A stretch of DNA of 64,000 bases, taken from Eledone cirrhosa. Lineage: Eukaryota. The translations under genes were made by a program, and so were the position numbers. Shown piece after piece: positions 1 through 64,000 of the stretch. The stretch's first letter is position 1. Each line of letters opens with the position of its first letter. The stretch covers positions 620,001 through 684,000 of the forward strand of contig OZ024746.1 in assembly GCA_964016885.1 (NCBI GenBank). Direction: 5' to 3'. Under the pieces are notes generated by a model. It saw only the letters and a list, made by a program, of their open reading frames with translations, was not told the origin of the DNA and made no database searches.

Positions 1-611
1 AGCTTCTCTCCAGGGCGTAAGACCGTGTTAGGAAATTTAGGCTGAAACGAGACAAATATTTTATAACAAGAATTAAATTGGAAATATATTTATACCAATA
101 TTTGTTTAATGTCTGTTATACAGAAACTGTGTAATTTGACGGCCTCAGCATGAAAAAGTCCCCCCCTTCCTACCATACTAATATTTAGAGCGGGTTAAGG
201 GTTGGTAAATATCTGAGGATTATGGAGGATGTCTTAGTTCTAATATAGACAATTTATGATAGGCTTTGTTTTTATGTATTTTTACGAGTTTGGCATCCGA
301 TGGTCTTATCTACTGTGATGGTCTTATCTAATGTGATGGTCTTATCTGCTGGGTGTCTTGTACATTGTTGGCTTTGTTTTCTGAGTATTATTTACATAAA
401 GGGTATACAGTAATTACTTTGTATTTGTTCTGGGTATATCTACGTTCAGATTTATGTATTTATGTATTTGCTTATATATATATCATCATCATTATACATC
501 CGCTAAATACATGGAAACAAAACTACATATATATATATATAGTTATAAAAACTATAACATATAACATAAAAAAAAAGCTTATCATAAACTAAATGTCTAT
601 ATTAGAAACAA

Positions 612-659
<48 letters not shown>

Positions 660-779
660 AGTATATGTTTCCAGTTCCTCAGAGAAATAACAACCCAACC
701 AGGAACTGGGCATATCAGAGTATTGACAAAATTATACACCTCAACAACATATGTACTTGTCTATACCATACTAATTCAA

Positions 780-834
780 ACTGCCTGAAGAGGTCACAGC
801 CAAAGATGGCTGTCACTGAAATATATATAGCAGT
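780..834 (+). ncRNA. Type I hammerhead ribozyme motif
   Basis: actgc-CTGAAGA-ggtcacagcc(aaagat)ggctgtcact-GAA-atatatat-a-gcagt. Palindromic stem III, AUA site, followed by aataaa. Confidence 0.75.
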
Positions 835-879
835 AATAAACGAAGCTAAATTTTAAACATTTGACTTTTTATTTAACTT

Positions 880-930
<51 letters not shown>

Positions 931-998
931 CAAGGTTTAGCAAATAGAGAAAAAGTTTTTAAATAAATTTTAAAAAGTTCACTGTACTTACTATATGT

Positions 999-1082
999 AC
1001 CTTTACCGCGCAGTTTCAAATCCCAAAATAAATGGATAATCCAGGCGGACTTTCATTGAGAAGGGGACTCTCATCAGAAGGT
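999..1082 (-). ncRNA. Type I hammerhead ribozyme motif with large stem II loop
   Basis: Minus strand: acctt-CTGATGA-gagtccc...gggattt-GAA-actgcgcggt-a-aaggt (GUA site). Confidence 0.75.
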
Positions 1083-1226
1083 TCTTCTCGCTCGGAGAAT
1101 ATAAAATTCCCGAGTTCAAATCACAAACTGGGGCCATACAAAACCGTTCCCGGATGAGAGTGAATGAGGAAGGAACCAATTTTGTCTAGTGCCATGTGTA
1201 AAGACAGAAGGCAAGGGCGGACAGGT

Positions 1227-1280
<54 letters not shown>

Positions 1281-1999
1281 TTGTTTTCATGTATTTAGCT
1301 TTTTTATTGTGCTTCGACCTGTTACATGTGTTTCACAGAGGATTGTCTCAGGGTCAACCATAGTAGTTATGAACCCTGTACTTTTTGTTGAATCACCAGT
1401 CTCAAAAGCAGACTGGTAATGGAGTTGGGTCCATAACTTCTATGGGTGACCTTGAGCCAGTCTCTGTGAAACACGCGTAACAGGTCAATACACATTAAAA
1501 AACTAAATGTAAACTTCATCATTCTTATTAATATATACATTCTGCCTATGCGTAGAATGCTTATTTTGGTAGCACCATTAGTAATTCACCGAATCACATA
1601 CACTATATCATTATCATCATCATCTTTTAATGTCTATTTTCCACACTTAAATGGGTTAGATGGGTTGTCGTGTTATAAGTCAGGTGACCACATCTTGCTT
1701 ATACAGATCTTTTTTTTGGCTTGGTTTCTATGACTAGATGCCCTTATTAACACCAACCACATTACAGTGAGAACTGAGTGCTTTTTATCATGACACCGAA
1801 ATGACCATTTAACATAGTGGACTGGATGGGTTTTGTCATTCCACCAACACAACCACCTTACAGGATGGACTGAGTGCTTTTTGTTGTGTCATCAGCTTAA
1901 CCACCTCATATATATATAACCCATACTTGCGTGGAAGATAGATGTTAAACAATGATGATGTTTAACCCATGCTAGCGTGGAAGATGGACGTTAAACGAA

Positions 2000-2032
<33 letters not shown>

Positions 2033-2078
2033 ATATATATATAAATATATATATATATACACACACACACACATACAT

Positions 2079-2658
2079 ATCATCATCATCATCATCATCA
2101 TCTTTGTTTAACATCCATCTTCCACACTAGCATGGGTTAGACGGGAGTTGTCCCACTTGAGGCAAGGTTGGTCGGGTGACCGTGTCTCGCTCATATAGGA
2201 CTATCTGGCAGGTTTTCTATGGCTGGATGCCCTTCCAACCACATTTACTGTGTGGAACTGGGAACTTTTTACCTACACGGCCACATTACACTGTGGATTG
2301 TGTTTTTTTTCTCGTGACACCTACAAGATCTCGATCTCAAACTCATTATCTCATTTATTTGGACAGGATGTTGTGGTACCAACTTTACAGAGAGAGGGTG
2401 GTGTTGGTGGGAATGGGAGGATAGGGTAGGGGTAGTGGATTGGGGTGTATATTTGGTTAAGAGGTGCCTACTGACTGTAGGTTTCGCTTTGTACATAGGC
2501 AAGGCGGGTCCTCTGTATTACTGTGTAGCGCCAAAGATCTCGATCCAGTGACATTGTCTTAGAGAGGTGCAAGTTTGTAAGGTCGGAATTTTTCAGATCG
2601 TCCCAGGTTTTTCTGGGTCTACCTACTCCATAACTTTCATCAATTTTGATCGCCCTGC
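2079..2658 (-). mobile_element. RTE LINE 3' fragment
   Basis: Matches the 3' end of the 15133-18145 copy; (CAT)n tail. Confidence 0.85.
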
Positions 2659-3233
2659 TCTATATAAAGTAAGGGGCACACAGGACAAAATCAATGGAAA
2701 AGACAACGTAAAGACAGTCCACTCAGTCAGCCTCTGAAAAACTCTATAGTTTTGGTACATTAAGGTTGATATTGTGTTGATTGAGACATAACAGGTAGAG
2801 GCAATACCTTTAGGCAAATTACACAAATATAGAGTGTGCAAGGGTTTAGCCAAAAGAGAAAAATAATAAAACAGAAGAGAATAATAAGGACTGTTGTCCA
2901 ACATGTGGACAAAGAAGGATACTGAGGTGTAGAAAAGATAAGAAAGGAGGATGGGGGAAACAGGCCAGGTGATGTGACATATATATATAACGAAGGAGTT
3001 GTGGTAAGGAACCAGATGGACCATAATGCACCAGAGTACTCAATACTTAGGGTAGTAGAGTGGGTAATAGGAAAATGTATGACCTCGACGGCAGAGCTCA
3101 AGCTGTTTCGCCGGCTAATTCTGGACTAAATTAGAATTATTAGCCTGGCTAAAAATTCTAATATAGTCCAGAAACAGCCGGCGAAACGGCTTGAGCTCTG
3201 CCGTCGGGGTCATACATTTTCCTATATATATAT

Positions 3234-4740
3234 ATCATCATCATCATCATCGTTTAACGTCCATTTTCCACGCTAGCATGGGTCTGGGCAGGAATTGTCT
3301 CACTTGAGGCAAGATTGGTTGTCTTGCTCAGGACTGTCTGGCGGGTTTTCTACGGCTGGATGCCCTTCCTAACACCAACCACGTTTTCAGTGTGGACTGG
3401 GAGGTTTTTACCGTGTTACCTACACGGCCACATTACAGCGTGGACTGCGTGTTTTATTGTCGTGACACCTACACAACCTCATTTATTTGGGACTGGATGT
3501 TGTGGTACCAACATAGCTTTACATCAAAAGGGGTGGTGTAGATGGTGGTGGGGGTAGGGTTAGTGGGACGGGGGTGTATTTTGGTTAATAGGTGCCTACT
3601 GACTGTAGGTTTCGCTTTGTACTTATGCAAGGCGTAGCGCCAAAGCTCTCGGTCCAGTGACATTGTCTTGGAGAGGTGTAACATGAGCATCACATGACCA
3701 TACCAATGTAGTCTTCTCTCGAGTAAACAGCATCTGATCCCTCTTATTCCTAATTTCTCACTTAGTTCATTTATGCTTTGCCGTTCGCGTATATTACTAT
3801 TATGCATCCAACGGAGCATGCATGCTTCGTTCCTCTCCAGTCTGCGTAGATCCTCTGCACACAAGGCCCATGTCTTACTGCCATGTAACATCGCTGTTCG
3901 TATGCAGGCATATACAGCCTGCCTTTCATTTTTAGAGAGAAACCTTTAGCGGCCAATAGTGGTATAAGCTCTCTGAACTTTTTCCATCCTGTTCAGACTC
4001 TAGCTACAGTACTTTCAGAGCACCCTCCCCCACTGCTGATTTTGTCACCCAGGTAACGGAAGGTGTCCACTATTTCTATAGAACCATCTGGGCAATGGAA
4101 TGAGCTAGTATTCTGTGGGCATTTGCTGCTACTTATTGCACCAGAGCACTGGCCACATGTAAAATCTATATTCTTAGTTAGCTTACTTGTGATCCCACTA
4201 CATCTTTTATGCACTCATACTTTGCATTTGGGACATAAAATGGAGTTTCTGCCTACTCCTTTCCTACACACTGAGCATGGCCATTTCCCAGATGGGACCA
4301 GTGCCCTATTCTCCTTCCTACATATTAGGACTTTAGTCTTAGACAAGTTAACTTTAAGGCCTTTTGATTCTAGGCCATGCTTCCATGTTTGGAATTTCTT
4401 CTCTAGTTCGGCCATTGATTCGGCTATGAGCGTTAGATCATCTGCATTTAGGAGTTCCCATGGGCAGCCCATCTTCAACTTCTCTGTTATAGCCTGAAGG
4501 GCAATAATAAATAGTAGGGGGCTAAGAACGGAGCCCTGATGAACACCAACTTTTACGCTAAACTCTTCACTATATTCATTGTTAATTCTAACCTTGCTGG
4601 CTGTTTCTTTATACATAGCTTGTATAGCTCTCACAAGCCATTCATCTACACCTAGTTTTCTAAGAGCCCACCAGATAATGGAGCGGGGGACTCTGTCAAA
4701 GGCTTTCTCCAGGTCTACAAAAGCTAAGTAGAGGGGTTTA
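3234..4740 (-). mobile_element. RTE LINE 3' half, same family
   Basis: FVDLEKAFDRVP, VHQGSVLSPLLF, NADD, FRYLG, WYGHVM; 3' UTR and (CAT)n tail. Confidence 0.92.
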
Positions 4741-5422
4741 CTATATATATATATTGCTAAAAGGGGCAAAATATAATGGTGACAATGAAATTGTCACCAT
4801 TATCATCATTGTTGTTTTTCATATGTTTTTCCATATTAGGATGGGTTGGACAAGATATTTTGAGGCAGTGTTTTATGTCTGGAGGCTCCTTCCTGATCCC
4901 AATCTAGGAAGGACATCTTTTCCATGTAAAACACTACCACATCAACTGTCAATGTCCTGTACCACATGCAACCACAGCAACAAGACATTCTTGAAAAGTA
5001 CAAAACATTAATATGTCCTCTAGTAAAGATACTATAAATACTTAACAAACATACTTATAGGTATTTTCTACTAAATTATTAGTTTAAGAGGCAAAATAGC
5101 ATTGTTAAATGGGAGATAATTCATATTTATTTCTTGAAAAATAGTTTTTAACGTTTAATTACTGGTATTGTACTCCTAGGTCCCACATAATTGGGGGGGG
5201 GGAGTATCGTACTCCGAGGTCCCAATAGGGTAGGGGAGAGTTGGAATGAGTGTGTGTGTGTGGGGGGGGGGGGGGGGGGGGTCGACAGAATTAGTCGTTT
5301 AGTTTACAACCATCCTATTTATTTTATGAAATATGGGATTTCTTGTAATGTATTTTTTTTTTGTCATGTATAATATTTTTTAATGTCTAAAGAAAATTAA
5401 TTGCTGGAGAAATATTACCAGT

Positions 5423-5460
<38 letters not shown>

Positions 5461-5639
5461 CCCCACACTGTAAATGTGGTTGGTGTGAGGAAGGGCATCC
5501 AGCTGTAGAAAACCCGCCAGACAGTCCTATGCGAGCAAGACAACCACTCTTGCCTCAAGTGGGAAAACTCCCGTTCAAACCCATGCAAGCATGGAACATG
5601 GACGTTAAACGATGATGATGATGATGATGATATATAAAT

Positions 5640-6122
5640 CAGGATAGAACCCTTTCTTATGGATGAATCTTGGGTAATGACCGAATACGATCACAAATAC
5701 AAGCGATCAAAATGGAGTTCCTCCGAAGAGTCTTTGGAGTAACTTTAGTCGATAAAGTGCATAGCTCGGAGATGAGAGAGTCACTCCAGGTAGAGCCACT
5801 ACTTCTCCTAATTGAGAGATCACAGCTCTGGTACTATAGAGGGTATGTGGTTAGAATGTCACAGGAAAGAATCACTAGAAAGCTTTTGCAGGTAAAACCA
5901 ACTGGCAGGAGACCCAGGGGTAGACCCCTAGTAAGATAGCATCCATGGGCTTGGCTGGTCTCACTTAGGGATCCAGCCAGATCAGTTGGAAACGGTTGCT
6001 TCTGACAGGACCTGTTGGGAGGAGTGTTTGAGGATTCTGACTCCACGACCTTCTCGGGAATAAGTGGGCGAAGAAGGAGGATAGAACCAGTTTAAAACTA
6101 GTTAGACCATTGGGTCCTGATT
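5640..6122 (+). mobile_element. Third RTE family, C-terminal fragment (another copy at ~25620-26085, minus)
   Basis: IQAIKMEFLRRVFGVTLVDKV..IERSQLW..V.RM..G.RPRGRP, a typical RTE C-terminus. Confidence 0.8.
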
Positions 6123-6147
6123 CTTTATAATAGATATATATACACAT

Positions 6148-6233
<86 letters not shown>

Positions 6234-6251
6234 GAAGATCAGAATACTTAC

Positions 6252-6423
6252 TTCATTAACACTATTTGCATAATGTTGTGTTTCCATACAAAATCCAGAA
6301 AGCTGTTTATAAACTGCCTCATCTTTCCCAACAGGTCCATTAAGGAAGTACCCAGTGTATACATGTACTCCAGGTTGGGTGGTCCAAACTTTCAGGCTTC
6401 GTTCAGTCTCTTCATGCCACATC
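6252..6423 (-). CDS. GALM: GALM exon (human exon 6 equivalent)
   Basis: ttgcag|g-MWHEETERSLKVWTTQPGVHVYTGYFLNGPVGKDEAVYKQLSGFCMETQHYANSVNE|gtaagt. TTQPG..YTG and catalytic ETQ motifs. 172 bp. Confidence 0.95.
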
Positions 6424-7101
6424 CTGCAATTTTAAAATAGAAAACTGATTTAAAATCCCTATCCACTCATTAATAACCATGAGTAGCACCAATTTTACCC
6501 TCTGGTGTCGAATAATCATTGTCACCCTGCCCCTGGCCAATTAATTTTTGATATTACTCCCACCCCATTAAATATTGCTAATCTATCTTCAGTGAAATTT
6601 TACTTTAAGTAGCAGCATTCCTTAATTTTCTTTATACATAAAAAAAAACATTACACATGACAAAAAAGTATATTACTAGAAACCCCATACATTATAAAAT
6701 AAATAGGATGGGTTGGGGGTCTCAATATGTAAACTAAATGACTAATTCTGGTTTTAAAAATACCTACTTTCCAACTTCTTAAAATTCTCAACATCCAACG
6801 GCATCAGAAAAACCAGATTTTAATAGAAATACTCCAGTGCAGCTATGTTTAACCTAGTTATCTCCCCTTAAGTCAATGATTACTTTACGTTTCACATGTT
6901 AGACCTGACCTTACAGTCTGTCACTCTCTCCTCTTTCCCCTCTCTTTCTCCCGTGGCCTAAAGGTCCTTTATTTTCCTATACAGTCAGATTTGCTCTTCT
7001 TTACCCTTTCCCATCCTTTTTTCGTTACTTAATTTTGTTTTTATCTTTTTTAAATATTCCCATCATTGTATAACTTTTGTCTGTAAAATATAGTTAACAT
7101 A

Positions 7102-8302
7102 ATATAAAGGAAGGTCTGCGGGACTGCGTACTGTTTATTTTTTTTTATCCCGTTAGTAAAATAAGTTGGATTACTTTAAATAAATAATGAATGAATATTA
7201 CATAATTTATCTACTAAATTTCATGGCTGTTGATTAAATATATTTTATTTATTTAAAGATTCACTTCTTTAAAATTTCTGAAATGTCAACACTTCCGTTG
7301 ACGATCGCTTAAATAAACATACTAATTTTCTCCTAATGTAGTTTATATAGAATATCGTCTTTTTTAATGTATCATGGATTACGTTACTGATTACATAAGA
7401 CAATGTAAGCAGTCTTCGTTCAATTTCTATGTATTATATATTGTCAATTACGATTTTATTTGATGTATCATATCTACATGTATATATACCTGTGTATGAT
7501 ATCAATATACACACTACACATGCTAGCAGAAAACCACCCGAGGGGTGGTTTTCTGCTAGTCTAAACTATAATAAAGGAAGGTCTGCGGGACTACGTACGG
7601 TTTATTTTTTTTATCCTGTTTGTAAAATAAGTTGGATTACTTTGAATAAATAATTGTTTCTACTTTTTGGCACAAGGCCAGCAATTATCCCAGTGTATTA
7701 CTGGTACTTTATTTTATCGACCCCGTAAGGATGAAAGGCAAAGTTAACCTCGGCGGGATTTGAACTCAGTCCGTAAAGGGACGTAACTGTGCTGCAAAGC
7801 ATGGCGTCCGACCCTCTACCGATACTGCCAATCCACCCCAATAAATAATGAATGAATATTACATAATTTATCTACCTAAATTTCATAAACAAAAATAATT
7901 TTGTAAAAATAAATAATTTAAAATTGACTTCTTTTCAAAGTTGCACTTCCGGTATATCGTTGCCACCACCACCCCTTCAACTACCATATATATAGAAAGA
8001 GAGAGAGTGTGTGATGTGAACACTTCCGGTGGCGATCACTTAAATTAACATACTAATGTTCTGACACTAATTTTCTCCTAATGCAGTTTATATATAATAT
8101 TGTCTTTTTTTAATGTATCATGGATTACGTTACTGATTACATAAGACAGTGTAACACAGTCTTCGTTCAATTTCTGTGTATATTGTCAATTACGATTTTA
8201 TTTGATGTATCATATCTACATGTATATATACTTGCGTATAATATAAATATACACACTACACATACTAGCAGAAAACCACCCTTCTGGTGGTTTTCTGCTA
8301 GT
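7102..8302 (+). mobile_element. Two head-to-tail copies of a Helitron-like element (7102-7560, 7568-8302)
   Basis: Both start ataaaggaaggtctgcggga and end in the hairpin ctagcagaaaaccacc..ggtggttttctgCTAGt. The second copy contains a SINE. Confidence 0.62.
7654..7839 (-). mobile_element. Second SINE family (copies at ~24988-25185, ~26335-26472, ~45118-45225, ~8865-8980, ~60330-60440)
   Basis: Recurring tttattttatcgaccc..aggatgaaaggcaaagttgac..ggatttgaactcag, with B-box gagttcaaatccc on the minus strand. Confidence 0.78.
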
Positions 8303-8305
8303 ATG

Positions 8306-8738
8306 AAATAATAATAATGAAAATTATTGTGTACAGTGCTCAGGTGCACTACATCAAAAATAATGTACAATTGTCAGGAAAGTGAACAGTGTCTGAGTTA
8401 TGATACACACAGACACACACACACAAGTGTGCATGTGTATGGAGGGGGGGATATCAGGTGTAGTGTTGGCGAATTTCAGGAAACATGTAAGTTTTGAAGG
8501 ATACAGTGTCCCGGCAGCTAACAACTGATGCAGGAAGTTTGTTCCATTTCAGCACCTCTGAGTGTGAAAAAATGTTTCTGAACGTTATGGGAGCTGTGCT
8601 GTTTTCTGACTTCATAGGTATGCACACAGGTGTTAGACATATAGAATTCAAAAAGGTGCTCAGGGTTGTTGTGGAAAAGATGGTTGATAATTCTGTGGGT
8701 GTTTAGCAAGTCAGTTGTCAGACATTGGAGCTTCAATG
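8306..8738 (-). mobile_element. CR1/L2-group LINE 3' fragment
   Basis: DLLNTHRII..KHFFT.R..WNKLPASVV..SFK is CR1-like. (ATT)n tail. Short tail copy at ~56380-56450. Confidence 0.75.
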
Positions 8739-9472
8739 TAGGAAAGCATACATATGTTTATGTATAACAGATAACAAAATATTTCCATCATTGTATAACT
8801 TTTGTAAAATATAGTTGACATAAAGTTTATCGGGTAAAAAAAGCAAAAAAAGACATGTCAGTTACTAGAGTAAGGTAGTGAATGAGTCGATAGAGTGTCA
8901 GATAGAATGATTTGTGGTATGGTTTTGGCTCTCTTATCTCTGAGTTCAAATCTGGACAAGATCAACTTTTATCCATTCGAGTTTGATTCTTCCTCTAAAT
9001 CTCTCTCTTCCATTCTCTCACTCTCTCATTCTCTGGAAGAAATCTGCTGTATTCAGACCTGGAGATGGGCTCCACAAGTTTTAAAAATGCCCCAGAAATG
9101 CCATATGTCAATTCATCACTCCGATGACTCCCTTGGGAGTTATGGGGCCATGTATGTAGATTACTAGAACAGGGCCATAAGTATTGGGGTCAGGATAATA
9201 AACTAAAACATTTGACTGAAACTAGTAAAAGAAGAAAAGAAAGAAACAACCCAGCTTCAAATCTTATGGAAAAGAGACATATTGAATATTGGAGTGTTAG
9301 AGATCACTATAACCATTGCTTAATGGATGTTGAATGATTATGACAATGATGATGATATTCACACCTTCTCAATATTGACTGTTATCCAGGTAGAAGCCAT
9401 ACCTGGATGTTACAGGGGAGTCATTGAAGGGAGAAAATGGTTGCTCTCCACTCTATTTTGATCCTATAATTT

Positions 9473-10652
9473 CTGTGTGTGATGTGTGTGTATGTGGTGT
9501 GATGTGTGGTGTGGTGTGATGTGTGGTGTGTGGTGTGTGTGTGGTGTGTCTGGTGTGTGTGATGTGTGTGGTGTGTGTGATGTGTGGTGTGTGTGATGTG
9601 TGGTGTGTGTGATGTGTGTGGTGTGTGTGGTGTGTGTGATGTGTGCGATATGCGTGTGTGTGATGTGTGTGTGTGATGGGTGATGTGTGATGTGTGTGTG
9701 ATGTGTGTGGTGTGTGTGATGTGTGATGTGGGTGTGTGTGTGAGGTGTGTGATGTGTGTGATGTGTGTGGTGTGTGTGTGTGGTGTGTGTGATGTGTGAT
9801 GTGTGTGTGCGATGTGTGATGTGGTGTGTGTGATATGTGTGATGTGTGTGATGTGTGTGGTGTGTGATGTGTGTCGTGTGTGTGATGTGTGATGTGTGTG
9901 ATGTGTGTGGTGTGTGTGATGTGTGATGTGTGTGGTGTGTGGTGTGTGGTGTGTGATGTGTGTGATGTGTGTGGTGTGTGATGTGTGTGTGTAATGTGTG
10001 TGATGTGTGATGTGTGTGGTGTGTGGTGTGTGTGTGTGTGTGTGTGGTGTGTGATGTGTGATGCGTGTGATGTGTGTGGTGTGTGATGTGTGTGTGTGCT
10101 GTGTGTGATGTGTGTGATGTGATGTGTGTGGTGTGTGTGTGGTGTGTGTGTGATGTGTGATGTGTGATGTGTGTGATGTGTGTGGTGTTTGTGTGTGATG
10201 TGTGATGTGTGTGATGTGTGATGTGTGGTGTGTGTGATGTGTGTGATGTGTGTGGTGTGTGTGATGTGTGATGTGTGTGTGTGATGTGTGTGATGTGTGG
10301 TGTGTGAAGTGTGATGTGATGTGTGTGGTGTGATGTGTGTGTGTGATGTGTGTGATGTGTGTGGTGTGTGATGTGTGTGTGATGTGTGATGTGTGTGTGT
10401 GTGATATGTGTGTGATGTGTGTGGTGTGTGTGGTGTGTGTGTGTGTGATGTGTGTGGTGTGTGTGGTGTGTGATGTGTGTGTGTGTGATATGTGTGTGAT
10501 GTGTGTGATGTGTGATGTGTGTGTGTGTGTGATGTGTGTGGTGTGTGTGGTGTGTGTGTGATGTGTGATGTGTGTGTGTGATGTGTGTGTGATGTGTGTG
10601 TGTGATGTGTGTGGTGTGTGACGTGTGATGTGTGTGCTGTGATGTGTGTGTG
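9473..10652. repeat. Complex (GT)/(GAT)/(GGT) microsatellite
   Basis: ~1.2 kb of gtgtgat/gtgtggt units. Confidence 0.95.
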
Positions 10653-10892
10653 CATGTTATTTTTCGTATGTATGTGATGTGTTGTTTTTTTCCCTAATTT
10701 TAAAATATTTTCTCCATGTTTAATTTCTATAGTTGTCTCTTTGAAAGACTCACACATGACAACTTTTTCCAATGTCACCTGAAAAACTAAGACCAAATAT
10801 CTTCAATCTAGCCATGTCTACCTCCACAGACTATAAATATCATATCCTGAATATTAGATAATAGTATACAAAATATTCCCATATATATATAT

Positions 10893-11390
10893 ACAAAGTA
10901 AAAACCTACTACAGTCAGTAGGCACCTCTATCAAAACACACCCCCGTCCCACCACCTCCACCCCACCCACACCGCCCCTTTCAATGCAAAGTTATGTTGG
11001 TCCCACAACATCCAGGCCGAAACAAATGAGATCGTGTAGGTGTCACGACAAAAAACACACAGTCCACGCTGTAAATGTGGCCGTGTAGGCAACACGGTAA
11101 AAACCTCCCAGCCCCACACTGTAAATGTGGTTGGTGTTAGGAAGGGCATCCAGCTGTAGAAAACCAGCCAGACAGTCCACGCTGTAATGTGGCCGTGTAG
11201 GCAACACGGTAAAAACCTCCCAGCCCCACACTGTAAATGTGGTTGGTGTTAGGAAGGGCATCCAACTGTAGAAAACCCGCCAGACAGTCCTATGCGAGCA
11301 AGACAATCCACTCTTGCCTCAAGTGGGAAAACCCCCGTCCAAACCCATGCAAGCGTGGAACACGGACGCTAAACCTGATGATGATGATGA

Positions 11391-11393
<3 letters not shown>
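10893..11393 (+). mobile_element. RTE LINE 3' UTR fragment with ~110-bp internal duplication
   Basis: 3' UTR match. The segment cagtccacgctg...gtagaaaacc occurs twice. Confidence 0.85.
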
Positions 11394-11432
<39 letters not shown>

Positions 11433-11501
11433 ATATATATATAGTTTCAGAAGATCCCATTAAGGGTGAAAGCAGCGATTCTTTGCTTAAACTTCAATCT
11501 G

Positions 11502-11532
<31 letters not shown>

Positions 11533-12123
11533 ATGATGAATGTTTTCCAAACATATGTCCCTACCTAGGTGTAGAGTTTGTCATCCTTTCTTTCTTCCTT
11601 CGCTTAATAGTCCTTGCCCCTTCTCCATTTTTCTTCATTATTTATATAATAAATAATTTAAATAAAAATTTTTGTAAACAATTTTAATTAGGAAGGAAAT
11701 AATATGAAAATAAAGGTATCTCTCTTACAAAGCTATTAGTGTTTTCTCCAAATTTCCCATATATATATATTGGGATTATATTTTCAGTCAAGAATGACCA
11801 TGGCTTTTACACCTGGAAAGTTCCCCTCCGAGGTATAAGCCTGGGCAAGGTTTGTATATGGAGGACCAGCAGTCGCCCATACATACCAGTCTCCTCTCTC
11901 CACGCCACTGATGTTGTCCAAGGTAATGGCTGCTATTGCTTGGCACCAGTGATGTCACAACTCATTCATACACATATACACACTATCATTATCATCATCA
12001 TCATCATCATCATCTTCGTTTAACATCCATCTTCCATGCTAGGATGGGTTAGACTATATAAACTATATATACATTATGTATACACTATATAAACTATATA
12101 TACTCTCTATACACACTATATAT

Positions 12124-12323
12124 AATGTTGTCAAAGGGAAAGGTAATGGCTGATACAGCTTGGCACCAGTGACATTGCAACTTATTTCTACAGCTGAGTA
12201 AACTGGAGCAATGTGAAATAAAGTGTTTTGCTCAAGATCACAATGCACCGCCTGATCCGGGAATCAAACTCGCAGCCTTATGATTGTGAGCTCAATGCTC
12301 TAACCACTAAGCTATGTGCCTTC
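12124..12323 (-). mobile_element. tRNA-derived SINE, same head, different body (body fragment also at ~11790-11968)
   Basis: Minus strand aggcacatagcttagtggttagagc..gagtttgattccc..cttgagcaaaacacttt. Confidence 0.78.
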
Positions 12324-12379
12324 ACACAAACATTTGAAATAGGAGGAAAATAATATGAAAATAAAGGTAGTTGTCTTAC

Positions 12380-12515
12380 AAAGCAGTCAGTTTCTTCTCC
12401 AAATTTCCAAAGCAATATGTATGGTCGTAACCATCAGGAAGTTTCTTGAATTTTTCAGTCAGAAGAACTTTTTTCCTTAAATCCATGGGAGTGCCATCAA
12501 CAGATCGAATCTCCC
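12380..12515 (-). CDS. GALM: GALM exon (human exon 5 equivalent)
   Basis: ttcag|(G)EIRSVDGTPMDLRKKVLLTEKFKKLPDGYDHTYCFGNLEKKLTA-tt|gtaaga. GYDH motif. 136 bp, phase 1/2. Confidence 0.94.
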
Positions 12516-13143
12516 CTGAAATGAAAGGGAAAACATAACATGATACATCACAATCTGCAACTTTGCTGGTTAAATGGCACCATTTAAAATTAAATATTCT
12601 AATATTTACCACCCTGTCCACTCTGTAAACTGGTAATGCTGGTTCCATGATAAAATGTTCCCAGTACATGTAATGCAGTTGGTATTAACATGTATACATA
12701 CATACATACACATACAGACATACATACATACACACATACATGCATACACACACATACATACACATACTTATATGATGGCTGCCCCCTTGTTATCGAGTAT
12801 GGACATTGCCAAATATAACATTATTAATATTTATCAATTAATTCTATCGTGCAATGCCTGTGCGTGAAGATTTTTTTTTTAAATGAAGAAAGACTGTGCA
12901 CTGAGCCAATTCCACTCTGTGAGAGACAGTAGCTATAACCCGAAAAGAAGAAAAGATCAACATCATCGGTAAGTACTGAGCCGCAGGTTTTATATCAGAG
13001 TTATCCCAGTTTCCTGAGTTGCCTTCTCCTAGAAGAATGCCCTGACAAAGGCTAGGGGTCCTTCACTCCCAGTGGTTTAATCTCGCAATTGGGTGTCCAG
13101 CCCGATTATTTCTGTCCCCGCGCATATACATTACATGCATACA

Positions 13144-13217
<74 letters not shown>

Positions 13218-13799
13218 GACATGTATAGACATATTTACACATTTTGGGATGGCCGTTGACTCTTATGAGTTCTTCTGCCCTTTGTCAGGTTTTGTTCTTT
13301 GTCCTGCAGGGTGTCCAAATATAACCCTCCTCACCAAGTAAACTTGGTGGGGTTGCTGGTTTAGTTGCCGACGACCCGACCATATGACGGGTTGTACTGG
13401 GTTACATGTTACCAGTCGCACTCAAGAGTGACCCGACATATACACACATAATATCATCATTTAATTCCTGTTTTCCCAACTAACAAGAGTAGATCGTCAC
13501 AGACTGAGTATCCAAGCAGAGCTACAGACCAGTTAGATGAGCCAGGGGCTCCCAAATCTCACATAAATACAATCCTGTGCTCTACATATATGATGGGACT
13601 AATGATGATGATATATAAATTTACGTCTACTGGCCATGCTAGTATGACTCAGATGTCATCTCGACAGGTCAGGTGACCATGTCTTCTTTATGTGTTATGT
13701 TTATGTTATATATGGCTAGATGTTCTTCTCATCATCAGCTACTTTACAGCATTTAGTGGGGGCACTATCACTTTACAGGATGGACTGGCTACTTTTTGT

Positions 13800-14614
13800 T
13801 GTGGCACCATGGCACTACCACTTTACAAAGTGTACTGGGTGTATTTTATCATGACACCAGCACCACCACTTTACAGAGTGTACTGGGTGTATTATATTAT
13901 GATACCAACACTACCACTTTACAGAGTGTACTGGGTTTATTATATCATGATACCAGCACTATCACTTTACAGAGTGTACTGGGTGTGTTTTACCATGCAC
14001 CAGCACTATCACTTTACAGAGTGTACTGGGTGTATTTTATCATGACACCAGCACTACTATTTTACAGGGTGTACTAAGTGTATTTTATCATGACAGCAAC
14101 ACTACCACCTTACAGAGTGTACTGGATGTATTTTATTGTGACACCAACACTACCACTTTACAAAGTGTACTGGGTGTAGTTTATCACGACACCAGCACTA
14201 CCACTTTACAGAGTGTACTGGGTGTAGTTTATCATGATACCAACACTACCACTTTACAAAGTGTACTGGATGTATTTTATCATGATACCAAGACTACGAC
14301 CTTACAGAGTGTACTGGGTGTATTTTATTGTGACACCAGCACTACCACTTGACAAAGTGTACTGGATGTATTTTATCATGATACCAGCACTACGACCTTA
14401 CAGAGTGTACTGGGTGTATTTTATTGTGACACCAGCACTACCACTTGACAAAGTGTACTGGGTGTATTTTATCATGATACCAGCACTACCACTCTACAGA
14501 GTGTACTGGGTGTATTTTATTGTGGCACCAGCACTACCACTTTACAAAGTGTACTGGGTGTATTTTATCATGATACCAGCACTACGACCTTACAGAGTAT
14601 ACTGGGTGTATTTT
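13800..14614. repeat. 48-bp minisatellite, ~17 copies
   Basis: Unit atgacaccagcactaccactttacagagtgtactgggtgtattttatc. Confidence 0.95.
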
Positions 14615-15132
14615 AACATGTACAATTAAATAAGTTTAAAATCAGTTGCATAGGAAATAGAGTAGATTGTTTTAAATATCAATTGTCTGAAGATAGCAGC
14701 TGTGCTTTTATAAATAGTCAGAAGATAATAGTTATCCTTCAGCAGCTGTAGGGGTGGTTGCTTAATGCAAAGGAAAGTTATACAAACAGCTACTATAGAC
14801 ATAGAAGTATATTTTATGAGATAACGTATCTATTGATCTATCTGCTAAAATATGACATAAACCATTGTTGCTCTTAGTTTCAAGTCAGATGTGATTGAGT
14901 TGACTTAAAGGTATTCAAGCTGTTACCATATCATCTTCTGTTGAGATGTAGAGTATTTAAAGGAGATATTGTTGTTATTTCTAGTAGACCAGGTGACCAC
15001 TGACATTCTCTCATTGTCACCAATAAAATGACAGCTTCAAATTTACAAGTTTTAAATTTTATCACAGAGCTGGTTCTCTATTAGATATACTACATTAGAT
15101 TGAATAATGGTCTTACTAGTTTAATACTGATA

Positions 15133-18100
15133 TATTGCTGGCGACCTAAATGGTCATGTTGGACAACATAGTGATGGCTATGATGGAATGCATGGAGGCT
15201 ATGGGTTTGGTACTAGAAATGAGGAAGGTCTCAGAATCCTGGAATTCTGTGACGCTAATAACCTAACTATCTGTAACACAAACTTCAAAAAACGAGACAA
15301 TCACTTGATCACCTATAGATCAGGGGAACACACCAGTCAGATAGATTATATCCTTACTAGAAGACGGGACAAAGTGGCTGTTGTAAACACTAAATCCCTC
15401 CCCCATGAAGAATGCACCTCCCAACATAGCCTCAGAGTTAGTGACCTCATAGTCAGGGCGAGATGTACTCGACAACAGAGGAGGACCACCCTGAGAAGAA
15501 CATGGAAGTTAAAGGACCCCACAACCAGTAACAAATTTAAAAACATATTACTTGATGCTTTTGACAGTAAGGAAGAGCAATTAGAATCGTACAATATAGA
15601 GGAACAGTGGGAATTCTTGAAAGTTAACCTGCCGAAGGCGACAGATGAAATCTGTGGCTGGAGCAGACCTATAGGCAGGAGGAGAGTAACATGGTGGTGG
15701 AACAGTAAGGTGGAGGAGTCAATCAAGGCCAAAAAGCAAGCTTGGAAAGTATGGCAGGATGGGTGAAGTAGAGAAGACTATCAAGTGGCCAGGAGGGAAG
15801 CTAGGAGACAAGTGTACTTCGCAAGAAGGGAAGCAGAGGAAAGAAAGTTCAAGCATGTTCTACAACGCGAGGACCAAAAACATGAGGTATTCAGGATTGC
15901 AAGACAATGTGTCAAGGAAAGCCGTGATATTGTCGGGGAGAAGTGTGTCTGTAATGATGATGGTGTACTTGCCATCACTGACACTGATAAGAAGGTAGCT
16001 TGGAAGTGTCACTACAAGAGATTACTAAATGAGGAGAATAAATATGAAAAAGATAGTCTGCCCCAAATCGATCCAATAGAGGGACCAGCAGGGCAAGTTG
16101 AAGGTAGTATAATAAGTAATGCAATCAAAGATATGAAGACATGCAAGGCAGCTGGGCCTTCGGAGATAGTTGCTGAAATGTTGAAAGCATCTGGAATGGT
16201 GGGACACACTATGGTCACCCAGATAGTAAACCAAGTCATACAGAATGGGGTCATACCAAATGACTGGCGTACCAGCATCATCATTAACTGCTACAAGGGA
16301 ATAGGAGATGCCCTAGATAGGGGAAACTATAGAGGTATTAAATTGATTGACCAGGTCATGAAGGTCACAGAAAGAGTTATAGCACAACTAATCAGAGAGC
16401 GAATTGATCTAGATGAAATGCAGTTTGGATTTGTGTCAGGTAAAAGTACAACGGATGCTCTTTTCCTTGTACAACAACTACAGGACAAGTACCTAGCTAA
16501 AAGTAAACCCCTATACTTAGCTATTGTTGCCTTGGAGAAAGCCTTTGCCAGAGTCCCCCCCGCTCCATTATCTGGTGGGCACTTAGAAAACTAGGTGTTG
16601 ATGAATGGCTTGTGAGAGCTATACAAGCCATGTATAAAGAAACAGTCAGAAAGGTTAGAATTAACAACAAATATAGTGAAGAATTTAACGTAAAAGTTGC
16701 TGTTCATTAAGGCTCTGTCCTTACCCCCCTCCTATTTATTATTGCCCTTCAGGCTATAACAGAGGAGTTCAAGACTGGCTGCCCATGGGAACTTCTATAC
16801 GCAGATGATTTAACTCTCATAGCTGAATCAATGGCGGAACTAGAGAAGAAATTCCAAACATGGAAGCATGGCCTAGAATCAACTAAGACTAAAGTTCTAG
16901 TATGTAGAAAGGAAAATTGGGTACAGGTACCCTCTGGCAAATGGCCATGCTCAGTGTGTAGGAAAGGAGTAGGCAGAAATTCCATATTATGTCCCAAATG
17001 CAAACTATGAGTACATAAAAGATGTAGTGGGATCATAGGTAAGCTATCTAAGAACGTAGATTTTATATGTGGCCGATGCTCAGGTGCAATAAGTAGCAAG
17101 TGCCCACAGGATACTAGCTCCTTCTATTGCCTAGATGGTTCTATAGAAATGGTGGACACCTTCCGTTACCTGGGTGACAAAATCACCAGTGGTAGAGGGT
17201 GCTCTGAAAGTACAGTAGCCAGAGTCAGAACGGGATGGAAAAAGTTCAGAGAGCTTATACCACTATTGACCCCTAAAGGTTTCTCTCTAAAAATAAAAGG
17301 CAGATTGTATGATGCCTGTATACAAACAGCAATGTTACATGGCAGTGAGACATGGGCATTGTGTGCAGAGGATCTGCGCAGACTGGAGAGGAACGAAGCT
17401 TGCATGCTCCGTTGGATGTGTAATAGTAATATACGCGAACGGCAAAGCATAAATGAACTAAGTGAGAAATTAGGAATAAGAGGGATCAGCTGCTGTTTAC
17501 TTGAAAGAAGACTATGTTGGTATGGCCATGTGATGCGCATGAAAGACGACAGTTGTATAAAAAAGTGCAGGGCGATAAAAATTGATGGATGTTTCGGAGT
17601 AGGTAGACCCAGAAAAACCTGGGATGATTTGATAAATTCCAACCTCACACACTTACACCTCTCCAAGACAATGTCACTGGACCGAGAGCTTTGGCACTAC
17701 GCAGTAATACAGAAGACTCACCTTGCCTATGTACAAAGCGAAACCTACAGTCAGTAGGTACCTGTTAACCAAATATATTCCCCATCCCACTACCCCTACT
17801 CCACCCCACCCCTACCAATACCACCCTTTCTCTGTAAAGTTATGTTGGTACCATAACATCCAGTCCAAAATAAATGAGGTCATGTAGGTGTCACGACAAA
17901 AAAACACACAGTCTACGCTGTAATGTGGCTGTGTAGGTAACACGGTAAAAACCTCCCAATTCCACACTGTAAACGTGGTTGGTGTTAGGAAGGGCATCCA
18001 GCCGTAGAAAACCTGCCAGATACAGCTCTATACAACGAGTCATGGTCACCCGACCAATCTTACCTCAAGTAGGATAATTCTCGTCTAAACCTATGTTACC

Positions 18101-18145
18101 ATGGAAGATAGACGTTAAACGTTGATGATGATGATGATGATGATG
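15133..18145 (+). mobile_element. RTE-clade LINE, 5'-truncated and decayed (APE C-terminus, RT, 3' UTR, (GAT)n tail)
   Basis: AGDLNGHVG, SQIDYIL (APE). [39 protein letters not shown] (RT and C-terminus). Stops and frameshifts present. Confidence 0.93.
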
Positions 18146-18552
18146 TATATATATATATATATATATGGTCATGTAGGTGTCACGGCAAAAAGCACCCAGC
18201 CCACACTGTAAATGTGGTTGGCATTAGAAAGGGCATCCAGCCATAGAAAACAAGCCAGAAACAGTCCTATATGAGTGACACATGGTCACCCGACCTAACT
18301 TGCCTCAAATGGGACAAACCCGTCTAACCCATGCTAGTGTGGGAGATAGATGTTAAAAGATGATGATTATGTTGATATATAAAAGAAGAAATTAGCTATA
18401 TGGAATGGGATGGTCTCCTCCAGGTTTAAACACCCTAGATGCTACCCATATGACTCCTTCAGGAATTCAGGGTCCATGGATAGACATATAACAATAGAGA
18501 ACATTGTCAATTCTTGATAATGAATATTTAGTGAGAGGAGAGAAATATTTAC

Positions 18553-18634
18553 CTGTTGCTAAACAGTTTTTATCAACAGGTAGGTAATAATTTGCAGGAA
18601 CCATTAACCAATGTTTTGAAAGGTTACCTGTTCC
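18553..18634 (-). CDS. GALM: GALM exon (human exon 4 equivalent)
   Basis: ttttttaacag|GTGNLSKHWLMVPANYYLPVDKNCLAT-G|gtaaat. 82 bp. Matches the YLPVD...TG segment and its phase fits both neighbours. Not in the ORF track in this frame. Confidence 0.92.
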
Positions 18635-18760
18635 CTGTTAAAAAATAAATAAGTAAATATATATGATTTCTTTTGAATGAAACAGTTCTAGTCCTGTAGA
18701 AGCCATTTCTATATTGAACATGATAAGCAGTGAAAAGCGGATGTAAAATGAAAATACATA

Positions 18761-19306
<546 letters not shown>

Positions 19307-19460
19307 TATATATATATATATATTAGAAAGTGAGGTTTTTTTTACAAAATGAAAAATAACCGAGGTGTCCTACACGAGTGAAAGTGTAAAGAAAAAGAGA
19401 TGAAATCGAAAATGCAACTGGAGTCTTATTTTTTAAAAAAATATATATATTTATTTGGTT

Positions 19461-19498
19461 CCTTTACCGGTTTCGCAGTTCTTCTGCTTTTCAAAAGG
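19461..19498 (-). ncRNA. Minimal type I hammerhead, U3-A8 core variant
   Basis: Minus strand: cctt-TTGAAAA-gcag(aagaa)ctgc-GAA-accggt-a-aagg, at the 3' end of the Neptune-type PLE. Confidence 0.75.
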
Positions 19499-20357
19499 TG
19501 AGTTGAGATGGAGGGTCTGTGGTTTTTCTCACATCTGGTTGGTCTCTGAATGTTACTTGTTTTATATGGAAAAAGTGGCTCGAAATGCCAGGTTTTTCGA
19601 GAAGTAATTTGATTGGTTTGTCAATAATTATAATAAATTTCGCGCCAGTTCGCGTTACAATAGTTCTTCAAATAAGAGGGGGGGGGGGGGGGGGGTTGTC
19701 ACAGGTTGTTTTTTCATATATGAGTGTTTGAATTTCTTTTTACTTGAAAAAAGGAGGCTCACGAAGGCTTTTTTTTGGTTGGTTATAAATGAAATTATGG
19801 CTGTCACGTGAACAAATTTTCATTAAATTTTTGTGCCCTTATTTGGAAATCCATTCTCTAGCCTTTTTAGAGAATTTTTTGATAAAAAGATAATGGTCAA
19901 GAGAAAGGGATGGGAGAATTGTTCTGGTTCAGTGAATATGGTTAGTTCGCTGGGGTGTCAGAATTCAGATTTTCTATTGAATAAAGAAAGTAAAGATATG
20001 TATGTTTATTTGTGTGCTTGTGTGTGTGTGTGTGCATGTGTGTGTGTGTGTGTGTGTGTTTGACTTTCTTTACTTTAAAAAAAGGTGGCTCACGAAGGTT
20101 TTTTTTTAATAAACGTGATTTGATTGGTTATAAATGAAATTTGGCTGTCACGTGAACAAGTTTTCATTACATTTTTGCGCCCTTATTTGGAAAACTATTC
20201 TGTAGTCTTTATAGCGAATGTTATGACAATAGAAAGATAGTGGTCAAGAGAAAAGGGATTGTTCTGGTTCAGTGAATATGGTTAGTTCGCTGGGGTGTCA
20301 GAGTTCAGATTTTCTATTGAAGTGAAGATATGTATGTTTATTTGTGTGCTTGTGTGT

Positions 20358-20436
<79 letters not shown>

Positions 20437-20703
20437 TATTGGAAGATGATTCTATTAGTAGAAATGGGGGAGGGAGTTGTGTGTGTGTGTATATATGGGT
20501 GTTATGTGTGTGTGTGCGAGTATGTTAAGATGGAGAGAATATATATTTTGTGTGTGTATATTTATGTGTGTAGGAAAGTGGTTCTATTAGTAGAAATGGG
20601 GAGGGAGTTGTGGGTGTGGGGGTTGTTATGTGTGTGTATGGGTGTTATGTGTGTGGGAGTATGGTTAGCATGTTAAGATGAAGAGAATATATATATATAT
20701 ATG

Positions 20704-21046
20704 GAGGCACATGGCTTAGTGGTTAGAGCATTGGCCTTGCAATCGAAAGGTTGTGAGTTCAATTCTCAGACCGGGTGATGTGTTGTTTCCTTGAGCAAGA
20801 CACTTTATTTCACATTGCTCCAGTTTACTCAGCTGTAGAAATGAGATGATAGGGACTGGGGTCCCTATCATTCCACTGTAAAAGTGGTCGTGGAGGTGCC
20901 ACGGCAAAAAAGCACCCAGCCCTCGCTGTAAATGAGGTTGGTGTTAGGAAGGGCATCCAGCTGTAGAAATCAAGCCAGAATCAGTTCCCGTCCCACCCTT
21001 GCAAGCAGGGAAAAGTGGACGTAAAATGAAATGATGATGAAATGAT
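20704..21046 (+). mobile_element. tRNA-derived SINE with RTE-derived 3' tail
   Basis: A-box tggcttagtgg, B-box gagttcaattc, central ccttgagcaagacacttt, RTE 3' UTR and tail. Confidence 0.85.
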
Positions 21047-23597
21047 ATATTGTGTGTGCGTGTATGTGTGTAGGAAAGTGATTCCTTTAGTAGGAATATT
21101 TTTGAATGAACATATTTTCCTTACTTATTCGTGTTTGCTGTTGTATTGTCAGTGCAAACGTATGTTAAGGTTTATTTAGTTCGGGTTTTTATTTTCTAAA
21201 GTAGAAGGTGTTATGTGTGTGTGTGTATGTCATATTATGGTGTTGACATAATGTATATTAAACCTTATTTAATGTTGGTCTATATTTTTGAATAAACATA
21301 TTTTCCTTATTTATTCGCATTTGTTCTGTTGTATTGTTAGCGCAAAGGTAAAATGGGAAGACTTGGAATTTGGGTGTCTTATTACTTGCGCAAATGTCTA
21401 GATGTGCACTTAGTGGTATCTGTCTCGTGGTTGGATCTCGTAATTGTTGGCGATGAACTGTCATTCTGTTTCTGAGTGTGAGTTTAGTTTGTCCTATATA
21501 ATCTTCATTGCATCCTTTACATTTAATGGCATAAATTAGATTTTTTGATGAGCAAGTGAAGTGATTTTTTACAGTAAAATTTTGTCCTGATTTAAATGTA
21601 TACGTGTTGCCTTCAATGAGGTGAGTGCAGGTTCCACAATTAGAGCGACCACATTTTTTGATACTTGGTTGTGGGTTTGTGGTAGGTAATTTGGCATTGG
21701 TGAGTAATGTTTTCAGTGATTTTGGTTGTCTTTTGCTTTTGATTATTTTGTGTGTTTCAAGGGCTTTTTTCATTCTTGGGTTTTGTTTTAGTAGTGGGAT
21801 GTTATTGTGAATAGTGTTGTAAGCTTCCGCATTTCTTGGGTTGTGTGTTGAGATATATGATAGAATATTGGACGTACCTTGAATTTGTTTCTGTTTCCGT
21901 AATTCATCAATGCCTATTGCTTTAGCCCTTTCTATTCCATTATTTATTAGTAATAGTGGGTACTCTCTCTCGAGTAGAATTTCCTTTAATTATTGAAGTC
22001 TTTTATTTCGCGTTTCATAATTGGAGACAATTGTGCAAATTCTTCTTGCTAGGTTAAAAGGAATGTTCGTCTTCGTGTGCTTTGGATGGTTGGAGGTGAA
22101 TAGCAGATATTGTTTGGAATCTGTTGGTTTGTAGTGAATGTCAGTTTCGATATTTGTGTCTTTTTTTAAGATTAAGATGTCCAGAAATAGGAGTTGATCT
22201 TGGCTGTATTCCATTGTGAATTGGATGTGGTTATTGATGCCGTTTATTAAGTTTTTTGAAATCCTTCAGTTGGTCGAGTGTGTGGGACCAAAGAATGAGG
22301 CAATCATCCAAGTAGCGTTTCCAATTCTCTGATAAATATTTGTGGAAGTTCAATCCGTATTTTGATTTGGGCTGTTCATATATCTGGACTTCTAAGTATG
22401 CTATGACTAAGTTGGCATAAGTTGGAGCGGCTTTTGTACCCATCGCAGTCCCCGATATTTGCTTGTAAGTATTGCCATCGAAATCAAAAAAGTTGTTCTG
22501 TAGGATGAATTTTAATCCCTCGGTGATGAAGCTTTTTTCTATTCTGTCAGGTATCTCATTGGGATATTTCTCTAGCCAGAATCCTATTGCTTCTAGTCCG
22601 TATTGGTGTGGGATCGTTGTGTAGAGATTCACTACATCGAAAGACACAATAATAGTGTCATTGTTGACATGTTTGGGGAGGTGGTTTAAGAGGTCCAGAT
22701 CGTCTCTTACAAGGCTTGGTATGTGTTTCAGTATTGGTTTAAGTAGTATGTCTATAAAGTTGCTCAATCTGTGTGTTTCACATTGTGGGCCCGCTACAAT
22801 TGGTCTTAATTTAAGGTCTGTGGGGTATTGTGTGTTCACGCAGGCTGAGGTGGATTGTTTACAGGCATCGTTGATTATTTTACACTTGTGGATCTTCGGA
22901 AGTTCGTAAAGGTTGCTGGTTTTGTATTCAAAATTTGTTAAATAATCGCGTTCCTTTTTAGTTAGGTCTTCCTGGTATCGATAAATCAGTGTGTTTAATT
23001 TGGTCATTATTTTTGATTGCTGGTAGTTTTTTACTCTTTCATAGTAATTAGTATTTTGTAAGAGAGAGAACATAGAATTTTTATATTTTTCAGCCTCCAT
23101 AATGACAACAGTACTTCCCTTGTCCGCTTCCTTAATTATAATGTCCGTATTGTTTTTTAGTTCATGGATAATCTCCCATTCCCTTCAACTCGTGTTGGGT
23201 TTGGGTTTAGGTTGCGGTAGTTCATGGTATGGGAAGGTAGCTATGTGGTCACAAAATTTGTCCAGAACTCTGTTTCTACCTTTTGTTGGGTTGTAGCTGC
23301 TTTTATTCCGTACAATTGATTCATCGTTATTCTCCTTGTCAAAGAATTCCTCTGTGAGACGTAATTTTCTACAGAAGTGTGAGATATCGTCATTTATCTC
23401 GTTGGGGTTAGGGTATTGTGGTGTTGGTGTGATTTCAGACCTTTGGAGAGAATTTTTACTTGTTGGGCTGAGAGGGTTGTATTTGAAATGTTAATTATAT
23501 ATATATATAAGTGGTTACACAACAGTTAGTTCACCATACCGAGAACAATTGTTTCACCTTAGCGGATCCTCAGCTCGGATCTGATTCCGAGCTGATT

Positions 23598-23637
23598 CCG
23601 AGCTGAGGATCCGCTAAGGTGAAACAATTGTTCTCGG
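23598..23637 (+). ncRNA. Minimal type I hammerhead (mirror copy on minus strand at 23539-23578)
   Basis: ccgag-CTGAGGA-tcc(gctaa)ggt-GAA-acaattgt-t-ctcgg. Palindromic stem III. Partial third copy at ~46481-46516. Confidence 0.75.
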
Positions 23638-23756
23638 TATGGTGAACTAACTGTTGTGTAACCACTTCTACTTAACTCGTCCCTTGGACTGAGTGCTCTA
23701 CCACTACGGATATTACCTTCCAGTGTTCCACTACTATATATATATATATATATATA

Positions 23757-24382
23757 TGAGACAGGTTGTACTGGGATACATGTTACCAGTTGGTGCTACT
23801 GGTAACATGTATCCCAGTACAACCTGTCTCATGGTCGGGTCGTTGGCGACTAAACTGGCAACCCCACTAAGGTTTCTTGGTGAGGAGGGTGACTTTGGAC
23901 ATCCTGCAGGACTAAAAACAAAACCTGTCAAAGAGCAAAGGAGCTCTTAAGAGTCAATGGCCATCCAAAATCACCGGGAGAGATGATCCCTTAGCCTTTG
24001 TCAAGGCAGAATTCTAGGAGAAGGAAAACTCTGATATAACACCTGCAACTCTGATGGTATCCAATGATGTTGACTTGTTATTCTTTTTGGTAAATATCAT
24101 CTTGGTTAAGAGAGTGGCACTGGCTTTGTACAGTGCCTTTGCTCACTATAAAAGCTTCACGGCACAGGCATTGCTTTATATCTGGAGATCTCTCTGCACT
24201 TGTCGTCACATGGTACCATGGGCCCAGCACTATGTGTCAATAATTGTCACAGGTGTAATGTTTGTACCAGAGTTTTCAAGTCGCTGGCTGGACTAAAAAG
24301 TCACACTCGTTCAGCGCATTGGTAGGGGTTCTCCTACATGGATATAAAGTAGTGGCCGTATTCGAAAACGAGTAGGCAGCCA

Positions 24383-24385
<3 letters not shown>
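23757..24385 (+). mobile_element. Non-coding RTE 5'-UTR-like repeat (second copy ~12850-13440, minus)
   Basis: Two clearly homologous copies. Contains ctaggagaaggaaaactctgatataa, a motif typical of RTE 5' regions. Confidence 0.6.
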
Positions 24386-24421
<36 letters not shown>

Positions 24422-26486
24422 AAATGACAAAAGACCAAGGTTAACAACTTAAATCCATTCTTTCATTTCTACATCTGTTTCAATGTGGTTACAATAGTAC
24501 ATGCATATATTGAAACGGGTGTAGAAATTAAATAATGGATTTAAGTTGAATAGATATCTATTACAGTGATTAGATCAATGACACAGAACCTAGATTATAC
24601 TGCAGTGATCAATGAGAAATACATCATAGATTTTTTTATCAATATTTATTGTTTTACAACTCACACCGATGTTTGTTTAACTGGCCTCCTACTAGGTTGT
24701 ATCTGAGACGAGCTTTCTCAAGTGTTTTAATGATAAAGACCCAAGTCCTATCAAGAAAGACACCCTCACCCACACAGAACTGGCTCAAGTTCCTGCCATT
24801 GAAACTTATTTTTTATTCAGCTGAGGGAACTGGAACAACGTGAAATTAAGGATCTTGCTCAAGACACAACACACTCTATTGCAGTAATGAGAATGTTTGT
24901 AAGTATACATCATAGATTTGTAATGCAGTGATCAATATAAGTGGTAGGTATAGATCATCAATTAGTACTGCAGTGATCAATATATTGCTAATTTAAGCAC
25001 AAAGCCAGTAAATTTAGTGGGAGGTCAAAGTTGATTAAATCACCACCAGTACTTGACTGCTTCTTTATTTTATTGACCCCAGGAGGATGAAAGGTAAAGT
25101 TGACGTTGAGTGGGATTTGAACTGAGAAAGTAAAGGACCAGAATACTGTGTATCTGACACTCAGTTCTGATAATCCACCACCACCGTTACTGAGATCAAT
25201 ATACTAGTAGATACTATAGATTTCTATCACAGTCATCAATACAAATGACGTCAATGAACTGTATGACAGTGATCAGTATGTGACAGGTGTTCTACAGGTT
25301 AACGTCATAAACATAAGATTGTGGGCTCGATTCTGGCATTATGTGGTGTGTATATGTCATGTTCTTAAGCAAGACACTTCATTTCACATTGCTCCAGTAC
25401 ACTTAACTGGAAAAAGAATTTAAATAAGTAACAGCAGCAGCAGCTCTCCTGCAACGGATTAGTGTCCAGATCAGAAGGGAAATTTTTCATAATGGGGGGA
25501 ATATATCATTAACACACCTGAGACACCTCCAATGAGATGTAAACTTGTAGGAGGTGAGGTACACCTACAGAGGTGAGAGCTGTAATGTTCATTATAAATT
25601 TGTATCATAGTGGTAGATATGTAACAGACTTCTTCCACATATTCCTGGGAGACTTGTAGGGGCAGAGTCCTGAAACACTCCTTCTAGTGGGTCCTGTCAG
25701 AAGAAACCATTTCCAACTGATCTGGCTGGATCCCCATGTGAGACCAACCAAGCCTATGGATGTTATCCAACCGTCCTGCTCGGGGTCTACTCCTGGGTCT
25801 CTTGCCGGTTGGTTTTGCCTGTAAAATCTGTCCAGTGATTCTTTCTTGAGACATTCTAACAACATGTCCTCTATAGTATCAGAGCTGTGATCTCTCAATT
25901 CAGAGAAGTAGTGACTCTACCTAGAGTGACTCTCTGATCTCTAAGCTACGCACTTTATTAAGTAACATTACTCCAAAGACCCTTCGAAGGAATCCTATTT
26001 CGGTTGCTTGTATTTGTGATCGTATTCTTTCAGTTATTACCCAACAATTGTGATCTTAGGTACGTATGTAATAGACATCATAAATATGGATGATGGTGGT
26101 AGATATGTAATAAACATACGTTATAAATGTGTCATATGTAATAGGTATGGTGTGGTCCAGCAATTTCTGAGGGAGTTGTAAGGGCACCCTATTGACATAC
26201 TTGCACGTTTCTTGGACATTTTAAAACCTGGTGGAGCCCATCTCCTCTCCAGATCTAAATACAGCAAATTTCTTCCAGAGAAGGATAGAGAGAGAGAGAG
26301 AGGAAGTGAGAAAGAGATATAGAGGAAGAATTAACCTCAGTACTAGGCTGGTACTTGTTTTACAGATCTCAAAAGGATGGAAGGCAAAGTTGGTCTTGCC
26401 AGGATTTCAATTGAGAGAGCAAGAAATGACAAGGCAGTCTATCCAACATTCTAACAACTCTTTCAATTCACCACTTTTATCATAGA

Positions 26487-27353
26487 CTAGCAGTAAAGCC
26501 CGGCGTTGCTCGGGGTCGCTCAGTAGCTGTGTTAAAGTTACAATGTTAAGTTTCTTTCTTGGCTTAAAAACTGTAGTGTCTACTGTGCAGACTTGCATGT
26601 GGTGTTTTTGATTAATATTCCCTCAACCAACAATATGCCTTATGAAGTTAAGAAAACATAACGATAACCCGAATGTTATAACAAAAGAGGATGCTGGGGA
26701 TAGAAACTGCACTGGTTATTTATTAACAAAGATCGAAAATGTAAACACTGCAACGCAGAGAAAAACATTAGCGTAACCAAATTATCAGTTATGTCTGTCT
26801 GCACGCCTATATCACCTCTCTGCACGACTGTTTGTCTGCACGCCTATATCACCTCTCTGCACGCCTATATCACCTCTCTGCACGACTGTCTGTCTGCACG
26901 CCTATATCACCTCTCTGCACGACTGTGTCTGCACGCCTAACGACGAAATATTTGCTTGTTTTACGTAGTCTTTAAATAGACTTGTTTTCAAGTAAAAATA
27001 TTGTTTTAAAATGCTTTTAAATGGAAATGAAGCAAAACGGAAGCTTAGTGTTCGTGTATTGTGTTAATGTCATTTTAAACGCTGAGAAAGCCAGCATAAT
27101 TTTTTACGTAAGACGCTCAATGTAAACAGAACAAAGGGAAATAACTGATAACTTACGCTCAAAAATCGATACATTATATTCGATTTCGTCACATAGGGTG
27201 GGTCAATTTGAAATTTTTTTTTTTCCGATGTCTTCGCTAGGGCTCAATGTACAAGTATAGCAATTTCGGTGCAATTCCGTAAGAGATTCTAAGAGGAGAT
27301 GTGTGCCAAAAATCGATAGACAGACAGACAACCACAGTTATATATATATAGAT
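26487..27353 (-). mobile_element. Non-autonomous Helitron-like element
   Basis: Minus strand starts a/tctatatatata..tgtctgtctgtc and ends with the hairpin cccgagcaacgccggg followed by ctgCTAGt. Confidence 0.75.
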
Positions 27354-28058
27354 AATAGACAAACATCATAGATATCTATTACAGTGATCAATGCCTTCCA
27401 TGGATATGACATCTTATCAGCATCAGCAACTTTCAACCATTGTGAAACTCACCAATACAACTATTTAGTGTAGGAGATTGTCTTTCATTATAAGACTTGG
27501 GTGTTTATCATTAAAACACTTGGGGAAAGCTCGTATCAGATGCAACTTTGTAGGAAGCCGGCTAAACCTACATGGGTGTGAGTTGTAACAATATTGAACA
27601 AATGGAGTAAGTTTATAAACACATCTGTTAAATACATTGGCTTTATCTTTATCTGTTACACTACTAATAAAACTAGTGACAGAGGAAACAGGCATAGCTA
27701 AGTGGTTAAGAAGTTGTAATTATGAGATCTGGGGTTTGACCTCACTACCTGGCATCTTGGTTAAGTGCTGTAACCTCAGGTTTACCCAAGCTTTGTAAGT
27801 GGAACTTGATTGACTGAAAGTATGTGGAAGCCTGTCAAGTGGATTATAGTTGTAATTCAAAGGTTCAGTTTGTCACATATTGTGTCATACCAATTCTGAC
27901 TGAGAATTACATCATTTTTAAATATTTCCATCATTGTATAACTTCTGTTTATAAAATATAGTTGACATAATAAACCATAGCTAAGCAACAAATAAATAAT
28001 ATATATATAAACATTAAAGAAAGATAGAAATATGAAGAAGAAGAAAGAAACAACTTAC

Positions 28059-28268
28059 ATGTCCAGCCAGATTGAAATAAGCATGATTTGTAAGATTAAT
28101 GGGTGTTGGTTTGGTTGTGGTAGCAACATAGTCAAGTTTAAGGCAGTTATCATCACTGAGTTCATATGTTACAGTAATAGTTAGTTCACCTGGAAAACCA
28201 CTTTGTCCATCATGACTTACATATGTCAATGACACCTTAGATCCAGCAATAGAAGGTTTCCAGTGGAC
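28059..28268 (-). CDS. GALM: GALM exon (human exon 3 equivalent)
   Basis: ttgtag|VHWKPSIAGSKVSLTYVSHDGQSGFPGELTITVTYELSDDNCLKLDYVATTTKPTPINLTNHAYFNLAGH|gtaagt. Contains the catalytic NH(A/S)YFNL motif. 210 bp, phase 0/0. Confidence 0.96.
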
Positions 28269-28464
28269 CTACAAATACACATTGAAAGGATATTTTCATA
28301 TTTATAACACACATCATCATCATCACCATTTAATGTCCATTTTTCCATGCTAGCATGGGTTAGACAAGTTGTCCCATTATCAGGCAAGTCAGATTAGGTG
28401 ACCATGTCTTGTTCATACAGAACTGTTTCTGGCTTGGTTTCTGTAGCTAGATGCCCTTCCTCAC

Positions 28465-29419
28465 ACAACCACTTTACAGTGTGTACTGGGTGCTTTTGTC
28501 ATGACACCTACACAACCCCATTACAGTGTGTACTGGGTGCTTTTTGCATGACACCTACACAACCCCATTACAGTGTGGGCTGGGTGCTTTTTGTCATGAC
28601 ACCTACACGACCCCATTACAGTGTGGGCTGGGTGCTTTTTGTCATGACACCTACACGACCACCTTACAGTGTGGGCTGGGTGCTTTTTGTCATGACACCT
28701 ACACAACCCCATTACAGTGTGGGCTGGGTGCTTTTTGTCATGACACCTACACAACCCGATTACAGTGTGGGCTGGGTGCTTTTTGTCATGACACCTACAC
28801 GACCCCATTACAGTGTGGGCTGGGTGCTTTTTGTCATGACACCTACACGACCCCATTACAGTGTGGGCTGGGTGCTTTTTGTCATGACACCTACACGACC
28901 ACCTTACAGTGTGGGCTGGGTGCTTTTTGTCATGACACCTACACGACCCCATTACAGTGTGGGCTGGGTGCTTTTTGTCATGACACCTACACAACCCGAT
29001 TACAGTGTGGGCTGGGTGCTTTTTGTCATGACACCTACACGACCCCATTACAGTGTGGGCTGGGTGCTTTTTGTCATGACACCTACACAACCCGATTACA
29101 GTGTGGGCTGGGTGCTTTTTGTCATGACACCTACACGACCCCATTACAGTGTGGGCTGGGTGCTTTTTGTCATGACACCTACACGACCCCATTACAGTGT
29201 GGGCTGGGTGCTTTTTGTCATGACACCTACACAACCCCATTACAGTGTGGGCTGGGTGCTTTTTGTCATGACACCTACACGACCCCATTACAGTGTGGGC
29301 TGGGTGCTTTTTGTCATGACACCTACACGACCCCATTACAGTGTGGGCTGAGTGCTTTTTGTCATGACACCTACACAACCCCATTACAGTGTGGGTTGGG
29401 TGCTTTTTGTTGTGATACC
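28465..29419. repeat. 48-bp minisatellite, ~20 copies
   Basis: Unit gtcatgacacctacacgaccccattacagtgtgggctgggtgcttttt. Confidence 0.96.
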
Positions 29420-30315
29420 AAATCGACCATATATATATATATCAGTTGGGAGGACTCTTCAGCTGTGCCATAGTTGTAACAACCTCCCTAGTGTTGGTGT
29501 CATGATAAAATATACTGTGTAGAGTCAGGTGGGGGGGGGGGGGGGTAACTGAGGGTTGGTAGCTCCACTTGAGTACTGACTCTAGCTGGGAAACATTGAT
29601 GTTGTTGATGGTAGTGATGATGACACAGACACACATATATATGTATACACACACATATACATATACACATATATATATATCATCATCATCGTTTAATGTC
29701 TATCTCCAACGCTAGCATGGGTTAGATGGGAGTTGTCCCACTTGAGGCAAGATTGGGAAGGTGACCGTGTCTCACTCGTATAGGACTATCTGGCAGGTTT
29801 TCTACAGATGCCCTTCCTAACACCAACTGCATTTACAGTGTGGACTGGGAGCATTTTTACCGTGTTACCTACACAACCACATTACAGCATATATATATAT
29901 ATAATATGTGTATATATATATATATATCAAAGTAGTCATTTTTTTAGTCATCTGAAATGTTTTGTAAACTCTGAAGTATTACTTAGTTATTAAACCTCTG
30001 TGTAAATAATCTGTTAACCCTATAATGTCTAAATTATCAATATATACAGAGACAAAACTGTTTTTTCTTAGCTTAAGTGTAAAGATTATGTTTGATATTA
30101 TAAATAAATCTTCTTATACATTTATACAGATAGATCATCATCATCATCATCACTACCACCATCACCATGATCATCATCATTACAATCATCATCATCACCG
30201 GAATTACTACTTTAAAGGGTGGACTGGGTGCTTCTTGTCATGGCACCAGAACTACCCCTTTACAGGATGCATTTGAGCTTGCTGCTCAGAGGACTTGATC
30301 CTTTTGATATATATA

Positions 30316-30914
30316 TAAATAAAAAAAGAAAATTTTCGCTCTACACGGCTGAATACAATAAATGTAATCTGAGTTTTTCGAATATTAATAACATTCGATT
30401 CGTTTGCAATTATGCAAACAAGCCTCAATTTTATAGCCATGTCAGTAGAATGAACCCTTCATTCTTGTTCTTGTGTTGGTATGTGAACACAACTGCAGAC
30501 ACTAATCTTTTTTATTTGAATTTGGCAAAGCCGGCCATTTATCGCTTGTATACAGGAAACTGACTGGCCAGTCTGCTGATATGCAAATTTGGCTGATCAG
30601 TGGATCTGCTAATGTGAAGACCTGACTGATCAACCAGTCTGCTAGTATGCAAATCAGGCTGATCAGTCACTGTATTTTTGAAAATAGCATATATTTTCAC
30701 TAGCTCTGACAAGTTTGGCACGTGAACAGTGAGCTGTACTGATGAAGGGTGATATCCAGAAACATTAGTGTCTGCAGTTCTGTTCACATGCCAACACAAG
30801 AGCAAGAATGAAGTGTTCATTCTACTGACATGGCTATAAAATTGAGGCTTGTTTACATAATTGCAAACGAATCGAATGTTATTATTAATATTCGAAAAAC
30901 TCAGATTACATTTA
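30316..30914 (+). mobile_element. Non-coding HHR-containing element (retrozyme-like, ~440-nt monomer) with inverted 5' arm
   Basis: 30363-30506 is the reverse complement of 30764-30911. Second copy at 61792-62201 in the opposite orientation. (TA)n flanks. No credible protein. Confidence 0.75.
30714..30794 (+). ncRNA. Type I hammerhead with extended, bulged stem I (retrozyme-like element)
   Basis: ttggcacgtgaaca-gt-gagctgta-CTGATGA-agggt(gat)atcca-GAA-acattagtgt-c-tgcagttc-tgttcacatgccaa. GUC site. Confidence 0.85.
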
Positions 30915-32240
30915 TATATATATATAAATATAAATTCAGCGAGAATCGTATTTCAGCTGGTAGAAAAAGCGAAACGAAACGCAAAATCGTAGAAATGCTG
31001 GCAAGCGCTCCAATAGTTAAGAAAACTAGAGCTAAACAATATGTTAAAACGCCATACAAACTGAAAAAGTGGTCAAGGCATTAACCACCTAAGCCAAAAA
31101 ACAAATCAAGCTAAACAGGTCAAAGAAAATAAATGATAAAAACGATGTATATATATATGTATGAATAGATATATATCTTATATATAAAGTGAAGTTGGGC
31201 GTTGTTTGTTTGTTTGGTGTCCTGAACTTGCAAGCTACACCGTTCATCCGATTTTCATGAAACTTGACACATATATAAAACTCGACCCGTAGATTGGAAT
31301 ATGCTACTTGAAAAAACGATAATCGGGCCCCCAGAAGCCAAAAATCGATATTTTCAAAAATCGTCCAATTTCGATGAAACTCGACGCAAGTGTGTATTTT
31401 GATCCGGGGATAAACGTGGGCTACATTAAATTTTCGATAATTGGATCACCAGAGGCAAAAATCGATATTTACGAAATTTGTCCGATTCCAATGAAATTTG
31501 ATGTAGGTATGTATTTTGATGCGGAGATCAGCCTGGGGTACTTGAAATTTAATAATCGGACCCCCAGATCCAAAAATCCGGCAACCGAAAAACGCCATTC
31601 TTCTTGCTTCCATTTGTCGCGACTCCCGCCATGCAAAAAAACGTTCAATCTATCAGGATTATCCACCGTAAGTCTCTTTAAATTAACGCTCACCATATTC
31701 AGCAAACCTTTTATGCCGATTCTTCCATTTCTTATATGAGGACTATCAAGACTATACCGCAGTGCATCATCCTGTATTGCGTCACACATACACACACAAA
31801 ACCAGTTCTAACACCAGATAACACCTAGCCCCCACTTTTACGATTAGACCTATCTTCCCACACTCACACACACACATACCTACACCTTCATGCTTTCTCC
31901 CACACACATATACAGGCACGCATATAAAATTTAAAAAACACAACAAAAACATAAACAAACCCCTCTTAAAGGGAGACTACTCTTTACCCACCTAATTTTA
32001 ATTCTTTGATATTAAAGTTAGAACTCTATACTATTTCCGGTCAGCATGGCTTCATTGGAAATTTAAGACGCTGGTCTGAGACTTTTACTTCCCTCCGAAG
32101 AAGAGATATTATCTCGAAAATTAAGGACATTTAAATAAATTCAAGGTGAAAGACGAATTCTCATCAATATCTCTCACTATTGCATTCTTTTTTCTATGTC
32201 CATATCTGCATTGTCTTGGCCTTATTACACATATTCTAAC

Positions 32241-32243
<3 letters not shown>

Positions 32244-32277
<34 letters not shown>

Positions 32278-32301
32278 TGTGTGTGTATATATATATATAT
32301 G

Positions 32302-32358
<57 letters not shown>

Positions 32359-32367
32359 ATATATATA

Positions 32368-32412
<45 letters not shown>

Positions 32413-32433
32413 ATATATATATATATATATGTT

Positions 32434-32480
<47 letters not shown>

Positions 32481-32501
32481 ATATATATATGTGTATATAT
32501 A

Positions 32502-32532
<31 letters not shown>

Positions 32533-32538
32533 GTATGT

Positions 32539-32570
<32 letters not shown>

Positions 32571-32587
32571 ATATATATATATATGTT

Positions 32588-32634
<47 letters not shown>

Positions 32635-32676
32635 ATATATATATATGTGTATGTGTGTATATATATATATATATAT
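32244..32676. repeat. Compound (TA)/(TG) microsatellite
   Basis: Alternating dinucleotide tracts. Confidence 0.95.
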
Positions 32677-33545
32677 CACAATAAATTAACGGAGCCATAG
32701 ACTCACGCTATTCCCTGTAAATAATGTGCTCAAAGGAGAGGAAATCCTGAGCTCTTTAAAATACAATATGTTGAAAAGGTAACACACTAGAGAGAGATAC
32801 AGTGTGCTATCAATAAAACAGGGAAAAAACCACCAGTGTATGGAATCTATAACCTATGGAAGGCAGACAATAGACACGATAATTAAAAATATAAATTAAA
32901 GCGTAAATAAATACCTCTATAACTATATAACACACGTACAAATCCAAATTTTATTGATAGCGCACTGTATCTCTCTCTAGTGTGTTACCTTTTCAACATA
33001 TTGTATTTTAAAGAGCTCAGGATTTCCTCTCCTTTGAGCACATTATTGACAGGGAATGGCGTGAGTATATGGCTCCGTTAATTTATCGTGATATTTCGCT
33101 CCTTATAACAGTCTTTCCTCTCTCTCTGTTTGGTTGAGCACACCTCTCTGAGTGGTTTTGGGCTGCCCTTTCTAGCAGCTCGTCCCTCAGAGGCCACTGT
33201 TTCACTGCCCTTAAACACGCTGTGACTTCTCTCTCCCACGTGTAGCTGGAAAGTCACTTTAAAATTCTCTTAGTGTTGTCTGTAATGTATAGCCTTACAC
33301 ACATTGACGAACCGGGGTTATTTCATTTCTGTCAACAACTTACTGGCGAAATAGATCTCTTTGGATTTGTACGTGTGTTATATAGTTATAGAGGTATTTA
33401 TTTACGCTTTAATTTATATCTTTAATTATCGTGTCTATTGTCTGCCTTCCATAGGTTATAGATTCCATACACTGGTGGTTTTTCCCTGTTTTATTGATAG
33501 CGCACTGTATCTCTCTCTAGTGTGTTACCTTTTCAACATATTGTA
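32674..33545 (+). mobile_element. Non-coding ~540-nt monomer element with terminal redundancy and inverted 5' arm
   Basis: ttttattgatagcgcactg... occurs at 32949 and again at ~33489. 32674-32948 is the reverse complement of the joined 33360-33488 + 32949-33093. Embedded in (TA)n. Confidence 0.75.
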
Positions 33546-33587
33546 TATATATATATATATATGTATGTGTGTATATATATATATGTT

Positions 33588-33654
<67 letters not shown>

Positions 33655-34005
33655 TATTAACCTTAATTGAATATATATCTGACCAGGAATGCTTTTTGTG
33701 AAAATCAGTCATATGGAACTATTGTCATCTTGCCTGACGGTCTGAACTTTACAACACCACCTGCCTCTTTGAGGTCAAATACCAACCCTACTAGCTTCTA
33801 CAAACTGACCAATGAGAATTAAGACTATTCCTGCTGACAACATTAAATTATTCCTAACAAGCTCATATGTCCCAAGGCTCTGATACCATAAACACTATAA
33901 ACACAGAGCTGGCATATCTAAGAACTGACTAACTGCCTGATGAGGTCATAGCCATTCAATGGCTATCATCGAAATATATATAGCAGTAAATAAAGGATTA
34001 TGAGT
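33655..34005 (+). mobile_element. PLE 3' end/pseudo-LTR with hammerhead (related copy at ~657-870)
   Basis: Contains a LPDGLN-like EN C-terminal remnant followed by an HHR and an A-rich tail. Sits between (TA)n tracts. Confidence 0.65.
33932..33987 (+). ncRNA. Type I hammerhead ribozyme motif
   Basis: actgc-CTGATGA-ggtcatagcca(ttcaa)tggctatcatc-GAA-atatatat-a-gcagt. Same family as 780-834, with compensatory stem II changes. Confidence 0.8.
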
Positions 34006-34028
34006 TTATGCAATTGACTTATGTTTCG

Positions 34029-34111
<83 letters not shown>

Positions 34112-34175
34112 ATAATATATATATATGTTTGTGTGTATATATATATATATATGTATGTGTATATATATATATATT

Positions 34176-34772
34176 CTCTTGTTTACTTGAGAGAAGGCTA
34201 CATTGGTATGGTCACGTGATGCGCATGAAAGACGACAGCTGTATAAAAAAGTGCAGGGCAATAAAGATAGCCGGTAGCCACGGAGTAGGCAGACCCAGAA
34301 AAACCTGGGACGACCTGATAAATTCCAAGACAATGTCACTGGACCGAGATCTTTGGCGGTACTCAGTAATAGAGAAGACCCGCCTTAACTAAATACAAAG
34401 TAAAACCTACTACAGTCAGTAGGCATCTCTAACAAAATACACCCCCGTCCCATCCACACCGCCCCTTTCAATGTAAAGTTATGTTGGTGCCACAACATCC
34501 AGGCCGAAACAAATGAGATCGTGTAGGTGTCACGACAAAAAAACACACAGTCCACGCTGTAATGTGGCCGTGTAGGCAACACGGTAAAAACCTCCCAGTC
34601 CCACACTGTAAATGTGGTTGGTGTTAGGAAGGGCATCCAGCTGTAGAAAACCCGCCAGACAGTCCTATGCGAGCAAGACAACCACTCTTGCCTCAAGTGG
34701 GAAAACTCCCGTCCAAACCCATGCAAGCGTGGAAGATGGACGTTAAACGATGATGATGAATGATGATGATGA
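34176..34772 (+). mobile_element. RTE LINE 3' fragment
   Basis: [26 protein letters not shown], 3' UTR and (GAT)n tail. Confidence 0.88.
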
Positions 34773-34774
34773 TA

Positions 34775-36074
34775 CAGGGTGCGGATGATATTTGTTCGCA
34801 AGATTACTGTCTAGGAAAAAATAACACAGTAGTTTTATTTTTAAGATATTTTTATCAAACTTGGGTCAGTTTGTCTTCATGACTTGTTCTTTCGATCTCA
34901 CTCGATAAACCCGCCATTGGCTTTGATGACGGCCTCGGAACCGGCTACAGACCTTCATCACTGTCCCCTGACTTAGGCCCCTAAAGGCACTTGTGATCCT
35001 GGCCTTCAGATCGTCTTTCGTATTGCAGCTAGATCTGTTGATGTCTCATTCCACTGTGCCCCACACAAAGAAGTCGAGGGGGTTGCAGTCAGGCGAGCTG
35101 GGAGGCCAGATGTCAAGTGAAGTGTGGTCGACGAAGTTCTCTGACAGCCAGGCTTGGGTCTTTCGGCTGGTATGGCAGGGTGCTGAGTCTTGCTGCCACA
35201 CGTACGGCCTACCTGCAGCTACCTGGTCGATCCAGGGCTTTACTACCTCGCTCAGAACGCGGATGTAGCCATCGGTGTTCAGCTTGAGGCCCTCAGGGAA
35301 GAAGTGAGGTGGCATGATGTCACCTTGACTGCTGACGACACCTAAGACCAATGTTGTTGCTGGAAACTTTGTCTGCATGACTCTGGGCACGTCTTTGGAT
35401 GAGACAGCAACAGCAAGCCACCTATTGTTCTGGGAGTTGATCTTCTGGCCTTGGCAGAAGTTTTTCTCGTCGGAGAAAAACCACAGCATGTCTGGCTCCA
35501 GTGGGTGTTTCAACTTGTTGATCAGCTTCTTTGCCTGCTTCAGTCGCTTTTCTTGCATCGCTTTTGACAGAAATTGTCCTTTCCTCATCTTGTATGAAAC
35601 GTAGCGAATGTCTTCATGTACCACCAGCATAATGAGCGTTTCATCCACGCCTTTTCCCTTGCAATGGCATGCATCGACTTGCTAGGTTCATTGTTGATGA
35701 TATCCTGAACTTCAGCAACGAACTCGGGCGTTCTGAAGGTGTCAGATCGTCGATCATGTGTTTTCCTCTCTGATGTTGCTTCGTAGTCGAATCTTGAATC
35801 TTCCAATTCATTTCTGACCTTTTCCACCATTCTCCTGCTGACGCTGAGAAAGTCTGAAATTTCCTTATTTGTCCTCCCGGCGCGGATTCCAAGAAGAACT
35901 CCGTGTCTCTGTCACAAATTTGGAGGTTCAAAATTATTCATAATCAATTATTCTGAAAATAAATAATGGAAATATAGTCACTGTTTTTATGAAGACAAGA
36001 GTGACATCAGATGTAAAAAAAATTTGCATAAAATTAGCAGTTGAAAATTGTGAACAAATATCGTCCACACCCTG
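34775..36074 (-). mobile_element. Tc1/mariner DNA transposon, DD37D (maT) family, frameshifted transposase
   Basis: TIRs cagggtg(c/t)gga(t/c)gatatttgttc(g/a)ca at both ends with TA flanks. FSDEKNF...QQDSAPCH-(37 aa spacing)-SPDCNPLD. 1300 bp. Confidence 0.93.
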
Positions 36075-36086
36075 TATATGTATGTG

Positions 36087-36159
<73 letters not shown>

Positions 36160-36163
<4 letters not shown>

Positions 36164-38482
36164 TCATCATCATTGTTTAACGTCTATCTCCCATGCTAGC
36201 ATGGGTTAGACGGGAGTTGTTCCACGTGAGGCAAGGTTGGTCGGGTGACTGTGTCTCACTCGTATAGGACTATCTGGCAGGTTTTCTATGGCTGGATGCC
36301 CTTCCTAACACCAACCACATTTACAGTGTGGACTGGGAGCTTTTTACCGTGTTACCTACATGACATTATAGCATGGACTGTGTTTTTTTGTCATGACACC
36401 TATACAATCTCTTTAGTTTGGACTGGATATTGTGGTACCAACATAACTTTACAGAGAGAGGGTGATGTTGGTGTGAGTGGGGGGGGGGGGGGGGGTAGTG
36501 GGTTGGTGTGCATGTTTGGTTTGGAGAGGCCTACTGACTGTAAGTTAACTTTGCACATAGGGAAGGCGGGTCTTGTGTATTATTGCGTGGCACCAAAAAT
36601 TTCGATCCAGTGACATTGTCTTAGAGAGGTGCAAGGTCAGAATTTATCATGTCGTCCCAACTTCTTCTGTGTTTACCTACTCCGTAACTTCCATCAATTT
36701 TGATCGCCCTGCACTTTTTTATACAGCTGTGGTCTTTCATGCGCATTATGTGACAGTACCAACATAATCTTCTTTCAAGTAAACAGCATCTGATCCCTCT
36801 TATTCCTAATTTCTCACTTAGTTCAATTATGTTTTGCCGTTCGTGTATATTGTTATTACACATCCAATGGAGCATGCATGCTTCGTTCCTTTCCAGTCTG
36901 TGCAGGTCCTCTGCACGTAATGCCCATGTCTCACTGCCATGTAACATTGCTGTTCGTATACAGGCATCATACAATATGCCTTTCATTTTCAGAGAGAAAC
37001 CTTTAGTGGCCTTTAGCAGTATAAGCTCTCTGAACTTTTTCCATCCCGTTCTAACTCTGGCGACTACTTTCAGAGCACCCTCCACCACTGCTGATTTTGT
37101 CATCCAGGTAACAGAAATTGTCCACTATTTCTATAGAACCATCTAGGCAGTAGAAGGAGCTAGTATCCTGTGGGCACTTGCTACTTATTGCACCTGAGCA
37201 TGAGCAACATATAAAATCTATGTTCTTAGATAGCTTGCCTGTGATCCCATTACATCTTTTATGTACCCATACTTTGTATTTGGGACATAAAATGGAATTT
37301 CTACCTACTCCTTTCCTACACTCTGAGCGTGGCCATTTCCCAGAGGACACCTGTGCCCTATTTTCCTTTCTACATGCTAGCGTGGAAGATAGACATTAAA
37401 CGAAGATGATGATACTAGAACTTTAGTCTTAGACAAGTTAACTTTAAGGCCTTTTGATTCTAGGCCATGCTTCCATGTTTGGAATTTTTTCTCTAGTTCA
37501 GCCATAGATTCTGTTATGAGAGTTAGATAGATCATCTGCATATAGAAGTTCCCATGGACAGCCGGTCTTAAACTCCTCTGTTATAGCCTAAAGGGCAATA
37601 ATAAACAGGAGGGGGCTAAGGACAGAGCCTTGATGAACACCTATGTTTACACTAAATTCTTCACTATATTCGTTGTTAATTCTAACCTTACTGACTGTTT
37701 CTTTATACATGGCTTGTATAGCTCTCACAAGCCATCTCCTCCTAGCTTTCTAAGGGCCCACCAGATAATGGAGCGGGGGGACTCTGTCAAAAGCTTTCTC
37801 CAAGTCAACAAAAGGTAAGTAGAGGGGTTTACTTTTAGCTAGGTACTTCTCCTGTAGCTGTCGTACAAGGAAAAGAGCGTATGTGGTACTTTTACCTGAC
37901 ACAAACCCGAACTGCATTTCATCTAGATCAATTCGCTCTCTGATTAGTTGCGCTATAACTCTTTCTGTGACCTTCATGACCTGGTCAACTAACTTAATGC
38001 CTCTATAGTTTCCCCTATCTAGATCATCTCCTTTACCCTTGTAGCAGTTAATGATGATGCTTCTACGCCAGTCATTTGGTATGACTCCATTCTGTATGAC
38101 TTGGTTAACTATACGGGTAACCATAGTGTGTATCACCATTCCAGATGCTTTCAACATTTCAGCAACTATCTCCAAAGGCCCAGCCACCTTGCCTGTCTTC
38201 ATATCTTTGATTGCCTTACTTATTATAAAACTACTAATTTGCACAGTTGGTCCCTCTATTGGATCGATTTAGGGCAGACTATCTTTTTCCCATTTATTCT
38301 CCTCATTTAGTAGCCTCTCGTAGTGACACTTCCAAGCTACCTTCTTATCAGCATCAGTGAGGGCAAGTACACCATCATCATTACGGACACACTTCTCCCC
38401 GACAATATCACGGTTTTCCTTGACACATTGTCTTGCAATCCTGAACACCTCACGTTTTTGGTCCTCGCATTGTAGAACGTGC
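36160..38482 (-). mobile_element. RTE LINE, truncated and decayed, same family
   Basis: ORF fragments at 38269-38484, 37750-38244, 37051-37350 and 36621-37103 match the 15133-18145 copy. 3' UTR and tail at left. Confidence 0.92.
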
Positions 38483-39192
38483 ATATATATATATATATAT
38501 CATCATCATCATCATCATCATCATCATCGTTTAACGTCCATCTTCCACGCTAGCATGGGTTTGGACGGGAATTTTCCCACTTGAGGCAAGATTGGTTGTC
38601 TATATACAAGTTATATATATATATATAAATCAGGAAAGAAGGTTTACATGGTTTGCTATACAAAAAAGTTTTTAATCACATAGCTTACATTTGTTTCACT
38701 GAACTGGTATGTCTAGAGATCGCTATCCGCTTAATTTTGCATTACTCGATCGCCAATACAGAATTATAACCAGTCAGATCTTCGGAGCATGCGAGAATGA
38801 AGAAAATACACAGGCAAGAAAAGAAAAGAAAATACAGGCTACTATATGAAGTAGTAATGGCATTCAATTAGAACAATAACAACAATTACAACAATGCTAT
38901 CGATAAATTATTTAAGGAGACCCTGACATTACTTAGGTGGGGGTATATAATGTATCTAATGTAACGGCGTGAAAACTAGCTGTCATAAGGCAAAATGAAG
39001 CGTTGACATGTACAAAGTATCGTAGTGTATATCAATTTTAAATTATAAAGATAAGCTAGTTTTTACAGTCTTTCTCTTCATCTTCAACAGTATACATGAG
39101 TGGGACCACTGTCAAAGCTAAATAGTTGTATAGTTAATACAGAGGTTAACGAATTAATATACGCATATATTTACGTACACACACACACACAT

Positions 39193-39235
<43 letters not shown>

Positions 39236-40366
39236 CACATATATACACATGCATGTGTACATAGACACATACATACACATCAATATACACTCGTACAAAA
39301 ATATACATACATGCAAAGAGAAAAGCGTGCTAATTGTAATTATGGCAAAAAGAAGGTAAAGTAACATTGTAGTAGTGAAATGAGAAAAGCTAGGATTTAG
39401 GATCAAATGATTGCAGCAGCTGAGAAGGAGTAAGATTGTTGGTAGATGAGGTACTTACAGACAATTGTGTGGTATAGACTTGTGAAGGATATAGTATACT
39501 TAATGAATATATTTCTGTGGGTAGTAGGTATCCTAATTTAAAGCTATGTTATGTTGGTTCGATTCACGGAGGTTTGAATCTTATGAATTTAGTGGCTATT
39601 CTATGTCTGCAGAAGATAGATCTTTCTAACTTATTGTTAAGTAGCCTTTTAACATTTCTAAGGATATACAATAGCTCAAGATCACACAGCCCGCAATAGG
39701 ACATCCCTGTACTATAGGTTTTAGCAGCCGACAACTTCGACCAGTTGATACTGTAGTTAGTGTTGCTGTCCTTCAATTCCCATATTTTTCTGGCGAGGGT
39801 TGTGGAACCCATAAGTGCACGGTTTTTCATTGAGTGCCTGTGCACATACCATCTTTTCTTAAAAGAACCCGCGGTGGATCCTATGTAATTCCAGGTGGAG
39901 TTACCCGAGATGACAGTGCACATGTACACCAGGCTCGAATCGAGACATCTGTTCGCCAATGGGCACCTATCTGGGAGGTGACAGTTACAGTTTGAGGCGC
40001 TATTTTGTGCAGCTTTTACATTCCTGTTTAGTACTCTGTTATAAGTGGGTTGTGATATATGCCCAATGGGGTTTTGCTGCTGCGCGTTTGTATGCGCTTG
40101 TGGTTGTGATGTTGTGATGAGTTTGTGCTTATGTATAGGTGCAATTGATTTACTAGAGATATTTCTGTGGTTGATCTTGCGTATGTGTGATTCTATGTTA
40201 GCTGCTGTTGAGAATGAGAGTTTAATAGTAGATCTATTGAGTATTTTGTGATATCTATGCGAGATAGGGAAGTGTTTATCTATTAGTTTAAAGAATGTAG
40301 AGGGCAGTCTAGTTTTTATAGAGGAGTTGAATATTGGGTTGAACCATAGGTATTTTCTTTGTCTGT

Positions 40367-42322
40367 TTGACTCAACAAGGCGTTTTCACTACACTCACCA
40401 GCATTAACATGGAGGGCCTCAAGATAGTTAATAAACTCGGAATTTCAGATAGGACCGAACCGCTTACCCCGTGCAACCCTACATTTAACCTGAAGGATCA
40501 CAAAAATAACTTTGAAACTAATCCCACCATTAGATTAATATGCCCATCCAAGTCAGACATAGGTAAAATTAGCAAAAACATTCTAGATAGGGTAATCGCA
40601 CAAATAAAGGGTAAACTAGAAATCAATTTATGGGGCAACACTAACGAGGCAATTAAATGGTTCAATAAAATACAAAATAGGGAGACGTGTAACTTCATAC
40701 AATTTGATATAGACGACTATTATGCATCCATATCCCCAGCTACCCTAGATAAGGCGCTTATATTTGCCCAAAATAACTCTGATCTTACCCATGATGAAAT
40801 TGAAATAATAATAGCGGCTAGAAGGACTATCATAAAATTTGAAAATAACTACTGGGTAAGAAAGGATAGAATAAATAGCTTCGATATAACAATGGGATCA
40901 AATGATTCTGCGCAAATCACAGATATCGTGGGGCTATTCATAGCACACAACCTACATAAGGAATTCAGTAACCTCCAAGGAGGAATTTATAGGGACGACA
41001 CATTACTTATAGCTAGGAACCTAAACAACCAGAGCATGGAAAGACTAAGGAAAAATATTAGAAGATTCTTCAAAAAACTAGGCCTAAGTATTACCTACGA
41101 ACTAAACCATAAGAAGGTAAATTTTCTAGATGTAACTCTAAATCTAAATACTGGATTAATAGAACCTTTCCACAAAAATAATGAAAATCTTGCCTACATT
41201 AGTTACAACTCAAATCACCCCAAATCCATAATTAAATCCATAGCACGTAGTATATCCCTCCGAATATCCCGCTTATCCTCAAACCTAGAAATCTTTAACG
41301 AGCATGCTGACTATTATAATTTAGCATTACGTAGGGCCGGTCATAAAGATAAACTACAGTATATAGTGAATAAGGACAACATAAACAATCCTAGTAATCA
41401 CTACTCCAACCGCTCACATAATAATAGGAATAGCTTGACTAGACATAGGGTTAGACATGTAACACCTGGAGTAAACGGCCAAAACACTAATAACGTAAAC
41501 CCAAGAAACAATAGAAGAAACAGACAAAGAAAATACCTATGGTTCAACCCAATATTCAACTCCTCTATAAAAACTAGACTGCCCTCTACATTCTTTAAAC
41601 TAATAGATAAACACTTCCCTATCTCGCATAGATATCACAAAATACTCAATAGATCTACTATTAAACTCTCATTCTCAACAGCAGCTAACATAGAATCACA
41701 CATACGCAAGATCAACCACAGAAATATCTCTAGTAAATCAATTGCACCTATACATAAGCACAAACTCATCACAACATCACAACCACAAGCGCATACAAAC
41801 GCGCAGCAGCAAAACCCCATTGGGCATATATCACAACCCACTTATAACAGAGTACTAAACAGGAATGTAAAAGCTGCACAAAATAGCGCCTCAAACTGTA
41901 ACTGTCACCTCCCAGATAGGTGCCCATTGGCGAACAGATGTCTCGATTCGAGCCTGGTGTACATGTGCACTGTCATCTCGGGTAACTCCACCTGGAATTA
42001 CATAGGATCCACCGCGGGTTCTTTTAAGAAAAGATGGTATGTGCACAGGCACTCAATGAAAAACCGTGCACTTATGGGTTCCACCACCCTCGCCAGAAAA
42101 ATATGGGAATTGAAGGACAGCAACACTAACTACAGTATCAACTGGTCGAAGTTGTCGGCTGCTAAAACCTATAGTACAGGGATGTCCTATTGCGGGCTGT
42201 GTGATCTTGAGCTATTGTATATCCTTAGAAATGTTAAAAGGCTACTTAACAATAAGTTAGAAAGATCTATCTTCTGCAGACATAGAATTGCCACTAAATT
42301 CATAAGATTCAAACCTCCGTGA
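40367..42322 (+). CDS. PLE reverse transcriptase + GIY-YIG endonuclease, N-terminally truncated, 651 open codons
   Basis: RT motifs QFDIDDYY, MGSNDSAQI, IYRDD, NFLDV. EN motifs LVYMCTV...NYIGST with CNC-x5-CP-x4-C, CGLC and CRH. No true ATG; the ORF starts at the inversion junction. Confidence 0.9.
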   Translation: MTQQGVFTTLTSINMEGLKIVNKLGISDRTEPLTPCNPTFNLKDHKNNFETNPTIRLICPSKSDIGKISKNILDRVIAQIKGKLEINLWGNTNEAIKWFNKIQNRETCNFIQFDIDDYYASISPATLDKALIFAQNNSDLTHDEIEIIIAARRTIIKFENNYWVRKDRINSFDITMGSNDSAQITDIVGLFIAHNLHKEFSNLQGGIYRDDTLLIARNLNNQSMERLRKNIRRFFKKLGLSITYELNHKKVNFLDVTLNLNTGLIEPFHKNNENLAYISYNSNHPKSIIKSIARSISLRISRLSSNLEIFNEHADYYNLALRRAGHKDKLQYIVNKDNINNPSNHYSNRSHNNRNSLTRHRVRHVTPGVNGQNTNNVNPRNNRRNRQRKYLWFNPIFNSSIKTRLPSTFFKLIDKHFPISHRYHKILNRSTIKLSFSTAANIESHIRKINHRNISSKSIAPIHKHKLITTSQPQAHTNAQQQNPIGHISQPTYNRVLNRNVKAAQNSASNCNCHLPDRCPLANRCLDSSLVYMCTVISGNSTWNYIGSTAGSFKKRWYVHRHSMKNRALMGSTTLARKIWELKDSNTNYSINWSKLSAAKTYSTGMSYCGLCDLELLYILRNVKRLLNNKLERSIFCRHRIATKFIRFKPP

Positions 42323-42642
42323 ATCGAACCAACATAACATAGCTTTAAATTAGGATACCTACTACCCACAGAAATATATTCATTAAGTATACTATATCCT
42401 TCACAAGTCTATACCACACAATTGTCTGTAAGTACCTCATCTACCAACAATCTTACTCCTTCTCAGCTGCTGCAATCATTTGATCCTAAATCCTAGCTTT
42501 TCTCATTTCACTACTACAATGTTACTTTACCTTCTTTTTGCCATAATTACAATTAGCACGCTTTTCTCTTTGCATGTATGTATATTTTTGTACGAGTGTA
42601 TATTGATGTGTATGTATGTGTCTATGTACACATGCATGTGTA

Positions 42643-42693
<51 letters not shown>

Positions 42694-43083
42694 ATGTGTG
42701 TGTGTGTGTACGTAAATATATGCGTATATTAATTCGTTAACCTCTGTATTAACTCTACATCTATTTAGCTTTGACAGTGGTCCCACTCATGTATACTGTT
42801 GAAGATGAAGAGAAAGACTGTAAAAACTAGCTTATCTTTATAATTTAAAATTGATATACACTACGATACTTTGTACATGTCAACGCTTCATTTTGCCTTA
42901 TGACAGCTAGTTTTCACGCCGTTACATTAGATACATTATATACCCCCACCTAAGTAATGTCAGGGTCTCCTTAAATAATTTATCGATAGCATTGTTGTAA
43001 TTGTTCTAATTGAATGCCATTACTACTTCATATAGTAGCCTGTATTTTCTTTTCTTTTCTTGCCTGTGTATTTTCTTCATTCT

Positions 43084-43200
43084 CGCATGCTCCGAAGATC
43101 TGACTGGTTATAATTCTGTATTGGCGATCGAGTAACGCGAAATTAAGCGGATAGCGATCTCTAGACATACCAGTTCAGTGAAATAAATGTAAGCTATGTG
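43084..43200 (+). ncRNA. Hammerhead of the Naiad-type PLE, CCGAAGA core, ~80-nt stem II domain (mirror copy 38677-38793, minus)
   Basis: cgcatgct-CCGAAGA-tctgactggt...accagttcagt-GAA-a(c/t)aaatgt-a-agctatgtg. Confidence 0.7.
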
Positions 43201-43246
43201 ATTAAAAACTTTTTTGTATAGCAAACCATGTAAACCTTCTTTCCTG

Positions 43247-43997
43247 GGCAGTGTGTGCAGAGGATATACGCAGACTGGAGAGGAACGAAGCTTGCATGCT
43301 CCGCTGGATGTGTAATAGTAATATACGTGAATGGCAAAGCATAAACGAACTAAGGGAGAAATTAGGAATAAGAGGGATCAGATGTTGTTTACTCGAGAGA
43401 AGACTACGTTGGTACGCTCATGTGATGCGCATGAAAGACGACAGCTGTATAAAAAGTGCAAGGTGATAAAAATAGACGGTAGCCACGGAGTAGGCAGACC
43501 CAGAAAAACCTGGGACGACTTGATAAATTCCGACCTCACACACTTACACCTCTCCAAGACAATATCACTGGACCGAGATCTTTGGCGCCACACAGTAATA
43601 CAGAAGACCCGCCTTGCCTAAGTACAAAGTGAAACCTACAGTCAGTAGGCACCTCTAACAAAAATACACCCCGGCCCCACTACCCCCACCCCATCCACAT
43701 CACCCCTTCCAATGTAAAGTTATGTTGGTACCACAACATCCAGTCAGAAACAAATGAGGTTGTGTAGGTGTCATGACAAAAAAACACACAGTCCACGCTG
43801 TAATGTGGCCGTGTAGGTAACACGGTAAAAACCTCCCAGTCCACACTGTAAACGTGGTTGGTGTTAGGAAAGGCATCCAGCCGTAGAAAACCCGCCAGAC
43901 AGTCCTATACGAGCAGGACAACCAATCTTGCCTCAAGTGGGAAAACTCCCGTCCAAACCCATGCAAGCGTGGAAGATGGACGTTAAACGAGGATGAT
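43247..43997 (+). mobile_element. RTE LINE 3' fragment
   Basis: CAEDIRRLERNEACMLRWMC..GRPRKTW, 3' UTR and tail. Confidence 0.88.
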
Positions 43998-44673
43998 ATA
44001 AAACAGATGTCTGTCTGTGTGTATGATTTTTATGCATTTCCACATTTCTCTACCGATTTTGATGATTTTTTTTTCCAATGTGCTCCAAATTTAACCACGA
44101 TGGTCAACGCGTAATAAACTTTGCCAAAAAGTTCCTGCTTCTATGAAAAAAGTCGATAAAACTAAATACATGCTGTAATCCTCTCTCTTACACGCTTAAT
44201 GCCTCTCTCTACTACCCTCAATTGCAACTCTCTCTCTATATATATATATATCACACACACATATACATATACATCTAAAGAGAGAAAGGGAGATGTAGAA
44301 AGAGAGAGTGAGATAGGTCGTTATACAGGTACAAGATAATCAGATAGAGAGAGAGAATGGCGACGAACGCTGGTTCACACACACAAACACATATATATAT
44401 AAAGACAGAGAGAGAGAGATCTGCGCGTTCTTTATTGTTCTCCATTCTGTAGAGGAAGAGAGAGAGAGGTGGTATGAGTGAAAGAGAAAGAGAGGGTATG
44501 AGAAAAAAGGGAGATGGGTTGAGAAAGAAAGAAAGAGTGAGGAATTTTAACTTTTATTTATTTATCTATTCTTTACACACTGTTCAACTCTCCCCTTTCC
44601 TCAACCTAACGTCTCTTTCTCTCTTTCACACAAGACGTACTGTGACTGTGTGTGTTATATATATTTATGTCCG

Positions 44674-44704
<31 letters not shown>

Positions 44705-44711
44705 ACGCATT

Positions 44712-44748
<37 letters not shown>

Positions 44749-45339
44749 TTGTTATAAAAACAGATTAAAGTTTAAGCAAAGAATCGCTGCTTTCAACATT
44801 AATGGGATCTTCTGAAACTAAAAAATTCAATCTGTGAAGTAAATATTTTGAGAAACATTGCAACCGAAGGAAAACAGGAAGACGATATTTTGGTTCATGA
44901 AGACGTTCCCTGGCAATGAACGGAAAAAAAGCGAGGAAAATACGTTGTTATGTGGACCAAGAAGAACAATTTCATGCAAAGACAAAACCAAGTTTAAGGT
45001 ATAAATGGAGTCGTTAGACTAATATTCTATTTAAAATAACTGAATGATTTCCAGCCCTGGAGTTTAAGAATGATGTAAATAAAATTGTAAACGAAAATGA
45101 CAGAGGTTATTAAAATAGTTGTTTCTACTTTTGGAACAAGGCCAGCAATTGCCCAGTACATTACTGGTACTCCATTTTATCGACCTCGTAAGGATGAAAG
45201 GCAAAATTAACCTCAACGGGATTTTAACTTTGCCTTAAAATAGTAAAAGTAAATATGGAAGATTTAGGCCAGTACATACGTATGCGCCGACGGACATACA
45301 CATACATATACATACACACACACAAATACATACGCGCGC

Positions 45340-45787
45340 GCATGCGTGTGTGTGTGTAAACCTTATGCATTTCTACAGTATTTTCACCAAACTTAAGACA
45401 TAGGTTACTTATGTACTCCGGATGGTCATGGGCACTTTCATTTTTCCAGATATTGATTATAGGGCCTCCCGGCAGATAACCCCTTTTAACCACTTCCTTG
45501 GAGTCGACTGAAGCACTGCAGTGCAATGCAACAAAACGTCATAACTTCTGGAGTTCGCAACCGATTTTCACAAAACTTGACACATGGGCTATGTTTGTCC
45601 TACAGATGAATGTGAACTCTCAGAATTGGCACATATTGGGTAGGGGACCCCTGGGGGCAGGAACCCCCTTTTGGAAAAAGCCGTTGATTTTGTAAAAGTA
45701 TAGTTTTCGAAGCAGCACTGAAGTATTGACATAAATGGTATACATAACTGCTATTTAATACCCGAGCAACGCTGGGTACCTCTGCTA

Positions 45788-45789
<2 letters not shown>
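45340..45789 (+). mobile_element. Non-autonomous Helitron-like 3' portion (related 5'-type pieces at ~43998-44160 and ~31176-31800)
   Basis: Ends with acccgagcaacgctgggt hairpin then ctgCTAGt, the same terminus as 26487. Confidence 0.68.
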
Positions 45790-45831
<42 letters not shown>

Positions 45832-45998
45832 ATATATATATATGTATATATATAGTGAAAACTTGGACGGGAACAAAAAGATATATATATATATATGTGT
45901 GTATAATATATATATATGTATATATATATATAAATATATATGTGTATATATATATATATGTATGTATATATATATATGTGTATATATATATATATGTG

Positions 45999-46367
45999 AA
46001 GGTGCATGGCTTAGTGGTTAGAACATTGGCCTTGCAATCGAAAGGTTGTGAGTTCAATTCTCGGCCCGGGTGATGTGTTCTTTCCTTGAGCAAGACACTT
46101 TATTTCACATTGCTCCAGTTTACTCAGCTGTAGAAATGAGATGATAGGGACTGGGGTCCCTACCATTCCACTGCAAAGTGGTCGTGGGAGTGCCACGGAA
46201 AACAAGCACCCAGCACTCACTGTAAATGAGGTTGGTGTTAGGAAGGCATCCAGAATCAGTTTCCGTATGAGCAAGACATGGTCAGCCGACCGGCTACTGC
46301 CCACAACAGGACAACCTGTCTAACCCATGCTAGCGTGAAAGAACGGACGTAAATGGTGATGATGATA
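45999..46367 (+). mobile_element. tRNA-derived SINE with RTE-derived 3' tail
   Basis: Same head and body as 20704-21046. Confidence 0.85.
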
Positions 46368-46741
46368 TGTATATATATGTATATATATATATATATAGTG
46401 GTAGAACACTGGAAGGTAATATCCGTAGTGGTAGAGCACTCAGTCCATGGGACGAGTTAGGTAGAAGGTGTCCATTACAAGCTGAGGATCCGCTCAGGTG
46501 AAACTATTGTTCTCGGTATGGTGAACTAACTGTTGTGTAACCATTTCTATATATATATATATGCGTATATATATATATATAAACAGACACATATATATAA
46601 TGTAATAAAAGGAGGTATGTATCATAAGAGAAGAAGAGAGACAGAGAGGTGTGATAGAGTGTGCTAAATGCTGATAGCCGAAGCGAGGTGTGCTCGATGC
46701 TTAGCATATTAAAAAAGGGTTAGACCAACTTTGATTATGTG

Positions 46742-46832
46742 TTCTCTGAGGATTCTATACCACAGCGTTAGCAGCTTATATGTGTGTAAACACTGTTACT
46801 CGCTGTGGTATAGTTGAAACATAATGTAAGAA
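46742..46832 (+). ncRNA. Type I hammerhead with long stem II
   Basis: ttct-CTGAGGA-tt-ctataccacagcg...cgctgtggtatag-tt-GAA-acataatgt-a-agaa. 13-bp perfect stem II, GUA site. Confidence 0.8.
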
Positions 46833-46904
46833 GTAAAATTTTGTTTTAAATGAATTGCTACTCCCTCATTTATTTATTTTGCTTATATATATATGTATAT
46901 ATAT

Positions 46905-47657
46905 AGATCTTGGGTACACAGGAGATGTAGTGGGCTAGCAGGCAAACTAACAGGTAGGGAGAAATACGTATGCAGTAGATGTACAGGGAAATTTGACAGT
47001 AGAAGTCGCAGTGATAGACAATTTTTTCAAATGCAGGTGGGTGCTATAGAAGTGGTTGATAGCTTCTGATACCTAGGTGATCAGATTGGCATGGGAGAGG
47101 AGGGGGTTCCGAGGCCATAGTATCTAGAATAAGGATGGGTTGGAAGAAGTTTAGGGAGCTGCTTCCTCTGTTGACAAAGAAGAGTTTCTCCCTATGAACG
47201 AAAGGCCGGTTATATGATGCCTGTGACAGATGCGCAATGCTGCATGGTAGTGAGATATAGGCAGTAACTGTGGAGGATATGCGACAGCTGGAGAGAAATT
47301 TAGCAAGCATGCTCCGTTGGATGTGCAATGTCAATGTGCGTGAATAACCAAGCATAGATGAGTTGAGAGAGAAAATGTGTATAAGAGGAATGAGCTGTAG
47401 TGTCCGGGAGAGAAGGCTGAGATGGTATGGACATGTGAGGCACATGGAGGATGACCACTGGGTAAAGAAGTGCTAAGAAATCCCAGTAGAAGGAAGACCA
47501 CGAAAAACATGGGTGGAGGTGTTGAGTGCAGACCTCAGATCACTGAAGATCCCGGATGAGATGACGAACCGTGACGAATAGAGAAATGCTGTGCTGAATA
47601 GGACCCGTCCCACCCTTGCAAGCAGAGAAAAGTGGACGTAAAATGATGATGATGATA
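46905..47657 (+). mobile_element. Second RTE subfamily, decayed 3' part (short tail copy at ~58694-58794, minus)
   Basis: [31 protein letters not shown] with stops. Distinct tail cccacccttgcaagcag..aaaagtggacgtaaaatgatg. Confidence 0.82.
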
Positions 47658-47670
47658 TGTATATATATAT

Positions 47671-48076
47671 AGGCTTTCTGCTTCACCCTGATCCAAGCTG
47701 CTCTCACCCGCACCCATGAAACAGACCACACCATAGCCCTCACACCTCACTCCCGCCCTCCCACGTTCCTTTCCCTCTCACCTACCACCCCATCTCCCTA
47801 CCACTCCGGCGACATATCCTCTGTTCCTTCCGTATCCTCTCTTCTGACCCTATCACTTCTCCCTTTTTTCCAAACCCACCCATTATTGCTTTTAAACGCG
47901 CCCACAACCTCCGCGACCTCCTGGTTCGTAGTTCCTTCTCGTCCTATTCCACGACTCCACCTGGCTCTCATCATTGTTCCCGTTCCCCTGCAACACTTGT
48001 CCCTTCATTTACACCCTCACCACTCTTACAGGCTCTAACAGGTCTTTCCATATCTGCCACTTGTTCACCTGCACCC
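47671..48076 (+). mobile_element. Degenerate PLE (Neptune-like) thumb/linker fragment
   Basis: Translates with frameshifts to ..PLTYHP..LSSDP..FPNPPIIAFKRAHNLRDLLVRS..PG..C..CNTC..FTCT, a typical PLE RT-EN linker. Confidence 0.7.
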
Positions 48077-48651
48077 AAAATGTTAAGACACTCTTCCTGC
48101 TATATCAAGCGTCAACCTAATATATCCCTTCCATATACTGTACTGATTGTGTTTTTATTTCTGTTTACCTTTTACATATATATATATGTATATATATATG
48201 TATATGAAACAAAAGCAAAGAGCGCTTACATCATCAATTAATCTTTATTTGCTGACAGTGTTTCGTCCATGTATATATATATGTATATATATATATATGT
48301 ATATATGTGTATATATGTACATATATGTATATGTCTATATATATATATATATATGTCTATATATATATATATATATCAGTGATTGGTTGAGGAAGTTGAC
48401 AACTGTTAGAGTTTCATTGGGAAAAAGCTTCTCCAAATATCATATTGGCATTAAGTGACAGAGCGTACAAAGCCCACCCACATCCCTAATGGGATGCTAA
48501 TCCATCACAGGGTTAACTCCCAGTTGCTGCACCTTTTATACAGTTTACTAGACTGGAGCAACGTGAAATGAAGTGTATTGCTCAAAGACCTAATGTGTTA
48601 CTCAGGAAAAAAACAGTAAAATGAGGAAGATTTTAATATAAATAATTTTCA

Positions 48652-49025
48652 ACACATACTGTGTACATGTGCACACACATACATACTGTGTACACACAAA
48701 CACTGTGTACACACACACACTGTGTACACACATACATACGGTGTACATGTGTACACAAATACATACTGTGTACATAGATATACACTGTGTACACACATAC
48801 ATACTGTGTACACACATACACACTGTGTACACACATACACACTGTGTACACACATACACACTGTGTACACACATACATACTGTGTACATAATGTGTACAC
48901 ATTATGTATGTGTGTACACACATACATACTGTGTACATAATGTGTACACAGTATGTGTGTACACACATACATACTGTGTACATATGATGTACACAGTGTG
49001 TACATGTGTACACATATACATACAT
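48652..49025. repeat. ~21-bp degenerate CA/TG-rich minisatellite
   Basis: Unit tgtgtacacacatacatac(ac). Confidence 0.9.
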
Positions 49026-49148
49026 CTACACAATTGATTCTAGCTTAGAGAGAAAAGAATGAATTTGAATTGAAATTAAGATTAAAGCTAATCTCCAGAT
49101 TATTAAAATCTGACACTTTACTTAGAAAGCTAACTAGTTTAGAGGAAC

Positions 49149-52100
49149 GTAGTAGACAAAGAGAAGCTGTGCTGGGATAGAACCATCTAACCCATGTAGT
49201 AGACAAAGAGAAGCTGTGCTGGGATAGAACCATCTAACCCATGTAGTAGACAAAGAGAAGCTGTGCTGGGATAGAACCATCTAACCCATGTAGTAGACAG
49301 AGAGAAGCTGTGCAGGGATAGAACCATCTAACCCATGTAGTAGACAGAGAGAAGCTGTGCTGGGATAGAACCATCTAACCCATGTAGACCCATCTAACCC
49401 ATGTAGTAGACAGAGAGAAGCTGTGCTGGGATAGACCCATCTAACCCATGTAGACCCATCTAACCCATGTAGTAGACAGAGAGAAGCTGTGCTGGGATAG
49501 AACCATCTAACCCATGTAGACCCATCTAACCCATGTAGTAGACAGAGAGAAGCTGTGCTGGGATAGACCCATCTAACCCATGTAGACCCATCTAACCCAT
49601 GTAGTAGACAGAGAGAAGCTGTGCTGGGATAGACCCATCTAACCCATGTAGACCCATCTAACCCATGTAGTAGACAGAGAGAAGCTGTGCTGGGATAGAA
49701 CCATCTAACCCATGTAGACCCATCTAACCCATGTAGTAGACAGAGAGAAGCTGTGCTGGGATAGAACCATCTAACCCATGTAGTAGACAGAGAGAAGCTG
49801 TGCTGGGATAGACACATCTAACCCATGTAGTAGACAAAGAGAAGCTGTGCTGGGATAGGCCCATCTAACCCATGTAGTAGACAAAGAGAAGCTGTGCTGG
49901 GATAGAACCATCTAACCCATGTAGTAGACAGGGAGCTGTGCTGGGATAGACCCATCTAACCCATGTAGTAGACAAAGAGAAGCTGTGCTGGGATAGGCCC
50001 ATCTAACCCATGTAGTAGACAGAGAGAAGCTGTGCTGGGATAGACCCATCTAACCCATGTAGTAGACAAAGAGAAGCTGTGCTGGGATAGGCCCATCTAA
50101 CCCATGTAGTAGACAGAGAGAAGCTGTGCTGGGATAGACCCAAACCCATGTAGTAGACAAAGAGAAGCTGTGCTGGGATAGACCCATCTAACCCATGTAG
50201 TAGACAAAGAGAAGCTGTGCTGGGATAGAACCATCTAACCCATGTAGTAGACAGGGAGCTGTGCTGGGATAGACCCATCTAACCCATGTAGTAGACAAAG
50301 AGAAGCTGTGCTGGGATAGGCCCATCTAACCCATGTAGTAGACAGAGAGAAGCTGTGCTGGGATAGACCCATCTAACCCATGTAGTAGACAAAGAGAAGC
50401 TGTGCTGGGATAGACCCATCTAACCCATGTAGTAGACAGGGAGCTGTGCTGGGATAGACCCATCTAACCCATGTAGTAGACAGAAAGAAGCTGTGCTGCG
50501 ATAGGCCAATCTAACCCATGTAAGAGACAGAGAGAAGCTGAGCTGGGATAGACCAATCTAACCCATGTAGTAGACAGAAAGAAGCTGAGACGCGATAGAC
50601 CCATCTAACCCATGTAGACCCATCTAACCCATGTAGTAGACAGAGAGAAGCTGAGTTGGGATAGACCAATCTAACCCATGTAGTAGACAGAGAGAAATTG
50701 AGCTGGGATAGACCCATCTAATCCATGTAGATCCATCTAACCCATGTAGTAGACAGAGAGAAGTTGAGCTGGGATAGACCCATCTAATCCATGTAGACCC
50801 ATCTAACCCATGTAGTAGTCAGAAAGAAGTTGAGCTGGGATAGACCCATCTAACCCATGTAGTAGACAGAGAGAAGCTGAGCTGGGATAGAACCATCTAA
50901 CCCATGTAGTAGACAGGGAGAAGCTGTGCTGGGATAGAACCATCTAACCCATGTAGTAGACAGAGAGAAGCTGTGCTGGAATAGACCCATCTAACCCATG
51001 TAGTAGACAGAGTGAAGATGTGCTGGGATAGACCCATGTAACCCATGTAGTAGACAGAGAGAAGCTGTGCTGGGATAGACCCATCTAACCCATGTAGTAG
51101 ACAGAAAGAAGTTGAGCTGGGATAGACCCATGTAACCCATGTAGTAGACAGAGAGAAGCTGTGCTGGGATAGACCCATCTAACCCATGTAGTAGACAGAA
51201 AGAAGTTGAGCTGGGATAGACCCATCTAACCCATGTAGTAGACAGAGAGAAGCTGTGCTGGAATAGACCCATCTAACCCATGTAGTAGACAGAGAGAAGA
51301 TGTGCTGGGATAGACCCATGTAACCCATGTAGTAGACAGAGAGAAGCTGTGCTGGGATAGACCCATCTAACCCATGTAGTAGACAGAGAGAAGATGTGCT
51401 GGGATAGACCCATCTAACCCATGTAGTAGACAGAGAGAAGCTGTGCTGGGATAAACCCATCTAACCCATGTAGTAGACAGAGAGAAGCTGAGCGGGGATA
51501 GACACATCTAACCCATGTAGACCCATCTAACCCATGTAGTAGACAGAGAGAAGCTAAGCTGGGATAGACCCATCTAACCCATGTAGACCCATCTAACCCA
51601 TGTAGTAGACAGAGAGAAGCTCAGCTGGGATAGACCCATCTAACCCATGTAGTAGACAGAGAGAAGATGTGCTGGGATAAACCCATCTAACGCATGTAGT
51701 AGACAGAGAGAAGCTGAGCGGGGATAGACACATCTAACCCATGTAGACCCATCTAACCCATGTAGTAGACAGAGAGAAGCTAAGCTGGGATAGACCCATC
51801 TAACCCATGTAGACCCATCTAACCCATGTAGTAGACAGAGAGAAGCTCAGCTGGGATAGACCCATCTAACCCATGTAGTAGACAGAGAGAAGATGTGCTG
51901 GGATAGACCCATCTAACCCATGTAGTAGACAGAGAGAAGCTGTGCTGGGATAGACCCATCTAACCCATATAGTAGACAGGGAGAAGCTGTGCTGGGATAG
52001 ACCCATCTAACCCATGTAGTAGACAGAGAGAAGCTGTGCTGGGATAGACCCATCTAACCCATGTAGTAGACAGAGAGAAGCTGTGCTGGGATAGACCCAT

Positions 52101-54364
52101 CTAACCCATGTAGTAGACAGAGAGAAGCTGTGCTGGGATAGAACCATCTAACCCATGTAGTAGACAGGGAGAAGCTGTGCTGGGATAGAACCCTCTAACC
52201 CATGTAGTAGACAGAGAGAAGCTGTGCTGGGATAGAACCATCTAACCCATGTAGTAGACAGGGAGCTGTGCTGGGATAGACCCATCTAACCCATGTAGTA
52301 GACAGAGAGAAGCTCAGCTGGGATAGACCCATCTAACCCATGTAGTAGACAGAGAGAAGCTGTGCTGGGATAGACACATCTAACCTATGTAGTAGACAGA
52401 GAGAAGCTGTGCTGGGATAGACCCATCTAACCCATGTAGTAGACAGAGAGAAGCTGTGCTGGGATAGACACATCTAACCCATGTAGTAGACAGAGAAAAG
52501 CTGAGCTGGGATAGACCCATCTAACCCATGTAGTAGACAGAGAGAAGCTGAGTTGGGATAGAGCTATCTAACCCATGTAGTAGACAGAGAGAAGCTGTGC
52601 TGGGATAGAACCATCTAACCCATGTAGTAGACAGAGAGAAGATGTGCTGGGATAGACCCATCTAACCCATGTAGTAGACAGAGATAAGCTGTGCTGGGAT
52701 AGACCCATCTAACCCATGTAGTAGACAGAGAGAAGCTGTGCTGGGATAGACCCATCTAACCCATGTAGTAGACAGAGAGAAGCTGTGCTGGGATAGACCC
52801 ATCTAACCCATGTAGTAGACAGAGAGAAGCTCAGCTGGGATAGACCCATCTAACCCATGTAGTAGACAGAGAGAAGATGTGCTGGGATAGACCCATCTAA
52901 CCCATGTAGTAGACAGAGAGAAGCTGTGCTGGGATAGACCCATCTAACCCATGTAGTAGACAGAGAGAAGCTCAGCTGGGATAGACCCATCTAACCCATG
53001 TAGTAGACAGAGAGAAGATGTGCTGGGATAGACCCATCTAACCCATGTAGTAGACAGAGAGAAGCTGTGCTGGGATAGACCCATCTAACCCATGTAGTAG
53101 ACAGAGAGAAGCTGTGCTGGGATAGACCCATCTAACCCATGTAGTAGACAGAGAGAAGCTGTGCTGGGATAGACCCATCTAACCCATGTAGTAGACAGAG
53201 AGAAGCTGTGCTGGGATAGACCCATCTAACCCATGTAGTAGACAGAGAGAAGCTCAGCTGGGATAGACCCATCTAACCCATGTAGTAGACAGAGAGAAGA
53301 TGTGCTGGGATAGACCCATCTAACCCATGTAGTAGACAGAGAGAAGCTGTGCTGGGATAGACCCATCTAACCCATGTAGTAGACAGGGAGAAGCTGTGCT
53401 GGGATAGACCCATCTAACCCATGTAGTAGACAGAGAGAAGCTGTGCTGGGATAGACCCATCTAACCCATGTAGTAGACAGAGAGAAGCTGTGCTGGGATA
53501 GACCCATCTAAACAATGTAGTAGACAGAGAGAAGCTGTGCTGGGATAGACCCATCTAACCCATGTAGTAGACAGGGAGAAGCTGTGCTGGGATAGACCCA
53601 TCTAACCCATGTAGTAGACAGAGAGAAGCTGTGCTGGGATAGACCCATCTAACCCATGTAGTAGACAGAGAGAAGCTGTGCTGGGATAGACCCATCTAAC
53701 CCATGTAGTAGACAGAGAGAAGCTGTGCTGGGATAGACCCATCTAACCCATGTAGTAGACAGAGAGAAGCTGAGCTGTGATAGACCCGTCTAACCCATAT
53801 AGTAGACAGGGAGAAGCTGTGCTGGGATAGAACCCTCTAACCCATGTAGTAGACAGAGAAAAGATGTGCTGGGATAGACACATCTAACCCATGTAGTAGA
53901 CAGAGAGAAGCTGTGCTGGGATAAACCCATCTAACCCATGTAGTAGACAGAGAGAAGCTGTGCTGGGATAGACACATCTAACCCATGTAGTAGACAGAGA
54001 GAAGCTGTGCTGGAATAGACCCATCTAACCCATGTAGTAGACAGAGAGAAGCTGTGCTGGAATAGACCCATCTAACCCATGTAGTAGACAGAGAGAAGAT
54101 GTGCTGGGATAGACCCATCTAACCCATGTAGTAGACAGAGAGAAGCTGTGCTGGAATAGACCCATCTAACCCATGTAGTAGACAGAGAGAAGATGTGCTG
54201 GGATAGACCCATCTAACCCATGTAGTAGACAGAGAGAAGCTGTGCTGGGATAGACCCATCTAACCCATGTAGTAGACAGAGAGAAACTGTGCTGGGATAG
54301 ACCCATCTAACCCATGTAGTAGACAGAGAGAAGCTGTGCTGGGATAGACCCATCTAACCCATGC
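49149..54364. repeat. 47-bp satellite array, ~5.2 kb (roughly 105 units)
   Basis: Unit ctaacccatgtagtagacagagagaagctgtgctgggatagacccat, with occasional 20-bp sub-duplications. Confidence 0.97.
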
Positions 54365-54460
54365 AAGTATAGAAAAGTAGACACAAAAAGGATGGTGATG
54401 ATGATTATCATCATTAAAACAAAATATATGTTTTAATAAATATATTCTAGTCAAAGAAGG

Positions 54461-54750
54461 AGTTGTCTATCCCTTTATTAAAACTCTAACAACTTCTGCT
54501 GTCTATCCCTTTATTAAAACCCTAACAACTTCTGTTGTCTATCCCTTTAATAAAACCCTAACAACTTCTGTTGTCTATCCCTTTATTAAAACCCTAACAA
54601 CTTCTGTTGTCTATCCCTTTATTAAAACCCTAACAACTTCTGTTGTCTATCACTTTATTAAGACCTTAACAACTTCTGTTGTCTATCCCTTTATTAAGAC
54701 CCTAACAACTTCTGTTGTCTATCCCTTTATTAAGACCCTAACAACTTCTG
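54461..54750. repeat. 36-bp minisatellite, 8 copies
   Basis: Unit gttgtctatccctttattaaaaccctaacaacttct. Confidence 0.95.
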
Positions 54751-54878
54751 GACCTTTGTAATTTCATTTTGTTTTTCATAAAATCCAGTTTTACTCAAAT
54801 CAGAAATAAATATATTCTGACACTTTTCATACTAAACTGCTTGAAACCCCCCTAGTTCTACAATATAAAACTGTTTAA

Positions 54879-55760
54879 CCCTTTAGTTACCAACCCAAAC
54901 TTCCCCTGGTCCTACCATTTAGTTACCAACCCTAACTTCCCCTGGTCCTACCATTTAGTTACCAACCCAGCCAAAACTGCTCCTGGTCCTACCCTTTAGT
55001 TACCAACCCTAACGTCCCTTGGTCCTACCCTTTAGTTACCAACCCAGCCAAAACTGCTCCTGGTCCTACCCTTTAGTTACCAACCCTAACGTCCCTTGGT
55101 CCTACCCTTTAGTTACCAACCCAGCCAAAACTGCTCCTGGTCCTACCCTTTAGTTACCAACCCTAACGTCCCTTGGTCCTACCCTTTAGTTACCAACCCA
55201 GCCAAAACTGCTCCTGGTCCTCCCCTTTAGTTACCAACCCTAACGTCCCTTGGTCCTACCCTTTAGTTACCAACCCAGCTAAAACTGCTCCTGGTCCTAC
55301 CCTTTAGTTACCAACCCTAACTTCCCCTGGTCCTACCATTTAGTTACCAACCCAGCCAAAACTGCTCCTGGTCCTACCCTTTAGTTACCAACCCTAACTT
55401 CCCCTGGTCCTACCATTTAGTTACCAACCCAGCCAAAACTGCTCCTGATCCTACCCTTTAGTTACCAACCCTAACGTCCCTTGGTCCTACCCTTTAGTTA
55501 CCAACCCAGCCAAAACTGCTCCTGGTCCTACCCTTTTGTTACCAACCCTAACATCCCTTGGTCCTACCCTTTAGTTACCAACCCAGCTAAAACTGCTCCT
55601 GGTCCTACCCTTTAGTTACCAACCCTAACGTCCCTTGGTCCTACCATTTAGTTACCAACCCAGCTAAAACTGCTCCTGGTCCTACCCTTTAGTTACCAAC
55701 CCTAACGTCCCTTGGTCCTACCATTTAGTTACCAACCCAGCCAAAACCAGCTCTGGTTCT
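54879..55760. repeat. Higher-order 77-bp (36+41) minisatellite
   Basis: Alternating ccctttagttaccaaccctaacgtcccttggtccta and ccctttagttaccaacccagccaaaactgctcctggtccta. Confidence 0.93.
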
Positions 55761-55920
55761 ATGAACTAAAACCAACCATTTTAAAGTTTTCCAATTTAAA
55801 TCAAAATCTTCTAACATAATTAAATTAAGTTACTATCTTAGTAATGAAATAATAAATAATTTCATTAAATCCCTCAAAATTCTTCATTAATTAATTAAAA
55901 TAGTATTTTATTAGAAAGGG
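54879..55920 (+). mobile_element. piggyBac-like MITE (TTAA|CCCTTT...AAAGGG|TTAA) with internal tandem expansion; relatives at ~59830-60020 and ~62788-63020 (opposite orientation)
   Basis: ttaacccttt at 54875-54884 and aaagggttaa at 55915-55924. AT-rich interior shared with the other two copies. Confidence 0.62.
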
Positions 55921-57189
55921 TTAATTTAATGTGTTCATATTTATCTAAAAACGTTCCAATATAATTTTATGGAAGAACCTTTCTCAGCACCAACTTAATA
56001 ATGAGAAGGTTAGTTACATTATAACATTTCTCCAAATTTTTGATTATTTTCAAAATGCGTAACTATTTCAATTATTTATTAAGTTGTCATAATTAATTAC
56101 ATAAATAATGAAAAGGGAGGAAAGGGTAAAGAAGGGCAGATCTGGTTGTATAGGAAAGTTAAGGAAGGAACTATAAATGCCATAAATGAGAAGAAAAGGA
56201 GGGAAAGAGGAAGGACTATTAGGCAACAAAAGAAAATGAGGAGGAAGGAGAGAGAATGACAGGCTTGAAAATGATAGGTAGTGTCTTTCATTTGAAATGT
56301 TGTGATGAAAGGGTTAAATAATTTTGAGAGATTATTTTAAAATTATTTTCTATAATCTTGTAATCTTGCTTCAAATGTTGTACTATACATGCACCTTTGA
56401 TGAGTAGTAGTGCACCTGAGCACTGTACACAATAATTTTCCTTATCATTATCATATATATATATATATATAATTGTATATAGAGAATGTTAACTCATTAT
56501 GATCATATTTCTAACAAGAGAATACTTCGTTTGTATTTTAATTATTAAAATTATCAAGAACTACGAGAGATTTACTGAAATAACAATCTCTCAATAATAA
56601 TAAAAGACAAATATTTAACAAGTAAAATCTATTAACTTTAATAATGAGATTTCAATCCAAGATTTGATTTTAAATTTGAACAGTGTAATAAGAGGTGGGC
56701 ATGTGTGAGTTGGTGTTTAGAGGGTTAAACATATATGACCTTGTGATATTTAAGCCAATAATTATAGAAAATATTCCTCATTATTGACATAACTGATATA
56801 ATATAATCATAGAAAAGATAAACATAATTTATCTGTAGAAAATCAGAAGATAGTTCTGGCATGAAGTAAAAATTATGTTCAAATATTTTGAACACATAAG
56901 AAATACAATTTCAAAAATGTTTTGATAAATCCAGCAAAACTGTTGATTTTTTTAATTAGAAACTAGCTGAGCCTTTCAAAATTTCTGATGGGTCCTTCTA
57001 TAAAATGAAACAACTGAATCAGCTAAATCCCTATTGTGATATATTTGTATGTGGTTCACGGTTGAGAGAAAACAGCACTCAATACCAGAGTAAAGTTAGT
57101 TTTAATATTCATTTAAGACCCTGAGATAAAGAGGCAAAACTCCAGAGTAACAATACTCACTATTTAGCCATAATATATATATATATATA

Positions 57190-59260
57190 CATTTCCCTAG
57201 AACACATAGATACTATAAGATCTTCAATAGAAACTGTGTCAAAATTAGCTACTCCTGCGGTCCCCCTATTAAATCTTATATCCTCAATAAGAAAACACCC
57301 AGAGAACATCAAAATTGCTCCTGTAGAGTCAAAAGTGAATGCCCATTACAAGGTAAATGCAACACCAAAGCCATTGTATATGCAGCTAAAGTGACAACCA
57401 TCAGCAACAACCAACCAGCCACCAGCGAACGATATGTGGGTATGACACAAGACAAATTCAAAACGTGTTATTACTCACATGTCGCATCTTTCCGACATCC
57501 TGAAAAAAGATTTACAACAGCTCTGGCTAGCAGAATATGGGATTTGAAAGACCAAGGTATCCAATATAAATTGGATTGGTCAATTTTGAACCAATCTAAA
57601 GAATATGCAAGAGGAACAAGAAGATGCACACTCTGCATAAGTGAAAAATATTGGATTTTACAGAATCTTAAATCACCAAAAACCTGCCTAAATACAAAAA
57701 CAGAAATTTTCACCAGTTGCCCACACATGAAATCACACTTGCTTTCCAGCTCATATAAACTTAACTCACTTTCAGATACTTATCCTCCATAAACTCTTGT
57801 TCTTCACTTTCCTTTAATTATCCTCTTTACAGACTTCTCTTTCTGATTTATTTTTAACTTTATTTTTATTTATTTTTACTTCACATCCACCAGTGACCCC
57901 CCTCCCCCTACTTTTTGATTCACTTACCTAATATTTTCACAATTCCACATTTTACTTCCCCATTTTCTTTCACTACCTGTTATCACATGTCATTTGCGTT
58001 TTCTACTCCAGATATATTCTGTTGCTTCGCAGCCGCTTTTATATTTGTACTCATTTATTCATACGGCTGGTTTATAATTTGTATCTATGTGTGTGAGTGT
58101 GCATGTGTGTGTATGCGTTCTGTATATGTATACGAACGCCTCCGTATGTGTGCATGTGTGTGCATATATGTGTGTGTATGTGTGTTTTTATATCTATGTT
58201 TTTTACATACTTATATATACGTGTGTGTGTGTATGGGTGAATGTATGTGTATATGCATGTATATATATATGTATGTGTATGTATGTGTGTATATGTATAT
58301 ATATATAGTCGCGTACGTACGTGCGATTAGATATACATGTGCCGATATATATATATATGTGCTTCGTGTGTATATATGCGCGCCTCTGTATGTATGTACG
58401 CATGTATGTGCTTTTGTCTGTACGTATTTATATATATATATTTTTATATATAGTGTGTATGTACGAACCTATGTTTGTTTTCTTTTTTTCTAGTGTTAAT
58501 TTATAATTGATAACCCCTCCCTCTTACTTTCTCTTTGATTTAAACATTTTTATTCTCTTACATTGTTTCATTTTTATATGTATCGAGTCTCAGACTGACA
58601 CCACTGTGGCTGATAGACTCCCTTCCTCTATATACCACTCGCATGTGTGTGATCGCGCGTGTGTGTGTGTTTATACGCGGGCTTTCATACTTGTCATCAT
58701 CATCATCATCATCATTTTACGTCCGCTTTTCCCTGCTTGCAAGGGTGGGACGGGTCTTATTCAGCACAGCATCTCTCCACTCGTCACGGTCCCTCGTATG
58801 TGTGTATATTTCATTCCTTAATACCTGTATCTGGATGGACGTTAACTCTATTATCTTTCAATTCCTTTTTCAACATATATTATATACGTATTTGTGGTCA
58901 CACATACACTGATATGCTTGCCCTCATATATGTACTTATGCACATATTTTTTCACTATACACATGCATTTGTATATACACACATATGTACATTTGTGAGT
59001 GAATATACACACATTTATACACATACCCTAACTATATTTCCTTATTATTTTTTTTTAGATATCTCTTGCATTACTTTTATTTATATTTTTTTTGCCCGTT
59101 AAACTTTGCCTTTCTTGAGGAGATTTTTCAAATATTTCACTATGTTTTAAATTGCCTTATCCGACAAATGAATGAGGACGTTTTTCGTATTCGTCTTATT
59201 CGGGAAACCTCTGGTAATGAGGTAATTATATTGTATTGTTTATTATACATTATATATATA
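57190..59260 (+). mobile_element. PLE 3' fragment (Naiad-type endonuclease plus pseudo-LTR)
   Basis: Encodes CSCRVKSECPLQGKC..IVYAAKV..YVGMT..CTLC..CPH, homologous to the C-terminus of ORF 40367-42322. Degenerate HHR at 59150-59227. (TA)n on both sides. Confidence 0.85.
59150..59227 (+). ncRNA. Degenerate hammerhead in PLE pseudo-LTR
   Basis: aattgccttat-CCGACAA-atgaatgaggacg...cgtcttattcgg-GAA-acctctggt-a-atgaggtaatt. 11-bp stem I, but G8 is changed to A. Confidence 0.6.
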
Positions 59261-59344
59261 TATATATAGTTGCTAATTACTTATCTGTAAGAGTTGCATT
59301 GTGACTTCTCATTGATAAACAGGTGTAAGCAGGTAACAGCATCA

Positions 59345-59683
59345 CCAGTCACAGCAAGGTCAGTCATAGCAAGGTCAGTCACAACATGGCTAGTCACAGC
59401 AAGGTCAGTCATAGCATGACCACAATCAGAAACATAGCCAGTGCTCTAGCACGGCCACAGTTCCAACATGGCCACAGTGATCTAGCATGGCTACAGTGCT
59501 CTAGCATGGCCACAGTCCCAACATGGCCACAGTGATCTAGCATGGCCACAGTGCTCTAGCATGGCCATAGTCCCAACATGGCCACAGTGATCTAGCATGG
59601 CCACAGTGCTCTAGCATGGCCACAGTGATCTAGCATGGCCACAGTCCCAACATGGCCACAGTGCTCTAGCATGGCCACTGTCC
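59345..59683. repeat. 18-19-bp minisatellite
   Basis: Unit ctagcatggccacagtg(c/a)t or ccaacatggccacagt. Confidence 0.9.
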
Positions 59684-61110
59684 AATAACTGAAACCAATA
59701 AAAGAAGACATGAAAACAAACATGTCAGAAATAGTTGACAGCAATTCTCAGATAACTTTCCTGTCAGTCAAAACAACTTTGAAGAAATGTGATCAAACTT
59801 GGATCAATTCAAATTTCATTGATATTTAACCCTTTAAGAACCATATTTCTCATGAAATACACTATTTCAATTAATTAATGAAGAATTTTGAGAGATTTAC
59901 TAACATTAATTATTTCATTAGTAAGATAGTAACTTAATGTAAGGTTCTTATATAAAATTATGTTGGAAGATTTTAGTTTAAATAGAACCAAAACCGGTTT
60001 TGGCTGAGTTGGTAACTAACATTTCAATGAGAAAAAAAAAATACATTGCATTAAATCTTAACATGTACCACATTATCAATACATTCTTAAAAAGTACAAA
60101 ATGATGCATCACTTTAAAAATTTGTTATTACTTTCATATTATACATTTTCACAAAGATCTATCCATTAGTAAAGATACTATAAACATTCCAAGTAACAAA
60201 CTTATTTTTAGATATTTCCTCCTAAATCATTATGGGCTGTTAGGAGTTAATCTTGTCCATGCCATATTTCTGATGAAACACATTACCTATGATTTTCAAA
60301 TAATTTTTGAAAATAAAAATTTAGAGTTATTAGATAGAATACTTTGCAGTATTTGGTTCCACTACTCTGAGTTCAAATCCCGACATGGTCAACTTTGTCT
60401 TTCATCCATTTGAGGTCGATAAAAAAAAATGTACTGGTGTTGATTCTTCCTCTAAATCTCTTTCTCACTTCCTTTCTCTATCACTCTCTCTATCCTGGAA
60501 GAAATCTGCTGTATTCAGACCTGGAGAGGTGATGGGCTCTGTCAGGTTTTAAAATGTTATAGAAACACTGTATGTCAACACTGCAACACTGCAACACTGC
60601 ATGCATTGTTTAACTAACTTTATCATAATCAAACTGGTGTTTTGAGCAGATCTTAACGACGATTGTTCCATAAAATTACGATGGTAGGTTTTTAAATAAA
60701 TATATACATTTTAAATCTAACAATCTTTTTTATCATAGAGAAAGAGGTGTGTAGTTTGAGATCAATAAGGTTTAAAAGATCAATACTAAACATGTGCCAT
60801 TGTTCAGCAGGTTAACAGTTGGCTATTCTAGATTAAAACTAATTCATATCATTTATATATTTGTTTACAAAGTTTCTTCAATGACTCTACAACATTCTAC
60901 TTCTGACCTAAAAGAAAACAAATTTTCAACAAGTAAAAAACAAAACATTAACTAAATAAACAAAACAAACTCAAAAGAATAATAGTTAAATTTCTCTATA
61001 TTCAGATAACACAAAATATATGTATAATGTGTGTGTCTATATATATGTATATTTATATATATATATATGTGTGTGTGTGTGCGTGCGTGTGTGTGTGTAG
61101 AGGTTTATAT

Positions 61111-61635
61111 ATCATCATCATTATTGTTTAATGTCCATCTTCCATGCTAGCATGGGTTAGATAGGTTTGTCCCACTTGAGGTGAGATTGGTCGGGTGACT
61201 GTGTCTCGCTCGTATAGAGCTGTATCTGGCAGATTTTCTATGGATGGATGCCCTTCCTAACACCAACCACTTTTACAGTGTGGACTGGGAGCATTTTTAC
61301 CATGCCTCCTACACGACCACTTTACAGCATGGACTGGGTGCTTTTTGTCATGACACCTACACAACCACTTAACAGTGTGGACTGAGTGTTTTTTACTGTG
61401 GTACCAACATAACTTTACAGAGAAAGGGTGGTGGTGTTGGTGGGAGTGGGAGGGTGGAGTTGGTGGGGTGTGTATTGGGTTAAGAGGTGCCTACTGACTG
61501 TAGGTATAAGTTCGTATGTAAGGGAAGGCCGGTCTTCTGTATTACTGCATAGCGCCAAAGAGTTTGATCCAGTGACATTGTCTTAGAGAGGTGTAAGTGA
61601 ACAGGGTCAGTTTTTATCACCTCGTCCCAGGTTTT
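61111..61635 (-). mobile_element. RTE LINE 3' fragment
   Basis: Reverse-complement match to the RTE 3' UTR and tail. Confidence 0.85.
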
Positions 61636-61791
61636 TTATATATATATTTGTTCTGACGAAAAAACTTTGATAAACAAATGAATAATGAAAAATAAAGATA
61701 AAGTGAAAATTGTATGGTGTGTTTCTTTCTATTAGAAATATTGGCAACATAAACATCTCTAAATATAACAAAATATATATATATATGTAAA

Positions 61792-62201
61792 GTGAGTTTT
61801 TCGAATATTAATAACATTCGATTTGTTTGCAATTATGCAAACAAGCCCCAATTTTATAGCCATGTCAGTAGAATGAACACTTCATTCTTGCTCTTGTGTT
61901 GGTATGCGAACAGAACTACAAACACTAATATTTCTGGGTATCACCCTTCATCAGTACAGCTCACTGTTCACCTGCCAAACTTGTCAGAGCTAGTGAAAAT
62001 ATATGCTATTTTCAAAAATACAGTGACTGATCAGCCTGATTTGCATACTAGCAGACTGGTTGATCAGTCAGGTCTGCATATTAGCAGATCCACTGATCAG
62101 CCAGATTTGCATATCAGCAGACTGGCCAGTCAGTTTCCTGTATACAAGCGATAAATGGCCGGCTTTGCCAAATTCAAATAAAAAAGAAAATTTCACTCTA
62201 C
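61792..62201 (-). mobile_element. Second copy of the ~440-nt retrozyme-like element
   Basis: Highly similar reverse complement of 30507-30903, including the HHR and the internal ~33-bp repeats. Confidence 0.75.
61899..61978 (-). ncRNA. Second copy of the extended type I hammerhead
   Basis: Minus strand: gagctgta-CTGATGA-agggt(gat)accca-GAA-atattagtgt-t-tgtagttc. Confidence 0.8.
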
Positions 62202-62460
62202 TTCACACCATAAAACAGATATACACCACTCTGAGGAGCCTCCTGGCTTGTCACAGACTTTAAACCCCCACTTGGTAAGTGAATCAGGTTTGGAATGTTG
62301 TCAATGAAACTCAATTAACAGGAGTTGTGACTGGTAGATAGTATCAGAAATAGAAACATTTTCTTGGTCCAATTTTACCTCACTTGCTCTGGAATCTTTT
62401 TGGTCAATTTCATTAATCTATGTTTTCCTTTGATAAATAAAATAAAAAGTTTCTACATAC

Positions 62461-62615
62461 CTTATCAAAACAATTAAAACCTCCATGAAGACAGTTTGGT
62501 GGACTGTTTACATCTAACTTGTATGTGATTCCATCAATCGTAAACTTCCCATTTGCAATTCTGCCAGCCACTCTACCGATTACTCCGCCAATGTATAGAT
62601 TCTGATCTTCATACC
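62461..62615 (-). CDS. GALM: Galactose mutarotase (aldose 1-epimerase) exon, equivalent to human GALM exon 2
   Basis: Reverse strand reads ctag|GG TAT... = (G)YEDQNLYIGGVIGRVAGRIANGKFTIDGITYKLDVNSPPNCLHGGFNCFDK|gtatgt. Has the GRVAxRI and LHGG motifs. 155 bp, AG/GT bounded. Not in the ORF track. Confidence 0.95.
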
Positions 62616-62956
62616 CTAGCAGAGCAATGGAAAATCACAATGATGATAAAAACCATTTGTTAAATATGATTCTTTTACTTTCAACCATCCAGTTTAACAG
62701 TTCCTATTTAGGTATCTAACAGGTTTTATCTCTTTTTATATCAAAATCCCTGAAACTACCCCTGGTTCTATGATACTAAACGATTATCCTTTTCATGAGC
62801 ACATTTCTAATGAAATACATTCTATTTCAATTAATTAATGAAGAATTTTAAGGGTTTTACTAAAATTATTAATTATTTCACTACTAACATAGTAACTTAA
62901 TGTAAGGTTCTTATATAAAATTATGTTGGAAGATTTTAATTTAAATTGGAAACCTT

Positions 62957-63535
62957 TAAAATGGGAGGTTTTATTTCATAGAACCAGAGCTGGTTTTGGC
63001 TGGGTTGGTAACTAAAGGGTTAAAATAGGAGGTTTTATTTCATAGAACCAGAGCTGGTTTTGGTCAGCTTGGTAACTAAAGGGTTAAAATGGTTGGTTTT
63101 ATTTCATAGAACCAGAGCTGGTTTTGGTCAGCTTGGTAACTAAAGGGTTAAAATGGTTGGTTTTATTTCATAGAACCAGAGCTGGTTTTGGCTGGGTTGG
63201 TAACTAAAGGGTTAAAATAGGAGGTTTTATTTCATAGAACCAGAGCTGGTTTTGGTCAGCTTGGTAACTAAAGGGTTAAAATGGTTGGTTTTATTTCATA
63301 GAACCAGAGCTGGTTTTGGTCAGCTTGGTAACTAAAGGGTTAAAATGGTTGGTTTTATTTCATAGAACCAGAGCTGGTTTTGGCTGGGTTGGTAACTAAA
63401 GGGTTAAAATGGTTGGTTTTATTTCATAGAACCAGAGCTGGTTTTGGTCAGCTTGGTAACTAAAGGGTTAAAATGGTTGGTTTTATTTCATAGAACCAGA
63501 GCTAGTTTTGGCTGGGTTGGTAACTAAAGAGTTAA
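62957..63535. repeat. 64-bp minisatellite, ~9 copies, from a MITE terminus
   Basis: Unit tagaaccagagctggttttggctgggttggtaactaaagggttaaaatggttggttttatttca. Confidence 0.95.
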
Positions 63536-63550
63536 AAAATCCCCAATGTT

Positions 63551-63832
63551 TATCAATGCTGCATGCTATCAATGCTGCATGCTATCAATGCTGCATGCTA
63601 TCAATGCTGCATGCTATCAATGCTGCATGCTATCAATGCTGCATGCTATCAATGCTGCATGCTATCAATGCTGCATGCTATCAATGCTGCATGCTATCAA
63701 TGCTGCATGCTATCAATGCTGCATGCTATCAATGCTGCATGCTATCAATGCTGCATGCTATCAATGCTGCATGCTATCAATGCTGCATGCTATCAATGCT
63801 GCATGCTATCAATGCTGCATGCTATCAATGCT
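63551..63832. repeat. Perfect 16-bp minisatellite, ~17.5 copies
   Basis: Unit tatcaatgctgcatgc. Confidence 0.97.
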
Positions 63833-64000
63833 CCAGAATTATATTTAAAAAATATAATTCTAGAAACTTCTGCAAATGATAGAAAATACTTTAAGACAGG
63901 ATGACTATAAAAATCAACTTTATGATATGTGTATGTACCTGTAATTTCTGGTGTTGTAGGGGCGGTGTACAGCATTCATTGCCCACCCCATCTCTAAGTC

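What the first reader, a model, noticed from the sequence alone, without database searches (positions are those of the whole stretch)
30316..30914. Candidate cephalopod retrozyme: circularly permuted ~440-nt non-coding monomer with an extended type I hammerhead
Seen: a canonical core (CUGAUGA/GAAA/GUC, 30731-30780). Stem I continues past a 2-nt bulge for ~14 more bp (ttggcacgtgaaca/tgttcacatgccaa). The element recurs at 61792-62201 in reverse. One end of that copy (caaataaaaaagaaaatttcactctac) is found at 30316-30345 running directly into sequence matching its other end (..tgtaatctgagtttttcg). End and start are therefore joined, as expected for a tandem or circular template. Known: non-LTR retrozymes of metazoans are small non-coding monomers with a type I HHR that form circRNAs and are thought to be mobilised by PLE proteins. 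Inference: this is such an element, moved in trans by the PLE machinery present in this genome. I do not know of a description of this family, but cannot search.
Basis: partly seen in the sequence, partly recalled or inferred. Interest (0 to 1): 0.85.

Follow-up and report, generated by a model that had tools for sequence, protein, structure and literature searches.

The report
Self-cutting RNA parasite of Penelope elements
A 440-base non-coding repeat with a hammerhead-ribozyme motif is scattered through this animal genome with the insertion marks of Penelope-like retrotransposons, so it is likely a retrozyme copied from RNA, probably a circle, by their enzyme; the kind is known, but a younger sister family in the same genome gives unusually direct DNA evidence for that unproven cycle.

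Summary
30317-30915 is one insertion of a 440-nt non-coding repeat (F1) with a type I hammerhead (predicted cut after 30772). The locus is not a randomly permuted monomer. It is a two-armed Penelope-type insertion into (TA)n: an inverted, 5'-truncated arm carrying the 'tail', then a forward unit without tail. In 105 loci the units run head to tail (up to about 3), end at two fixed sites, and none of the 5' flanks tested continues in sense into a Penelope-type ORF. Pieces within one locus share variants about five times more often than pieces from different loci. A young sister family (465 nt) has insertions of up to 19.5 near-identical units whose locus-wide variants are mostly A-to-G, as expected if one ADAR-edited circle was read many times; F1 itself shows no such bias. 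All three families found carry the genome's U6-type promoter element 80-100 nt before the ribozyme core. Young, intact Hydra-clade Penelope elements leave the same marks and are the likeliest helpers, but share no detectable sequence with F1. Cleavage, transcription and circles are untested. Verdict: a new family of animal non-LTR retrozymes, in a good system for testing the model.

The parts
30307..30316 (.). Left (TA)n target remnant
   Evidence: Sequence; 67 of 86 loci have at least one end running into a TA run
30317..30357 (-).
   Evidence: tail on exactly one end in 24 of 31 two-ended insertions
30358..30510 (-). Inverted, 5'-truncated arm (about m272-m427); holds only the 3' half of the ribozyme
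   Evidence: 94% identical over 156 nt to 30760-30915
30506..30915 (+). Forward unit (about m19-m427), ending without tail at ATTTAT
   Evidence: 95.5% identical to the second copy
30568..30667 (+). Three 33-nt internal repeats, each an octamer-like word plus an ATCAG word; the middle one is decayed in this copy
   Evidence: Internal 34-nt match 30568-30601 with 30634-30667
30646..30657 (+). U6-type upstream promoter element TATGCAAATCAG (predicted function)
   Evidence: Score 14.7 on a matrix from this genome's Pol III genes; 1 of 125,792 background positions reaches 14
30662..30674 (+). RTCAGTNNNTNTA word, like the -56 to -59 element of U1/U2/U5 genes (predicted)
   Evidence: Best site in the unit, score 10.3, 1 of 300 shuffles; but 8 of 145 window tiles score as high, two of them the element's own copies
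30688..30695 (+). TATA-like word; predicted transcription start about 30719-30721
   Evidence: Position relative to the octamer word kept in three families; the start site is inferred
30715..30794 (+). Extended type I hammerhead: stem I 8 bp + GU bulge + 14 bp, stem II with A.A first pair, 3-bp stem III with UUAG loop, predicted cut after 30772
30895..30908 (+). 3'-box-like word AAAAACTCAGATTA (weak; not kept in sister families)
   Evidence: Score 11.0, about 0.04 expected per 440 nt at score 10; F2 0.7, F3 4.7
30916..30927 (.). Right (TA)n target remnant
61781..62201 (-). Second, solo copy (m1-m427), tailless end into TA; its cleavage triplet reads GUU; it starts 260 nt 3' of an aldose 1-epimerase exon on the same strand

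Best explanation
This is a non-coding, hammerhead-bearing 440-nt repeat that lies in head-to-tail and inverted copies in TA repeats and is likely a retrozyme, copied from RNA, probably a circular monomer, by the reverse transcriptase-endonuclease of a Penelope-like element. Proposed cycle. (1) Inferred: an snRNA-type promoter inside one unit starts transcription about 50 nt before its cut site and reads through the next unit. Pol II is favoured because T-runs would stop Pol III before a full unit. (2) Predicted: two hammerheads cut out a 440-nt monomer, which a host ligase closes. (3) Inferred from published PLE biochemistry: the PLE protein nicks both strands of a (TA)n target and starts reverse transcription internally at two fixed sites about 35 nt apart, one per strand, giving two arms with the tail on one. 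(4) Shown as DNA structure: the result runs past the unit junction for up to about 3 units and stops at variable points. The likeliest helper is a Hydra-clade PLE (inferred). The window copy has one whole ribozyme and is a dead-end product.
For: Structure: head-to-tail units, median 1.55 and maximum 3.1 units of element per locus in 104 loci. Fixed ends: two classes running into TA; tail on exactly one end in 24 of 31 two-ended insertions. This matches the PLE description in PMC8557442 and the two internal start sites shown in vitro in PMC11167929. No body: of 242 pieces in 105 loci, the 5' neighbour is an inverted arm (106), the previous unit (88), a TA run (9) or other (39); the 39 flanks give one PLE protein hit, antisense. 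Same template twice: non-CpG minority alleles shared within a locus, 82 vs 13.9 expected (tandem) and 58 vs 12.2 (inverted). Sister family F3 (32 loci): up to 19.5 units; 18 of 21 two-armed loci have one short and one tailed end; 12 of 21 distinct locus-wide variants are A>G against 1 T>C, versus 5 of 57 single-unit variants (p = 2e-5); none has a 5' G neighbour and 7 of 12 have a 3' G. Circular fold of a natural F1 unit z = -8.3. Promoter word TATGCAAATYRG lies 80-100 nt before the core in F1, F2 and F3, and a matching word lies at -77 to -80 in 7 of 8 Pol III-type loci. Helper candidate: 3.5-kb PLE with intact 808-codon frames, RWK/DKT/CxCX5C motifs of the Hydra clade, TA target, ATTTAT end, one-sided tail and inverted arm.
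Against: No RNA data. The A.A pair at the base of stem II may make F1 a weak ribozyme, and in the Xenopus preprint only 1 of 9 tested retrozymes cleaved. F1 shows no A>G bias among shared rare variants (2 of 30 vs 66 of 606), so the editing evidence comes from a sister family, and 9 of its 12 sites occur in one locus. F1 pieces within a locus sometimes differ at diagnostic sites (m354: 6 tandem pairs with one minor allele, 9 with both), more than age alone seems to explain, so some templates may have been mixed linear multimers. F1 5' junctions are spread over m265-310 rather than fixed at the cut. F1-F3 similarity is not significant alone (score 32, shuffle maximum 49); the link runs through F2 (53 and 203). 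No sequence is shared with the candidate helpers. Some F3 and F2 arrays show a 4-unit higher-order period, so DNA-level amplification also occurs.
Confidence: 0.8

Rival explanations
1. Non-autonomous PLE derivative copied from linear read-through transcripts of genomic tandems. No circle is needed and the ribozyme is a passenger.
For: Hammerhead mutants did not affect PLE insertion in vitro (PMC11167929). F1 copies are short (maximum 3.1 units) and sometimes heteromeric. The stem II base pair is A.A. No editing bias in F1.
Against: Within-locus allele sharing is 5-6 times the expectation. In F3, private variants, mostly A>G, sit in every unit of both arms of 15- to 18-unit insertions, which a linear multimer would not give unless its source array had itself come from one edited monomer. 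This rival shares the PLE-mobilised part of the best explanation and differs only on the template.
Confidence: 0.13
2. The unit is the 3' pseudo-LTR of an unseen coding PLE, seen only as 5'-truncated relics.
For: Fixed 3' ends, tail and inversions are those of coding PLEs. PLE protein hits lie within 1.5 kb in 7 of 88 loci. In L006 the tail abuts a Hydra-type endonuclease fragment in sense. Xenopus retrozymes resemble pseudo-LTRs.
Against: Copies that extend upstream of the unit start continue into another unit (88 pieces), and no sense ORF hit was found in the 39 other flanks. The L006 fragment starts mid-domain and is rearranged; four other neighbours inspected are separated by TA runs or other sequence (5 of the 7 inspected). 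An F1 profile finds no homology in the termini of the PLE loci sampled (66 loci, 20). The genome was not searched exhaustively.
Confidence: 0.04
3. A MITE or other DNA-level element with terminal inverted repeats that inserts at TA, or a satellite amplified only by recombination.
For: The window copy has about 150-nt inverted ends and TA flanks. Some sister arrays show higher-order periods.
Against: Inverted arms vary from under 50 to over 400 nt and many copies lack them. The two ends differ by the tail. 5' ends are truncated at variable points. The strand-specific A>G signature in F3 points to an RNA stage.
Confidence: 0.03

Closest known systems
Animal non-LTR retrozymes (Cervera and de la Pena 2020, PMC7229834; Li, Clavereau and Pollet 2026, bioRxiv 10.64898/2026.07.22.740005); mussel 350-390-bp and axolotl 330/350-bp repeats
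   Same: Non-coding 150-450-bp tandem unit, one type I hammerhead per unit, low GC (0.39), highly self-paired predicted circle, coexistence with PLEs. Axolotl HHR_Amex2 also has a mismatch (U.U) at the base of helix II.
   Different: Circles and cleavage were shown there and not here. A review states that metazoan retrozymes seem to lack promoters (PMC7761336); this one carries a predicted snRNA-type promoter. Xenopus families resemble PLE pseudo-LTRs; no such homology was found here. The two-armed, one-tailed insertions into (TA)n were not described for retrozymes in the passages I read.
Newt satellite 2 (Coats, Zhang and Epstein 1994, seen only as cited in PMC2220036) and Schistosoma hammerhead repeats (as reviewed in PMC6765202)
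   Same: Hammerhead repeat with an internal promoter, so that the upstream unit transcribes the next. The newt promoter is snRNA-type and uses Pol II.
   Different: No sequence comparison was made. The promoter here mixes this genome's Pol III-type octamer word with a Pol II-type word, at a TATA spacing 3-4 nt shorter than in U6. The Schistosoma repeats use a Pol III promoter.
Penelope-like elements: Hydra clade and non-autonomous Chlamys elements such as MRC1 (Craig et al. 2021, PMC8557442); Poseidon from Anolis (Frangieh et al. 2024, PMC11167929)
   Same: Partial tandems, inverted 5'-truncated arm, 30-40-bp tail at one end, (TA)n target; the tail equals the stretch between two internal RT start sites.
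   Different: No ORF. Non-autonomous Chlamys elements generally share their 3' end with an autonomous family; F1 shares at most the terminal ATTTAT with the Hydra family tested.

Membership tests
Animal non-LTR retrozyme | Type I hammerhead in each unit | tested here: met
   Core and stems I-III present; A.A at the base of stem II; no Rfam model match
Animal non-LTR retrozyme | Short (150-450 bp), non-coding, GC below 50% | tested here: met
   440 nt, GC 0.39; the antisense stop-free frame is open over 110 codons in only 11 of 83 full units
Animal non-LTR retrozyme | Head-to-tail repeats with at least two consecutive complete ribozymes | tested here: met
   18 of 86 loci hold two intact cores one unit apart (the set is enriched for long copies). 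Not met by the window locus itself.
Animal non-LTR retrozyme | No LTR, primer-binding site or 4-bp target duplication | tested here: inconclusive
   No separate internal body or LTR pair; target duplications cannot be read inside (TA)n; a primer-binding site was not searched for
Animal non-LTR retrozyme | Self-cleavage of the transcript | not testable with these tools
   Needs in vitro transcription
Animal non-LTR retrozyme | Expressed as linear and circular monomer RNA | not testable with these tools
   No run on record as RNA was listed; indirect DNA evidence only
Non-autonomous Penelope-like element | Partial tandems, inverted 5'-truncated arm, 30-40-bp tail at one end, microsatellite target | tested here: met
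Non-autonomous Penelope-like element | Sequence similarity to the 3' end or pseudo-LTR of an autonomous family | tested here: inconclusive
   None found in the sampled PLE loci; best terminal match reached by 30 of 725 null ends, one of 24 comparisons; only a few PLE families were sampled
Coding PLE (pseudo-LTR of an autonomous element) | RT and GIY-YIG ORF joined to the repeat | tested here: not met
   No sense-strand ORF hit at the 39 unclassified 5' flanks among 242 pieces in 105 loci
MITE / class II element | Fixed, symmetrical terminal inverted repeats | tested here: not met
   Arms vary in length or are absent; ends differ by the tail
snRNA-type (SNAPc-class) transcription unit | Upstream element and TATA at the spacing of the host's snRNA genes | tested here: inconclusive
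   Words match; octamer-to-TATA spacing is 42-45 nt against 46-48 in the U6-type genes, counted by hand; start site not mapped

The most novel reading that the evidence does not exclude
These are self-promoting retrozymes: each unit carries a captured snRNA-type promoter just before its ribozyme, so any insertion with two ribozymes is a circular-RNA gene. Hydra-clade Penelope proteins prime internally on the circle from both strands of a TA target and roll round it up to about 20 times, writing ADAR-edited RNA molecules back into the germline genome.
Probability: 0.45. Interest if true: 0.8.

Novelty: new member of a known kind. Interest (0 to 1): 0.58.

Why it matters
The retrozyme model (tandem transcript, double self-cleavage, circle, reverse transcription by a borrowed enzyme) is published as a hypothesis: the helper is called 'a strong candidate' and the circle a possible template (PMC7229834). 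This genome holds three related non-coding families of different ages with complete PLE insertion marks, a young intact Hydra-clade element with the same marks, and, in the youngest family, insertions that look like one edited molecule copied 15 or more times. That names a protein, a template, two start sites and a target for one in vitro assay of a kind already set up for another PLE (PMC11167929). The predicted internal promoter bears on the statement that metazoan retrozymes seem to lack promoters (PMC7761336). The window locus by itself is an ordinary dead copy of an older family.

Tried and rejected
Rfam: no hammerhead family matched the window, the locus at E up to 10, or three loci of F1-F3 at gathering score. 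RNA evidence: no RNA holder listed; the four runs laid were contigs of unknown kind and cannot show strand, ends or level, so they are no evidence on expression. ADAR signature in F1: absent. Exact start of copies at the cleavage site: 1 of 33 junction rows in m262-310 starts at m285, the rest are spread, so stalling in stem I explains the cluster as well as a cleaved 5' end. Helper assignment by sequence: no profile hit in PLE termini; terminal 45-nt comparisons not convincing after 24 tests, the best being F3 tailless end against the Hydra tailed end, 4 of 725 null ends. Position-specific differences between upstream and downstream units, expected from a fixed heterodimer master: only 3 columns at p < 0.01, each with scattered letters. 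Antisense ORF of 133-137 codons in both window copies: not conserved. A SINE-containing master copy: rejected, since the SINE inserts differ in length and unit. A search for long F1 arrays used a query cut in the wrong orientation that included TA flank, so it is a weak test; the longest found was about 3 units. Pol III as the polymerase for full units: T-runs of 5-9 nt inside each unit argue against it, although the tailed end of F1 falls in such a run. The 3'-box-like word is not conserved in F2 or F3. Nine fetched U6 regions lacked the start motif and were dropped, and one U6 and five U6atac hits were set aside as probable retrocopies.

Full report
Observation. The locus has more structure than reported. 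Reading left to right there is a TA run, a 41-nt stretch (30317-30357, minus strand) that is the start of the unit, an inverted copy of the unit's last 150 nt (30358-30510), a forward unit lacking its first 18 nt or so (30506-30915), and a TA run. Positions m1-m440 below count on the natural unit of locus L016, with CUGAUGA at m251 and the cut after m284. The base of stem II is A.A in nearly all copies, where hammerheads usually have a G-C pair (recalled), and no Rfam model matches.

The family (F1). The window lies in a 3.0-Gb genome. Searches gave 2,934 to 3,850 first-look candidates, which are not copy numbers. I examined 105 loci, taken from the top of four searches and so biased towards well-preserved and long copies; two duplicates and one re-fetched locus were left out. 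Main units differ by 3.4% on average from the column majority (59 units). Element content per locus has a median of 1.55 and a maximum of 3.1 units (104 loci scored). Of 242 pieces, the 5' neighbour is an inverted arm in 106, the preceding unit in 88, a TA run in 9 and something else in 39. Those 39 flanks give one PLE protein hit, on the antisense strand. The unit is therefore self-contained: its end is followed by its own start. PLE fragments lie within 1.5 kb in 7 of 88 loci; in the five inspected they look like separate neighbours, with L006 the one case where a fragment abuts the tail in sense.

Insertion pattern. Ends run into (TA)n at two places, about 10-15 and about 44-51 nt after AGATTAC. 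Among 31 loci with such ends on both strands, 24 have one tailed and one tailless end, 3 are mixed, 3 score as two tails and 1 as none. Craig et al. describe this pattern for PLEs: partial tandems, an inverted 5'-truncated copy, and a 30-40-bp tail often at one end only (PMC8557442, passages). Frangieh et al. showed in vitro that a PLE protein cleaves and extends both target strands and starts reverse transcription inside the RNA at two sites, the tail being the stretch between them (PMC11167929, parts 1-2 of 4). Internal initiation also means the template needs no 3' end, so a circle can serve (inference).

Was the template a circle? In F1, pieces of one locus share non-CpG minority alleles far more often than pieces from different loci: 82 against 13.9 expected for 79 tandem pairs, and 58 against 12.2 for 88 inverted pairs. 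Agreement is incomplete at diagnostic sites, rare shared variants show no A>G excess, and 5' junctions are spread through the ribozyme rather than fixed at the cut. F1 alone thus shows repeated copying of like units but does not prove circles.

Sister families. A profile of F1 and a motif scan turned up two more hammerhead repeats, F2 (about 420-440 nt) and F3 (465 nt). F2-F3 and F1-F2 align above all 200 shuffles; F1-F3 do not. F3 is very young. In 32 loci it reaches 19.5 units, and 18 of 21 two-armed loci have one end at unit position 258-263 and the other at 331-332 (my count). Variants present in every unit of a locus are A>G at 12 of 21 distinct sites and T>C at 1, whereas single-unit variants are A>G in 5 of 57; none of the 12 has a 5' G and 7 have a 3' G, which is the neighbour preference of ADAR (recalled). 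Nine of the 12 occur in L245, a 15.5-unit insertion in which both arms carry the same nine changes; eight are private to it. L339 and L354 each carry one private A>G in all units. The simplest reading is that one edited monomer was read many times from both target strands. Four-unit periods in some arrays show that DNA-level amplification also happens. This evidence is indirect for F1.

Promoter. I compared the unit with this genome's snRNA genes. Seven of eight Pol III-type loci (three U6, U6atac, MRP, two tRNA-Sec) have TATG(C/G)(A/T)AAT(T/G)AG at -77 to -80 and a TATA box near -30; RNase P does not. F1, F2 and F3 carry this word 80-100 nt before the core, with scores 13.9-14.7; 1 of 125,792 background positions reaches 14. 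It is the longest block identical across the three families in the alignment. Fourteen distinct U1, U2 and U5 promoters share RTCAGTNNNTNTA at -56 to -59, and F1's best match lies 16 nt after the start of the octamer word (1 of 300 shuffles, but 8 of 145 window tiles score as well, two being the element itself). Both registers put the start near 30719-30721, about 50 nt before the cut. A promoter there lets an upstream unit transcribe a full cut-to-cut monomer of the next, as reviewed for Schistosoma and newt repeats (PMC6765202, passages; PMC2220036, passages citing Coats 1994, which I did not read). T-runs inside the units argue for Pol II. All of this is prediction from sequence.

Helper. 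The window holds a PLE at 40343-43246 whose family has many near-identical copies, several with 808-codon open frames. It has the RWK, DKT and CxCX5C motifs that define the Hydra clade, which targets (TA)n (PMC8557442 section 11). Its insertions end in ATTTAT then (AT)n, or carry a 171-nt tail on the other arm, the same pattern as F1. A second related family has its own tailed and tailless ends in TA. Naiads also target (TA)n and are listed for Octopus in that paper's supplement but are said to be long inactive in cephalopods. No shared sequence ties F1 to any of these. The young family suits F3 in age; F1 may have used an older relative (inference).

Comparison with the literature. The element fits animal non-LTR retrozymes as defined in PMC7229834 (parts 2-3 of 6, Discussion and passages) and the 2026 preprint (parts 1-3 of 5), which covered 31 vertebrates and four invertebrates and no mollusc. 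Nine full-text searches returned no description of a cephalopod retrozyme, of edited retrozyme insertions or of this promoter; I saw most hits only as listings. The library lacks most subscription papers and Repbase, and the supplement of PMC7229834 could not be read, so the family may be catalogued elsewhere.

Verdict. Shown: the DNA structures and statistics above. Inferred: RNA intermediate and PLE mobilisation (strong), circular template (moderate for F1, stronger for F3), internal promoter (moderate), Hydra-clade helper (moderate). Untested: cleavage, expression, circles.

Noticed in passing
L245 (G000:C3:287408505-287415713) and other F3 loci L246-L258, L339-L356: Very young 465-nt hammerhead family with two-armed insertions of up to 19.5 near-identical units; L245 carries nine A>G changes in all 15.5 units. 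Deserves its own study.
   Followed up: yes
L207:2774-3100 (-), L229-L244, L259-L262: Third hammerhead family F2 (about 420-440 nt, U.U at the base of stem II), arrays of 10 or more units, some with a 4-unit period.
   Followed up: partly
window 38631-43246: Young Hydra-clade PLE in an inverted two-armed insertion; intact 808-codon copies elsewhere (L177-L181); its hammerhead-like motif reads CCGAAGA and has a very long stem II; its tail is 171 nt, far above the usual 30-40.
   Followed up: partly
L002, L005, L011, L014, L015, L026, L047, L048 at m393: One SINE family (3' end AGTAGAAACAATT) has inserted independently, with different 5' truncations, at the same short TTA run of the retrozyme; it also sits in promoters of the U6 array (L067, L072).
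   Followed up: partly
L267:1257-1625: An inverted F1 fragment (m125-368) is fused directly to the 5' end of a full-length U6atac retrocopy, suggesting one enzyme copied both RNAs into one site.
   Followed up: no
L061-L063, L073-L106, L263, L358-L361: Promoter grammar of this genome's snRNA genes: Pol II genes have AATTAA near -88, RTCAGT at -57, a TATA-like word and a 3' box AAAA(A/T)CAGA; Pol III genes have TATGCAAAT(T/G)AG at -77 to -80 and TATA. The RNase P RNA gene has the Pol II-type word instead.
   Followed up: partly
window 785, 1077 (-), 23573 (-), 23603, 33937, 46482: Further type I hammerhead-like motifs of other repeat families, several with palindromic stem III.
   Followed up: no
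window 62461-62616 (-): Exon of an aldose 1-epimerase gene (Pfam PF01263, E 2e-14); the second F1 copy lies just 3' of it in sense, probably in the intron.
   Followed up: partly
F1 columns m12, m192, m326, m354, m370: Recurrent T/A polymorphism, with three common letters at m326; could reflect hypermutable sites or misreading of modified RNA bases. Unexplained.
   Followed up: no
window 21258-23184 (-) and 57151-57792 (+): Two more PLE relics: an RT plus GIY-YIG element of another clade and a fragment of a second Hydra-like family.
   Followed up: partly
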